In this document: one piece after another, positions 1 through 64,000 of the stretch
How the letters are laid out: the number at the start of each line of letters is the position of its first letter
How positions within the stretch are numbered: position 1 is the first letter of the stretch
Assembly (NCBI GenBank): GCA_044892525.1
Contig: CM097886.1
Coordinates: 126,480,001-126,544,000, forward strand
DNA: 64,000 nt
Direction of reading: 5' to 3'
Source of the DNA: Schmidtea polychroa
Taxonomy: Eukaryota
Notes under the pieces: model-generated
What the model was told of the DNA's origin: nothing
The model's database searches: none
The model's input: the letters and a program-made list of their open reading frames with translations, nothing else
Translations under genes and position numbers: made by a program

Positions 1-784
1 AATCCGTATGCTATTCAAATATCTTAGCCATGACCCATCCATGCTTAAGATGAGCTTTGGCTTAACGACACAAATCCATCAATTTATCTACTTGATCTAC
101 TTGTTTCCATTGAATTATATCTTGAATAAGTTATTAGCTTAAACAATTCCATGTCGACATTTTGTAGGTCAAATGCTACTTGTAGCACAAAGTACATGAC
201 GTGTGACCTTGACGTATTTATACTATCAATTGATAGGTCAATCGGAGTAATAATGATGATTATAATAAATATATATCACTGAATATATACAAAAAACTGT
301 CTATTAAAACAAAAAAAGCGAGCAGCTGAAAAGTAAGAGTAAATTTGTTCGTGATGCAGTAGACGAGAAATCAAGAAGAGAGAATTGCAGATCAAATATT
401 AATGGAGAAGTTTATAGCAGCTGGAAATTTTATATATAAGATTACCGGAAATTTTTTTTTGCGTTTTTCACGCTTGGTCTAATTTAACGGAGCCATCATT
501 AATTACTGCACGCTTTCTNNNNNNNNNNNNNNNNNNNNNNNNNNNNNNNNNNNNNNNNNNNNNNNNNNNNNNNNNNNNNNNNNNNNNNNNNNNNNNNNNN
601 NNNNNNNNNNNNNNNNNNNNNNNNNNNNNNNNNNNNNNNNNNNNNNNNNNNNNNNGATTGAGAATAAGTTTTGTTGTCCCATTTGCAGGTGGGTGGCGAG
701 ATTAGCAAATCAGAATTCAGTTGAATTCAGCCTCTGACAAGCAAATCGCATCATATTTCCACTAGTAATTTCCCTAGTATTTTC

Positions 785-2319
785 ATGGATTCATCTAGCG
801 ACGATCTCAATAACAGCAGCAGCAACAGCAGCAGTGCGTTTGACAAATACCAATGGCCGTTCCTGGGACTGTTAATAATTCCCCTCTGCACAATCTGGGG
901 CAACGCCTTGGTCTGCGTTTCGGTGTTCATTGAGAAAAGGTTGCAAAACCGTTTCAACTTTTTTTTGGTGTCTTTGGCCATCAGTGACTTGCTGTGCGCC
1001 CTACTAGTGATGCCGGTATCAGCCTGGAACATGGTTAGAAGTAAGTTTCTAATGGATCCAGATTTTAATGAATTAATGATAACCTAGACAACAATTTCAC
1101 CAGCGTCCCGAGAGGATTATGCCTTGCTTGGTACAGTCTCGACGTTTTCTTTACGTCCACAACAATCATTCATCTGTGTTCAATCTCGCTAGACAGGTAT
1201 TTTGTGCTGAACAACCCTTTGAAGTACCACAACACTCGCATCAGGTCTTCACTGCCTCTAAAAATCAGTATTGCATGGCTGATTCCATTCTGCATTGCTT
1301 GCCCATTGTTCATATTTGCCCTCCGTCTCGATCATATGGCGGGTAATAGTCGCAATTTAGTGCCAGAATTAGGACGGCTATCAAATCAAACAATTTCCCA
1401 TCAGCTAGATTCATACAAAGGCTGCGGCCCTCACAATGTTTATTTTATCATCATTTCCACTGTGATCACCTTTGTTCTACCTCTCTGCATAATGATCGTT
1501 ACGTACATTCTGACGGTCTGGTCGATTATCCGTCAGACGAACCAAGCCCGACAAAACCTTTATCCAGATAAATCAGCTACAAAATCCCGGCCACATACAC
1601 AAATTAAAATAACAGACGACAGCCAGTCTATCAACGAGACGACAAACAGTGCGGAGAATGATGTCTCATACTCATTAATAGGGGTCGATGACAAATATTG
1701 CAGTCATTCCTCACTCAGCATAAATTCCTTTGATTCCCCAGTCAAAAGAGGTTCATTCAAGATTTCCCACAAGAATGAGTTTACAATCCATCTCAATGTT
1801 CCTACGATCGATATCCGAAGAAGCTACGACTTTTCCCCGAAGCATAACCTAGCCATAAAAAAACAGTCCTCTTTTTCCGATAAAAGTTTCAAAAGTTTCA
1901 ATAATTCTTTTAAAATGAGTCCAACCCGCTACGGGAATCAATTATCAATCAGAAAGAATCTCTCCAACTCGTTCCGGATTCACAAACAGTCAAGGAATAG
2001 CGCCAAGCGGACGCTTGCTGCAATGAATTCCGGCAAAAAGGCCGTTCAAGTTCTTGGAATTCTTTTCGGTTTATTTCTTTTGTGTTATTTACCATTTTTC
2101 GTTATTTACCTTCTTGACTTTTTCTGCACCAAATGCCAAACCATGACCGGACCGTTGGTCTCGAAAACCGAGTGGATAGGATATTCAGCGTCGATGTTGA
2201 ATCCAATAGTCTATCATATCTTCAACCCGACATTCCGGAACACCTTCAACCGCTTGATGAGATGCAAGTGCTATAAGGTCCGAAAAGCGTTCTCTACAAA
2301 CACTAAATCCTATGTTTAA
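785..2319 (+). CDS. Class A aminergic GPCR, 5-HT2-like; exons 785-1040 and 1088-2319, 495 aa
   Basis: Splicing 1040^1088 joins ORFs 785 and 1204 in frame. Motifs: TM1 GNALV, TM2 LAISDLL, TM3 LDVFFTSTTIIHLCSISLDRY (D3.32, DRY), TM5 TFVLPLCIMIVTY, long ICL3, TM6 KAVQVLGILF..CYLPFF, TM7 WIGYSASMLNPIVY. TM5-7 wording most resembles 5-HT2 receptors. Confidence 0.9.
1041..1087 (+). other. 47-nt phase-1 intron of the GPCR
   Basis: GTAAGT donor at 1041 and CTAG acceptor ending at 1087; removal restores the TM2-TM3 frame. Confidence 0.9.
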
Positions 2320-3299
2320 TGGGCGTAATGTGATTTTTTGTGAATTTTGTTTTGACGAATAGATTATTTTTCTCTTTTCTTCAAACAATTGCCCATTATT
2401 AGATTTAATGTCGAATACCGCGAAGGACTTCCATGATCGCTCGTTCCTTTACCGATTGAGCGATTCCCGCGAGACGATAGGAAAGCTAAAAATCCACTAG
2501 CAAAATTAAATAATTAATTTCAACGCAAAAGTTGAATTCTGTCACGAAATTACCTCATCGAAAATTCAAACCAGCCACCAATTTCCTAGTAGACCTCGTG
2601 GCGTTTCCAGTGAACGATTCCTCTAGTAGGCAGGGGAAAGGGAAATCGAGATAAGGAAATATAATTGTTGACATCGGTCAAATGCGATTTTTTTAGTTAA
2701 TTTTTTTCTTTTTCATAGGTAATTAAACATGGTGAGCTATGGTTACGACTAGATCGTAATTACAGAATCCAATAGGAGGTGGGAATACCGGCATGGATTC
2801 TCCAGCACTGATTACCGGTGAGTGATCTTCATATGTAATTATTACATGATGCCTATATTTCCTTCTTATCTTATTTCTTTAATAGCTCATCTTTTTCGCA
2901 ATCACAACGCGATCCAACTAATTAAAATGTATTTTTCTCCTTTTTGTAAAGATTGTTTAATTGTCCTTACAAAATGATTTTGGCCCGGAGAAATATTATC
3001 AAACAATCAGTTAAAATCAGAAATCTGTTATTAAATTATTCATTTACAGGCTCCTTTCACTTTATCATATTTTATTCAATGCTAATCATATTTACAGGTG
3101 TTAACAGCTCTTTTACACGCCACTCTTCAATATAATAAAAAACATTTTACACAGAGATGACATTATTCATTATGTAAATTAAAATATAGTTCAAATTATT
3201 TCAAGTAAATGATGTCGGTAAAGTGCTAAACATAATTTATTCTGTAAAAACCTTCAAATATAATATATGTAGCTCGAAATTTAGAGCATTCATATATTG

Positions 3300-3862
3300 C
3301 CTGATTTTCACTTTCCACGCCTGTCTTTATGGGTGGTCCAATGCTTGTATCTAGATCAGTAGTGTTTCCAGATGACATATAGAATTTTTTGCGCATCAAA
3401 TTATCTAAATGATTTACTTCTAGCCTATTTCAAGATTTTGTTTTAATTAGGTTCATCAGGCTAAAATCGCGTTCACAGTCTGCACTTGATGCTTGAAATG
3501 TGCCACAAATGTCCAACAGAATCAAGAGCTCTATAATGCCTTTATTCTTCATGGCACAGGTTATGATGTCGGTGAAAGTTTGAATTTTTTCCGCAATCAA
3601 GAATTTGAAGTCATCTTATTGATCATTGATCTTTGAGAAATCTGTTCTCAAGGTGGTTACACAACAGTTCAACAAATCTAAGAATTTCAGCCTTGTCGAC
3701 ATCACGGTCAATCAAATTTTGAACTTCCTTCACTGCGTTACTCCAATAAACTGTTTCTCCAAGATATTGCGATCTTATTTTACATATTTTAGCCTTTACA
3801 AACTGAAATGCTTCAATAGTTGTCAAAATACTTCGTTGATGGTATTTGCATATTGATGCCAG
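3300..3862 (-). pseudogene. hAT transposase (ZNF862-like), C-terminal part, degraded
   Basis: LASICKY...; C-terminal dimerisation motif LDICGTFQASSADCERDFSLMNLIKTK*NRL..HLDNLMR. Continues the frame broken off at 5818. Confidence 0.85.
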
Positions 3863-4355
3863 TGTTGGGCGCCACCAAGTTGACATATAAATTTATCACT
3901 ACCAGCGGATGATGGTCCTTCACAATCACTTTACTCACAAATTTGTCAACCTAATAGTACGCCAAATACTGTATCATGGCGGCGAATCAGAGAAAAACAG
4001 GTGAGCCATTACCTTAGAACTACTCTTCTGCCTGTTCCGACTCACTTCCTTTGACCACCGTTAGAAGGAATTACGTTTAAATTACTCTCCATGACCCGGG
4101 AAAATCATTCATCAACCTCTCCGTATGACACTATACGTACTCATGAACAAATCGTCAACTACACACTTCCTGGCAGTTTCACCTGACACACTTTCCTAAT
4201 TCAGAGATGCACAACTAACAACAACTTAGAATTTATTAGCATTTAAAAGAAAAACATTTTTTAACACATTTATTTACAACAACTAGAGAAGAATCACTTG
4301 AAAGGAAAATTAGTTTGGATTTCTATCACAACATCGGTTTTGACCATAGGACATT

Positions 4356-5092
4356 TCACAATTTGTCAATTACGACTTCGGCAAATAAGGTCTCGAGGTC
4401 AAACAGTTCGGCCGCATTATCCTCCCATGTTACGTTGGTAGATGTTATCACTAGGAAATCTTTCACTCCGCTCTTTATTGAAGGTTGTAAGGCATCTGCA
4501 GGTACGTTTCTCTCACTAATTCTCAAACGATGGACTTGGTCTATTAGGCGCAGCTTCTGTCTTTTCTTCCGCTTGGCTCGAGACAATCGCCGGCGCTTTG
4601 GGTTTTCTAATCTTATTACACTGTCAGTTGCAACGGGTGATTGAAAAGTTTTTGGCGCGACTTGACTAGTGCCGGTGATTACGACTTCAGGTATCGAGGG
4701 GGATAAATCGGCTTCTACGCAATTTCGGCAGGTTTTTTGAGACAGTCGATGAGAATGATCCGAGTAATCGTGGTGAAGGAAAAAGCTATCGGTATGTCAA
4801 CGATCTGCTTGGTTAATGTGGCCTGCAGATAGATCTTGTGTAGGGTTTCCGACTGTTCCTTGATCAATGCGCGTTGAGGGCGGCTTTCCTCGATCAGGCT
4901 ATCACGGCAATGTTCGCTCCGGAATAGCTTTTCCACACTTACTTCAGTTGAGGCGGGGAAAACCAAGTTCGATTCATCGATTTTGCGCTTAAGAAGCCCT
5001 GTCTGCGGCTATAGGGTCTTGATGATACCGTTTTTGTCCGCGCAAGAAATGCACGGGGCGTGTAGGACTTTGGTAGTTCGGTTAGTTGCCAT
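4356..5092 (-). pseudogene. Frameshifted copy of the LTR-encoded ORF (homolog of 51558-52301)
   Basis: CISCADKN, KLFRSEHCRDSLIEESRPQRALIKEQSETLHK, CRNCVEADLSP, KRRRLSRAKRKKRQ and WEDNAAELFDLETL match ORF 51558; splice acceptor TTTCCAG just before the ATG. Confidence 0.9.
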
Positions 5093-5358
5093 TTTCCTGG
5101 AAAGAAACGTTAAGATTTCTTTGACGAATGGATTATGATTAAGAAAATGTCAAGACATAAACACTCAACTTCTTGCACTTCTTGAATACATAAGGTTATT
5201 GCACGACTATAGACAAAACCAAACAGAGTGTGAAGGCTCAAACATCAATGATGATCAGCAAAACTCCATGAGGGATATCAATTTGTACCTCATTTATTAA
5301 AATTTTATTACCTACTGTGTTAGTAATTTTAGAAATTAACTCTATCTATTATCTAGAT

Positions 5359-5384
5359 CAGCGTTTCCCAAAGTGGGTTCCGTG
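5359..5384 (+). mobile_element. Isolated hAT (Charlie-like) terminal fragment inside the solo LTR
   Basis: CAGCGTTTCCCAAAGTGGGTTCCGTG; no partner end found. Confidence 0.4.
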
Positions 5385-5817
5385 ACTTATGACTAATTTC
5401 CTATTTTAACCTTTGGGTTAGATTTCTTTTCTTAGCTGTTTATTGTTGCTTTGTCATTTGTTTTTATTTTTCCTTATTTCTTTTTCTCTTTTAAGATTTA
5501 TTAGTTTGTGATTAATTCTCATCTTTTTTATTATTTATTTATTTTCCTAATTCTTTGTTGAGTATTAACCTTTTGTAGCTCAATTCCTGCGTCTCTGCTT
5601 CCTATTTTGTATGGTAATTTTATTTTGTTAAATTTCCTTTACTATTATTTATTGGTATTTTGTCAATCTCATTTCCTTGTTTTATTTTTATTTTTTACTT
5701 TTTCTTTACGTTATTGTGGTATCTGCACTGTTTTCCCTTAGCTGTCCTTACAAAAATTAAGAAATTTAGAAGAATTTAAAAGAAATTTAGTCTACTCATT
5801 CATTTTTCAGCCCAACA

Positions 5818-6482
5818 CCAGTTATCCCAAAATATCATTCAGTATTGTCAAAGCCAGTCGAAACGGCGGATTATGAGCTCTCTTCAAACAGTACTTACTG
5901 ATTGAATCATTGCTCACGTTTACCGATTTAGTGTAATAGTCAATCAAAATGTTGTAGTTTCGCACAAATACGGCAACTGCTAAATACCTAGATAACCATC
6001 TCTCCTCATGCAAATGACCAATTGCCACGGCATCTTTTTATGCGGCATTGGCCAATTCCCGAAAATTCTCATTTTTAACTGATCACCTGCTGAACATTGT
6101 ATTAACTGTTCTAAGTAACGTTTCAATATCATGCATTAATGAAACTTGCTTCCAAGCATTATCAATAGCTAAGTCTTCTCGATGAGCAACGCAATGTTGC
6201 TCATACAAATTATGTATCTCACACCTGAGAATTGCTGCCACTCCATTATTTTCCCTTAGCATGACAGATGCGCTATTTAATGTTAATATTACCATATTCT
6301 GCAAATCAAGATCATTCTCACAATATAATTGTTTTTATTGCCGTCACAATAGAGACGCTATCGCATGAGAACAACTTCACAATATCGCCGAATATTGTTC
6401 TGCAAACAATTTCTGTTTCATGTCGATACTTGAAATAATTTATCAGCATTTTCTGAACTGAAATATTGGTACTTTCATCTGT
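5818..6482 (-). pseudogene. hAT transposase (ZNF862-like), catalytic middle part, degraded
   Basis: TDESTNISVQKML, HCVAHREDLA (CxxH), RWLSR, ALTILNDILG. Confidence 0.88.
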
Positions 6483-7110
6483 TGAGGATACCTAAATAAC
6501 AAATTTATAAATAAATAAATGAAATTACTTGAGGGAAAATCGTCTTGACAAACTCGGAAAAGAAAACGGAAGTAAAAAGAAACAAGAAATGAGAAAGGAT
6601 ATAAGAACAAAAAAAGCGAACAAGGAATTAAAATAAAGGTCAGTACTAATTAATTAGTACAAAATGAAAAGGAATTTCAAATCGGGAAAAACAAAAATAA
6701 CAACAATATAATTATCTCGACAGTTTGTCAGAGATAACGGGAACGAAAAGAAAACAGGCCGGAGCGGCAAAAAGAGAAAACTAGAAAATATCTTGACAGC
6801 TGTCAAAGATAACTCTGTTGTAGGGATAAGTTGGAAAATTATTTTGGAGAAACAAATGGGAAATTAAATATAATTTGAAGTGCCACAAAGTGACAAGGTA
6901 TAAAAGGAGGAAGCACAGCAGAAGCAGACAGAAAAATTAAGAGAGAACAATTACGAGAACAGTTAAGAGAAGAAACATTTGAAGAAGAATATTTACGACA
7001 GAACCGTTAAAGGAGAATATTTGCGAGTAATTTGCAAGTAATGTCTGCATGAATGATTGATTATTTTTGATTGTCTGGGTCCTCTATAAATAGTATCACA
7101 ATTTCTTAAA
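6480..7110 (+). mobile_element. LTR fragment, TGTTGAGG family, truncating the hAT remnant
   Basis: Starts TGTTGAGGATACCTAAATAACAAATTTATAAATAAAT, nearly identical to 39464 onward; TATAAAA near 6900; 3' end unclear next to the N-gap. Confidence 0.7.
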
Positions 7111-7808
7111 TAAAGTTTTTGGAATTTCTCANNNNNNNNNNNNNNNNNNNNNNNNNNNNNNNNNNNNNNNNNNNNNNNNNNNNNNNNNNNNNNNNNNNNN
7201 NNNNNNNNNNNNNNNNNNNNNNNNNNNNNNNNNNNNNNNNNNNNNNNNNNNNNNNNNNNNNNNNNNNNNNNNNNNNNNNNNNNNNNNNNNNNNNNNNNNN
7301 NNNNNNNNNNNNTGGGGAAATATTGCTTTCCTCTCTTATTTTTATTATGACCAAATTAATTAATTATTGTAATGGACCTCAACGATTAGCCAGATTGAGA
7401 AAAAGTAAAGTAAATGCATTTAGTTAACATCATAATTACTTTATTTTAATCAACTGCTTAATTGTAATAATGAATCATTCGTAATAGTTTTGCTTTTATT
7501 ATAAAAGATAAATAGAAATAATATATTAAGAATAGAAAGCTTTATATGGATGGATAGTAGGATGGGGAGTCCCCTGAGAATAAATTGGAATGCCTTATTA
7601 TCTTTCACTGAGAAGGCGAATGCCATTTACATATTTATACCAGTTGTTGTTTGCAATGCGATTGAACTCCTTTTAATTTATTCCAGCTGGCAGTTAATCA
7701 CTTTATTAGGATCAATCTAAGTGGACTTGGCTTTCGATACTAACAGATTTTATCTGACTCTAGAGATAAAAACTTTCTGGCGTATAGATATGATTATATG
7801 GTTTAAAT

Positions 7809-9260
7809 CAGGCGCCTCAAACACGTGGCCCGCGAAGACTTTTTAATAAATTACCAAAAAAAGTTTATAATTTGAAATTCAAATTAATTAAATAACAAGA
7901 ACTGCATACCGCAGTTAAAAATCAAGTTTTTAAATTAATTTTCTTTTAAATTAAAAGCATGACTTCAATATTTTTAATTAATGCTTATTAAAGCAAAAAT
8001 TTAGAAAATTATAATATTTTTAGTTTAAAATTTGACTCAAACAAAGTGTCATCAAAGGTTATAATAAAAAAACTTTGATTATTGTTGTAAATTTTAACGA
8101 GTTATCCGTATTCAATAATTTTTACTCATTTTTTTCAACAGTTCCAAACAAAAGAAATAATATATAAAATGCCTCCGAAAAGAAATCAAAATGGATGTTG
8201 AGTTAGAAACAGATATGGTGGCATTAAAAAGATAAAATTGAGGATGAAATCAGAAAGTTTCAACACAAGTGGGAAGATATGTATTTTTTTATTGAAACAA
8301 AGGCCCGAATTCAGTGTCTTATTTGTCAGCAAACAATTGCAGTAGCAAAAGAGTTCAATCTTAGTCGCCACTATAACACACTTCATGGCAACAAATTCAT
8401 CAAATTCCATGGAAAATTAAGAGAAGAGAAAATTATTCAGTTACCGACTTGAATTAATAAAACCCAACAATATTATTATAGTTTGTTTAGATTTATAATA
8501 ATACATTAATCTTTATATTTTTCATATTTTATATTTTTGAAATAAAAATCGTTAAATGGAAATTTAAACATGTTTTTTTTGTCAACTTTATTTTATCTTA
8601 TTTTATCTTTATTTTATCAACTTTTATTTTACCGGTAAATGAAAAAATCGGTAAATCTACAATTCCTACTACAAGCCTGCGAAATAATGTGCCTGGAAAG
8701 AATAAAGTGTTAGAGGGAATAAGTCTATCTGCTAATACAGTTTCTGCTCGAATATTCCATTGCTATTGATGAGAGCACAGACACGACTGACACAGCCCAG
8801 TGTGCAGTCTTCATTAGAGGTGTTGACAAACATTTAATGATTACTGAGGAATTGCTAAAATTAATACCTTTGAAGGGCACAACTACAGGAAAAGAGATTT
8901 TTCAAAGGATTGAAGAGTGTATTGCTAATGCTGAGCTACCTTGGTCAAAATTAGTTAATCTTGCAACAGATGGTGCTCCAGCAATGCTTTCAGAAAAAGT
9001 TGAAGTTATTGGTCTACTTAAAAACAAATTTCAAATCCTCAGTCCTTACAGAAACAACTTTACCAGAATTCTTTGCATTTTGCATCAAGAACCGCTGTGT
9101 GGAAAATATATTAAAATGAAAGAAGTAATGGAAATTGGGGTAAAACAGTTCATTTCATTAGATCAAGAGGTCTAAACCACCGACAATTTTCTTACCAATG
9201 AAAGCCAACACAGTGAACTTTTTTATAACACCGAGGTAAGAGGTGCACTAAAATTTTTAA
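7809..9260 (+). mobile_element. hAT Buster/SPIN (GTF2IRD2-like) remnant with left TIR
   Basis: TIR CAGGCGCCTCAAACACGTGGCCCGCG; BED finger CLICQQTIAVAKEFNLSRHYNTLH; IAIDESTDTTDTAQCAVFIRGV; ATDGAPAM. Frameshifted. Confidence 0.85.
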
Positions 9261-9299
9261 TCATAACAGAAAAACTTGAAAACTACATACACGTTTTTT

Positions 9300-10028
9300 T
9301 CCCGTTGATTCTGATCTTAAAGATTTTTCTGATAGAAGCTCTTCACAAAATTCAGGATAATTGGGAAGAAATTCTTGAAGAAGCAAAATCATATGCCGCC
9401 ACTTTGAACATAGAAGCAAAATTTGAAGAAAAACATGCCTAAATCCAAAATATTTTGATAAAATCGAGAACGAATCATCAGCAGAAACAAAATTCAAAAC
9501 ATAGGTGTTCAATAAAATTATGAATACAATCATGGATTCAATAGAAAAGAGATTTCAGTATACGATGGAAATTTGTGAAACATTTGATGTTTTGTGGAAT
9601 TTTAAGCATATGGACAAAGATAAAATAACTTCAAAAGCAACAGAATAACAGAAAAAATGTCCAGATGATTTAAGTACTGATCTTGCTGATGAATTTCACC
9701 AGTTAAGAGCAGTTTTACTGATTATTCTGATAATTCGCCTCTTAATTTGTTGAATGAAATAAGAAATTTGAAATTGGAATCATTATTTCCAAACATTGTG
9801 ATTGCCTTAAAATTGTTCTTAACAATCCCGGTGACAAGTTGTGAGGCTGAAAGAACATTTAGTTGTTTGAAACGGATTAAAAACGTAATACGGGCAACAA
9901 TGAAACAAGATAGACTAAATCATTTAGCAATTCTTTGCATTGAATCGATTTTGACCAGACAATTGAACTTTGACGATATCATTTCGGAATTCGTAAATTT
10001 AAAAGCTCGTAAAGCAATGTTTATCTAA
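9300..10028 (+). pseudogene. hAT transposase C-terminus, ZMYM1-like subfamily
   Basis: FPNIVIALKLFLTIPVTSCEAERTFSCLKRIKNVIRATMKQDRLNHLAILCIES...KARK (hATC domain). Confidence 0.9.
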
Positions 10029-10099
10029 TTTTGATTTGAAAAAAATTAATATCTATTACATGTAACATTGAATCTAAGGAGTGGATGATGATTTTATTG

Positions 10100-10365
10100 A
10101 ACGAGTAGTTGAATTAGATGAAACTGTCATTGCAAAACGAAAATATAATCGTGGCCGTACAATTTCTCAAAGATGATTATTTGGCGGAGTTGAACGTTAT
10201 TCAGGTAAATGTTTCTGTTCTTTTGTGCTTAATCGTAAAGCAGAAACATTATTGCCATTGATACCTAAGCATGTGGCCATTTGTTCTACGATTATAACAG
10301 ATGGTTTCGTATCCTATGGAAATATCTGAAAGATTAATTCTGGAGCTTATTCACATTTTGTCGTA
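10100..10365 (+). pseudogene. Merlin / IS1595-like DDE transposase fragment
   Basis: VVELDETVIAKRKYNRGR...*LFGGVER...RKAETLLPLI...STIITDGFVSY. Confidence 0.85.
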
Positions 10366-10524
10366 GTATTCGTCATTGAAAGGATTTGAAATCCAATTGT
10401 TTCCTACATCAGATTTTTTTGTCCAATATTTGCCACCACTGTGAAACTAAATTGAGGCGCGAGTTATATTTTTAACATCCGCCATTACTAATATTTGTTC
10501 GCGTACCCCTAAGCCATCAGACGC

Positions 10525-10547
10525 GTAACACGGTTTGGGAATCGCTG
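10525..10547 (-). mobile_element. Orphan hAT terminal inverted repeat
   Basis: Reverse complement reads CAGCGATTCCCAAACCGTGTTAC. Confidence 0.5.
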
Positions 10548-10959
10548 ATTTAGTTTCGTAATTTTTCCATATAATTCAACATTTCGAAATTGAATTTGCT
10601 ATAAGCAGACAGTTTATACTTCATATTCAAGTGACATATTTTGTAATTAAATAGAAAATACACTAATTAATATTAAATTTAAATTTCGTGCTCATTTGTG
10701 ATTTAAAAAATGTGAAGAGTATTTCTATTTTCTATTTGTTTCATGGTTCTCACTACATGTTACTTAAAGGAACGTGTGCATTTATCCGTCAGTGTACACA
10801 CTTGTCTACTTATAGCAGATTGAATATGGTGTATCAAATATGAGGAGTTAGAGATGAAATAATAGATACAGCAAATTTAATTGGAGATTTTAAATGTTGC
10901 ATTTTTCAGATATTTTTAAAATTTTTAAAATAATTACAACTTAAAATATTATAGCCTAA

Positions 10960-11031
10960 TGTTATTTAGTGGTCCGCAACTTTAAGACTTTATAGTTAGT
11001 GGTCCGTGAAGAAAATGTATAAGAATCGCTG
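10960..11031 (-). mobile_element. Orphan hAT (Charlie-like) terminus
   Basis: Reverse complement reads CAGCGATTCTTATACATTTTCTTCACGGACCA; repeated TAGTGGTCCG subterminal motif. Confidence 0.5.
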
Positions 11032-12081
11032 TTTTAGAGCATAAAGTTCATCATATGATTTTATGCCATCAATATTTTTATTATTATCATTTATAAGGTA
11101 AACCTCTAAATTATTTGGATATTCAAAAAATGTTTCCCTCTTCATGTGATATAGAAATTCAAACTGATTTTTATGTTGATGCAATAACTCAAATCTCAGT
11201 GACCATTGAGTTGGTCGAAGAATCAAAGTTGGCGAGTAACTACAAATTAAGAGATTCCAAGAGAAACTAATTCAAGTAAATCTTGAGCAAAATTATAACT
11301 TATCATACCAGAAAGGTGATTACTTCTTTACTACTTTACGATAATGAGTGTCTAAGAAAGAAACGGTGCAAATCGAGTCACTATTTGTAATTGTGATACG
11401 GTTCTAATAAAGTTGTTCTGTGTTGAGTTTTTGCTATTTGATTGGAAAAGGACAGGAGGAGTCAGAAACTATCCGACTTGGTAAATATTAACCCAAAAAT
11501 ACAATAAAGCTTTACATTGAGTTGGACCGGCTTAGCATCTTTCTACTGTCACCTAACATAAAAACGAAGTCCATAGTCAATTGTACAAGGTAATTCATTG
11601 ATTTTGTCAACAGTTGCTTCGTTAAAATCTTCGGTAAATTTTTTTGAAATATCTCTACATTCTTCCGTACATTCTTAAATTTTTGTATTTTTAGAAATTC
11701 ATGATAGAATACATCTTCTTTCCTAATCATTATATTATATATTATTATATACATTTAAATAATATTTTAAATATTTAAATATAAGTAATAATAAATGCAA
11801 AATGTTCTCATTTAATACATGTTTTGCAACAAAGGCTTATCTTATCATTTACTTGTTTATAATTTAATTTATGCTGCTGNNNNNNNNNNNNNNNNNNNNN
11901 NNNNNNNNNNNNNNNNNNNNNNNNNNNNNNNNNNNNNNNNNNNNNNNNNNNNNNNNNNNNNNNNNNNNNNNNNNNNNNNNNNNNNNNNNNNNNNNNNNNN
12001 NNNNNNNNNNNNNNNNNNNNNNNNNNNNNNNNNNNNNNNNNNNNNNNNNNNNNNNNNNNNNNNNNNNNNNNNNNNNNNNNN

Positions 12082-12393
12082 GAAAGAGACTGTTGACAAA
12101 TTTATTAAAAATCCTAAGGATCCATGTTTGAGAAAATCTGGGTGTGATCTTGTTGAGGTGTGTGAGTCTGATGAGTTAAATAAATTAAATAGTGTGAGCA
12201 AGGATGATGAGCCTAAATTTGTGTTAGTATTGCCGTACTCAGAAGGTTTTAAGGATTATAAAGTGAAGATAAGAAAGCAGTTAGGAAATTTAAACTATAG
12301 GATAGTGTCAAATTCATGGAAAGTACGCAATATGTTTATTAATAAGTCAAAAACTCCGGTCGAATTGTGTTCCGATCTCGTTTATCAGTTTAC
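12082..12393 (+). pseudogene. Penelope-like element fragment (RT thumb/linker to start of GIY-YIG endonuclease), between two gaps
   Basis: LVLPYSEG...KVRNMFINKSKTPVELCSDLVYQF matches the PLE LPY...K.K.P....S..VY.F pattern. Confidence 0.75.
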
Positions 12394-13994
12394 NNNNNNN
12401 NNNNNNNNNNNNNNNNNNNNNNNNNNNNNNNNNNNNNNNNNNNNNNNNNNNNNNNNNNNNNNNNNNNNNNNNNNNNNNNNNNNNNNNNNNNNNNNNNNNN
12501 NNNNNNNNNNNNNNNNNNNNNNNNNNNAAAATTAATAACAATTTTCATTTTCCCGTATATACAATCTGAATGAAATATATTGTCGAAATGAGAGCTGTGA
12601 ATAATTGAAGACTGTGTCCCCTGTACCGGCTGATTTATTGTCATGTCAGCGGTGTTAGTTGATGTATATTTGGATATAAATAGAGATTCATCCCATGTAC
12701 ATTTGTAAAGAAATCTTTGAATAATGGCGACAAAATTTTAGGAGTTGTTGCCGTGAATTTCTATCTCTCGTTTACCCAACCCAACTCTTCTTGTTTTGTT
12801 CGCGTAGAAAACAAAATTTAGTTTAATTTAGTTTAGAATTTTATTTTCAATTTTTTATTGCTCTGTCCAATTGTTTGTTAATTCTTTTTATATTGTCTTT
12901 CCTATCTGGCAAGCCGTTCATTGATAGAGCATTCTCATTCCTCTGACAAACCACATGACTAACTAGAAAAATGAAAGACTGCGACACCCAGCTACATAGT
13001 TGATGTGAAAAATCCCCTGCTAGTTTATATAGAACAATTGGGGAAGTTCAAATATTGAAAAATACTTGAAAAATGAATTCGTTCACAACTTGGAAACATT
13101 AATGTCCTTTTTACATATTAAGTACCAACTGATCTCTCACGTAACCTCTTCACTAGGAACCTCAATCGCCTAATTTTTCAAGGAATTTTTTTAGCTAACA
13201 ATGATAAATCTATAAATTTTCTTTCACCACTTTGCCACACGATAAAAACCTTAATGATTGTGGTCTATTTGAATTAGAGATTGAACATGTGCACCAAATG
13301 CGATCCGAGAATTACCATTCAAAAGGGGAAATAGCTCGAGGTATACTGTGAATTAAACCCGATTACGACACTAAATTAATATTATTGTTTTCACTCTCAT
13401 TGATCTTCCGCCGTCCCTCTCCAAATTGTAAAGTAGAGGATTTAGTGAATAAACTCAGTACCAAGCTCTCTAGGAATGCTTCATGGTAGTTATACGATAT
13501 TTAGAAAATATCGTAATATCTCTTCCTTGTTAGCAGTAATAATGTTTATCAACCAGAGTCACGAAACAATCTCTAGGAGAGCAATCAAGCGATTATATTT
13601 CCCCCAGATCTCCTTAGAAAATTGACATTGATGAGAAATCGTTTAGTCCTAATTGACCTCGTCTATTGTGAGCAGGCAGCCCGCGGGCATTGTGAAGAGA
13701 ATGCCAACAGTCAATTGAGCATTTGTCGTTTCTGAATATTTTTAAAAGCTTTTGCATATGTTTTTTATTAATGAAATTATGTGAATATATGAACCGGGAC
13801 GGCGTTTTCATTGCAAAATCCCTGCTCGTACATTTCCTATCCCTATTGTTAGAAATGAATTGGTTTCTTATATTTGACGGGAGTAGGTAGTTAGTGGTTC
13901 TCTGGAGCAAACCATCCGGTGTACGCCCCTAGGACTCCAGAGGGCTAATAGCTGTGCAATGAAAGATGAGAATATCCCAGTGGGCCAAATGATA

Positions 13995-14490
13995 TTTTTC
14001 TGACTATAGCGAGGGGGTATCCTTGGTCTCAGGATTTTTTCAATGCAAAATCCGATCCTCGTTAAAAAAGTAATCGATTTTTCTGACTATAATGTGGGGA
14101 TCTCCTTTGTCCCAGGTATTTTCAATACAAAGTTCGATCCTCGTTAGAAATCCATGAAATTTTCTGACTATAGTGAGTGGATCTCATTGGTTTCTGGGAT
14201 TTTCTATACAAAATCTGATTTTCATTAAAAAAGCTGAGGATTTTGCTGACTATAGTGAGGTCTCTTTGGTTCCAACAATTTTCAATACAAAATCCGATCC
14301 TCGTTAAAAAACCCAAGGTAATTTAAGGTCCCAGGATTTTTTGTACACGGAATTTATGGTCCGATATTTTAAATAATAATTGACCACGTGAAATCTTAAA
14401 TTTAAGTAAATTAAGGGCTATAATTTAAAATTAAGTAAGTGATGAGCTATATTTGGTAATTAAATTAAGGGTTAAATTTTTAAATTAAGT
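13995..14490 (+). repeat. Degenerate ~82-bp tandem array (4 units, TTTTCTGACTATAG...AAAATCCGATCCTCGTTA) plus AT-rich short repeats
   Basis: Units begin near 13996, 14078, 14160 and 14241; inverted copy at 18085-18455. Confidence 0.85.
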
Positions 14491-14704
14491 AACTGACGAT
14501 TTAGTAATTATGTAAATTAAGTGCTAAATTCAGTAATTAAGTAAAGTTATAGTTCCTTCCAAATCAAATTCAAATAATTTATTTAAATAAAAAAACGATC
14601 TTCTTTTATATTATTTAAACAATTAATTATTGAACATAACTCTCCTCTTTCTCCTCTTCTTCAAAATACAGGTACGGTACTATGAAAAATTTGGGAACCC
14701 CTGG

Positions 14705-15235
14705 ACTATGCGGTTTTAACCGAACTAATAATTTCTCTCCCACCATGAATACTCCAGTACCCCGTTTGTCTAAATCTCTATTTTTCATTGCTGTCGTTGC
14801 TTTTTCTAAATTTTTTTTTGTTATATCCATAATTTCTTATCTACTTTTTTGTATGTGTCCTAACCTAGAATATAAATTAATCTTCCAACCATATACAATT
14901 TCAAAAGGTGAAAAATTTGTCGAGTTTTGTATTGAAGCATTCAAACTAAATTCAATTTTTGGTAACAATTTGCACAATTATTCTCTGTTCTAATATCTGT
15001 CAATGATGTTGCCAGAATGTCCCAAACTGTTCTTATTATTCGTTCAGCTAAACCATTTGATTGATGTTGGTATGGTGAACTCAATTCTAGTTTTGTGCCA
15101 AATTCTTTCATTCAATCACGCAACATTGATCCATCAAAAATTCTTCTATCTGTAAGAATGCTTTCTGGTCTACCAAACCGATATATCCAATTATTCAGAA
15201 TGACATTTAAAACCGTTGATTCATCCTGTGTACTT
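14705..15235 (-). pseudogene. Ty3/gypsy integrase C-terminal fragment
   Basis: NWIYRFGRPESILTD, SPYQHQSNGLAERIIRTV, NFSPFEIVYG, FMVGEKLLVR. Ends at a hAT TIR (CAGGGGTTCCCAAA, minus strand, ~14690-14703). Confidence 0.88.
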
Positions 15236-15239
15236 CAAT

Positions 15240-17050
15240 GATTATTTGGCAAAAGCTGTCAAAACTTTGAATACTTTACCTTTAACCAACTCTGTTTTTA
15301 CTGGTGCTATTGTTTCTGAAAAAATATCTTTTCTTACAACTTTGCCACTTCATTAAATGTTCTTGAAACTACTTATGAATTACCACCGATCTGGGAAGGT
15401 GTCACTGAAGATGAGTATAAAAAAGCTCAGGAGATTTGGAATGAAACTAGATATGTAAATTTGCTTGACTATATGATTATATATTTAAACTTGATTGTTT
15501 TCTTTTGACTGATTTCTTTCAACAATTCCGTTTGAAATCTATAGCTCACAATAGGTTAGAACCATTGAATTATTTCGGAAATCCTGGTATATCTTGGTCT
15601 TCTTCTTTAATGTCGTTAGATGAACCAATTGAATTGTTCACTGAAAACGAAATTCTTTGTTTTTACGAGATTGGAATAAGTGGAGGTCTTACTTTTGCAA
15701 ATAAACATTTTGTGATAAAACTAGTGAAAGCACAAAGTTGCTTTATATTGACATCAATAATCTTTACGGTTGGGCTTTAAGTCAACCATTGCCTTGTGGT
15801 GAATTTGGTTGGGTACTAGATAGATTTGATTTTATATTGGTTGAATGTTTGAATTTAAATCTCGAATCTTTGTCTTATTAATACACTCTTGAAGTAGATC
15901 TTGTAATTCATTCTGAGCTTCATGATAAGTTGGATAATTTCCTTGTTGCAGTTGAAAAAGTTGGGTCAAAGATAGTAAAATTGTTATTAACCCATTACCC
16001 AAAAATTAATTATGTGATTAATTGGTTATTGAGGTTATACTTGGCTCTTGTTGTAAATAGAGCAGTAAAGTTTTAACAAACTCCTATTTTTAAAAAAATA
16101 TATAGACACTAATACAAAATTAAGAACCAAAAGTACAAGCACATTAGATAAAAACTATTACAAGTTATTAAATAACAGTTTGTATGGTAAAACTTTGGAG
16201 AACTTAACGAGAAGAATGAATCTACGATTATGTGCTACCGATAAAAAGCTTGTAACATACACATTAAAACCAACATTAAAAAAATCTATTAAAATTGATG
16301 ACAATTGATAGCTGCCTTGTTAAATTCTGATTCTATATGTTCAGATCGACCAAGCTACAATGGCAATCTGTACTTGATCTATCTAAACTTCGTATTTATA
16401 TGTTGACTTGGAAAAATATAGACAACAGTTTAATTGTGGCATTAATATAGTTGTTGGAGTACAGACTTTTTCTTTTTAGAAATTGTAAATTGTAAATTAG
16501 AAAATCTTTTGTCAGAAATGGTTAAAGATGAACTTTTGGTCACTTCTAATAATCCTACTGATCACCCTCTCTATATTAAAAAAAACTTGATTCTGTTATT
16601 GGAAGATTTAAAGATGAGAGTAAGGGTGAAAGATATGTAGAGTGGGTATTCTTAGGACCCAAGTGTTACAGCTTGTTAGGTAAATCAAAATGAATATAAG
16701 CTAATGGAGTGTTTTTAAAAGATACAAAACTTGACCATAAATTATATAAGGATTGTTTTAATAAAAACATTATTTTTTCTGTTCAACAATTTTGTATTGG
16801 TACAAAGAATCATCACCAAACTTTATAAATTAAAAAATAGCATTAACTAATAAGGACGATAAAAGGGTTTGGTGAGAAAAAATAAAAGTTGTGCATATAG
16901 TCATGTAAGGTTAAATAATATTAATAATAATAATAATAACGAAGACATTGAAAATAATGACAGAGAAATTGATGAAATTGATGAATTTGAAGACAGAGAA
17001 AATAATGCAGAAATTGAAGATGAGGAAACAATACAGAAGATGAATTAATA
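15240..17050 (+). pseudogene. polB: Polinton/Maverick-type protein-primed DNA polymerase B, 3' half, heavily degraded (copy 1)
   Basis: Collinear with 29545-31315: LAKAVKTLNTLP, D.NNLYGWALSQPLP, YKLLNNSLYGKT, acidic tail. Confidence 0.88.
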
Positions 17051-17250
17051 GACAAAGACGATGTCTTATTGACAGATTGTGAAAATTGTTATTAATAAAC
17101 TTTATTTTGTATTTAATTGTTATTATTTTATTTGTTATCTGATGATACATGGTTGTAAGTACCTGGCTGTAAGTAGCTGGTATCTTTTTGTCCTTTTAAA
17201 TGTTGTCAAGAAGAAAGAAATATTCTATTTGCCGAATTACGAAGTGCTTA

Positions 17251-17759
17251 TAGACTTGCCTACTCTCCCGTTTTTACCGGGAGTCTCCCGGAATCGGCTT
17301 TCGTCTCCCGTCTCCCGGTTAACTATGACCCGGGAAATGTAAATCTCCCGTCTTTCCGTTTTTACAATATTTTACAATTTTTCAAGAAAAAAGTGCAGTT
17401 TTTGAAGTTTTAACTTTTATTTTATTTCTCTAAAATGATGATAGTCAAGATTTATTTTTGCTCATAGTCACCGAAAGTTTAAATTATTGGTTCGTGGCGA
17501 CCGATTTTATGTTTTTCTTCTTACCCACGTTATTAGTCTGTCACTGTCAGTTATTTTTCACTTATAAAATGTAAAAAATGTAAAATTTAATATGTAAAAA
17601 TAATTGTTTTGTTTAAATCTTTATGGTATTAGTCATCATATAATTAAAATCACTAACATGTGTAAACCAAAAGTGAAAAAACACCTGTTACATTATTTCT
17701 TAAGCGTTAGACTGTTCGCAATTTTATAATCTCCGAGGTTGTGGGAGTTAGCAAACCTA
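17251..17759. mobile_element. hAT MITE (509 bp)
   Basis: TIRs TAGACTTGCCTACT / TAGGTTTGCTAACT; perfect 8-bp TSD AGTGCTTA. Confidence 0.92.
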
Positions 17760-18084
17760 AGTGCTTATTATAAGCAAATATATGATGCAGAATAAACTTT
17801 GTATCTCTATTTTGTCTTTAATTGTTATTGTTTGTAATTACTTGGTTGCTAGTTGAAAGTACTTGGTATCTGTTTTTGTTGAATTATTATTATTATTACT
17901 ATTATTATTATTATTATAAGCAAAAATTATTTCGTAAACATTTTTATCTAAAACTTTCTTTGAAAACTTTTTCAAAAAATTTATCAGTGACTGACAGTTT
18001 TTCCAAATATCTGACAATAAATTTTAAATTATTACTTTACTTTACTTTAATTTAAAAATGTTGCTTTAGTTATTTAAAATCTAT

Positions 18085-18455
18085 TACTTAATTTAAAAAT
18101 ATAGCCCTTAATTTACCTAATTACCAAATATAGCCCATCAGTTACTTAATTTTAAAATATAAATCTTAATATTTAACGTGGTCATTGATTAATCAAAATA
18201 TCAAATCAAAAATTCTATGTACAAAAATCCTGGGACCAAGAAAACCTCCTCGCTAGAGTCAGAGAAATTCATGACATTTTAACGAGGATCGGATTTTATG
18301 TACAAAAAATATTTCTAGGACCATAAAATACCATGGCTTTTTTAGTGATAGTTGGATTTTTGTATTGAAAATCTCTTGGCTTTTTAGTGATAGCCGGATT
18401 TTTTATTGAAAATCCCTGGGACTTGGAGATTCCCTCACTATAGTCATAAAAATCT
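18085..18455 (-). repeat. Inverted copy of the 13995-14490 array
   Basis: TTTAACGAGGATCGGATTTT, CACTATAGTCA and TATAGCCCTTAATTTAC are reverse complements of motifs in the left array. Confidence 0.85.
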
Positions 18456-21400
18456 ATAATTATCTCATGAAACGTTTAATGTGATAGATTATCAAAATTT
18501 GGCCTGCTTTTTATCCTATTTTTAAATATTAATTTTTGTAGTACCGAATCAGAATAATTGGATTTGGCTTAGTGGTTTAACGTAGAAGATATGAGTAGGC
18601 GAATAAGGCGTATTTCTAATATTTTAATGACTTGTGTATAATTTCCCTTCTATTAGAAATTCAATTAAACTCATTTTATTCAAGCGTTTTTGCTAGGGTC
18701 TTGTCCCGTTTTATTCATTGTTATTCTAATACATATTTATTAGCCAATCAGAACAGTTCTTATCATTATTTAGATTTCCACCATAGATCAATATTTTCTG
18801 TTTCTCACAGATTTTCGCTCTTTTCAACTGATATTCAAATCTGATTTTAATTCATTTAACTTGCTTTGAATTTGAATTTTATTTTATTTCTAAATTCATA
18901 TATCAATTTCATTATTTGTATATTTTAATGTTTTATTAGATTTTTATTATTTATGCGAGTATAAAAATCTGAGTTTACGAGAATAGAGCAGAAGTGATCT
19001 GTAGAAAACAAACCATTAAAAAATCACCTTGTAGTAAGTCTTTTACGTTTTCATAAAAATACAACCTTTTCCTGTAGTATATTGTTTATAAATAATTTCA
19101 AAATTACAAGGAAAACTGCCTGAGAACGACAAATAATATGAATCGCCATAATGACGACTGATTTATCTGGTCAACAGATTTGTCGTATAGAATCTCGCTC
19201 ACATCTGGACATTCGCGTGATCCTCCTGTTTATTCGTATAAACTTCATTCGTTCTGTTTCACAGATTTCGGTTTTCATGACCATGTCACTTTTGATCAGC
19301 CTTGACATTTTTATTATCAAACGGACGCAGACAGCCTCATGATTTATGAATGCGATAAAATTCATGGAAATATAACCAGATTTTCTTAGCTGGACCTTGA
19401 TTAATTCGAATCAGAATGCGAAAGACTCAATATGACCAAGGAGTTCTGGTGCCAGGGTGGATGAGAATTCACCTTGTTGACCAAATATTCAAATCAAACC
19501 TATTCTAATTAGAGTAGGGAGTGGTATTGTGAATGATAAACGCCCCATTGACTGTATTGTACTTATTGAGTAAAGTACTCGGGTGCTACCAGATTTTATA
19601 TCAGATTATATGGAACCTCCAAACGTGTCATGATTGTGCATGAGATCTTTAAATTTATATTAAATGTAATGGGTTTAATTTCGGTCCTGTTCGTTGGAGG
19701 CTATAAGAATATACGACCCGCAACTGATGAAATGTTGATCTGAGACAAAAATAAAGGGAAATATTAAAAAAAACATTCGGAATGCTTACCGGATTGACAC
19801 CATCAGCTGCTAATTAGCCATTCTTCAATTCTCCAAAACAACTATCATACTGTCACAAGCAAGCTTTGTTTATTTATTTTCCTTATGTTCAAATTTAGGA
19901 TTTCAATTATTCTCCCTTCGCGTCTCATGTTCAGCAAGAAGTCTAGACTAACCGGATTAGAAATTCAATAAGCAACTTGTCAACAATAGATCTTCTCTTT
20001 CTGCAATTAGTTGTCGAATTCCTGGCAAATAATCCAAGCTGTAATTAGAAATATTCTATTTTCCTTTCCTATTCAATCGCTGCAAGTTTCTTGCTGTTAT
20101 AATTGAAATATTCGAGGTATATTCACCCCCCCCCCCACTGTTTATATTTTAATTACAAATTTCTATATTTACTAAATTATAGAGGCCAGTAAGAGGGGGT
20201 TTACATTGGGATAATGAAAACAGAGCATGTAAAATTAATTAAATAAGTAAATAAATTTTTAACCCTACCCCAATTGATTTATATCAGACGCAATTTTTGC
20301 AAAAATATTTTTATCATATTGCCCTACTACTTAATGGAAAGTGCGATGCCACATTAGAGTATAATTGCATCGAGCTATCTGCGTACATGGCTTTCATTTA
20401 TTAGTATGACCTTGACATTTAATGATCTTTTACTTTATTTTGATTTTGTTAATTTTTATTTTAATTAATAATAATTGGTTATGAAGACATCGTAAACAAT
20501 TAATTGCCATATAATCAAGCTATAATCAAAATTCATAATCGAAATATAAAATTAACAAAATCAATTACAATGAAATATTATTAAATGTCATCGTCATACA
20601 ACTAGATGTAAAATCTTATATTCGACAGCCCGATTTACAGAGTGCCCACGAACCTTTATGGGAGAAAGAGGCTATAAAAGAAATTTTGTCCTTAAAGTAG
20701 AATTTTTAATGATTATTAGGCTTCGACTTTCACATGTCATAAATGAAAAGTTTAATTTCTTTATAGATAATTCATTCCATCAACCTTGAAGGTCTTCCTC
20801 TGTTCCTTCGCAAATACAATAACTCCTCCCACAAAAATTTCCAATGGTAGTGAAGTCAATTGTAAAAATAAAAAAAAGAATAGAGGAAAAAATATCCACG
20901 AGAATCTGTAAGTAATTTTTATTAATTTCACCAATCGCTCTTCCGGGTCTTACGAATCATCTTGATACCTAACAGCTGCTCGGCAACAGACTGCAGATGG
21001 CAGACAATTGAAATTTGTATTCCCTGTAGATGGAATGCTAAGGGGAATATGCAACCAAAATTAGTAATCCTATACCCAACCATCCAACCGGAACCAATTA
21101 TCCCTTTGTAAATCTAGTGAATGGGCCAGCTATGACAATACTAATGGAAGCGTCGACACAAATTAATATCCCATCCCCGACAGGATCCCTTGCGAACCGT
21201 TTCAGTTCTGTAAACAAATTCAATGTTGACATTAAACTGAATTAATTTTCAGGTGAAATATTTATTTCCATAACAAAATCGAGGAGAATGAAAAATATTT
21301 TGAGTTCGATATCGCCAATTAGTAGAAAGGATTTAGGGAAACTTGCAAAAGGAAAATTCCTACATCCCCCTTTGTCCCCCCTTCGCCCTCTCAAATCAAT

Positions 21401-23339
21401 TGCATGCCTCAATTTGCAATCCGTTATTCAACAGCACATTATTCAATCGATGGAAATCCAATCAGGCGTGCTGACTGATTATTGCGCAATCAAGTGTGCT
21501 AATCGGCGGCCGGTAGAGACCACTGGCGTATTAATTGCTTCACCCGATTAATCGATTCGTGGCTTCCTACGAAAAATTAATTAATAGAAAATTTTTATTT
21601 TTCCTATTCTCATCGACAACTGACAGACAGTCGTATAAAATTCCCCCGGTTGCATGCGGCCGTCCACGCCCAGCGCTTCTCACAATTCTCTTTTCTATCG
21701 ATTTCAACAAAAAATTTAAGTGATATTGAAGAAATTTGCAAAAAAAGAAATTCTTTTTTATATTTGTCCTTGTCAATCATTGACCGAATGCCTTGTGTGC
21801 AAGGCAGCGATTGCCTGCATGTATCGCTGCAATTACCGATACCGGTGTGCATTCACAGAGTTTGTAAATCAGGATTTTCTGGTTTTAATCGAGCTAGTCT
21901 CCCCTAAATACTCCAACAAAAACTAGGATTTGAGAATTTTATCGGATGCCTTTATGACCGCCCTGATAGAGCAAGCAAGACTCGGTAGCCCCGCAGAAAT
22001 ATGAATGGGATAATACTCCGTTCTCCACTTGATGAATTGTCTATTATTCTCTTGGCCAATCAGAATCGAGAATTTCAGTTTTCTAAAATACACACAAACA
22101 ATTTAGAATCTCAAAGTTATTAATTACAAGAAAAAATAATTAATTATCTTTGATTAATTAATTACTGTTTTATTTTATTTTTTTGCATTTTGATAGAAAA
22201 ATATTTTTGGCTTTAATAATTGGCGAAATTATAAGATGAGATTTGAATATTTTTCCATTCCAAATTTCAAGAATTCTTTCAGACAAATTCCGTTGGAATC
22301 TGTCGAAAAGTTTTTATCAATTTGAAATCGGGGAGGGAGAAAATTGAAATATTTTTTTCTTAAATTTTGATATAAAATTAATTTTTATAATTATTTTCTG
22401 TTTCGGAAATTTTCAAAAATTAGAAGGATTTTTGTCTAAAGGTTTTCTTAGAAATTTCTGCGTTGGGTATTTGATTGATTAAGACGCCGTTGATTGAGTC
22501 GGCATCGTCACGGCTGACAGAGGAAGCTCCAATATTGATATGCAAATTTCTTTGTCAGTTTCTTATCAAATCGGCTTCTTGAAATACATTCAATTGTGAA
22601 TACAATGAGGATTTAATAATTCATGACACATCCTCACCCGCATCCTTACCCAGCATCCTCACCCGTATCCTCATTAGCACCGTCATCAACAAGAAAGAAA
22701 TTAATTAATGAATAGATCTCATTTGCCTACTGGCATCCCAAATGTAATGTGACCCTTGCTCGGGGGAAAAATATTGAAAAACTCTCTCTGTATCGGCTTG
22801 GTCATCGACATCTCATCTGACACCGCACAAATTCCATCCATCATTTTCAACTGAAATTTGAGTCAAACTCTCTAACAATAAAAGTCCTCCTTGCAAATAG
22901 AAAAATCGAGCTCTTATTTGAATCTACCTCGGTACATAAAAAATAAAAATACATAATACCGGAATGGTCGGTGAGAGATCTGCAACAGCCTACCGGCATT
23001 ATTCGTAACGTAACCGGTTGGGATGAGTTATCTAAACAATAAATTTCATTAAATGACACATACTAACAATAAGTTTTGGATCCCATCCAGTAGATAAACG
23101 CATTCTCAACAATATCAGTATATGCATTTATATCGTATTTCCGATGTACAAATGTATATGCTAATATTTCATGGAATGCGCTTAGATAGATTACTGCGTT
23201 TGATGCGCATTATTAGACAATGTGTTGAATTGAATCTACACTATTTATATATTTATTTACGTTTCTACAACTCCATGACTCTGCATTTGATGCCACTTAT
23301 AATAGGTATGTGCACGCACGCCAACACGGATAGTGCTGG

Positions 23340-23453
23340 AATGATCACGCTCGGCACACTGACACAGATAATGTACGAATAATCACGTTCGGCACACTGA
23401 CACGGATAATGCACGAATAATCACGTTCAGCACACTGACATAGTTAATGCACA
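23340..23453 (+). repeat. 38-bp minisatellite, 3 copies
   Basis: Consensus AATAATCACGTTCGGCACACTGACACGGATAATGCACG at 23340, 23378 and 23416. Confidence 0.9.
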
Positions 23454-25200
23454 CTGATTGTTGGTACGCATTGTGCACAATTGTGTTGCTGTGCCACACA
23501 AATATGTGCTGATTTCATTATCTTTCATTTATAATCTTTATTTTATTATTTCTCTGTATCATAGACGTTGACAACGGCAATTAGTGATGCAGATCCATCG
23601 AGAAGAATTCTGAATTTTTAGGACTTGATTCTGCGGATACCAAGGATGAGGTTTACAATTGATCATGAGTCATTAATAATAATAGCTAATAATAGTAATA
23701 ANNNNNNNNNNNNNNNNNNNNNNNNNNNNNNNNNNNNNNNNNNNNNNNNNNNNNNNNNNNNNNNNNNNNNNNNNNNNNNNNNNNNNNNNNNNNNNNNNNN
23801 NNNNNNNNNNNNNNNNNNNNNNNNNNNNNNNNNNNNNNNNNNNNNNNNNNNNNNNNGTGACATAGCACCGTAACCTAAGTGTCAGCCCCCGATAGTACAA
23901 TTTGGCTTTGTTGTCGTTCTAAGATATCGTCATTTGATTTTTAAATTTTCTTTTTCGGGAGTTGCCATTATATTTCTTCTCTTATTTCTGGAAAATTTTT
24001 GAAGTTTGCATAAATACCTATTTTTTCATGGAAATTTCAATGAACTCTATGAATAATTTATCATATTTAAAATGATTTCATTAGCGATCTAACTGGTATT
24101 CACTGGGTCAAATCACAGTGGAATTGAGCAGAATGGGACAGAGGGGTCAGGCACAATTTCTTTCAAGGTTACTGAAAAAAGAATGATTCTCGCCCAAGTA
24201 ATATCGATGGTAAAGGACTGTACGAAGTTACTACCGGTGGAGCATTGTATTCAATGTATCTACCCAAGTCGACCCCCTTGTCAAAACCAGCCAATGCGTG
24301 ACCAGATAAGAATCGACTGGTTGCATCACATAAATTGCAAATCGTCAATAGCGAACTATCTAACGAAGAAAAGCAACCAATGATTACCGGAGCGAATGTA
24401 TGACAAACTATATTACATGTAAACAAAGTGCGGAAGGTGAATAATCACAATTGCACTATGAAAATATTTACACTGCACTGTTACGTAATGCCGCGTAGAT
24501 TATCAAAATCTCAATTCATAAAATTCGGCACCTCTGTAAAAGCATCAATTCAATGGTAACAAATATACAACTCACATTTAGGCATAAATAGTTCAGATTC
24601 TGGCCTTCATCCCCCCCCAATTATTTATCACATTAATTATTCGTTTGTAAATTTTTTTGCAAAAATGAAAATATTTCGTGAATTCGAATTTCAAAAATTT
24701 AAATAACGCTGACGCAATTAGATGAAAAAGCAAATTAGGTGTGAAGAAGGGAGGGAGTTAGAAAATGGAAACAAGAGAATGATAACTCCAATTGTCAATA
24801 ATTTATCAATCAATTTTGATTAACTTATTTATCGATATTTATTAATTTTTTGATCAATAATCATTAAGTTATATTTAACTTTTGATCGACTATTGTATTA
24901 TTGGAATTTATATATTTTTTGATTTTATGATTTTAATATTTTAAAAATGCTTCAGATAAATATTTTGTCACNNNNNNNNNNNNNNNNNNNNNNNNNNNNN
25001 NNNNNNNNNNNNNNNNNNNNNNNNNNNNNNNNNNNNNNNNNNNNNNNNNNNNNNNNNNNNNNNNNNNNNNNNNNNNNNNNNNNNNNNNNNNNNNNNNNNN
25101 NNNNNNNNNNNNNNTAATAATACTAGTGATAATATAAAAATTAAAATACTGATTATAGTAAAAATATTATAAATTATAACATATTTTTAAAAACATATTA

Positions 25201-25283
<83 letters not shown>
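25201..25283. repeat. (AAT)n microsatellite
   Basis: Direct observation. Confidence 0.97.
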
Positions 25284-25284
<1 letters not shown>

Positions 25285-25313
25285 TAAAGTCAAGATAGTA
25301 AATAATAATAAAA

Positions 25314-25843
25314 CTGGGCGCCCGCAAGGAGGGGCAAAGCGGGGAAGGCATTGATAAGAAATAGTCAAATAATAAATAAATAATAAAAAAATTAATAAAA
25401 TATTTGTTGCTACAGATTGTCCTTCATTACTACAGTGTCCTGTCCGTTCGTTCACCATACAAATACGCTAACGTAAAATTAAAACTACATTAAAACATTA
25501 AAATTATGTTGCTAATTGAAAAAAATGACGGGAACCTATTTTGTGAACTAACTTTAACCTTTACAAAATGAAACTTATATTAATCATCATCCAGGACCAG
25601 TCCAACCAGTAATGGTAAAGATAAAATAGGCTAGCTAGAGTCGTTTTTCGTGCATGGCATGTGATAATTTTTTTAATTATTTATATTTTTTGGTAACACT
25701 AAAAGATTTTACATCCCAATTTTGCGCCCCTTTCAGATGTGCGCTCTGTGCGACTGCACCGCTCGCACCACCATTGTTACGGGCCTGAAAACATTACTAA
25801 AAATATTCTTCCCACCCTAGATAATTTTCTGTGGGCACCCATG
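25314..25843. mobile_element. Probable hAT MITE with a nested second MITE end
   Basis: CTGGGCGCCCGCA left end; CTGTGGGCACCCATG right end; internal GTTACGGGCCTG end near 25787. No TSD. Confidence 0.45.
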
Positions 25844-26859
25844 ACTAGTTATAATATAAAAAATAAGATACTGATAATACAAATGATAATAGAAAAAATA
25901 ATATAAGTAATAACAAATTTTTAAAAACATATTAATAATAATAAAAATAATAAAATAAAAAAATATTCATCAGTATCACAAAAGATTGGGATATAATGAC
26001 TATTCCTAGTGAAAAACTTTAAAGAAATTTCATCGTGTGACAGAAAGAGGAAATTTTGCCAAGGAGAAAGCTGGGCAACAATGAATCCGGTCATCCGTTT
26101 CTGATTCGATAAATATTTGCATCAGAATTTTTATTTTCCATTGATATCGACAAATTTCGCTTTTAACTTCCCATTTTCAATTTTTTGTTAATTTGATGAT
26201 TAAAACAAAAAATTCAAAATGGATCAATAATTTCATCGATTTTACTGTGCAATTCGGAAACATCTCACTGGAAAGTCACATTAGAATCCGGTGATGAAAA
26301 ATGACATGATCTCGATATTTCAAAAATTTGAAATAAAATGACAAGTAAAACATTTCCTTTTTAGATGTGAATAAAATCAAGCATGGAATTCAATGTTCCA
26401 TGCCATGTTATTCCTGAATATTACAAGTTCCTCACTACCGGATGTGTTCGTTCTATGCATTTTATCAGCAAATTTTATAGCCGAAGAAATGTGACTTTGT
26501 GAAGAAGTCCAATAATAAAATGAAGAGCAACAAAATGGTAAACAAAAAGAATGAAATCGGACAAAAATTTTTGTTATTAAAATAAATTATTTGAAAAAAA
26601 ATTAAAATAAAAAATAAAATAAAATTTTGCAGCAGCTTTATTTGTTGAAATAACTGAGTTATTAAATAGTTTCGGCAGTTAAACAAGTACTTCTGAATTC
26701 ACGTGTTTTTCATAAATAATGAGACTCATCAAAATGGGTTTTTTGAAACTAAAACAATAACACGTTTCAATTATCAATAATTACAGTCAATTCAATCATT
26801 AGCCTGTTCTAAAAATATATCTGACTTACATTATAGCGAAATAATTCCAATTAATTTCA

Positions 26860-27110
26860 TAAAATTCTTAAAAAAATACCTGAAATTTAATTATCAAAAT
26901 TTATATTATAATTGCTGACTAAAAGTAATATTTAAGAACTTGAATAATCTCATAAATATATATAAAATCAAAATTCAAGTCTTAAAAGTTACTTAAAATT
27001 AAAAAAACTTACCTGAAACCGATTTTAAAAATTGAATAAATGAAGTTATAAATTTCATTTTTACGTAAATGGTGAGTCACCTACACTGGTGTGTACACCA
27101 ACGTTTATTA
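26860..27110 (+). repeat. Dispersed AT-rich repeat, continuing at 27832-27880; second copy at ~48600-48880
   Basis: Shared TGACTAAAAGTAA.ATTTAAGAACTTGAATAA and CACACCAACCAC.ACTATAG..AATGTATCTCAGTGGTGT. Confidence 0.75.
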
Positions 27111-27114
27111 TAGA

Positions 27115-27831
27115 CAGTGCAGATTTACGTATAGGCTACGCATAGCCTAGGGCCCTTGATTTTTTAGGACCCCAAAAAGTGTCCAGATGAGAAATTGTCA
27201 TGCCGACTTAAATATACTGCAGCATTATTTTTCCTACTGCCACATGTCTGAAACGTCCCATACTCTTCATCCAATTTTTTTAGTACGTCAATTCGAAGAA
27301 CAAAGGCAAAGCGCTATTGTGCCTAGGGTTTGTTTAGCCATAATTATGACAACCGAGATTACTGATAAATTTCAACAGCTTCTGAATTTAGAACAACAAT
27401 GACTCAAGATAAATTATGTTCCCTCAGTCTCATGTGTATAGAAAGTGACAAACTACGCAGTTTATCATTCGATGATGTCGTCAGTGACTTTGCTCAGGCA
27501 AAGGCAAGAAAGAAAATATTTTAGTTTAATATAATTCCTTAATTCTCAAAGCATGTTTCAAGAGATTAGATAATAAGCCTTTGTAAATTGATTTTTTTAA
27601 AAGATCTTTTGCTTCTTTTTATCAGAGTTTGCATTTTTAAGTTTGTTATGAATAAAAATGATTTTAAATTAAAAATTTATTATTTCACTATCTATACTTC
27701 TTAATTGTATTTCAGTTTATCCCTCTAGGTATCCGAAAATCATATTTGGCGCTGAGATATGATATCTGGTCTTATAAGGGGCCCCATATTTCAAATAGCC
27801 TAGGGCCTTATCAGATCTAAATCCGGCACTG
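27115..27831 (+). mobile_element. Non-autonomous hAT element retaining a ZMYM1-like transposase C-terminus
   Basis: TIRs CAGTGCAGATTTA / CAGTGCCGGATTTA, TAGCCTAGGGCC subterminals; RTTMTQDKLCSLSLMCIES...FAQAKARKKIF* at ~27390-27525. TSD not evident. Confidence 0.8.
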
Positions 27832-28050
27832 CACACCAACCACTACTATAGGAAATGTATCTCAGTGGTGTGCATAGGTGCACAAATCATGTTTCAACAT
27901 TTTTTCACATCATTAGACTCACAATAAGATACTTATTAAAATATAATAAAAAATATTTTATGACAAGATAAAGATGAAAAGCAGTCGGTTGAAACCAATT
28001 TGTTGTGGTAAAAACCTTAATTCTCCATTGATTGTAAACCATTAATAAAT

Positions 28051-31000
28051 AAATTAAGAGATATTATTAACGAATTAGGCTCAGTCAAAATTCAATTCGG
28101 AATAACAATCGAATTTGAAAAAGACGGGGAAATAAAAGTTAATAATATCTCTAATAACGCGAAACCATTATCTGCATCATTTTTTGACGAAGGTATTAGG
28201 GAATTAAACGAAAAAATCACTAGTATTACAGAGTTAGGAAGTAGTTGGATAGTAAAAAATATAACCGAAATCCATTTCACTATAACTAAAATAAGTAGGT
28301 TAAGTAAGTTAAGTGGTAGGAGTTTTATTGAAACACCAACTTATTTGAAAAATAAATATTGTTTAATTAATATATAAATACTGATGATTCATGTTTTCTA
28401 TATAGCATTTTAGCTATTTTAAAATATGATGAGATTAGTGGTTATGCCAGAAATAGGACATCGAGTTATGATTTATCCGACCTTGCATACGATTCGTCAG
28501 ATTTACCAATGAAACTAAAAGATATTAAGAAATTTGAAGCCAAAAATCCAGGTTTAATAATTAATGTTTTTACTTATGACAATAATAGACAATTGATCGA
28601 AAATTATGTATTAAAACATCCACATTTGGATATTATACACCGTTCCAAAGTTTTAAATGGAACTATAATTAATTTATTATTATTAAATAAAGGAAAAAAT
28701 TCCATTACATAGCTATAAGCAACTTAAATAGGTTAATGAATTGCCACATAAACACTAGTTGTCCTACACGAATACAATCATTTTGGTTCCAGCGGTGTTT
28801 GAACGGGTTTAGATAAAAACACGCGCTGGACAAACTTGAATATGTTGTAAAAAATATGTTGTGTAAAAGAAATCAGTTAGGAACGACGCCTTACACATTC
28901 CCTCAAAATAAATTATTACAGTTTACTGACTGGTCGAAAACAATAACTCCTCCATTTGTAGTTTATGCCGATTTTGAGGCTATTTTACCTTCCGACATTG
29001 TTCACTTCCAACGACACATGCCAATATCTGCTGGTCTTTTACTTGTTAATAACTTTGATGGATCTAAATCTTATCAACAGTTCATAGGTTTAGATTGCGT
29101 CGAAAGTTTTTAAGTGCTATAGAGGATATAGCATTAAATAAAGTTCTTCCTTTTTATTATAAAATGGGTAGGAAACCTATGGTGAAATTAACTAATATTG
29201 AACAACAGCAATTTAATAATGCAGAGAAATGTTACCTTTGCATGAAATGTATCGTCGATACTGTTAGAGATCACGATCATTTTACTGGGAAATACTTGGG
29301 TGCTGCTTGTAGCATATGCAACATAAATGGGAAAATTAATGAAATTTTGCCTATCGTATTTCACAACTTGAAAGGATACGATATGCACCATATCCTTAAA
29401 TATGGTTTAAATAAATTCAAGAATTGGACTTTAGGCTGTATCCCAATCACAACTGAAAAATTTATTTCGTTGATTGCATATTTAGGAAAAATTAGCTTAA
29501 GATTCATTGATTCTTATCAATTTGTTAATGATTCTTTAGCTAAAGCCGTCAAAACATTGAATACTTTACCTTTAACTAATTCTGTTTTTACTGGCACTAT
29601 AGTTTCTGAAAAAAGAATCTTTCCTTACAATTTCGCTACATCTTTAGATATTCTCCAAACTACTTATGAATTACCACCGATCTGGGAAGGTGTCACTGAA
29701 CTTGAGAATGAAAAAGCTCAGTAGATTTGGGTTGAAACTAATTGCGTAACTTTATTAGACTACATGATGATGTACTTAAAACTTGATTGTTTTCTTTTGG
29801 CTGATTTCTTCCAACAATTTTGTTTGAAATCTATTGCTCATAATAAATTAGAACCATTGAATTATTTCGGAATTCCCGATATGTCTTGGTCTTCTGCATT
29901 AATGTCTTTAGATGAATCAATTGAACTGATAACTGAAAACGAAATGTTTAGCTTTTATGAGGGTGGAATAAGAGGCGGTCTTACTTTTGTAAATAAAAAT
30001 TATGTAAAAACCGATGAAAACACCGAGTTACTTTATATAGATATTAATAATCTTTACGGTTGGGCTTTAAGTCAACCATTACCTCGTGGCGAATTTATTT
30101 GGGTTCTTGATGGATTTGATTCAATAATGGACGAATGTAGGAACTTAAATCTAGAAAATTTGTCTTAGGGATACACTCTTGAAGTGGATCTTGTAATTCC
30201 TTCTGAGCTTCATGATAAGTTGGACGATTTCCCTGTAGCTGCTGAAAAAATGAAACCTGTTGGGTCAAAGGTTGAAAAATTGTTATTAACTCATCTTCCA
30301 AAATCTAATTATGTGATTCATTGGAGATTATTAAAATTATATTTGGAACTTGGTGTTAAAGTAACACATGTAAATAAGGGTGTAAAATTTAAGCAATCTC
30401 CAATTTTTAAAAAATATATAGACACTAATACCGAATTAAGAAAAAAAAGTACAAATAGTTTAGACAAAAATTATTACAAATTGTTAAATAACAGTTTATA
30501 TGGTAAAACAGTAGAAAATTTAAAGAGAAGAATGAATCTTCGTCTTTGTACTACCCACGGTAAATTAGTTAAATATTCTTCAAAACCTTCTTTTAAAAAA
30601 TCCATTAAAATCGATGATAATTTAATTGCAGCTTTGTTAAATCCAGATTCTATATATTTAGATAGACCAAGTTACATTGGTCAATCTGTACTTGATCTAT
30701 CTAAATTTAGAATGTATGAATTACAATATAAAGATTTAGAAAGATATCGCAATGAGTTTAGATTAAATTAATATCGTTGCAGGTGATACGGACTCTTTTT
30801 TTCCTGGAAGTTATTAACTGCAAACTTGAGGTTCTTTTACCTGCAATGATCCGCTATAATTTATTAGATACTTCCAATTACGATACTTGTCATTCCTTAT
30901 ATAGTAAGAACCTTGATTCAGTCATTGGAAAGTTCAAAGACGAGAATAAAAGTCTTAAATATAAGGAATGGGTTTTTCTTAGACCTAAGTGTTATAGTTT

Positions 31001-31315
31001 GTTGGATGATGAGGAAACAAAAAGACTAAAGGTGTAACATTGAAAGGTAGTGACATAAAACATCAGTCATACCTGGATTGTTATAACACTAATCAAATTT
31101 TTTCGATTCCTCAAACAAAAATAACTAGCAAAAACCATCAAATTTATACAATTAAAAATAGTAAAATAGCTCTAACTAACGCAGATGACAAAAGAGTTTG
31201 GGTGGGGAAAAATACTAGTTTTGCATATGGCCATGTAAGATTAAGTCAATTAAATGTTGGAGAAGATGTTGGAGAAGTTGACATTGATGATGTTATTTTA
31301 TCAGATGAAGATTAA
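28051..31315 (+). pseudogene. polB: Polinton/Maverick-type protein-primed DNA polymerase B, near full length, multiple stops and frameshifts (copy 2)
   Basis: ExoI VVYADFE; inserted endonuclease VII-like finger CYLC..VRDHDHFTGKYLGAACSICN; ExoII FHNLKGYD; motif A DINNLYGWALSQPLP; motif B KLLNNSLYGKT; motif C AGDTDS; DDKR near the C-terminus. Confidence 0.93.
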
Positions 31316-31465
31316 TTGTATTAAATAAAAATTTAATATCTTTACTTTTGTTTTTTTATGTGTTTAGTTTTGTGTTTAGTTATGTGTCTAGTTATTTTTA
31401 TGTGTTTAGCGAATTTTTATGTGTTTAGTTATGCGTCTAGTTAATTTTTATGTATTTGGTTGATA

Positions 31466-31533
<68 letters not shown>
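31466..31533. repeat. (ATT)n microsatellite
   Basis: Direct observation. Confidence 0.97.
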
Positions 31534-31535
<2 letters not shown>

Positions 31536-31780
31536 CTATAAAAATTTCATTAAAATGTTGGGCTGGAACCGAGAATTGAGAGCTTGTTTTAATGAATCAA
31601 AAATATATAACAAAAAAATCGCACCAAGTTAAATAATCGCACCAAGTACATAACACATTGATGATAAATAAGACCGAGTAATAAAATAAAGGAACGCAAA
31701 AAAGGTCGCGATCACTAACACAGTTAGGAGAAATATCGCATTCGGAATAGCTAACAACAAAAAAATAAAATAATAATAAA

Positions 31781-31959
31781 ATAATGGATAATAAATTAAT
31801 TAATAATATGAAAAATTGTTAAATAAATAAATTTAAAATTTAAAATAAAATATCTATTAAACTGATAAAATAATGGATAATAAATTAATTAATAATATGA
31901 AAAATTGTTAAATAAATAAATTTAAAATTTAAAATAAAATATCTATTAAACTGATAAAA
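31781..31959 (+). repeat. Perfect 89-bp tandem duplication
   Basis: ATAATGGATAATAAATT...CTATTAAACTGATAAA at 31781 and 31870. Confidence 0.92.
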
Positions 31960-34900
31960 TGATAAAAGGTAGAATAAAAGTAGAAAAATTAGATGAATTA
32001 TAAAATTTATAAAACCAGATTGTTTAAATTAATGAAACTAAACTAAAGTTAACTAAACTTATCTAAATTATAAAAACTTGTAAAACTAAATTAAAATTAG
32101 CAAAAACTATTTAAATTATAGAATTATAAAAATAAATCTTAAAAATTAATAAAAAATAGAATTTTGATTAATTAAATGAAAAATAAACAATTGCACACAT
32201 TCACGCATGCATGCAAAAATTAATCAGAATTGCCTCGCATTCTAATTGGATATAGTAGCAGAGAATGCGTAGGCGTACAATTCAATCAGTATAAATACGG
32301 ATTGAAATTTCAGTTGTTCAACTTGTTAAACTAGTTTTCAGATTTACACCACAAATCGTTTTTCAGGTAGTGAACATATGCTCTCAATTTTCGATTTTTT
32401 GCCATCGTGGATTGGACTGGGTAATTTTATTTTAATATGAAATTTTTAATGTAATGTTTTAAGTTAAATAAATTTTATATTCAATTTAGTTTAGTTGTTT
32501 ACTTGTTTAATTTTCATTTAATTTTTAAGTTAGGGTAATAATTTTTATTGGGTTCAATTGTTAGGCTTATTATTTATGAAAAATAGTTACAGTGAAGCTG
32601 AGATCCAGTAGGCCACAGCTTAAGGGACACTGGTGGTTCCTAGTGCGAGTAGGTCAGCTGGTTTTTCAGATTCACACGGATTGATCGGGCCATAACGAGG
32701 AGGCTTCTCCCCTGGTCCGTCTCCGTAAGTATTTTCTAGTTGGAAATAGGTTTGATTTAGAAATACAGGCAGAAACCTGCGCAAATTTTTTGAAGAATAA
32801 TTTAAATATTATGGGAAGTGCGGATTAACTTGGAAATAAGGGCCAATCCCTGCTCAAATATTTTGAAGGATAATTTGGATATTATAGGAAGTATAGAACA
32901 ATAATTATTAGATGGAAAATAAAGGTGGATCCCTGCGCAAAATTTTATAAAAGAACAATTGGAAATACCCGTAATGAAGGACCACAAATGATCTAAAAAC
33001 ATCATACTTAGTGAATAATGACGTAAGACCTTCTATCGGCAGTCTAGAATCCGAAAAGAAAATACAATGAGGAGTAGTTTTAGCAATAGAGCCCACCTGC
33101 TCATTGTTTTTTCACCTTTGTGTACAGTACCAATATGGTCGTCGCCATGGGTACACAAATGGTTTAAATTGCAATAGTCATGGAGGTGCTTAGGAAAGAG
33201 TCGAACGATTATGATTACCCCTAACGTATTCTAAAATGTAAAATGACACACCCCTAAATAACCAACAAAAAGTTGACTTTGAAAATTATTCCATTAAAAT
33301 TTCCATTAAAAATTATCTTAAAAAAATTAATTCTTATTAATTTCATATTATTTCATTTTAAGGGTAATAGATCCTAAAAAAAAGCTCTGTGGGAACGGGA
33401 TATAGGCGACATCTGGAGTTTTGAGAAAACATATACAGCAAAATGCACACTGAACTCGTTAAGCCCCATCAAATATGCAGTAGAGGATTTGAGTGAAAAT
33501 CCCAACCAGCGAAGGGGTTCGAAAATTTACAACTTGCCACTGTATTTGCACCTTTTCTGGTAAGATAATTTGTCATTTTCTTTAATTTCACTTAGATTTT
33601 ATCTTTCTTTTCTTTCGTAGCTTCGCAAACGTTCACCAATTCTTTATTGCTTTATTCGACCAACTGGTAATTTATCTTTCAACATCTTTCTTTTTATACC
33701 CTGTTTTTCAAAACAATTTATTTGCTATTCAACAATTATTCCCTCACTTCGAGTCTAATTGCCTCAACAACAAGTAATTTTCTTGGCCCCGTCTTTGATG
33801 CTTTATCCAAACTTATTCTGATAATTTAATAATCTCTCGGGCTTCCCTCACTTTTCAGCTGTCTATAAGCATCGGGTTTTCCACAGTGCTCGGATTTCCC
33901 ACTAACTGATTAATTAATTTTAATTAATTTGTTTTTAAGTTTTATAACTTTTCCTGAAGATCTCTCACTAAATTTTTATTATTATTATTCCTGGGCTTGT
34001 CTCTTGATTTGGCGTTCAACCATACCCATTTCCCCTGATCAATATTATTTTTCAAATTTTATAAAATTTTAATTAATTTTGCACTTTTGTCAATTCGATA
34101 TTTTTCTGGATTTTATGTGTTTTTCCATTTTATTTTTGTGCTTTTATGTATTACCTCAACCCTATTAATATAATGTCGCTCGTTGCATCAAAATGGAGGC
34201 CAATGAGTTCTTACAGGCTATGTAGCGGCAGTTATCGGTTGACCCAACCTCACGTTATTCTGTCTAGATTTTTTACACAAAAACACATTATTTTATACCA
34301 TATTGTAAATTTCATTGCAAAGTAGTTTGATAACTATCTTATTTTTTTGCGAGTAACACGATCAAATTATATTGCAAATTTTATAATTGGATTTAGTTTT
34401 AGTATTAAAATCACTCCAAACCACAAATTTGATCTTATCAATATTATCAATTAATTAATTTGTATTTTATAAATAACATTGACTGGGGATCCTTTGTCGA
34501 TTAAAAATAATTATATTCGTAATTATTTTTTCATTTGGCACCTGTCAATATCTTTTTCTTACAGAAATTTCTGATTGTATTTTTAGAAGCTTTCTGCATA
34601 CACTTATACATACACTTATTTTTTCAGGTCATTTTACATTCATTTACATACATACATCTATTAATATTTCATTTAGTTTCATTACAACTATAAGGTGAGA
34701 TAATAATACTGTAAAATGAATAAAATATATAAGCAAGTCACTATGACCTAGATGTTTGATGACTGTTGCAGGAATGTTTGTGTGTGCAATGAAGTAAGGT
34801 AAGTATGATGGTCAATTCTTTTAAAATCCTGTGTGGATTTTTTTATTATGATACCTATTGTTACAATTTGTCTGTCAGTGTTGACCAGAAATTAGGTAAA

Positions 34901-35185
34901 AATCAACTTTTTCCATTCCTTTGCTTTTTTAATTAGATTATAATTTTTGGTGTTTAAAAATATATCTTTTGTTTCTCTTCGTGGTGTTTGATTTATTTTA
35001 AAAGCTGATTTTGAGCTGATATTGAAGTTTTGCTAAAATGGATAAGGAACAAATGGAAGTTTACCAAACGAAGTCATCTATTTTACAATCAGATGAATTT
35101 ATGGAATGAGAAGATGAAAATAATTTTTTTATTTAAAATATAATTTTTTATGAAATAGAAAATTTTGACGTTTTTCTTCACTGGA

Positions 35186-35568
35186 CAGTGGCGGAACTTC
35201 AAAATTTGGACCCCCCGCGCAATGTAAAATAATTCCACAATAATTGTTTTTACCAAAAACAAGTTAGATATTTATTTCATATATCAGAAAAATAATAAAA
35301 AAATGAAACTAAAACTTAATGGACCTTAAATATTAAAATCTTTCCTCCTTGCCTTCATATTGGCAAAAAAATTTTTCAGTTAAAGTTTAATACATAGTTA
35401 TTCACAGCAGCCGCTATTCAATGATAGTTTTATGTTTGTAGCAAATATAACTGCGGGAAAAAAGTTTCAGAAAATTATTGTAAATATTTTTTTAGTAATA
35501 ATTTTGGGCCCCCTATAGCCGGTGGGCCCCCGCAACGCAGGGTCCTGCGTCCACTAGTTACACCACTG
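35186..35568. mobile_element. hAT MITE (383 bp)
   Basis: TIRs CAGTGGCGGAACT / CAGTGGTGTAACT; perfect 8-bp TSD TCACTGGA. Confidence 0.93.
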
Positions 35569-36986
35569 TCACTGGAATACCGTAACGTTCTTAGATATTT
35601 TCTAAATCGATTCTTATCTTACAGGTAATTTTTAAAAATACTTATATTGACTCAATTCAATGTTACAATTAATTTCTAAACTAATTTAATCGTGTGTTTA
35701 CATTAAAAATCGTTTGTGCTGTGTTCATTTATTTTTCTTACTTGTTTGAAAAGCAATAATAAAACTTTTAATGAGGATTTTCAACCCATGTCAAATTTGA
35801 TGTGTGGCTTTTTGATTAAAATTATTATTTTTTTTGTTTTTCACCTGGAAAATTTCATAAAATTATTGAAAATATTAAGGATATTTAAAACAGAAGGCAA
35901 AAATAGAAACACACACACACAGATACACACAATCATATAATCACAGACAATCAATTGATTTATGCCAATAATCCTAATAATTAATGCCAGTTCTAATTGC
36001 TCCCAAAAATGTTATTGATTATTGGACTAGTGCTGGGCACCTCATTAGAATCCCTATGACAAATAGATCAGCTCATTTTGTAGAGAAATCTGGAAAGATT
36101 TCCCACAAGAAAAAAATCAATTTCGCTCGCAAATTACGAGTCGATGAGACGAAATAAAATTTCAATTGACCAGGTTGATTTTCTTTGATTTGTTATGTTT
36201 CTCAATTATTTGTTTTAATGTGAGTTTCTATGATTTTTTTATTCATTGCTTCATTTATACAGCGTTGTATTTCCAGTTGGGTGGTTCCAATGGTCGACAG
36301 TCAGGACCCTTTACCTTTGTTGATTATCTGTCATCATCTAATTGCTTAGAATCCTTGTTTGACATTTGCATCAGCACTGGATAGCACCCAAATTTAATTG
36401 CTTTTTTAAAACTATTGATCAATATATTGTTTTATGTTTAACACAAATTTTCGGTTATGCCGTTTTCAAACAAAATGAGTTTTAAAAATTTGTGCTAAAT
36501 ATACATGTTGGGGTTGTCGGTGAAATGTAAAATTAACAATTATTGACCTGACTTCAAAAAGTGGCTTATGTTGGTGCTTACGAAAAGAACAATAAAAAAT
36601 AAAAAGGAGAATTGAAGCTGTAGGTACAAGTATGTGTCTAGTGTGATCGCTAACTTCCGTAATTCGCCGTATGATTCGACTCTCCTCGATAATGTTGTCC
36701 CGATAATGTTCGAGTCAGAACACCTTCTGATTAGTTGCTTTTGTATGGCTTGGGGAGAGCTATGTTCCCTCAAGCCTGTCCATCTTTATCTTTAATAACG
36801 GATGTATTCCTGTTGTGCTCGGACAATCGAGTTCTTATCCGAAAATAAGAAACATGGCTTTAGCTGAAGATTGAGTTGAGACATTTGCTGTAATTATACT
36901 GAAAAGAACATGAAAAAGCAATCATAGTAGTGATAGAGGCAAAATTGCAGGGTGGTCCACTTGAAAAAAAATATATATGAGCAAAA

Positions 36987-37049
<63 letters not shown>
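36987..37049. repeat. (ATT)n microsatellite
   Basis: Direct observation. Confidence 0.97.
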
Positions 37050-37450
37050 GGGTTATTGAGTTGGTGATAAATTTAAATGTTACTCTGACTCCATGCGTGT
37101 CTTTAACCGATTCACAAATGACACTTGACAACAGAAATCTTTATTGGTAATCACAAATGATTTCCACTCTACACTGACAATAAATTCAACACACTGCTTG
37201 GTGACTATACAATGCTTATTACAACACTCGGTGAGGAATAGCAATTGTGTATAACACTGGATTAAAAGATTACAAATTAATGATTGGTTTGTCAACTGGG
37301 ACTTTGAACTGGTTGTTTTCTTTGACCTTCTTCACAAGTTTATTCAAATAATCAAGTAACTTCCTTTCGTTTAATTTTTCAACAAATTCTTTTATTCAAA
37401 TCTTCAAACAATTATTCTTCTCAACTATTTCTGTTTTAGCAAATGATTCA
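37046..37450 (-). mobile_element. 3' part of a TGTTGAGG-family LTR
   Basis: Reverse complement of ~40100-40435 (AAAGACACGC.TGGAGTCA, AAAGATTTCTGTTGTCAAGTG, CAATAACCCAA). Confidence 0.85.
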
Positions 37451-39463
37451 GTTTTGCTGTGGCGCTCTCAGAGAATTCATTGCAGGAAATTGCTCTAGAA
37501 GCGACTTGACAATGAAGCTGGGATATTATTAATTCTATCAATGATTGAGATTGAATAAATATTATTATAATGAGAATTTAGAAAATTTCTTTATGGGAGT
37601 GAAGGAAGGGGGGGTGGGACTATATGAATCCGAGCACTTCTCAAATTCGACTAGGCCATCATGATCTAATCAGATCAATTGATATGATCTTTGAAAATTC
37701 ATTGGAAATGTGGATAATTATCAGGATTAATCTGATATAAAAATAACTGCTAATGAGCTCGTTGATGTTATGGACACGGGACGTGACTATTCTTAATGAT
37801 CTGCGACTCACATCACTCCGGGACTGGAATGATTATGGAGTCAACTGAGAAAGGAAACATAATAAACAATATATAAAATTTATAAAATTAAACGCTAAGG
37901 AATGTCGAATTGTTAATAAATATGTATTGGTATGACAGAATCCCAAGCGCCGCAACAGATCTCGGGCAATAGGGAGAGCTATTACCGCTTGCTAGACCGT
38001 TACGAAGAAAAAAATATTTATTATATTTTATGAAGATAAATTTAATAAGTAAACTTAGTAAGTAAAGATCAGCTGCAGGAGGAAGACTTTTCGGCAGTAA
38101 GAAGAAAAAACGTTTGAGGCTAATGATTATTAAGAAAAACATTTATAACTCGACATAGAGAACCATTTCACCAAAATAGATAAATCCTTTCTAGATGAGG
38201 CTCATTCAATTATTCAAAGGAAACTCGATAACAGAAGAAACTGGAGAAAATTATTCGAAAACTAGCACGCTTGGAAACATTATGGCTGGGGATCATTCGT
38301 TCTCAACTGATTCTTTGATTTCTTTCTCATCTTTAGCACCTTTTTCTAAATTATATCACTAAGCTATTGTATGATTAACCTTAGGCCATAGATACTATTG
38401 ATGAATAGTCTAGATCCACAGTTGAATATCCTCCCTCGACATACATTATTCAGTCATGAAATCCGTAAAAGGATCCATTATTTGCCTATCAAACAATCAA
38501 GATCTCGCATTCGAGATGAAACCATTTCGTGATTGAAGGGGTAGGAAAAATCACTAGAAGTTCAGATCTCTGACAACCTTTATCAGAATTCATAAGCCAG
38601 AATTCACAATTCCCCATTTGTGAGGGAAATATGGAATGTCTTATCGCAATTTTATTGGTAAATTAAATTTTTATGATAAAGGGGGAGGATTTGGGCGGAT
38701 GATAAATGATAATCGCTTCCTAGATCGTATGAGGAAATGTCGAATGGAAAAATGGGGAGGCTGGACAAAATCAATAAGTCTGCTGTGGCAAAAAATTCAA
38801 TGTTTGATAAGATAATATTTTTGAGTGATTGGCATTGGGAAATAATTCTCCGTTTCACATGCATAGGGAGCTCGGATCACAGGATAGGATTAGGGAGCCC
38901 GCCTGGTCGAGTAATCCTTTCCATAATTAATGAGNNNNNNNNNNNNNNNNNNNNNNNNNNNNNNNNNNNNNNNNNNNNNNNNNNNNNNNNNNNNNNNNNN
39001 NNNNNNNNNNNNNNNNNNNNNNNNNNNNNNNNNNNNNNNNNNNNNNNNNNNNNNNNNNNNNNNNNNNNNNNNNNNNNNNNNNNNNNNNNNNNNNNNNNNN
39101 NNNNNNNNNNNNNNNNAGATAATGAATAAGAATAAGCTCTATAAATAGAAGGAAATCGTGTGAAAATCTTAATTGAATAAACTAACTATTTCCGGTGCTC
39201 GAGAAAGAATCCATTTGGTTCATTAAAATAACAGTAGAGGGCCAATTGAAACTTTTTATCGAATGCACCTAAAAAGGAAGGGTAATAAAGTATTGTCAAT
39301 CCTCGAAGAAAAGAAATCCTAAAATTATTTGTAAAATTATTCAGATGAATGAGATAAATTTATTTGATGAATGTCAATGCAGTAGGACAACTCATCGATA
39401 GAAATATACCAAAACTGTTGGATCGTCCGTTTATACCATATGATTGATCATGAATTTAAGAAG

Positions 39464-40435
39464 TTTTGAGGATACCTAAATAACAAATTTATAAATAAAT
39501 AAATAAAATTACTTGGGGGAAGATTGTCATGACAAACGGGATGATCTATGGAAACTCAGAAAAAAAAACGGAAGTAAAAAGAAATGATTAATGAGAAAGA
39601 GAAATGAAACAAAAGAAATTAGACAAGAAAACAAAAACCAAGGTTTGTACTAATTAATTAGTAAAAAGGAGAAAAGAAGTTTCAATTTCCAGAAAAACAA
39701 AATATGGGAAAAAGCCGTATCTTGATAGCTTGTCAAAGATAGCGGAATTGCCGAGAGAAGGCGGCTTAACAAAAAAGAAAAAAGGGAAAACATATCTCGA
39801 CATCTGTCAGAGATAAAATGAGAAAAGTCGGGAAATGCAGGAGAAAGAAAGTGGAAACATTTGATTATCTCTAGTGCCACAAATAAAACAAACTATATAA
39901 AAAGAAACTGGTGGACACAAAATTCAGACAAAAATTAGACAAAAAGTGAGACAAAATTGAGACAAAACCGAGACGACGAATTAGACAGAGTCGGACGAAA
40001 CGTTATTGGAAAACGATTTGTGAATAATAATTGTAAAGAAAATAATTGTGAAGAATAATTGTTGGAGAAGATTTGCGGAAATGAATTAGTTGAGAAATAA
40101 ATGAAAAGAAGTTATTTGAATATTTGAATAAAGATGTGAAGAAGGTCAAAGGAAACAACCAACTCAAAGTCCCAGGCGATAAACCATTCAGTAGTTAATG
40201 ATCTTTCAGTCCGGTGTTGTACACAAGTACTATTACTCATCTAGTGAGTGTTGCAATAAGAATTGTATAGTCACCGAGCGGAGTGTTGAATTGATTGTCA
40301 GTGTAAAATAAAAATTATTTGTGATAATCAATAAAGATTTCTGTTGTCAAGTGTTATTTGTCGATCGGTCAAAGACACGCTTGGAGTCAAAGAAATTTAA
40401 CTTACAAATATTATCACCAACCCAATAACCCAACA
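39464..40435 (+). mobile_element. Solo LTR (972 bp), TGTTGAGG family
   Basis: T(T)TTGAGG...CCCAACA termini; 4-bp TSD GAAG; TATATAAAAAG near 39894; homologs at 6480 and 37046. Confidence 0.88.
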
Positions 40436-42198
40436 GAAGCATATGCATTATGGGTTTGCAGTCATCAGAACAACACATCCCTTCACATGATCTCGTCTTG
40501 CTAAAAGTCATATTGTATCACATTATTGTCACTTAGGTTCCAGGATCAACATTTCAAGCATTTTTGCAGAGATACTAAATAGGATTAGCAATGACTTCTT
40601 ATAGAAGTGTTCAAGTAAANNNNNNNNNNNNNNNNNNNNNNNNNNNNNNNNNNNNNNNNNNNNNNNNNNNNNNNNNNNNNNNNNNNNNNNNNNNNNNNNN
40701 NNNNNNNNNNNNNNNNNNNNNNNNNNNNNNNNNNNNNNNNNNNNNNNNNNNNNNNNNNNNNNNNNNNNNNNNNNNNNNNNNNNNNNNNNNNNNNNNNNNN
40801 NNNNNNNNNNNNNNNNNNNNNNNNNNNNNNNNNNNNNNNNNNNNNNNNNNNNNNNNNNNNNNNNNNNNNNNNNNNNNNNTATAATAGCTAATGGAAGAGA
40901 ACTGATACATTTCTCCCAATTCTAAATATATTCTCCGTCACGCATTGAATTCTTATTCGGTGGGATCAGTTGTGACTGTGAAACGGGTAAATTATTAATC
41001 TATCAAAGTAGCACTTTTTGTTTACTCTTTCAATTTTGTTTAATAAAATAGCTCCAGTTTAAAATAATAATCAATATTTTAATATTGAAATGTCTTGAGA
41101 TGTAGGATTTTTGTGAAAAGTTGTTATTTGGATATAGCCTGTTCTTACCCCGTCCCGACTCAATCTCCCAGCATTAATATATATCTGTTATTAAGTTCAA
41201 TCAAGGCCATCCAATAAATGCATGCAAAATCTAACTGACCATGTCACATGGATAATTGCCAATGTTCTTCCACTTGTCTAGAAAGTGGAGGTATTCCAAG
41301 ATTTCCGGTTCAGGCATGTTATTATCGCATTCAAAGATGAGTGTGAATCTCGGGAAATCGCAGCGTCCGGCATGTGAATTGGTGGGAAATTGAAAGTTTC
41401 AGTTGGGGAATTTTGAAACTAATTTGCATGTTGGAAAATGATTTTCAACTGATGCCGACTGATGAAACTGAAATTTGTTAATCAACTCAAGCCGGGAAGC
41501 ATTGGTAGTCCCAGGAGAATTTTCAAGGAAATCTCATAAATTATTTGCTTATATAGCAGTCATTTCAGCAATTTGTCTATTCTTTTGGCTCCGGCAGATC
41601 CGCTGACAGCTTCAGATTTATTTATGTCCACATATTAGTAAGGTACAGATTTCCTTTTCAATTTTCCTTTGCCTTAGTTATCTATATCTCTGGCCGCATT
41701 TCCCACCATTTAGCTGTTTAGTATTAATTCTCCCAATTGTCTCTTAATCCTAATATTATATTTTTTGGACAAATTGAAGTGGTTCACTTTGGATGAGGTA
41801 TTTCGCAATCACAGCCAAATGGGCTATTTTGTGTTTACATTCTTTTTTGAGGTGCATTCACCAAAAAGCTCCCACTGACAACGTTATCCAAAATGATCTA
41901 TTATTTACAGTAAAACGAAGGATATATTCCATAAGCTGTGTAAAATGGTTGATAAAATAACTTCATAAAGCTTATTGAACAAATTATCACAATTTCTTTT
42001 GGTAGTCTTAAACAAGACATGGCAGGAAGGGTAACACTGAAGGATACGGGAGCAGGTAGTTAGGAGCTCCCTGGAGCAAGAGGATGGGGGGGTATCTCCT
42101 AACTACCTACTTACGGGTATTTCCACTCATGCCTGTTTGAATTGTTACCATCGGAATGAAGTACATCGGTGTTTCTATTACGTATCAACTATTTAGAT

Positions 42199-42300
42199 CA
42201 GCCATTCTTAAAGGGGTCCATGTGGACCCCCTGGAGGTCTATGGGACTTCATGGGGGTCTATACTCACCAAGGGGTCTATTGGGGGTCTATGGATGTCTC
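42199..42300 (+). mobile_element. hAT-like left end with GGGGTCTAT subterminal repeats
   Basis: CAGCCATTCTTAAAGGGGTCCATG; right end not identified. Confidence 0.5.
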
Positions 42301-44314
42301 TTTAGTAAAAAATAAATTTATAAATAAAAAATAAAAATAAATGAATAAATAAATAAATAAATAAAATGAACATAATAATATTATTAATAATAAATAAAAT
42401 AATATTTATAAATGAATATTAAGGTATTCGTATTGTAATAAAAATAATATAAAAAAATATATACTAGACTTGGGGAGGAAGTGAACATGAGTAATGAAAA
42501 AGTATGTTTTGATTACTTATAAAATATGTCCAATGAGTTCTAGACCCAAAACTCTAATTTGTGACTGAGGTGTGTTGGTACATAGCACGCAAATAGCAAT
42601 AAGTTTAGCTAAATATAAAAATACATCAAATAAACAATATTAATTAAGAGGAAAACAGCAAAAATATAAACACAGAAATTAAATAAAATGATACAAATGC
42701 AAGAAGTATTGCAAGAAAACTAACTCAAATATAACAAAGAAACATAAAAATTACAAAAAACAGACTCGAATAGCTTCGAAAGATAGTAAAACATTAAAAT
42801 TATAGATGAAATCCCAGAACAATTCATAAGAATGGCGACATCCATCATAAAAGCCATATAGATCAATAAAAGTTAACAAAAATAAATAAATTAGTTATAA
42901 AAATAAAAATTTGGAAAAAAAAATTAAGAAAAACACCATTAAATAAAAATTAACTTTAAATTAATATGGAATGTTCTGGATTTAGCAAAGAATAATTAGA
43001 AAATAAAAATTTAAAAATAAAAATAAAAATCAAGGCACTAAAATTGCCATTAAAATCATCAAAAATAGAAAATAGAAAATTCTAGAATAAAAAGAATTCG
43101 GGTTTGTTTTAATGCATCAATACATACACGTGCACACACAAAAATAGGTAAATATACCAACGCATTTCAGTCACAAAAACACTATGCCAAATTTCATTTT
43201 GTTGTAAAACTTATCTTAGAATTTTTGGAATAACAGTAAGCTTAATTGATTTCTATTTGTAATATGTGTTATAATCTATGCTCAACAATAATTTTTTTTT
43301 TGGTTTCCAATTGCTAATTTTCGTTGAATGTGAGAGTGGTTAGAGCGTATAGATTTATCTGCCCTTCTGATCAGTCTAACATTCAATCATGCGTTAAAAT
43401 ATTAAAACTGCAAGCACGTAAGCACGCATTATCTATATTACATCTTTCTTTTTTGTTCAGGTCCTTTGGAGGTCGCACCACTTCATGGTTCTGCCATGGA
43501 GTTGAGTCGATAAGACCCCTCGTTTGACTCTACCTATCTATTACAGGTCAGCAGTAAAAATGTTGACTTAACACAACAATAAGGCTTGTCGTAGTGGTCA
43601 CAGTGTGGCCACGAAAGCAAGCACTATTCGCGATTGCAATGCAATAACACAATCAAAATCGACATTAAAAATCACTATAATACAAATCACATTAGGACAA
43701 TAATCTGAGTAGATCTCTGACCTAACTTAACCACAGTTTTACACTCAAATTTAGGCGGTTAAATTTCCTAGAAATGAATTCTACCGACACGGCTGTCGAA
43801 ATTAGTTTTATGAATAACTTTTCTTATAATCAAGTAACCCTAAGAACTTTCGATTAATGTAATGAGCTAACATAGTCCTCATACGTATCGATGGAGCTTA
43901 CTTATCTATTGAGATTATCTAAAAATTTAAAGACTCTAAAGTGTAAATTCTTAATATTTTCATGAATAAACTAAAATCTTATTATAACTGGTATCTTAAA
44001 ATTACTCATGGAGGCATAGAGTCTATAAATTCACATTACTTACAAATTATAAATTATGAAGTCAAATTACAAACCGTATTATCTATATGTATATAAATTA
44101 TAAATTTATACTACTCAGAAATTATACATTATATTTAGCATACTCTGTAAAAATATAAATCATAAGTTCGTAAAGTATCAAATATAACTCATTCCTAAAA
44201 CATAAATGGTGAATTATAAAGTATAACGTCGATTATCAACTATACTTTCAAAAAATATAAATTACAAATTATAAAATATACCTTATTCATAAAATATAAA
44301 TGGTAACTTGTAAA

Positions 44315-44669
44315 CAATGTTCACTCTAAGCCATAAGCAGCAGTGCGCGCAAAGTCAGCTGCGCTGAGCAGCCTTTAAATACAAATGATCGTCAAAATGC
44401 TATAACGTGGTTGTAAGAGTTTTAAAACGACACTACAGAAATATACCGTTATTATGCATCTGGTTATTAGCGACTATGTTGAAAACTAAGTAGATAACCG
44501 GTCTTCGCTGCTGGTGGTCCATTTACATCGACAATTTCCGTGTGCTTTTTACTAGGAACAACTGCCATGAGACGGTTGAATTAAATATACTGCGCTGAAA
44601 ATAATTTTGCTGCGCTGGGGAGTTGGAGGTGCTGCGCGCGTGCACGCGCGCAGCTTAGAGGGAACGTTG
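44315..44669. mobile_element. hAT MITE (355 bp) within a degenerate AT-rich tandem tract
   Basis: TIRs CAATGTTCACTCTAAGC / CAACGTTCCCTCTAAGC; TSD CTTGTAAA / CTTGTTAA (7/8). Confidence 0.88.
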
Positions 44670-46139
44670 CTTGTTAAGTGTAATTTTGATTTCAAACTAT
44701 AATTTCAAATTGTAAAATATAACTTACTTATAAAATATAAATCACAAAGTATAATTTTAGTCTTCAACTATAATTTCAAAATATAAAATATAACTTATTT
44801 GAAAAATATAAATTATAAAATTCTACGAATGACCCCCCCCCTAAAATATCATACTGTCATTATCCATTACCTAAATGTAATAAATTGTCTTATTTTAATA
44901 TATATTCCACTTATATTATATTCAAAATAACTCTCACTTATATTATATTCCACTTATATTATATTAAAAATAACCCTTTCGTTAATGATTACCCGAAAGT
45001 ACTAATTTAAATTATCCTCAAATATATCCAACTTATATTACTTTTAAAAATATGGCTTATAGTTTTACCCCCCCCCCCCCCCCCCAAGACAGGTAACCAT
45101 TAATTATTACTTGGGTGTATTAAATTATATCATGTTCATATAGGGTTAAATTGTAATTCCTTTAAAAATATAATTTCATAATTTTTCATAAATGACCCCC
45201 CAAGCTGTCTATATGTGGTACTCTTNNNNNNNNNNNNNNNNNNNNNNNNNNNNNNNNNNNNNNNNNNNNNNNNNNNNNNNNNNNNNNNNNNNNNNNNNNN
45301 NNNNNNNNNNNNNNNNNNNNNNNNNNNNNNNNNNNNNNNNNNNNNNNNNNNNNNNNNNNNNNNNNNNNNNNNNNNNNNNACTATCACTACCTTATTATTA
45401 TCGATGTAGTTATTATTATTATTATTATTATTATTACTTGTTATTATTGTCATTATCATTATTATTACTACATTATTCTTATTATGACCATTATTATTCC
45501 ATTTAATGGACGATCCCTAATTTTATTGTTAATAATTATTATATACTCTTGATATGAATTTAATTTATTTATTCAAATTTTTAAACAAATTTATTTATTT
45601 GGATTCCCCAGATTACTAATATTAGAAACCTCAGCACACATTCATCCAATGATGTTGCGGTAATCTAGTAAATCTATTCTTAGTAACACCCCCCCCCCTT
45701 TAGCTATCCATATCAGTTCCACTTGATACAGTACCAACGTTGATTACTCAACGGGTATCAAGCGGTAAAACAACGTTGTATTTTGGGTTACGCTGGTAAC
45801 AGCACTGTAGAACAAATATTTGATAACCAGTAACCCACCAGTAGCTAATAATATTCACGAAGAACTACATAATGTTTTAAATCTGTGCATTAAAGCAATC
45901 AATAGTATAAGAGCAAAAGCACTGAAGTTTTGATAATTTGAGAATAATAAATAGGTTTATTATATTATTTTTTACATAATTACCTAATTCAACGGCAATC
46001 AAATCATCAGAAAATTTTACTGCATCTTTGAAAGTTGGTCTTGATAAATTTTTCCAAGTTTTCCTCTATCATTTTTTTGTTGACATGAGAATATTAACAT
46101 ATTTATCTATTCTCTACATTGTTTTTCCAAAGACTAATG

Positions 46140-46255
46140 GATGTCAAATAATTGATCCCTAACCATAGCCGGTAAAAGAGTATTTAAAGACAGATTTTTA
46201 ATTTCCAAGAAAAAGGAGTCAGTGTCCCAAGCTACAATATTTGTTTTAACATGCA
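46140..46255 (-). pseudogene. polB: Short pPolB motif-C fragment (copy 3)
   Basis: NIVAWDTDSFFLEIKNLSLNTLLPAMVRDQLFD aligns with copy 2 NIVAGDTDSFFLEVINCKLEVLLPAMIRYNLLD. Confidence 0.8.
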
Positions 46256-46501
46256 GAAATAGACGCAAAAATTATGAAATTATCGACGTTGAAGAAGAAT
46301 ATGCAGCTCATATATATTATTGAGCACACACAAACTCACACACTTAGACTTGACAACAAACTACAAATGCATGGAACATTCACAAGGATTATCAAACCTT
46401 TGGCTATTAAATCATTTCAATTAATGTGAAACCATGCACACAGATACACTTAGAGTCATTGACTTTGTTATACACCAAACACCATTGAGAACCGTTTCCT
46501 A

Positions 46502-48055
46502 TAGTGTTTCCAAATTACTCGATTTTTTGTAATACTCGGTTATTCGAGTATTACAAAAAAAATTGAGCGAGTACTCGGTTACTCGGTTATTATACTCGAA
46601 ACTAAAATTAAATAATTAAAGATTAAATAATTAAAGATAAATAATTAAAGAATTTAATTAAATTTTATTAAATATATCAAATATTTATTGTATATATAAC
46701 TTAGTATGTAACATAACCAGGTTCATTACGTTTTGAGTAAAAAGTTTCAATGACGGCTAGGTGAAAAGCGTGGTTATAGCATAATTGGCTTTCAGCTGAT
46801 ATGATTTTGCCGTATTTCACCATTACGTTTGCTCCATCGTGCGCGGAAGCAACTATGTCAGAATCAAAATCTACTCCGAATTCTTTCAATCGATTGAATA
46901 CTAGTTCTTCGGTTTTTTCAGATGTGCAGCTTTCTATAATCGGAACCAAACCAAGAACAATTTGACTCGAAATAGATTGCAGTGTGACATTAAGATATCT
47001 TCTTAAAGCGATATCAGTCCATTCATCGACCGTAATTGTAAATTTTTGTCCTGATTTAATTTTGGCTTCTAAATTATGCTTATTTTCAGCTTTTTTTTTC
47101 TTTGAAAAATCTTAGAACGTGTTTTCGAACAGTCGATACGCTGGTTGGCATTTTGTAATTACGACTGTTTACAAAGCAGCGAATTGCATCGCATTTGACA
47201 ATTGTACGAAATGGAATACCATCTTTTGTTGCGCATTTCGATATAATTTCCTCCAGTGATTCTCTTTCTCTACTGATAAATGTTAACATACCACTAACTT
47301 TAGGTATTTTGGATGTGCTTGGTCCTAGCGAATCATCAGCAGAATTTTGAACATTCCTTTTGGTTTGAGGTTTTAAACTGATATCATGTTTTTTTAAATG
47401 ATTTATCATTCCAGTTGTGGTACCACCTTTAATGGATATCTTATTCGTACATAAATTGACTTGACATTGCGCAATTTCTGATGATAATTTTTTGAAATAA
47501 TCCCAAACTTTCGATTTGTTTGTGGCCATTATGGATTAGAGAATATCTATAAATTATATTTTCGAAATTCGAACAAAATAAAAACAAACATAATTTTTAT
47601 ACACATAATTATTATTGTAATTAATAATTATACTTACGATTTGTGATCTGTGTTCTGTGATGAACGCGTAAAAGTGTAAAATATTTCACTGAATTAAATA
47701 CAATTTCTTAAACTAGAAAAAAAAATCTTACAGTTAAGAAAAATAGTATTTTTAATATTTAATGTTACTATAGCAACCAATTTAACAATGTCTGATTGTC
47801 TACTAATTGCTATTTTTTTCTTAGAAAAAGGAAAAAATTCTTATAATTTTGCTTGCTTAGTTAAGAAAAATAGAAAATATTGAATGTTACTATAGCAACC
47901 AATATCATAATTTCTGATATTTTTTGCTTGAAAAAAAAATTATATCTAAAGTAACTACTCGGTTACTCGACGAAATTACCCGGTTAACCGAATAATGGAA
48001 AATATCTGAAAATAGACGAGTACTCGGTTACTCGATTATTCGTTTGGAAACACTG
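46502..48055 (-). mobile_element. Internally deleted hAT (Ac/hobo-like) transposon, 1554 bp
   Basis: TIRs (T/C)AGTGTTTCCAAA; TACTCGGTTA subterminal repeats; perfect 8-bp TSD GTTTCCTA. Confidence 0.93.
46701..47529 (-). pseudogene. hAT transposase N-terminal half (BED finger, DEWT, DGA, CxxH), frameshifted near 47085 and truncated
   Basis: SKVWDYF..CQVNLC..TTTGMINHLKKH; TVDEWTD; HDGANVM; CYNHAFHLAV. Confidence 0.9.
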
Positions 48056-49292
48056 GTTTCCTATAATATAACAAAAAAATTAATAATCTTACATTATAGA
48101 AACATACATACTTACTTTGATTTCACGTGGATGTTCTCATTTAGAGTGCAGTCAGATACATCTTATACTATAGAAATCTGAAAAGTGGAAGAAAAATTAA
48201 AAAACTGCACACAAACACAAGACATACTAAAAAACACATACAAACTTTTGATTCATCTAAATGCACCGCTGGGAAACGTTTCTATAATTATTCTATTTTA
48301 AACAATTTTTAGATAAAAAAAAGATCACTGAAAATTTTTAAAAATATATTTTCAATGAAATTTTCAAGAGCAGATGAATTTGGTTCAATGTCTTTTCAAT
48401 CCATATTTGCTTTCCTGAAAGAAGCTCCTCATATTGAGCTCAGAAAAAAAAATCACAAAAATTATTTTATTTTTATTATTCGGGGATTTTTCCCAAAATG
48501 TTTTAGAAAAATACATATTTTTGGTAATTCATTTATTTAATTATAATTAAAAACATATCTAACTCACATTTTTTCGAAAATATTCCAAAATACTTGTCAT
48601 AAAATATCAAAAATCCCTGAAAATTATTTAAAAATAATTTATAATTATAATGTTGACTAAAAGTAAAATTTAAGAACTTGAATAATGATCTCATATCTAT
48701 ATGGATCAAAATTGAAGACTTAAAATTTACTTAAAAGTAAAATCTTGCCTGAAAGCCATTTCTAAAATGGCTAAAATAAATTTCCAAAAAACATTCATTA
48801 TTGTAAGCAATTCAGTGAATTGTTTTACACACCAACCACAACTATAGAGAATGTATCTCAGTGGTGTTTGGTGTAAACAGGTAAAAATTGAAACTAAAAT
48901 TCTCGGTAGCTACAGAAAAGACCTTTGTTAAAGGGAGGTTTTCGTTATATTGTGGGATAAATACTGTTGGGCTGAGCCGAAAGATAGCTGGGAAATCAGG
49001 TTAAACTTAACTAAAGAAAAATAAAAAAATAAAATAAATAGATCGAGGAATAAAATAGAATAGAACATAAGAAAAGTAATAATTAGAAAATAAGAATTAA
49101 AACAAAAAACATAAAAATAAGAACAATTAAATAGGACAATAGAATGACGAAAAATAACGTAAAAGGTAGTAGATAATAAGGAAATTAAGGAAAATAAATA
49201 AAAACATAATTTTAATAAAGAAAATAAGAAGAAATAACCCAAAAACAAGGAAAATAAATTAAATGAATAAAATAAGGCGGTACTCAATTCTG

Positions 49293-49325
49293 ATTGGTCC
49301 GCATAAACAAAAAATACCTATATAA
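49293..49325 (+). promoter_or_regulatory. Candidate Pol II promoter in the LTR (inverted CCAAT plus TATA)
   Basis: ATTGG at 49293, TATATAA at 49319, followed by a splice donor GTAAGA at 49375. Confidence 0.5.
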
Positions 49326-51557
49326 GTAAGCAGCAAATTCACTATAATCAATGTTAAAATCAAACCAATTATAGGTAAGAATAGTATTAACTATATGAAA
49401 TAAATGTTAAAATCAAACCAATTATAGGTACTCGACAATCAGGAAAACCAAACCATACTCAGCCAACTATTAGGGACAGTTCTATAGACTACTCATTCAT
49501 ATAACCGATTGGATCAGTTTATATTTCGGCTCAGCCTTTGGAACTACAGAATTTTTCAAATAATAAAGTAAGGATGTATTGCTATTATGAATTTGTTTTG
49601 AAGGATTTAAATATTTCTATTATATTAACCTAACTTTTGAATAAAAACTTCTCCATTCGGTTTCGATCTTTTAACGATTTTATGGTTCATAAATTAATTT
49701 ACAGGTCAATGAATTATAAATATTTATGTTATGTTTTGTCATCAAACGTATTGATTATGCTAAAATTATTTGTTTTGAGAAACGTGGAGTTGAGGAGACC
49801 CACGCCATGGTATGAGGAGCCTTCGGGAGCTCAGCCGGCGGGTGTGGATCTCTTCAATCACGCAGCTGACGTGGGCCGGAATGTGGGGGCTTCCTCACGG
49901 GTCCGTCGCTGAGGGAAATAAAATGCTGCAAGCACGAGTTTAAAGTGTAGAGGAAAATATTCCAATATTGAAAAGTAGAGCAAATCTGAATTGAAAATGA
50001 CTGAGGTGGCTACAAACTCTTCCAAGTATGAGAATCTCATTTTCTTAGGTACTATACTTTGAAATTTTCGTCTAACATTATGAATTAGGCTAGATCGACT
50101 ATTCACTTCCATGATACTCTATCATCTTGCGATAAATCCCCTTTTCGTCAAAATTCATGTCAATTTTCATCTTAACTGATAGAACCCAAGAGCTAATACA
50201 TTCACTCTGATGTTATGCAGTAGTATAGGAAGTATATATGGAAGATCACTGAACGCTTTTATTTACTAAAAAGATATTTGGAGGAGTACGTTATTGTTTT
50301 ATCAAAAGCGCCTTAACTCTTTCTGAAATCCCCAATAGCCGTAATCTGAAGTCCGTTCAGTAAAAGACCCTCTGGCCTCATAACACAGTAAACATACAAG
50401 GAGAATTTACAAAAGTATTTAATTAAAAAGATAAAATTTCGTAAAAAATTATTTATTTTCATTAACAAACTATAATTCTGAGTTACCAGTAGTAGGAGCA
50501 TAATAATCATTTCGGGAAGTTACCCTTGATAGATGTCGCCAAGATGAGGAAGGGCTTGAGCGAGTTGATAAAATCTCCACCGGACAGGATATTCTGATGT
50601 AAAGCGAGAGAGGCGGTATAATAAAAAATTTTCCAAATTTTCGTGTTTGCTGAGAACTAAACAGTAGATTCATATCGGAGCTGAATGATTAAATTCCAAA
50701 AATCGATGTAATCCAAGTTCGGCAGCATAGATAAAATATGAACATGTACAGTGAGAAGGTATAGTCTGTCTGTAAGTAGGCAGTGAATGAGATTGAGCAA
50801 TCACCTGCAGGTAGAATCACATGTACAATAGCGAACAATTGCATATGGCTTAGTCGATGTGATACTCATGCTGCCGGTACGGTAGCAGTGAATTCACAAT
50901 TTAATCATCGATAATGAGAAAGCCGAATCCCATTGCACACACATGGTGAACACCAACTTTTCTGAGAGATCTGAACACTAAACCAGTTGACGAGGAGGCA
51001 TGCAACAGATGGTTTGCATCATACGTGTCATACAACTAGAATAGAAATTAGACTAGTCTAACTTATCAGCAGTGTGATTGATCAAACAGAGCAAAGTCCA
51101 TTTGACTGTAAAGTTTTTGTAATCGCACGCATTTACAATTAACTCAAATTAGAGTAGCATAATCACGAATAAACTCAAATCTTTTAATTAATTTATTATC
51201 CCGATGTACTGCACCTGTCTGAATTGTTTTGCTGATAGTAAAGTCGAATCTGGTCACGCTCATGTATTGACAAGTTTTCTTAATCCGCAATAAAATTATC
51301 ATGTTGGGCAAAAGGGGGGGGGGAGAATTAATTTGTTAACCCGTAAACCTATAATTACTTTACGGATGTAATATCGATCAACAGGAAGTTTCGCTAACAG
51401 TCATTCCGTTTTCTTCTTGTCGGTCATTTCAACCCATGAACGTAATGTAGGGAATTTATGAGCCTTAATAAATAATTACGCTACTCTGATGGATTAGTAG
51501 AGCTAGCCAATTTTCGTCTTATCTCTATTATTCTTTCTTCATTATAGCTATCAAAAG

Positions 51558-52301
51558 ATGTTGCCAAGCACGAAATCGCCCATCAAACCCTGCTTCTCCT
51601 GCTCGGATAAAAATACCGTAATCCGAGAATTACAGGCCCAGATCGGTCGATATAAAAAGAAGATCGACGATCTGGAAGGTACATGGTTTAGCCCAGTACA
51701 AATGAAGGAAGTTCAAAAGAAATTGTACCGCAGTGAGCATTGTCGCGATGCTTTGATAAGCGAAAGTAGAGCTCAGCGTAGCCTAATCAAAGAGCAGTCC
51801 GAAGCTCTACATAAAGTTTATGTTCAAGCCGCTACAACCCGAAGGATTGTTAGTATTCCGATTAAAGAAGCGGACAATGTCTTCCCCGTTCACCATGAAC
51901 CTTCATTTAGTTCGCCACCCTTGTCGAAAAGATCTTGTCAGGAATGTGTGGAGGCCGACCTCTCCCCCAGGCCATCGGACGTACCTACTACCGGCACTGG
52001 CAAGGTATTGCATTCAGCCACGACGTCCTCGGCAATCTTGTCTGCCAACCCCTCAAAACCTAAGCGCCGCCAATTGTCCAGAGCGGAGCGTAAGAAGCGC
52101 CAACGTGAACGAGCAATTGTCAAACAACGAGAACTATCTGTCAACCACCCAAGTGCTTCGAATGATCCACCCGTAACGATCGATCTGACCGTAGGAATCC
52201 CAGGGCGAATCATATCTGCCGCTGGTGTGGCTTGGGAGGAGAATGCCTCCGAGTTTTTTGATCTAGATGAGCTATTGGCGGATGCGGGGTGGGAGAAGTG
52301 A
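51558..52301 (+). CDS. LTR-encoded 247-aa protein: CxxC, coiled coil, CxxC, basic NLS-like stretch, acidic aromatic C-terminus
   Basis: Intact ORF; acceptor TTCATTATAG at 51547; AATAAA at 52432 and 52437; conserved with many synonymous changes in 4356-5092. Function unknown. Confidence 0.85.
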   Translation: MLPSTKSPIKPCFSCSDKNTVIRELQAQIGRYKKKIDDLEGTWFSPVQMKEVQKKLYRSEHCRDALISESRAQRSLIKEQSEALHKVYVQAATTRRIVSIPIKEADNVFPVHHEPSFSSPPLSKRSCQECVEADLSPRPSDVPTTGTGKVLHSATTSSAILSANPSKPKRRQLSRAERKKRQRERAIVKQRELSVNHPSASNDPPVTIDLTVGIPGRIISAAGVAWEENASEFFDLDELLADAGWEK

Positions 52302-52880
52302 TGGCCGCAACACAATGCAACCGTGCAGGGTGCGAATGGACAAATAAACTATCTTGACTCTTTTTCTTCTTAATCTATTCTCCACCAAGTGTACTTGTTA
52401 TGTAGTGTATAATTCTCTAATGTATCATGATAATAAAATAAAGAAATTTCTGGTTAAATTTTAGTTGTTGTTTAAATCTAACTAGCTGTGGTAAAGATTC
52501 AGAGTAGTGTTCGCAAAGCGAGAGTAAAGTTTGAGTTCGAGAGGCAGTGGTCAATTTTGTGCCGAATAATGGGTCAGGGTAGAGGGAGAATCTGATGAGG
52601 TAAACAGACGTAAGTCCTTCCATCGGCCGTCAGAAAAGGGAAGTCGAGGCCTCAGTAAGGAGTAGTCCTAAGGTAGGGGCTCACCTGCTTACTGGAGTCT
52701 CGCCGACATAGCACATTTCCAACGTGAAGCAATTCGCGGGTGCTATGTTGGAGGGCAAGTTGTGCGGGGTCCTGCTCCGGGTTGACACGGGCGTATGTAG
52801 CGTAATGATATGGGCACGCACCCCCTAGACAAGGACGTAGATTGAGCAGAGTCAACCAAGCACTACCCCAGCATAATTTT

Positions 52881-52898
52881 TGGGGGCTCAGCCGGGAA
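52881..52898 (+). promoter_or_regulatory. Primer-binding site, tRNA-Pro-like
   Basis: TGGGGGCTCAGCCGGGAA vs canonical Pro PBS TGGGGGCTCGTCCGGGAT (15/18), 7 nt after the LTR-terminal CA. Confidence 0.75.
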
Positions 52899-53157
52899 TG
52901 TAATATGGAATTTCTGTCGAATAAGGTGAATTCACCGGGAGGATCGATGTCAATTAGTGGGCGAAAGCAAATTGACTAATGCCTATCGAATCCTATTAGA
53001 AATTACGATTAGAAAATAATAGAATTAAAGATATAAATAAAGTAAATAATCGGGAAATAGGATAAAAATAAAATAAATTATAACGAACTAAAAGAAAATG
53101 TTTGATGAAATAACCATTAATTAGCTGTATATTATTTTTTTTCTTTTCTCAATAGAC

Positions 53158-53643
53158 ATGACGGAATTCGCAGAACAGATGCAACAATTAATTAATTTCA
53201 TTAATATAGAAAACGACCCTATTAAAACACTCATACAAAAAGGAAAGCGAATCAACAGCATTTTACTCCAAGCAATCGGACATGCACCAGGCGTACCTAA
53301 TCACGTGTTATTGGCCGCAGGTTTAAGCCACCCAGATGAAAAGATAAATCACGAAACAGTATATCAATGGTACCTAAAACGACTAAAAAACCCGGCCCTA
53401 AATCTAGAATACGAGCGAATAAAAGATCAACTACATACAATATCAGAGGCAATCGAACAAAAGATACAAGAGAAACTCACCAAATTGCGAACCTGTCTGT
53501 CTTGCAATCTTCGCCCTATACGCATACTATTCTTACCTTGTGGACACCTCAGTCATTGTGAAGAGTGCGTGAAAGATCTGAAACGATGTGCAATATGTAA
53601 AAATGGGATAAAAGAAACCCATATGGTTTATTACGGTGATTAA
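53158..53643 (+). CDS. 161-aa protein with a C-terminal IAP-type C3HC4 RING finger and no BIR domain
   Basis: CLSC-X11-PCGHLSHCEEC-X6-CAIC at the extreme C-terminus; polypyrimidine tract and AG at 53154-55; AATAAA at 53759 then a T/GT-rich tract. Confidence 0.9.
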   Translation: MTEFAEQMQQLINFINIENDPIKTLIQKGKRINSILLQAIGHAPGVPNHVLLAAGLSHPDEKINHETVYQWYLKRLKNPALNLEYERIKDQLHTISEAIEQKIQEKLTKLRTCLSCNLRPIRILFLPCGHLSHCEECVKDLKRCAICKNGIKETHMVYYGD

Positions 53644-54200
53644 AACGACTAACCAGATGCAGTGATGTATATGCGCACTAAATTGATAAAAGACCTTTGA
53701 ATACGAATATATGTACTTTTAAGTGTGAAATAACTTTAATGTTTAATTTTAGTCTCAGAATAAATAAAAATTTTTTTTGTTGTTATGAATTAGATATTTT
53801 ATCTCTTTTAATTACATCTTTGGTTATGAGATCGAATGGAGAAGAATAAAACTAACGTGGAATTAGTCCCAATATAGGCTGCAGGGGTACAAACCGAGCC
53901 ACCTTCGGGCGGTACGTTTTATTGCAAGAACCCGTTGGGAGGGGATAACTGATCAACCCAAGTAAGAAGCGTAGGGCGGGGTACCATCGCATATGATGAG
54001 AAGTTTCTGCGGCATGACTGATCACCATACCAATGTGGAAACGGATCATCGCGATCGTCGTGCGTTTCGAGCAAGGGGGGAAAGGGGAAACACTCTCAAG
54101 CGGTAAAGATTAAGTCGACAAATTAAAAGTAGACAGAGAAAATGGTAATCTAGGGTAAAAGAAGAAAAGAGAAGTAGAAGCATGCAGAGCGGGGAATATT

Positions 54201-54570
54201 AAGATCGAGTTGTTGAATAGTCCAACCGATCAGAAGGAAGAAGATTGAGCTGTTGAATAGTGCCAGCCAGTCGTAAGATCGAGTTGTTGAATAGTCCAAC
54301 CGATCAGAAGGAAGAAGATTGAGCTGTTGAATAGTGCCAGCCAGTCGTAAGATCGAGTTGTTGAATAGTCCAACCGATCAGAAGGAAGAAGATTGAGCTG
54401 TTGAATAGTGCCAGCCAGTCGTAAGATCGAGTTGTTGAATAGTCCAACCGATCAGAAGGAAGAAGATTGAGCTGTTGAATAGTGCCAGCCAGTCGTAAGA
54501 TCGAGTTGTTGAATAGTCCAACCGATCAGAAGGAAGAAGATTGAGCTGTTGAATAGTGCCAGCCAGTCGT
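54201..54570 (+). repeat. Five identical 74-bp units in the retroelement leader; each unit is a 40+34-bp dimer
   Basis: AAGATCGAGTTGTTGAATAGTCCAACCGATCAGAAGGAAG + AAGATTGAGCTGTTGAATAGTGCCAGCCAGTCGT at 54201, 54275, 54349, 54423 and 54497. Confidence 0.97.
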
Positions 54571-55590
54571 AAAGGCCTAGAAAAATGAGAAATAGCAGTC
54601 AAGCTACAATGAGATAATATTTAAATGAATAGAGAAAGGGAATATTAAAGCTAGCTAGAAACAAATTGAATATAATTACGAAAATTTGAGTTTAGAGAGG
54701 AGATAAACGAGCTCGGGGAAAAGATAATAAAATTATAATGAAAAAGGAAGGAGAAGAAGAAAATGAATTAAAGAAATAATGAGAAAATAAAGAATAGGTG
54801 AAATGGAGATAATGAGTAGAAGAAGAAAGTAACTAGCTAGTTAAAGGGATCCCAGTGAAGTAGAGAAACTCTACGGAATTTTTTTTGGGTAAACCGGGAA
54901 AATGTATTTTTATCGGTTCCAGAGTAGAACCGAGTGGGATAATAGTAAATATGAAAAGTAAAACAGCGACAACAGCGCAAAGGAATAAGAAAACGAAGGG
55001 GGGTAATAAGCAGAGACCGACAACGACCTATTTTTACTATAATTGATAACGAATAGATAACTATTACGACCTTATAGATAATTGTTACTACCCCATATAG
55101 ATAATTTAAAATCGACGGAAAATACGGGCTGATGGGAAATTATAACCCGCAGAAAGGATTTCACAAAAGATAGGGGAAGCAAACAGAAACCTAAAAGGTG
55201 TCTGTTTTTGAATGTTGTAGAAAGAATGATGAAGTCGTGTAAGCAAATGCAACACGAGATCATTTTTTCATTTTAGATATCAAGCCAATCCAGTCAACCA
55301 AGACAATCCAGAACCTGCACAAAAGGAATTCGAAGAAATCGACAATCAACCAAGGATAAATCCATTCAGAACCCGCACCGAGAGACACAGCAACCGGAAG
55401 ACTCCAGAACGGAAGAAGATACAGATAGCGACATCTCCAACTTCGAACGAATCATCGATATATTCAACCTCATAGTATTAGCAGCCATCTGCCAAGGATT
55501 AGTAAATCTCCTCAGGATCTCAGTAGCAGATTCATACAGAATATTTATCGAAGGAAACACAATCAGAACCGAACTCGTCCAATTCAATAG

Positions 55591-56840
55591 CCGCTAATTA
55601 CCAAGAAACGCAAGAAAGGAATCACGGATAAACCCAATCTTAGATCTTCAAGTAAGCCAGGAGACGTATTATTTTCAGGAGACGAATTACAACAACTCAA
55701 AAGAGGACGATCTATTAAACATCAAAGAGGAATATCACAAGGAGCAAGAAGAACCAATCAAGTACCCATATTTGACCAAGAAAATCTCGGATATACCCCT
55801 AGTCGATCTCGAAGTAGAGAAAGTCTGTCCGATATCACTTATAGTTTAGCAACGTCAACCGAGGAATTATCAGCCCAAAGTTTAGTCACATCGTTAGACA
55901 ATTTAAAAGAAACAGACGAACCTAGAACACCAATCATGACGAATGTCGTATAAACCGATGAGTATAAAGAGAAGTTCAGAGGAGAACCGTTCAATGGAAA
56001 TGCAAACAAGTTAGCAACGTTCATAACTAATTTTGAAGTTTATATCACTGTGTGTGGATGGACACCCGAAGCAATTAGTAAAAGGATGCCGTTGTTTCTG
56101 TGCGATAGCGCATTAGAGGTATATTTAGAAGCTAAAGAGAGAGATACGAAATTAGAGAAGTGGGAAGATATCAAAACATTCCTGAAGAAAACTTTCGGAG
56201 CTAGCAAACCAATAAATCAAGCACTCGGCGAACTAGCAAATAGGAAACAAATGGCAAATGAATCTATTACGTTATATGCCAGCGAATTGCGGAGATTGGC
56301 AAAGAAAGCAATGAATGGGAAATTACCAGAAGAAAATTTGATCGGTTATTTCATAGAGGGATTACGCCGAGAAGAAGTAAGAGCCTCAGTAGGTTGTCAA
56401 ATGTGCAAAACATTAGAGGAAGCCATAGATTGGGCTACAAGATGCGAGCTCCACCTTCCAGCTCAAATGAATATTATGCAAGAGGAGGGAAGGATAGCGA
56501 CAGCAATAGCGAAAGCGGATAACGGAGATAACAACAATCAAGAACCGAAAATGAATCAATTTATACCAGGAGCGCACCAAATTTTCAAACCACCACAAGG
56601 ACGATCAAATGGGAATAATGGTAATCGTAACAACCCGAATAATGAGAACAATTTCAATAATCGACGAAATATGAACGATAACAAGCAGTGCCGAACATGC
56701 GGTAAACCAGGACACTGGGACAGAGATTGCTATAGAAATTCAAATTGTAATCGTTTAGACGGCGTGGACATACCGAAAATGTATGCCAATTGAGAGGTTG
56801 TTTTAACTGTGGTCAGCCAGGTCACATCTCCAGAGATTGC
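55591..56840 (+). CDS. gag: Gag (capsid plus 3 CCHC zinc knuckles); in-frame TAA at 55951 and a 1-bp deletion at ~56755
   Basis: EPFNGNANKLATFITNFEVY capsid start; knuckles CRTCGKPGHWDRDC (56689), CNR[C]RRRGHTENVC (56746, restored by +G) and CFNCGQPGHISRDC (56799). Confidence 0.9.
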
Positions 56841-59800
56841 CGAGAAAGGGGCCAACAACAACGACCACCACAGCGAAATAATAATTATATAGCGAATCCG
56901 CAACGACAAAGTAACCCTAACGAAGGAAAACAAATGAACGTTATGCAGGAAATTTCGCAGATGAAACAGATGATGCAACAAATGATGAGACCAAGACAAG
57001 AATCAGCACCCCAACAAACCCAGAATATACGTATGATGAGGAGTACCGAAAATCTCAACAATTATGAAGTGCATCAACATGTACAAGAATGGCAAAGGCT
57101 ACAGGCCGAGGAAGAGAGGATAAAACAAGAACGCAACCAACAACGACAAGAACAACCATTGCGAATAAATATGATGAAGTTAGTAAAAGACATGAAGAGC
57201 CAGTATTGCTACAATTACGGGAAAAACCCAAGGGTAATACCCATGACTGAACCAGAAAAGGTAAAAGAAACAACAACGGAAATGAAAACAGAGAATTCAA
57301 CCACGATTTTAAAAGGAAACCAGAGAATTCAGAAAATATTCTGGAAAAAGATAAAAGATAAAATCGAAAAAGAACATAATAAAGCGAAAACCGCGACAGA
57401 AGATGAAAATAACAAGAGCAAGGAACAAACCAGTCAACTAAACCACCAAATGCTACAAGAATTAGAATCAGAAGAAACAACAATATTCGAAAGAAAGAAA
57501 CTAAAGAGAGTACCAAGGATGAGAAACTTGCAAATCAATATGATGAAAAGGATAAAAGATGTAGCATCGTCAGACGAAGAAGAAGACTATGTAAGTAGTT
57601 TGGGTGGAGAAATACTACAGCTAAATGAAATAAGCGAACCTCCAAAAGGGGAAATCAAAGAGGAAGAAAGCGAAAGCGAGATAACCAGTGGAAGTGAAGA
57701 CGAAGATGTCGAAATAAAGTTGAGAAAAGCAGGGGAGGAAGCGATAAAACAGGTAGCCGAAATACTCCCAGTAGTAGTGAGGAACCAAGAGTTCATCGAC
57801 GTAATTCCATTCAGGCGATTCGTGCAAAAAGTGATGAAATTGGAAAGAAACGAGAAAGATCTAATACCAAACGAGGAAAAATCAATTATAAAAAAGTATA
57901 TGGAAAAAATGAAGCAGGCCGATACCACGCGGTATGTAATAAAAATTGGAACGAGTAGAGGACTTGAAAGAATGTGGATAAAAAATACAGTCACCGACGA
58001 ACTTTTCGATTGGATACGAGAACATTTGGGAAGTTCGAGAAAGAAAGAATATCTGTATCAATACCAAGGTGAACAGATCAAACCAGATATGCACTTAGTA
58101 GATGCACTGATATGGCCAGGAGAAACGCAAATACTGAAGTTGCATAAAGAAAAACAACCAGCCAACCTTTACGATTGGGCTAAAGATGCCAAGGCAGAAT
58201 ATGATTTTAATATCAAATTGAAATTAGAACAAATAAAACAATGTACTCTGAGACGAAACCTGGATAAGCTGATCAAACAAATTCAAGAACAAGTAGAAGA
58301 CAACTGGGATTTACTCATCACCAGACGAGCCCCAGCCATGTACGAACTAATGAGCCGGTTGCGAGATACAGAAATGCTCCGAATGAGTGATTGGAGAACC
58401 ATAAATTTGATCCACAAATATGGAAGGTTAAAAGAAACCCAGCCACAGAGGTTGGAAATAACCATATGGTTACCGAACGAAGAGAAACGACGAATAAAAA
58501 TGAGCAATCAGAGTACAGTAGATGACTTGGTATCAAAAATAAACCAAGAGATAACGGAAAAGGTACGTAGCGAAAGTAGTGATGGTATGGTGGATGATGT
58601 AGTCATGATGTACGATAAAATAATATTACGAGCGGAGGACGACACCTCGTTAAGCGAAATGGGTATGTGGGACAATCATCAGATAATCAGGATAGTACCA
58701 ATGGATGAATTCCGAACAAGAGATGTAACCTATCAAAAAGAAATACGAGACCGGATGAAAACGTTATATCAAAAATCTACAGAAATAATTGAAATCCACC
58801 AACAATGGTTAAAAGAAAAAGAGCTACAAGGAAAAATCACGAAACTAAGTACCAGATCCTGCAGACGGACTCCATGGGAAAGAGTGTGGAATACAGAAAA
58901 TAAGGAATGGGAAATCAGGAAAGGGATCTTCGTAGAAACAGACATTGGTGAGACAGAAAGTGAATCGGAGGAAGAAGAAGAGGAACCTCCAGAATATGAA
59001 GAGGAAGCAAGGGAACAGACATCAGATGACGAAGGCGAGACGGATGTCACATCAGAAAGCGAAAATGAAGCGAGACATATTCATGCAATGAGGAAAAAGG
59101 AACGTGAATATGCTGATATGGACGGCGAGGAAGCAATAGAAGCAAGAGAGCGGGAAGAGAAAGAAAGATATAAACAATTAGGCGATATCTTAGCAATGGG
59201 AGCGAAAAATCAAAAACGCCAAGTAGTAGCGTTGGCTAACATCATCTTAAAGACATCAGAGAACATCCACAATCTGAGAGGAATGGCAAAGGCAATAGAG
59301 GAATACCGGCAATATAATGAATGGTATCCAGAACAGCTAGAACAAATTATTCGAAAATGGAGAAATCAGGAATGGGCACAAGACACCCAGGAGAGGTATC
59401 ACATCCGAATCAAGTATCCGGACAAGAGCATCGAGGAACTAGAGGTACATCCAACAACAAAAATTAGAGAATTAAAAAAGAAATTAGCATATGAAACTCC
59501 ATTCCATCTGCAACTATTCGGAAAATCACTAGACGATAATGCAGACGTCGGGATAACACCCATGAGATTGGAAGAGACAAATGTATTAACAATGGCAGAA
59601 ACGTTGGGGAAACCGTTAAAAAGGAAAAGTAAAATTACTAAACCAACAAAAGGCAGTTTGAGTACTCCAAGTCCGAACAAAGCACCAAGTAAATCTAATG
59701 AAACTGAAGAAGTTGAAGAGATAATCCTGGAAGATAGTGACGATGAACCAGGAGAAAGATCACCGCTATTAGTGAGATGGCCGACAGGAGCCGAAATGTG

Positions 59801-62800
59801 GACTAATAACCAGCCATCAACGAGTTATCAACAACCAACGAAACTGAACATCAAAGAAATCATCGACAATACTACGGAAACCGAAACGGATGAACAATTC
59901 CAGAAGCAAAGAGAACCAACGAAAGTAACACCAGAAGGTCAAACCGACAAAATAATAGACGAATGGAATGAGTGGCTAAGAAATAACGATAGCTCATTAC
60001 CCAGAACGGATAACGAAAGAAATCCGAATTACGAAAATACCAGAGAAGCCGGAACGATGATGGAAAAACGGGCAAAAGGAAGACCTAAGAAACAAGGAGA
60101 AAAGTCTGAGTTCAAAACCAAAGAACAATTAAAGCAAGAACAAGGGCAAGTTCGATTAGAAAAATTGGATAAAATAGTATGGGATCTAAAGGAAGCCCAA
60201 CCAACGATCGAAAGAGGAGAAAAATGGATACGTGAATTGTTAAAAGATATGTTAATAATAACAAACCCACAACTTAGACGTTTGTGGCAACGGAAAGTAG
60301 CCAGTACGGAAGCTAGACAATTATGGCACACCATTTCGGGGATAATCCCAAAGTTAATCAAAGAGAAAACGAAAACCACCAAAACGGATTGGGACGAAAC
60401 GAAGAAAGTGATTGAACAGCTCACGACAAATGCAAATGATGACGAACATCATCTAGTGGTAATCACGTATTTGATGTATAATTTGATGGGACTAGCTGCG
60501 AGGAAAATACCAAATAAACAGTTTGCAAATCATGTGGAAATGACCGTTTCAATCATAGAGAATACTATTGAACCACATATTATTCGTGCAGGAGGATGGA
60601 AAAGACTGATACAAGCGCCACGAAAAAATGAGCAAGAAAGGTCGATGCAAGTTAGATTGAAAAAACTGTTAAATGAACTAGAATGGGAACTACCGATGAA
60701 AGATCCCGCAAGCAGAAAAGCATCAATAAATTCGTTAATGATGACTATGATGATATGGATGTTGTGCACAAGTGGAGCAACAGGTTTTACCATCTACGAT
60801 TGTGATAATATGATAATGAGAGATAAATACTCATTGAGAGACATAGAAGAATGCAGACAAGCCTCACCCAACAAATTGGACATCGTGAGAACAAAAGTTA
60901 CTTACCATGTATATCAAGAATCAGATTTCATCAGAACGCAAGCAAGGGAATGCGTAGTATCAAAAAAGGTACTCGCATATTACTGTGGACAATATTCGTA
61001 TTCGACTCTTATACTACCCGGTCTGGATAAAGAAATCGTATCAATACAACGAGAGGACTGTAAAGAGCTATTTAGAACCGGAGCGCTAAAAATGCATAAC
61101 GGAGTGACGATTCACGGACAAACTGGAATGATTAAAACCGAAAGTGTTTACGTATCCGGAAAAGTAAAATCATCAGATGGGTCATGTAACGGAGGTACGT
61201 ATACGATCCGAGGCGAGGTAATATCGGGAGTGGTAGTGATCGAGTCTTATACGGTCGAATTAAAAGAATACGAAGCGCAATTTGACGCAAATAATTATCA
61301 AATGAAGACCAACCCAGCGTGTAAAGCTACAGAAAACGTATGCAGGACAGGAGTATCAACTATAATCTATGATGCTAATACCCAAAAATGCCGACTCCAA
61401 CTGTTAAAAAGTGCTTTGTTCAATGAAGTAAAAGGAGAAATTTACGAGAACGAGAACGACGAGGATGGAAACGACAGAGTGAGAATGCGAAATGGAAAAC
61501 CAATGCCACCATCTCCCAGAGAAAAGAGACTTTCAACGCAGAAGACACCAACAGCATTAATCACAGACGATCCAGATCTAGGTATGAGATTTATCAAAGA
61601 GAAAGAAACCACCAAATGTGACAGTATAGTATATAAAACCAATTACGCAGGTATCTACATGTCGAGACAAATAATCGATAGAGCAGTGGGAAAGATAGCA
61701 ACGGAGGACGTAAAACTATACTTATATGCAAATAATAAAATGGATTTTCTATTTCATCGCGGACAAACGACCTTACAAAAAGTATATTACGATCTGATAC
61801 AAAACGATTGTTCATTGAATAAAGAAATATTGAAAACAAAGCTAGCTATTGCGATAACGCACCCCGATAACACGATGCCATCACTCCCACTACCAGACGG
61901 ACATTTTGGTAGAATGGTAGGAGAAGTGATGTACACATACCAGTGTACCAAGACGTATGCACGAATGCCAGAAAAATCCATACTACCCGAAAAGAGATGT
62001 GCAAATGAATTAGAAATTCGTTATAAAGGACAAAATCGATTCGTCCAACCAGTCACTAGAATCATGAATCCAGTGGGTTTCTACCCAAATCTCTTTAACT
62101 GTTCTAATGCATACGGACCTTTGTATGAAAGACCCGATGGGAAATGGATGATGTTACCGGGAAAAACCATATCCGAGGAACCCAAGAAATTTGGATTAAT
62201 AGAACTCGCCACAGAGCTGGATTTCAAACCTATAGACGTGTCAAACGGTGGTATGTATTCCCCAGAAGATCTAGAAACAGCACGACTTAACGTACTCTTC
62301 CCAGCCAGACGAGAATCCATTTTGTCTAATATGGTAACAATAACTGGGGGCACAAACTATCAATCAGGCCCGAATTACGAGCTGCTATTATCGCCAGACC
62401 ATTTTCAACAAGCTACGTCAAACATGATGAAAGCCATGTGGGGAAGATTCTTAGTTTTTGGACAAATGATGGCCGGGATATTAGGGATCATACTCATAAT
62501 TCAGATAGTTAGAGTAATACTAACACAAATGTTAGCTTGTTTCGATATATACAAGCGGGAAAAGAAAGTTAATTGGAAAATGATAGTAGGTTTCTTACCA
62601 TTTTTAGCTAAAACCATGGTATTACATGGTCACTCAAAAGACATTCATCGGATAAAGCGATTGATTAAAATATTAACAAAGATTAAAGGAACCGACGAGG
62701 AAGTAGGCAGACGATTCCGGAAAGTAATGTACGACGAAACAACAAGACGACAATTGAAAAAGAATAAGCCAAAATTCTTGGACCGATTTAGAAGCCAATC

Positions 62801-64000
62801 ATCTAACAGCGATAGTGACGACGATGATGACGGGAACGATAAATGTCTTTATCCAAACAGAAACCCAAACGAAAAACCAATGGAAACGGCACCATATTGG
62901 GAAAAGGAAAAGACAAACACCTGGATCGCCAATGGAAGCTATATACCACCGGATATCGTGGGACCACAAGCAGCTTTGACCATGACACAAAATATGTATC
63001 CGCAATTACCGAGTCAACCCGGTATGCATTATATGCCGACACGACGTACCAAAAGTGTAGATCAAGCAGATGACGTAAGAACAATCGCAGCGATGAGTCT
63101 ACCTGGAGGTCCAGCAGTGACAGTCATGATCCAAATCAATGGTAAAGAAACCAATGCTATGATAGACACAGGAGCTAATGTATCAGCGATAGCGATTAAT
63201 CAAATCCCCAGTAAACACTGGAAAGATATCGAATCAACAACAATTCACATCATAGCATGTAGTAAAGAAATAGTGGACGTGGTCGGAAGATGGTGGACTA
63301 CTTTGAGATACCAGGACAACGAAATTGAAACGTATTTGGCAGTAATACCAAAACTTAGCGTACCATGCATAATCGGAACGGATTTGATGCCAGAATTGTT
63401 AAAAGAAGTCGTAATTGACTTAACCACCATGTGTCTAAAAGACAAAACCGGTAGAATATGCAAAATGAATGCAGTAATCAGATGTCCAGAAAAAATAATA
63501 GTACCAGCAAAATCGCAGATGATTTGTCAGATAAAAGTGGATACGGGTATGGAAGGAGAAGTTATCTTTGAACCAAGCAAGTCATTCGAAAAGCGACGAG
63601 AGTTACCACTCGCAAGGGAAATAATAACAATAAACCAAGAAGGAGTGATACCGCTCAACATCACGAATTTCGAAGAAGAAGACAAAATCATTTATGAGAA
63701 CGAAAAATTGGGAAGATTGACCCCAATGATGGACATAGAATTACCGAGAGTGACCAACGAGATGATCAAAGATGATGAATTATGGACAATAGATAGTATG
63801 TTGTTGACGAATGATGAAAAGAAAAAATTGCACCGTTTGTTGGTGGAATATAAAGATATATTCGCCATCTCAGATTTAGATTTGGGTACATGCGATGTTA
63901 CCCTACATGCAATACCCCTCATAGATGAAACTCCAATTGCATTAAGACCATACAAGCTAGCAGAAATGCAAAAAGAAATAGCCGAAGCAGAAGTACAAAA
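56757..64000 (+). CDS. Stop-free polyprotein frame (~2,414 codons, 3'-open): NC, Ubl x3, Bcl-2-like, signal, glycoprotein, TM, PR, dUTPase-like spacer, RT start
   Basis: Translated by hand in the frame with codon starts divisible by 3 without meeting a stop. The ORF track lists no terminated ORF in this frame, as expected for an ORF running off the end. Confidence 0.92.
57930..58149 (+). other. Ubiquitin/SUMO-like domain A in the polyprotein
   Basis: YVIKI..ERMWI..TDELFDWIREHLG..YLYQYQGEQIKPDMHLVDALIWPGETQILKL follows the beta-grasp pattern. Confidence 0.55.
58449..58700 (+). other. Ubiquitin-like domain B in the polyprotein
   Basis: LEITIWLPNEEKRRIKMSNQSTVDDLVSKINQEI...VMMYDKIILRAEDDTSLSEMGMWDNHQIIRIV parallels ubiquitin along its length. 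Confidence 0.7.
59394..59600 (+). other. Ubiquitin-like domain C in the polyprotein
   Basis: HIRIKYPDKSIEELEVHPTTKIRELKKKL..LQLFGKSLDD vs ubiquitin LEVEPSDTIENVKAKI..LIFAGKQLED. Confidence 0.72.
60153..60615 (+). other. Bcl-2-like helical domain in the polyprotein
   Basis: Central hydrophobic helix HLVVITYLMYNLMGLAA, then SIIENTIEPHIIRAGGWKRLI resembling BH2 (Bcl-xL: YLNDHLEPWIQENGGWDTFV). Confidence 0.65.
60720..62640 (+). CDS. env: Envelope glycoprotein segment, chuvirus-G/gB-type (class III-like): internal signal peptide, ~550-aa ectodomain with 14 Cys, furin site, TM
   Basis: Signal SLMMTMMIWMLCTSGATG|FTIYDC; YYCGQYS; DGSCNGG; REKR at 61518; GRMVGEVMYTYQC; CANELEI..FVQPVTRIM; NCSNAYGPLY; GGMYSPEDL; TM FLVFGQMMAGILGIILIIQIVRVIL. 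Confidence 0.85.
63114..64000 (+). CDS. pol: Pol start: retropepsin, dUTPase-like spacer, N-terminus of RT
   Basis: IQINGKETNAMIDTGANVS (DTG at 63165), CIIGTDLM; then KDIFAISDLDLG..HAIPLIDETPIALRPYKL, typical of the Ty3/gypsy pre-RT region. Confidence 0.93.

Follow-up and report, generated by a model that had tools for sequence, protein, structure and literature searches.

Giant Ty3/gypsy elements of planarians belonging to the Burro group have already been described, and the text of that description (Arkhipova and Yushenova 2019, PMC6431247) lists a Gag, Ubi/SUMO-like and BCL2 domains, an env lying in frame between gag and pol, domains of BIR, MATH/TRAF and ankyrin type, and accessory ORFs. 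The idea of a provirus that acts as an apoptosis/ubiquitin 'tinkerer' is present in the same text. The capture of env by Ty3/gypsy elements has been argued to be ancient in the consulted part of another study (Chary and Hayashi 2026, PMC13524379).

The locus presented here was found in the window, that is, the whole 64,000-nucleotide stretch of Schmidtea polychroa DNA that was analysed, and all its features lie on the + strand. It is probably a Ty3/gypsy retroelement that carries an envelope, was inserted recently and belongs to the Burro group of planarians. A single giant frame spans gag, env and pol, with gag disrupted in this copy. There are also seven accessory genes that are conserved, one of them in the LTR; they are likely made from mRNAs that are spliced separately, and their predicted role is to influence ubiquitin and cell-death signalling of the host. 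An earlier, sequence-only reading of this DNA had pointed to Burro elements with extra domains. This was right, and the layout given in the text of PMC6431247 shows that more had been published than was assumed. The same reading took a match to a published family as an argument against itself, and for the polyprotein there is such a match in the texts of PMC6431247 and PMC13524379, where a layout with Ubl/SUMO, BCL2 and in-frame Env is published.

Boundaries and polyprotein of the element

The element is 29,798 bp long, starting at 48965 and ending beyond the window. Its 5' LTR (48965-52873; 3,909 bp, TG...CA) is preceded by the target-site duplication ATAC (48961-48964), and the same 4 bp recur directly after the 3' LTR, which lies 25.9 kb downstream (stretch L002, 1854-5762) and carries a second copy of the LTR gene. 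The two LTRs are 99.92% identical, with three differences over 3,909 bp, bearing out the start previously proposed. The primer-binding site (52881-52897) is complementary to the 3' end of the host tRNA-Pro, and the tRNA-Pro genes match; no polypurine tract was evident before the 3' LTR. The structural marks of Ty3/gypsy elements (Metaviridae) are thus present (TG...CA LTRs, target-site duplication and tRNA primer site), together with the order PR-RT-RH-IN and the gypsy-type Pfam profiles RVP, RVT_1, RT_RNaseH/_2, Integrase_H2C2, rve, Retrotrans_gag and Ty3_capsid. Extension of the contig, as the sequence-only reading had suggested, located RT, RNase H, integrase, ankyrins and the 3' LTR beyond the window. 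It had also proposed to count copies: the polyprotein is present at least 150 times, and among the 150 copies with the highest scores about 70 are in open frames of at least 4,700 aa (hand count). There are 167 exact LTR ends.

Gag (55591-56793; Pfam) includes a capsid (56086-56370) and a first CCHC knuckle (56686-56730). In this copy it is broken twice, by a premature stop at 55951-55953 and by a frameshift within 56751-56793, and the nine sibling copies that cover gag all read through both positions. The open frame, of 4,732 aa in the siblings, is reduced here to 4,345 aa, and judging from its sequence this copy cannot make an intact polyprotein from one frame. The claim of a single polyprotein holds for its components, as Gag, CCHC, glycoprotein, protease and RT/RH/IN were all found, and fails for the frame of gag in this copy, which might have been mobilised in trans by its siblings or might have been broken after insertion. 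A 38-nt intron near 55239-55276 was considered as the source of the gag start and rejected, since by eye the frame behind it soon runs into a stop and is not conserved among the copies. The aspartic protease (63123-63398; PF00077, E 4e-9) is followed by the start of pol (63399-64000), which continues past the window with RT, RNase H, integrase, ankyrins, a second signal-like stretch and a C-terminal membrane stretch (stretch L001, 1001-6788).

The envelope (60732-62560) begins with an internal signal-like stretch (60732-60785), followed by a class III/gB-type ectodomain and a membrane anchor from 62442. The fusogen-like glycoprotein proposed earlier was identified as a fusion glycoprotein of Monjiviricetes type (PF24664, E 1e-70). 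The dN/dS of env was 0-0.08 in five copies, and purifying selection of this kind shows use, not infectivity. The polyprotein might thread the ER membrane, with Gag, Ubl and Bcl-2 parts in the cytosol, the internal signal leading into a luminal Env, an anchor, a cytosolic Pol-ankyrin part and a second luminal part, and it could be cleaved by its own protease together with signal peptidase.

Between Gag and Env three Ubl domains and a Bcl-2-like domain had been proposed. Moderate support was obtained for a Ubi2/SUMO-like domain upstream of the Bcl-2-like region, the second Ubl candidate (58446-58706; SUMO/Rad60-like), which has Rad60-SLD/ubiquitin (PF11976/PF00240) as Atlas neighbours at 0.91 (recognition 2890) and weak Pfam matches of beta-grasp type. 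The third (59400-59606) gave weak matches to Pfam ubiquitin at E 0.09 and to designed ubiquitins in the PDB at E 0.18-0.59. The first (57936-58166) was not confirmed, being visible only as a strand-strand-helix-strand pattern in a low-confidence model (pLDDT about 40; Foldseek not significant). A predicted model of Ubl1-2 (pLDDT 42) had no significant fold or sequence match. The Bcl-2-like helical domain (60153-60695) contains a GGW that we take to be a BH2-type motif and has a dN/dS of 0.02-0.09. Its Pfam score is below threshold (15 bits, E 0.03, cut-off 31.4), and what speaks for it is collinearity with a sister-family domain that reaches 29-32 bits. A protein sequence search with this region found no match among 1.84 billion representatives, and in a PDB profile search Bcl-2-like protein 1 ranked last (E 1.9). 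With its AlphaFold model (pLDDT 49) Foldseek returned nothing significant, the top TM-scores of 0.3-0.4 being to Bcl-2 family chains, and VIA-align gave only generic helical bundles, with no Bcl-2 chain among the top 50. The assignments of Bcl-2 and of the second and third Ubl domains are weakly supported, with scores under the curated cut-offs.

Accessory genes and their expression

The ORF reported within the LTR is real in the sense that it evolves as a gene: it encodes 247 aa (51558-52301), with dN/dS of 0.08-0.16 at dS of 0.26-1.56 in 18 of 18 diverged copies, and a splice-acceptor-like site before it (YAG 8-10 nt before the ATG) is kept across them. Its product has a CxxC, a coiled coil, a basic stretch, an acidic-aromatic C-terminus and an IDLT motif, presumably SUMO-binding; from the last three features a role as nuclear regulator is predicted. 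It belongs to no Pfam family, no homologue was recognised among 972 candidates of a protein search (candidate lengths 135-433 only), and its best Atlas similarity, 0.84, was to unnamed clusters with low recognition.

The LTR also contains a conserved structured RNA block, a long hairpin with a second stem (49783-49911; z -3.1), in which 7 of 49 pairs are changed on both sides among 11 distinct related sequences (0/500 shuffles). Rfam gave no family for it and two chance-level matches. A second stretch resembling the primer site sits inside this block. Downstream of the LTR gene, an AATAAA (52437-52442), the likely poly(A) signal of that gene and of the genomic RNA, is kept in 15 of 18 diverged copies. 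A second conserved structured block, likely U5 (52607-52800; z -2.4), opens with the candidate splice donor GTAAG at 52610.

The separate IAP-type RING gene in the leader (53158-53643; 161 aa, without BIR) was also borne out, with Pfam zf-C3HC4_3 at E 7e-11 and the RINGs of BIRC3, BIRC2, BIRC7 and XIAP as best PDB matches. Its dN/dS was 0.10-0.24 in the three most diverged copies, and the AG before it (YAG 2 nt before the ATG) is present in 33 of 33 exact matches. Five more genes follow the polyprotein frame (L001 6949 to L002 1628), separated by spacers of 55-201 nt, and encode a protein of 119 aa, a full-length TRAF of 462 aa, coiled-coil proteins of 351 and 237 aa and a predicted membrane protein of 214 aa (the last four at L001 7394 and 8984 and at L002 215 and 984). 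Four of the five have a dN/dS of 0.02-0.32, and the membrane gene has 0.22-0.64, as calculated from eight of nine fetched stretches (L059 did not align and was left out; L006, L007 and L048 were omitted from comparisons where the region is missing). All seven accessory genes are under purifying selection. A sister family shares the gene order, its accessory proteins being 24-31% identical to these, and adds a BIR-RING IAP. Its BIR genes, 29 kb apart, were considered as a mark of another LTR gene and rejected, since their place is in the row of 3' accessory genes of an element arranged in tandem.

A YAG lies within 4 nt of the ATG in five of seven genes here and in seven of eight in the sister family, versus 10-16% of all ATGs. 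Two reservations apply: the genes of the two families are orthologous and do not count as independent tests, and for two of the seven starts here the position of the AG was known when one of several ATGs was chosen. This placement, which the distant sister family shares, suggests spliced or trans-spliced accessory mRNAs. A point against is that only three of the seven acceptors fit the strict flatworm UUNYAG motif quoted in PMC12582326. Each accessory gene would consist of an acceptor (YAG), the ATG with its ORF, and an A[AT]TAAA, the LTR gene being the last of the 3' row, within U3. Most likely a short LTR leader ending at the candidate donor is cis-spliced onto alternative acceptors, in the style of complex retroviruses. 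GTRAG is kept at the donor in 27 of 28 LTRs, a conservation that is not specific because the whole surrounding block is conserved. The donor lies upstream of the primer site, whereas typical retroviral donors are placed otherwise. Genomic RNA would require readthrough of the internal poly(A) signals, and A[AT]TAAA is a frequent word in AT-rich DNA (AATAAA occurs in 80 of 354 host windows). What the sequence-only reading called complex-retrovirus-like gains support from selection on seven genes and from the acceptor-like sites, and the splicing itself we infer from sequence.

It is possible, though rather unlikely, that the accessory genes form an operon, the precursor being cut at internal poly(A) sites and a host spliced leader (SL) added to each gene by trans-splicing. 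The spacers hold A[AT]TAAA, then YAG, then ATG, and are close in length to the median intercistronic 99 bp of operons in Schistosoma. For Schmidtea, too, SL trans-splicing has been reported (PMC12582326). Cis-splicing to the 3' genes would moreover demand introns of 17-25 kb. However, the donor-like GTAAG is retained in nearly all LTRs, and the LTR gene lies 2.8 kb past the preceding ORF. Flatworm SLs are stated in PMC12582326 to terminate in ATG, which would be out of frame at the acceptor-to-ATG distances of 1, 1, 2, 2, 2, 4 and 10 nt. A broader proposal, a little less likely again, is that Burro-type elements are the complex retroviruses of flatworms, carrying seven or eight anti-death/ubiquitin genes as a host-style operon resolved by SL trans-splicing, with a transactivator encoded in the LTR at its end and the LTR/RING part acting as an exchangeable module that bears it.

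That each accessory gene has its own promoter, or is reached by reinitiation, the YAG being a start context and not a splice site, we consider improbable. TGTA/TATA-like words do precede several starts, one gene in each family has AAG instead of YAG, and a search for spliced retrocopies of the RING gene gave none, a result that is uninformative on splicing. However, pyrimidine tracts and an invariant AG persist across subfamilies with flanks of varying length, and spacers down to 55-85 nt leave little space for promoters.

The LTR/RING block is exchangeable, as near-identical gag (98-100%) is paired with LTR/RING proteins merely 66-72% identical, and a 74-bp tandem repeat of about five copies (54200-54572) lies near the point of exchange between subfamilies. 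That this block lies next to gag-pol as an unrelated neighbour, or was joined to it by misassembly, is nevertheless hardly conceivable, given the paired LTRs with their target duplication, the primer site directly behind the LTR, and an order kept in nine of ten close copies (the tenth has a deletion there), in eight of eight with a diverged LTR and in the sister family, so that the copies examined already refute it and the two blocks belong to one element.

Comparison with known systems

According to the text of PMC6431247, Burro/GYPSM1 of S. mediterranea, the Burro-like element of Dugesia tigrina and the present element have in common a size of about 30 kb and LTRs of several kb. The Burro group also shares with it one ORF of about 4,700-5,100 aa (here in the siblings), a CCHC Gag, a Ubi/SUMO-like domain, an env in frame, PR-RT-RH-IN, ankyrins, MATH/TRAF, accessory ORFs and tandem repeats. 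The BCL2 domain of the Burro layout has as its counterpart here the sub-threshold Bcl-2-like candidate. The position of MATH differs, as it is part of a full-length TRAF gene downstream of pol here, lies inside the polyprotein in Burro1 and in an upstream ORF in D. tigrina. BIR is a feature of Burro1 and occurs as a separate BIR-RING gene in the sister family. No BIR match was obtained in the scanned ORFs of this element, and because of this it is classed, measured against the published description of Burro, as Burro-like, not Burro1. The running text of PMC6431247 makes no mention of an LTR-encoded gene, of selection on accessory genes or of splice signals; neither there nor in the consulted part of PMC13524379 did we find the strong purifying selection on the LTR gene, or that on the RING gene and on the 3' set of five genes with its full-length TRAF. 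The giant polyprotein was already known, and it is the accessory layer that could matter.

The planarian Smed_errantivirus_1-6, as presented in the consulted part of PMC13524379, share the order GAG-ENV-POL and a gB-type (class III) envelope, several being multi-copy. By eye, the envelope stretch is nearest to that of Smed_errantivirus_5 (roughly half of the 60 or so residues that were compared), and the sister family resembles Smed_errantivirus_6. The table given there lists spans of 14.5-18 kb, with LTR or tRNA unassigned, and the consulted part describes no accessory genes.

If a Ty3/gypsy element holds a TRAF, ligases of IAP type, a Bcl-2-like domain and a regulator encoded in its LTR under strong selection, and makes them from spliced mRNAs, this would be a case of convergence with complex retroviruses. 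Its host would be an animal that serves as a model of regeneration through its stem cells and cell turnover. The predicted acceptors are exact sites that can be checked in planarian RNA data already available. Should the answer be an operon, it would be a mode of retroelement gene expression without precedent in a limited literature search. Complex retroviruses such as MMTV (sag), HIV (nef) and foamy virus (tas/bet) have accessory genes that overlap the LTR. Unlike them, and with no sequence relation shown, the present element has a Ty3/gypsy Pol, a class III envelope in frame before pol and host-derived TRAF/IAP/Bcl-2 cargo. Like them, it has accessory genes 3' of pol and env, one of them in U3, and these are probably expressed from spliced mRNAs.

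Extent and copies of the element

The sequence that starts at 48965 of the window (G000:C2:126480001-126544000) has a second copy 25.9 kb downstream, and the two constitute an LTR pair of 3,909 bp each with 3 mismatches, starting with TG, ending with CA and flanked on both sides by ATAC, which gives this Burro-like Ty3/gypsy element a length of 29,798 bp. The primer site lies directly 3' of the 5' LTR and its complement is present in host tRNA-Pro(TGG) genes; upstream of the 3' LTR, no clear polypurine tract was found. These tRNA genes also form a tandem array with a 475-bp period (L061; G000:C1 near 130.9 Mb), whose pattern has 2,190 matches genome-wide. As judged by eye, broken minus-strand ORFs upstream of the element (46701-47535) resemble a hAT transposase with a BED zinc finger, and a fragment downstream of the 3' LTR (L002 9114-9575) resembles a family A DNA polymerase.

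Exact matches to the LTR end number 167 across the genome, and the LTR gene and the Bcl-2-like region are each present in at least 150 copies. Likeness to Schmidtea elements points to a planarian host. The sequence-only reading had called for a copy count and for extension to RT, RNase H, integrase and the 3' LTR; these four were located beyond the window, and for about 70 of the best 150 matches to the Bcl-2-like region the surrounding open frame is at least 4,700 aa long (hand count). The gag of this copy is interrupted twice, by a premature stop at 55951-55953 and by a frameshift located within 56751-56793, so the copy is defective or mis-assembled at these two points. Gag is covered in 9 of 10 sibling stretches, and both sites are read through in all nine; one sibling copy has a different frameshift further on. 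Since the siblings read through the breaks and so many of the best matches sit in long open frames, the family is young and largely intact.

Domains of the polyprotein

Pfam searches identified the Gag capsid, CCHC knuckles, protease and a Monjiviricetes-type fusion glycoprotein (E 1e-70) in the window; RT, RNase H, integrase and ankyrins were identified further downstream, outside the window. Thus, the proposed combination of Gag, fusogen-like glycoprotein and Pol is present, although gag is broken twice here. Just upstream of gag, a conserved protein-like frame of about 60 codons with conservative changes (55400-55600) has no ATG in most copies and stops where the gag frame starts; the gag frame itself shows third-position variation across the 115 codons preceding its first ATG. 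After integrase and ankyrins, a region under purifying selection (L001 5775-6788) comprises about 250 residues between a signal-like stretch and a membrane anchor, and could possibly be a second surface protein.

The three Ubl domains and the Bcl-2-like domain initially proposed were sustained in part. Ubl2 has Rad60-SLD/ubiquitin neighbours, Ubl3 gave weak ubiquitin matches and Ubl1 a low-confidence predicted secondary-structure pattern and nothing further. The Bcl-2-like domain scores just 15 bits in Pfam, but it lies directly before env, collinear with a domain that scores 29-32 bits in another element family of this genome. It is strongly conserved (dN/dS 0.02-0.09, 5 copies). A Foldseek search with its low-confidence fold model gave no significant match, with Bcl-2 family chains scoring best, and the top 50 VIA-align matches were generic helical bundles. 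At least 7 near-identical strong Bcl-2 matches (68 bits) are clustered at 89.9-90.8 Mb of G000:C4 (L067-L072), probably reflecting the expansion of a host gene.

The LTR gene and the accessory genes

The 247-aa ORF within the LTR (51558-52301) is a real gene, as borne out by purifying selection, with dN/dS of 0.08-0.16 against 18 diverged copies (dS 0.26-1.56); among 11 close copies, which have few changes, values were 0.07-0.70. Substitutions concentrate on third positions over the ORF; the LTR portion 50020-51465 is barely alignable. Internal stops are absent from 133 of the best 150 matches (hand count, in a sample biased to good copies). Pfam and protein searches detected no family. A related element family in the same genome, the sister family, has a distant version upstream of its RING gene (E 5e-4). 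A basic stretch and an acidic-aromatic tail suggest that the LTR gene may encode a nuclear regulator.

Within the LTR, two blocks combine conservation with good folding, at z -3.1 and -2.4, and neither has an Rfam match. In the first, 7 pairs changed on both sides, exceeding all 500 shuffles, in related sequences from which the structure itself was derived. A second stretch like the tRNA-Pro primer site lies within the first of these blocks (49827-49839), and the first LTR bases (48967-48978) show complementarity to the primer-site motif, an arrangement similar to that of Ty3, whose primer site is bipartite.

The LTR/RING block, which includes the 161-aa RING gene (53158-53643), is swapped between subfamilies. 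Because all 8 exchanged copies have it, in unchanged order, it belongs to the element and is not a chance neighbour, in agreement with the single element first described. Modules appear to have been exchanged near a 74-bp repeat. L077-L084 have near-identical gag, with LTR/RING blocks about 70-80% identical in DNA to 48965-54200; L039 and L045 are mosaic in this way too, with dS of 1.5 in the LTR gene versus 0.11 in the Ubl region.

Five ORFs, one a full-length TRAF, lie 3' of the polyprotein and are under purifying selection in 8 of 9 fetched stretches. In the sister family the accessory proteins are 24-31% identical, in the same order, with a BIR-RING IAP added; its complete gene encodes 392 aa (L064 4659-5834), and the genome has at least 150 BIR matches, most in 392-393-aa frames. 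In 5/7 genes here and 7/8 sister-family genes, no more than 4 nt separate the ATG from the end of a YAG, versus 10-16% of all ATGs; at a background of 0.15, 5/7 gives p 0.001, a value limited by the choice of two of the starts and by the ancestry that the families share. The exceptions are the LTR gene (10 nt from the ATG) and one gene with AAG. The LTR-gene AG is present in all 16 alignable copies of the 18 diverged LTRs, and the RING-gene AG at 33/33 exact starts. A[AT]TAAA follows the stop within 120 nt in 7/7 genes (one by eye) and within 200 nt in 5/8 sister-family genes; for comparison, 23% of host windows of 130 nt contain AATAAA. GTAAG at 52610 is conserved in 27/28 LTRs. These signals look like marks of separately processed mRNAs, and would fit both cis-splicing from an LTR leader and spliced-leader trans-splicing, which occurs in Schmidtea (PMC12582326).

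Comparison with published Burro elements

In the accessible literature we did not find the selected LTR gene, although earlier Burro drawings may already show LTR ORFs, nor a seven-gene accessory layer with splice-like signals, a full-length TRAF or module exchange. The accessible parts of PMC11410931 and PMC13238120 hold nothing further on Burro structure; PMC8532177 describes BURRO1 as transcribed and PIWI-silenced. Chary and Hayashi (2026, PMC13524379) catalogue six elements from Schmidtea whose env is of the gB type, and report the order GAG-ENV-POL for flatworms. According to Arkhipova and Yushenova (2019, PMC6431247), Burro elements exceed 30 kb and have a 4,873- or 5,140-aa ORF with Gag, Ubi2/SUMO-like and BCL2 domains, an in-frame env that separates gag from pol, and ankyrins, BIR and MATH, as well as accessory ORFs; a proviral nature and interference with apoptosis and ubiquitination were proposed. 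The sequence-only reading's mention of Burro elements with BCL2 was correct, this published layout matches the polyprotein, and the headline architecture of the element is already known from the Burro group.

Follow-up and report, generated by a model that had tools for sequence, protein, structure and literature searches.

Does the open reading frame found inside a long terminal repeat (LTR) at this locus constitute a gene, in which part of the LTR does it lie, and what might its product do for the element that carries it? The window (the whole stretch of 64,000 nucleotides that was analysed) contains the 5′ part of a Burro-type Ty3/gypsy element of 29,798 bp (29.8 kb), whose LTRs are 3,909 bp long. 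The 5′ LTR (48965..52873, +) pairs with a 3′ LTR located outside the window (L032:2854-6762). Both have TG..CA ends and they differ by 3 mismatches over 3,909 bp (99.92% identity), none of them in the frame. The target-site duplication ATAC is found on both flanks of the element (left copy, 48961-48964); together with the near identity of the LTRs, it indicates a recent insertion. The frame (51558..52301, +; 247 aa) is open throughout and lies wholly within the LTR. An identical protein copy is found 25,889 bp further downstream, in the 3′ LTR. The initial annotation had proposed an intact 247-aa ORF internal to an LTR and followed by a primer-binding site, and this description holds: a tRNA-Pro primer-binding site is found at 52881..52897 (+), its 17 nt being complementary to the tRNA-Pro of the genome itself plus CCA.

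Downstream of this site, the window includes a RING-finger accessory ORF (53158..53643, +), with its own conserved acceptor and an AATAAA downstream (~53760), then a gag that is broken in this copy, followed by one long frame encoding a Monjiviricetes-type fusion glycoprotein and a protease (55954..64000, +). Reverse transcriptase (RT), RNase H, integrase and ankyrins are encoded beyond the window, 3′ of the protease. Other ORFs of the element encode TRAF-MATH and coiled-coil proteins. Pfam matches are PF03732, PF24664 and PF00077 for the gag, fusion glycoprotein and protease part, and PF00078, PF17917 and PF00665 for the RT-RNase H-integrase part; a scan of 10 ORFs of the element gave no BIR domain such as that of Burro1. 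Behind a single leader, the element may use several terminal exons as alternatives. The leader before gag carries a 74-bp tandem unit present five times (54200-54572), all copies being identical. The long frame (56793-64000) has a weak ubiquitin-like match (E 0.084) between gag and env, as described for Burro. An AG directly precedes the ATG of the TRAF-MATH ORF and that of one coiled-coil ORF. Genes for tRNA-Pro(TGG), the primer tRNA of the element, form a large tandem array with a 475-bp period (G000:C1:130,901,000-130,949,000; L124-L126); the tRNA-Pro 3′ motif has 2,190 matches in the genome. Elsewhere, the window contains a rhodopsin-family GPCR in a single open frame of 415 aa (1072-2319, +) and two copies, 75% identical, of a Polinton-like, protein-primed DNA polymerase B (29068-30771, decayed, and 15237-16924).

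At least 150 copies of the LTR gene are found in the genome, this number referring to the best 150 of 6,623 candidates (76-100% identity). No internal stop is found in 133 of these best 150 matches, the ranking by score favouring intact copies. Pairwise dN/dS was calculated for 80 distinct intact frames, taken from 121 fetched loci with a match, saturated pairs (1,273 of 3,160) being excluded. The mean is 0.34 for pairs with dS<0.02, 0.16 for dS 0.2-0.4 and 0.08-0.12 for dS>0.7. The higher values among close copies fit neutral decay after insertion and selection while the element replicates. A codon model applied to 41 natural copies with less than 95% identity, the set to which the counts out of 41 below also refer, gives an omega of 0.17 overall, which bears out the purifying selection proposed in the initial annotation. 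Residues 10-100 (N-terminal helices) have an omega of 0.05, the second CxxC 0.10, the basic helix 0.08, the acidic tail 0.12 and the linkers 0.33-0.70. Could the frame nevertheless be conserved for RNA or DNA reasons, or be young and neutral, and encode no protein? The failure to find an outside homologue would suit such an explanation. However, synonymous sites saturate while N-terminal residues hold, omega values of 0.05-0.17 refute it, and the start, the acceptor and the length (247-249 aa in most copies) are kept across subfamilies. It is therefore extremely improbable.

In diverged copies, the distance of the ORF from the start of the LTR is mostly 2.2-2.9 kb, and that from its end 0.5-0.6 kb. 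In the most diverged ones, only four blocks of the LTR can be aligned: the 5′ promoter part, an intron block, the ORF and a post-ORF block. A distant solo LTR (L159; G000:C2:111356500-111363400, −), flanked by the target-site duplication TGTC, has the same plan of promoter, intron, RNA structure and gene as the window LTR. Its gene is 47% identical, is devoid of the second CxxC and is broken in frame close to its end. Two further relatives are found in the window itself. One is an old, broken paralogue within an LTR remnant (4356..5092, −), the other a strongly decayed fragment (36613..36863, −). Over the 237 codons of the paralogue aligned with the ORF, differences at positions 1/2/3 number 100/73/156, and 72 of the 111 identical residues are written with a different codon. 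It has one stop and one frame break near 4800. The downstream LTR block is present at ~4077, whereas a search of the window found no promoter motif on the strand of this copy, which is therefore an LTR remnant and not a whole solo LTR. The initial annotation had presented it as a diverged solo LTR; the excess of third-position differences that it reported is real, whereas the gene is broken and only a remnant of the LTR persists.

Promoter, splice and poly(A) signals surround the gene and are conserved. An imperfect dyad including a reversed CCAAT box (49277..49303, +) is a candidate factor-binding site and is near-invariant down to copies with 63% ORF identity. It is followed by a TATA box (49319..49326, +). 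The predicted exon 1 (49350..49374, +) begins at a putative RNA start about 30 nt after the TATA box, which would be the start of R. It is followed by a GT..AG mini-intron of 53 nt (49375..49427, +), whose final 25 nt duplicate exon 1, by a predicted non-coding exon 2 without ATG (49428..49567, +) and by a large GT..AG intron of 1,980 nt (49568..51547, +), which nearly all LTRs retain. The poly(A) signal and predicted end of R (52432..52442, +) consist of two overlapping AATAAA, with a GT/T-rich stretch after them. The promoter is present in the fetched stretch of 40 of the 60 loci examined, and the second donor, of GTAAG type, is found about 275 nt past it in 37 of these 40. In 38 of the 41 copies, the ATG is preceded at 5-11 nt by a YAG acceptor, which itself comes after a tract with a mean pyrimidine content of 78%; the acceptor postulated before the ATG is thus conserved, and in the window it ends at 51547. 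A poly(A) hexamer is found at +105..150 from the stop in 39/41 copies, versus 5, 0, 0 and 2 in control windows. An AATAAA after the ORF had been pointed out as well: a conserved signal does exist (52432), but it is not the first AATAAA (52343), the corresponding interval (+10..55) having one in 5/41 copies only. The middle of the large intron (50021-51500) has been swapped between subfamilies, copies that are 96% alike failing to align there while some copies that are 77-81% alike do align.

One locus (L078) is a full LTR minus the large intron, the donor being joined to the acceptor exactly at GT..AG, and the joint shows no repeat that could explain a deletion. According to this DNA, the large intron is an intron that has been spliced out and reverse-transcribed at least once. 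This is the only LTR without the large intron that was found by pattern; when the pattern was widened, this LTR was missed and the single match was an unrelated one. Neither a poly(A)-tailed retrocopy nor an LTR with the first donor joined to the ORF was found by pattern. In the contigs of 7 runs, whose library type is unrecorded, none of the joints listed falls at one of the two introns; these contigs are uninformative. The mini-intron has been lost in 5 of the 40 LTRs; here, recombination between its repeats could equally be the cause. The gene and its splice plan are nearly certain to be real.

In which part of the LTR does the gene lie? The copy of exon 1 at the tail of the mini-intron is found in 35 of the 40 LTRs, and the repeat begins at TATA+27..31 in 32 of these 35. 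The two repeats are 95% alike within a copy (31 copies), compared with 68% for diverged copies compared with each other (494 pairs). As the simplest cause of the repeat, reverse transcription would, in every round, copy the 5′ end of the spliced RNA up to its first base and land on the mini-intron tail. This would place the RNA start at about 49350, and the gene would then belong to an R region of ~3.1 kb and not to U3. The ORF is located 2.2 kb downstream of the CCAAT/TATA, which is the only conserved core promoter of the LTR, and the only conserved poly(A) signal is the one after the ORF. In the window, no TATA box was found downstream of the ORF; 8/41 copies have a loosely TATA-like word close to the stop, which is not conserved. 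The ORF and the sequence past the poly(A) signal stay linked (Spearman 0.73-0.77, 946 pairs), and of 496 diverged pairs none is discordant, whereas correlation of the ORF with the first 300 bp of the LTR, upstream of the dyad, is low (Spearman 0.12-0.31, 528 pairs); the pairs are non-independent. The swap point coincides with the dyad and so precedes the putative RNA start by about 40-50 nt; owing to this offset, the mosaic break points were not retained as proof of the U3/R border. With a start deduced from DNA, location of the gene in R is probable.

Two covarying RNA structures were found in the LTR. The first, with two stems, lies within the large intron (49783..49911, +) and shows two-sided changes in 16 of its 51 pairs, versus 9.5 after shuffling. 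The second lies in the predicted U5 (52607..52749, +), begins with a donor-like GTAAG and shows two-sided changes in 21 of 40 pairs, versus 11.5. The shuffle test is inflated for both by the relatedness of the copies; both are also above slid controls. Rfam gave one match at chance level (E 0.54), outside both structures, and no family at the intron structure. A ribozyme reading of CTGATGAG at 52592 was discarded, as this sequence is not conserved and has no Rfam match. The LTR start (48965-48982) has a complementary motif close to the end of exon 2 (49522-49535), and the intron structure includes, at 49826-49839, a sequence nearly identical to the primer site for tRNA-Pro (52881-52897). A long-range pairing or a second contact with the tRNA is possible from these two observations.

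The protein includes a CxxC followed by two long helices (12-99), a second CxxC (127-130), an S/T/P linker, a basic helix and an acidic aromatic tail (218-247). The helices, predicted at 15-42 and 46-99 and capped by C12/C15, have a high local confidence but an uncertain packing (N-terminal model: pLDDT 78.4, pTM 0.39; full model: pLDDT 57.9, pTM 0.34). The basic helix is placed at 167-185, with a helix predicted at 175-195; the S/T/P linker is predicted to be disordered, as is most of the acidic tail, which has a short helix. C12, C15, C127 and C130 are found in 41/41 copies, and H61, C62, H85, H112 and H113 in 40/41. Metal (Zn) binding is plausible from the conservation of these Cys and His residues. 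The initial annotation had noted both CxxC motifs in the broken copy (4356..5092); in the main set the second is present in 41/41 copies, but it is absent from the 47%-identical gene of the distant solo LTR; the proposal that both form one obligatory site was rejected for this reason. The basic helix has 11 K/R in 21 aa; K169, R170, E177, R178, K179, Q182 and R185 are invariant (41/41), and K and R interchange at positions 180-181. The last 30 aa include 8 D/E, 1 K, 7 W/F/L and one LxxLL. Within the tail, W226, F233, F234, L236 and L239 are kept in 40-41 of the 41 copies, and the tail remains recognisable at 47% identity. The strict predictor of acidic activation domains, as given in PMC10550315, combines a charge <= -9, WFYL >= 7 and a diagonal term; p53's first activation domain (-6, 8) likewise lies outside its boundary. 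The make-up of the tail and its conservation fit an acidic activation domain; one of the 41 copies passes this rule and most are just outside, at -8/-9 with 7-8 WFYL. The motif VTIDLT (residues 206-211), just before the acidic tail, is SIM-like and present in 22/41 copies. Forward patterns of nuclear export signals are found at any one site in at most 3/41 copies; only reversed patterns recur (28-30/41).

Searches for relatives outside the element gave no credible candidate. Pfam has no domain for the window protein, a coiled-coil match below the cutoff (CALCOCO1, E 0.006) being found in one of three relatives. No credible homologue was found by phmmer among 1.84 billion representatives; a match at E 2.7e-4 to a repetitive protein of 1,171 aa involves its low-complexity part only and was judged due to chance. 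A profile of the 41 copies found no protein at near or shorter lengths among 5.8 billion, and PDB sequences include no match to the LTR protein. ESM Atlas gave scores <0.9 only, Foldseek with the predicted models nothing at E<=0.001, and VIA-align generic helical hairpins only (Z<=9.9). In these searches no sequence relation to Tas, Tax or Tat was found, and the protein was assigned to no family. In the literature, as far as titles and openings of abstracts go, no gene inside a Burro LTR is described; Lee et al. 2026 and Grohme et al. 2018 were outside this search and may describe the ORF.

What could such a protein do? The reading tentatively preferred, at a little less than an even chance, is that of a nuclear activator of the element's own expression, acting by positive feedback; a Tas/Tax-like activator had already been suggested in the initial annotation. 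It is preferred because of the layout: an N-terminus that would oligomerise, then a basic helix, then an acidic aromatic tail that is conserved. RNA would start near 49350, lose two introns and end after 52432. With this short spliced message, any LTR, even a solo one, would by default make this protein first; its ATG is the first one after a 7-codon frame at the putative cap. The CxxC-capped helices would oligomerise. The basic helix would carry the protein to the nucleus and onto a target in the LTR, either the promoter dyad or, in the fashion of Tat, a structured RNA in R. The acidic W/F/L tail would then recruit host co-activators and close the loop. A target in the 300 bp upstream of the dyad is unlikely because this part has been swapped between subfamilies independently of the ORF.

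The retained intron and its structured RNA would be better explained by an RNA regulator of the Rev/Rex/Rem type than by an activator. Made from fully spliced RNA, such a protein would bind structured RNA (the retained intron or U5) through its basic helix, oligomerise, and let full-length RNA that keeps the intron pass the 5′ poly(A) site and exit the nucleus. The mini-intron looks spliced while the large intron stays in nearly all LTRs, so full-length RNA must keep these 1,980 nt. One covarying structure lies within the large intron and another just past the poly(A) signal, and the density and invariant positions of basic residues in the helix would suit RNA binding. As described in PMC3856414, Rev-like proteins bind a structured element, multimerise and carry CRM1 export signals. 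However, no forward leucine-rich export signal is conserved here (at most 3/41 copies), atypical signals being still conceivable, and the K/R interchange at 180-181 counts against this explanation. The structures could also be packaging, dimerisation or host-export signals that involve no protein of the element, and the conserved acidic aromatic tail would not be needed. On balance, this RNA regulator appears somewhat unlikely. Less likely still would be a host-directed effector comparable to the RING, TRAF-MATH and ankyrin cargo, which would bind a host factor of chromatin, SUMO, the PIWI pathway or survival and shield the element or the cell without recognising the LTR. The SIM-like motif and expression from every LTR would suit such a trans-acting factor, yet this motif is kept in part of the copies only, no host homologue or domain came out of the searches, and the invariant polar residues point to a basic helix that does more than direct nuclear import. 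Three papers agree with a role of this kind: apoptosis and ubiquitin modules abound in the cargo of Burro (PMC6431247 section 7), the Burro1 IAP is reported to protect stem cells (as cited in PMC13465017) and BURRO1 rises on smedwi-2 RNAi (PMC8532177). Even so, this reading is improbable.

In a wider proposal, a Ty3/gypsy element would have independently evolved a complex-retrovirus switch within a 3-kb R. Every LTR, solo ones included, would be a spliced gene complete in itself and would encode an orphan regulator; this regulator would recognise a structured RNA or DNA site of its own LTR and license full-length RNA that keeps the intron. This is possible, although we are more inclined to doubt it than to accept it. 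If a spliced and selected gene does lie in a multi-kilobase R, solo LTRs, usually read as debris, would be expression cassettes. If an activator or an analogue of Rev is encoded by a Ty3/gypsy element, complex-retrovirus regulation arose outside Retroviridae. Planarians would be a tractable system: their Burro elements respond to PIWI loss (PMC8532177) and, according to a report cited in PMC13465017, help stem cells.

By inference, the LTR gene would work like a regulatory gene of a complex retrovirus, and several known systems can be compared with it. The layout of Tas, a basic segment and an acidic C-terminal tail, is also that of the LTR protein. The element itself resembles Burro / GYPSM1, a planarian Ty3/gypsy (PMC6431247 section 7): both are about 30 kb, with LTRs of kilobase size, tRNA priming, a fusion glycoprotein between gag and pol and a cargo of ankyrin, TRAF-MATH, RING and coiled-coil proteins. 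This comparison was made by layout, and it suggests that the host is a planarian; unlike the element described here, the Burro of that section has no LTR-internal gene listed. HIV nef and MMTV sag/rem are also protein-coding sequences in an LTR that are expressed by splicing (PMC12789967). The likeness to nef and sag put forward in the initial annotation does not extend to position, since these genes lie in U3, upstream of the RNA start, whereas the window gene lies downstream of the LTR promoter, probably in R, with its own introns and poly(A) signal. According to the same paper, retroviral R is non-coding and 15-250 nt long, compared with ~3.1 kb predicted for the window LTR, and the LTR genes that it names sit in U3. 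The position of the gene, probably R and not U3, is more unusual than first supposed. Foamy-virus Tas, HTLV Tax and HIV Tat (PMC3856414 and PMC12789967) are early regulatory products encoded by the element, as the LTR protein would be, but their genes are outside the LTR, that of Tas being expressed from an internal promoter near env, whereas the window gene is within it. HIV Rev, HTLV Rex and MMTV Rem (PMC3856414) have in common with the predicted system that the product comes from spliced RNA, that it has a basic helix and that a retained intron holds structured RNA; they differ from it by the forward leucine-rich export signal, of which no conserved counterpart was found in the LTR protein, and by their carrier, here a Ty3/gypsy element and not a retrovirus.

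Follow-up and report, generated by a model that had tools for sequence, protein, structure and literature searches.

A predicted gB-like envelope gene in frame between Gag and protease in a young Burro-type giant retroelement of Schmidtea polychroa

The stretch of DNA analyzed here (the window; 64,000 nt of the Schmidtea polychroa contig CM097886.1, in a 781-Mb genome with four large contigs) raises the question of whether an envelope gene (env) can really lie in the middle of a retroelement polyprotein, ahead of the protease, and how its product would reach a membrane from there. Our answer is that this is probably the envelope gene of a young, giant Ty3/gypsy retroelement of the Burro type, encoded in frame between Gag and protease. 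We predict that it specifies a class III fusion protein of the gB kind, which likely enters the ER by being threaded in from an internal position of the polyprotein.

The element measures 29,798 bp (~29.8 kb) from LTR to LTR. Its 5′ LTR occupies 48965-52873 on the plus strand (3,909 bp, TG...CA) and pairs with a 3′ LTR past the window end (L012:2854-6762, TG...CA). Comparing the two LTRs with each other we observed 3 mismatches over 3,909 bp, and identical 4 bases at both element ends represent a 4-bp target-site duplication. Because the LTRs differ at these 3 sites only and the target duplication is present, we consider the insertion to be very recent. Pfam profiles give the pol order protease (PR), reverse transcriptase (RT), RNase H, integrase (IN) and a Gag of the retrotransposon type with CCHC knuckles; by its LTRs, target duplication and Pfam profiles the element is classed as a Ty3/gypsy LTR retroelement (Metaviridae).

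Further features accompany the main coding region. An upstream accessory ORF on the plus strand ahead of gag (53125-53643) ends in a C-terminal RING finger (PF13920, E 7.4e-11) and is presumably IAP-like. A few bases 3′ of the 5′ LTR, the stretch 52881-52897 has the look of a primer-binding site, which we take to resemble that for tRNA-Pro. Self-matches in the 5′ untranslated region reveal a 74-bp unit repeated in tandem about five times (54200-54572), and both LTRs hold a 264-codon ORF (51507-52301) without meaningful Pfam match. The accessory ORFs after the polyprotein span L011:8346-9782 and L012:2-2628: a separate ORF with RING and MATH (TRAF-like) domains (MATH E 2.5e-26), two ORFs of coiled-coil-like character, and one of 219 codons that contains hydrophobic stretches at the beginning and in the middle. 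Elsewhere in the window, the start of a 415-codon frame (1072-2319) resembles part of a G-protein-coupled receptor by eye.

The long polyprotein frame is stop-free on the plus strand from 56751 to 63998 and continues past the window end, with 4,345 codons in total. Within the window it includes the last CCHC zinc knuckle (56799-56840, plus strand; PF00098, E 1.6e-07) and the aspartic protease (63123-63398, plus strand; PF00077, E 1.7e-09; D-T-G at 63165), and beyond the window it runs on through RT (Pfam E 3e-36), RNase H and integrase to ankyrin repeats (Ank_2, E 6e-20). An initial annotation of the window had placed a signal, a Cys-rich ectodomain and a transmembrane (TM) helix in one stop-free frame with the protease, and the frame from 56751 to beyond 63998 bears this out by hydropathy scans, motif scans and Pfam. 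Its distances (~1,290 codons after the knuckles and ~170-200 before the protease) agree with ours: about 1,295 codons separate the last knuckle from the Env signal, and about 190 the TM end from the start of the Pfam protease. The copy in the window carries a frame shift in the knuckle region (56751-56793), which splits the Gag capsid and first CCHC knuckle (55954-56793, plus strand; PF03732, E 1.3e-11; in a frame separate from the long ORF) from the env frame. Only the last knuckle of this copy shares the env frame, and two knuckles are intact. Since all of the 39 other copies lack the frame shift and keep three knuckles in one frame, it is particular to the window copy or to its assembly.

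Signal, cleavage and topology of Env were judged from hydropathy and motif. On the plus strand, an internal signal-like helix (60726-60785), with cleavage predicted before the F at 60786, is followed by the ectodomain (60786-62438), the TM helix (62439-62552) and a predicted cytosolic tail and linker (62553-63122) that is stop-free up to the protease. The helical stretch at 60726-60773 is weakly hydrophobic (Kyte-Doolittle 13-residue maximum 1.62), and A-T-G precedes the F at 60786. The TM helix is strong, with a 19-residue hydropathy maximum of 2.53, and no other helix exceeds 1.5 in that part of the frame which lies within the window. The ectodomain contains 14 conserved cysteines, located between 60801 and 62100, and a sole N-glycosylation sequon at 62097. 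In Pfam it is assigned to Monjiviricetes_fusion (PF24664) with an E-value of 1.4e-72 and 245 bits against a cut-off of 27, so the match is not due to chance. The predicted fold of the ectodomain matches herpesvirus gB, a class III fold with a central helix, as the initial annotation had expected when it named chuvirus G, herpes gB or another class III fusogen as the likely match. Profile and predicted model thus place Env among the class III envelope glycoproteins, of the chuvirus-G/herpes-gB type, with a predicted fusion function.

To see how far the layout extends beyond this locus we searched with the DNA of the TM-tail-protease junction; of 581 candidates, 40 places were scored, at 98-100% identity. 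In each of the 39 copies other than that of the window, TM and protease lie in one frame without a stop, so that the stop or frameshift between env and PR that the initial annotation had named as an objection was found in none of them. Signal and protease are in one frame in 37 of these copies, and capsid to protease in 34. The proposal that Env is encoded in frame between Gag and protease therefore holds for most copies (34/39), but in the window copy capsid and first knuckle lie in another frame. The signal sequence is identical in 38 of the 39 copies, the remaining one being offset by an indel, and the Env TM is identical in all 39. In a protein search (2,083 candidates) a frame of 4,732 codons was counted by eye at 59 of 150 scored places. 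Both the junction search and the protein search yield samples that favour young copies. For the analysis of selection we dropped L024 and L029, which left 37 copies free of indels, and counted variants common to at least two copies. In env we observed 4 non-synonymous and 64 synonymous variants (pN/pS 0.02), compared to 0.03 for capsid-knuckles and for protease, 0.05 for the tail, the Bcl-2-like part and the second linker, 0.07 for the ubiquitin-like (Ubl) region and 0.20 for the first linker. Purifying selection on Env is strong, and no other part between Gag and protease is as constrained.

The layout is also found in more distant elements. Two further env-bearing families of the genome (L053 and L054) have the Bcl-2-like domain, env and protease in one frame, which in one of the two is a single frame from Gag onward; the frame of the L053 family has 3,334 codons. 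In a protein library we found 909 relatives at E 0.001 or better. Among the long relatives, all 13 examined have a hydrophobic segment ahead of the ectodomain, and 10 of 12 carry a protease motif after it within one protein; P0004, P0016 and P0017 each show matches to Gag or a knuckle, env and protease, in that order, in one protein. Six embedded Env rows fall into one supported group of nine rows, apart from stand-alone homologues (FastTree). The junction is thus not unique to the locus, occurring at the 40 scored places, in the two other families and in the library relatives, and together with the gB-like fold match this evidence leaves none of the objections that the initial annotation had foreseen (no fusogen-fold match, an interruption between env and protease, a junction confined to this locus) in force. 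It also decides against the reading that the in-frame layout is an accident or an assembly artefact of the locus, where a piece of a viral gene would have been captured and would serve no function. The Gag frame shift of the window copy would fit such a reading, but the layout recurs in copies by the dozen, in several families and in relatives from metagenomes, and env is the most constrained part; we regard the reading as refuted, with next to no probability left to it.

Some library proteins showed peculiarities of their own. P0001-P0004 and P0016 carry two to four tandem protease-like D-[TS]-G motifs after env, in some with several Pfam protease stretches, and in P0146 the PF24664 fusion protein is preceded by three Ig domains. 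P0007, an env-PR-RT-IN polyprotein, is labelled in NCBI as a protein of a Flavobacteriaceae MAG and is probably animal DNA in a bacterial bin.

Between the knuckles and Env we observed weak matches to two kinds of cellular domain. A candidate ubiquitin-like domain at 59391-59600 (plus strand; PF00240, E 0.0028) lies below the Pfam cut-off; a Ubl-like stretch at 58440-58710 reaches an E-value of only 0.1-0.2 to Ubl families, and one at about 57900-58200 is Ubl-like by eye, without a Ubl match in Pfam. The Bcl-2-like domain (60378-60599, plus strand; PF00452, E 0.038), likewise below the Pfam cut-off, ends in a GGW motif (60591). When this domain and two related ones are combined into a profile, the top-ranking structure chains are those of Bcl-xL/Bcl-2 (best E 0.01). 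In the window element the Env signal starts about 45 residues after the GGW motif, and 4 of 13 library relatives, like both other env-bearing families of the genome, have GGW 47-82 residues upstream of where the ectodomain starts. In the other 9 of the 13 relatives the signal is present and the GGW motif was not found in the 95 residues upstream, from which it follows that the Env signal is independent of the motif. Cellular Bcl-2 proteins end in a comparable tail anchor, and by analogy the spent Env signal may double as an anchor of the Bcl-2-like domain, although the 9 relatives with a signal but no such motif speak against this.

How such a polyprotein would make an envelope can be outlined from general membrane-protein biology. 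A single chain of about 4,700 residues would be translated, its Gag, Ubl and Bcl-2-like parts remaining cytosolic. The internal helix at 60726 would start translocation, and host signal peptidase would free the N-terminus of the ectodomain. At 62439 the TM would stop transfer and leave protease, RT, RNase H and integrase back in the cytosol on the Env tail; this passage in and out of the membrane is suggested because a signal-like helix is followed by one TM. The element's own protease would then cut the Pol parts off the Env tail, Env trimers would coat particles budding from that membrane, and Env would fuse these particles with other cells, so that the element could spread between cells. 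As there is one ORF, translation would yield Gag, Env and Pol at parity, unless the ratio is altered by splicing, by a truncated product or by internal initiation.

Exactly this last point could be challenged: the ORF may be real, yet the functional proteins could be made from messages that are spliced or initiated at another site. Env would have a message to itself or start at an ATG just ahead of the signal, and Gag and Pol would be made from other messages. The polyprotein would then rarely cross the membrane in and out, and the ratio would not be 1:1:1. There are ten in-frame ATGs in 60474-60759, five of them inside the signal itself, and equal amounts of Gag and Pol would be wasteful by the standard of retroviruses. 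However, the linkers between Gag and Env and between Env and protease remain free of stops and under constraint in the copies as well as in distant relatives, something for which a separate message would have no use, and a crude scan of 59500-60760 found no pyrimidine-rich acceptor-like site. We therefore judge separate messages to be an improbable source of the products. A second objection concerns not the synthesis of Env but its use, as it might be kept for a non-infectious role, either anchoring particle assembly and Pol to the membrane or fusing neighbour cells, instead of the entry of released particles. In favour of this, Pol is linked to the Env tail by the position of Env, there is but one glycosylation sequon in the ectodomain, and purifying selection shows that Env is needed but not for which need. 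Yet the entire gB-like fold and all 14 cysteines are kept, beyond the needs of an anchor, and we rate this role as distinctly improbable. We retain the envelope that is made from the middle of the polyprotein and serves in the spread of particles as the preferred reading.

This reading can be extended by the end of the polyprotein. After the ankyrin repeats (L011:6772-7788) we observed a second signal-like helix (L011:6772-6846), a cysteine-containing ectodomain and a TM (L011:7567-7650). The unit has no Pfam match, and a fibronectin-like label for its ectodomain was not confirmed by Pfam. With this second signal and TM the polyprotein would make four membrane passes. Tentatively, and with much less confidence than we place in the envelope itself, we propose a four-pass, alphavirus-like precursor: the cleaved Env signal would be the tail anchor of the Bcl-2-like domain and tether uncleaved Gag to the ER, the Env tail would carry Pol to the same membrane, and the C-terminal unit would add a surface protein. 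If this holds true, a single translation event would provide for a retrovirus-like particle that is enveloped, blocks cell death and passes from one planarian cell to another.

The initial annotation knew of no layout with env upstream of PR; this is contradicted by published elements. In-frame env between gag and pol was described by Arkhipova and Yushenova in 2019 for planarian Burro elements (PMC6431247), where the giant gypsy elements Burro and GYPSM1 (Jurka 2007; Grohme et al. 2018) are also described, and GAG-ENV-POL elements are reported from flatworms, nematodes and bryozoans (PMC13524379). As portrayed in PMC6431247, Burro shares with the window element a size of ~30 kb, long LTRs and one giant polyprotein (4,873 aa in Burro, 4,732 codons in copies of the family studied here, the window copy itself being frame-shifted in Gag), a Gag with three CCHC knuckles (here in 39 of 39 other copies), the order Ubl, BCL2-like, env, PR-RT-RH-IN with env in frame (the Bcl-2 match here being weak alone), and the presence of ankyrin repeats and a MATH domain. 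In contrast, MATH lies here in the separate downstream RING-MATH ORF, while in Burro1/GYPSM1 it is inside the polyprotein. A BIR domain and a dUTPase-like domain between PR and RT had no Pfam match in the ORFs scanned, whereas for Burro PMC6431247 used HHpred. It is possibly one of Burro-2, -3 and -4, or else belongs to a sister family. PMC6431247 likened the Burro env to gypsy Env while noting mononegavirus matches; by profile and predicted model, the env studied here groups instead with gB-type class III proteins. RNA of BURRO1 rises after smedwi-2 RNAi, according to PMC8532177.

The HSV/gB-type errantiviruses Smed_errantivirus_1-6 of PMC13524379 have the same GAG-ENV-POL order and the same type of env. 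That paper describes errantivirus ectodomains as flanked by a signal peptide and a TM, or by two TMs, and its GAG-ENV-POL elements are not one clade; the words ‘in-frame’, ‘polyprotein’ and ‘Bcl’ do not occur in its main text. Judged by eye against its supplement, the L053 family matches the Smed_errantivirus_2 row, and the window env equals none of the six Smed env rows, with Smed_errantivirus_5 being the nearest (32/58 residues, ~55%). Env before pol in a metavirus, as here, also occurs in the nematode non-canonical endogenous retroviruses of Sacco et al. 2022, as cited in PMC13524379. Chuvirus/Monjiviricetes fusion glycoproteins (PF24664) and herpesvirus gB have in common with Env the profile match and the predicted class III fold with its central helix, but they are stand-alone proteins of ~650 aa or larger with N-terminal signals, and Env is embedded in a polyprotein. 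Beyond PMC6431247, PMC13524379 and PMC8532177, the non-subscription literature searched gave no further treatment of the membrane topology or the Bcl-2 anchor. Two points possibly go slightly beyond the published accounts, namely the Env signal as an anchor of the Bcl-2-like domain and the second signal-ectodomain-TM unit at the polyprotein end.

Taken together, the in-frame Gag-Env-Pol layout is real, conserved, unusual among retroelements and functional-looking, but already published for planarian Burro elements, and the locus adds a member and not a kind. What it contributes is a very young, high-copy family, an Env more constrained than any other part from Gag to protease, and a confident gB-like model. 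This makes the family a good natural subject for asking how a retroelement polyprotein threads an envelope from its middle, whether Gag, Env and Pol are equimolar, and whether such elements pass from cell to cell in an animal whose body is built from stem cells, all in a layout that it shares with Burro.
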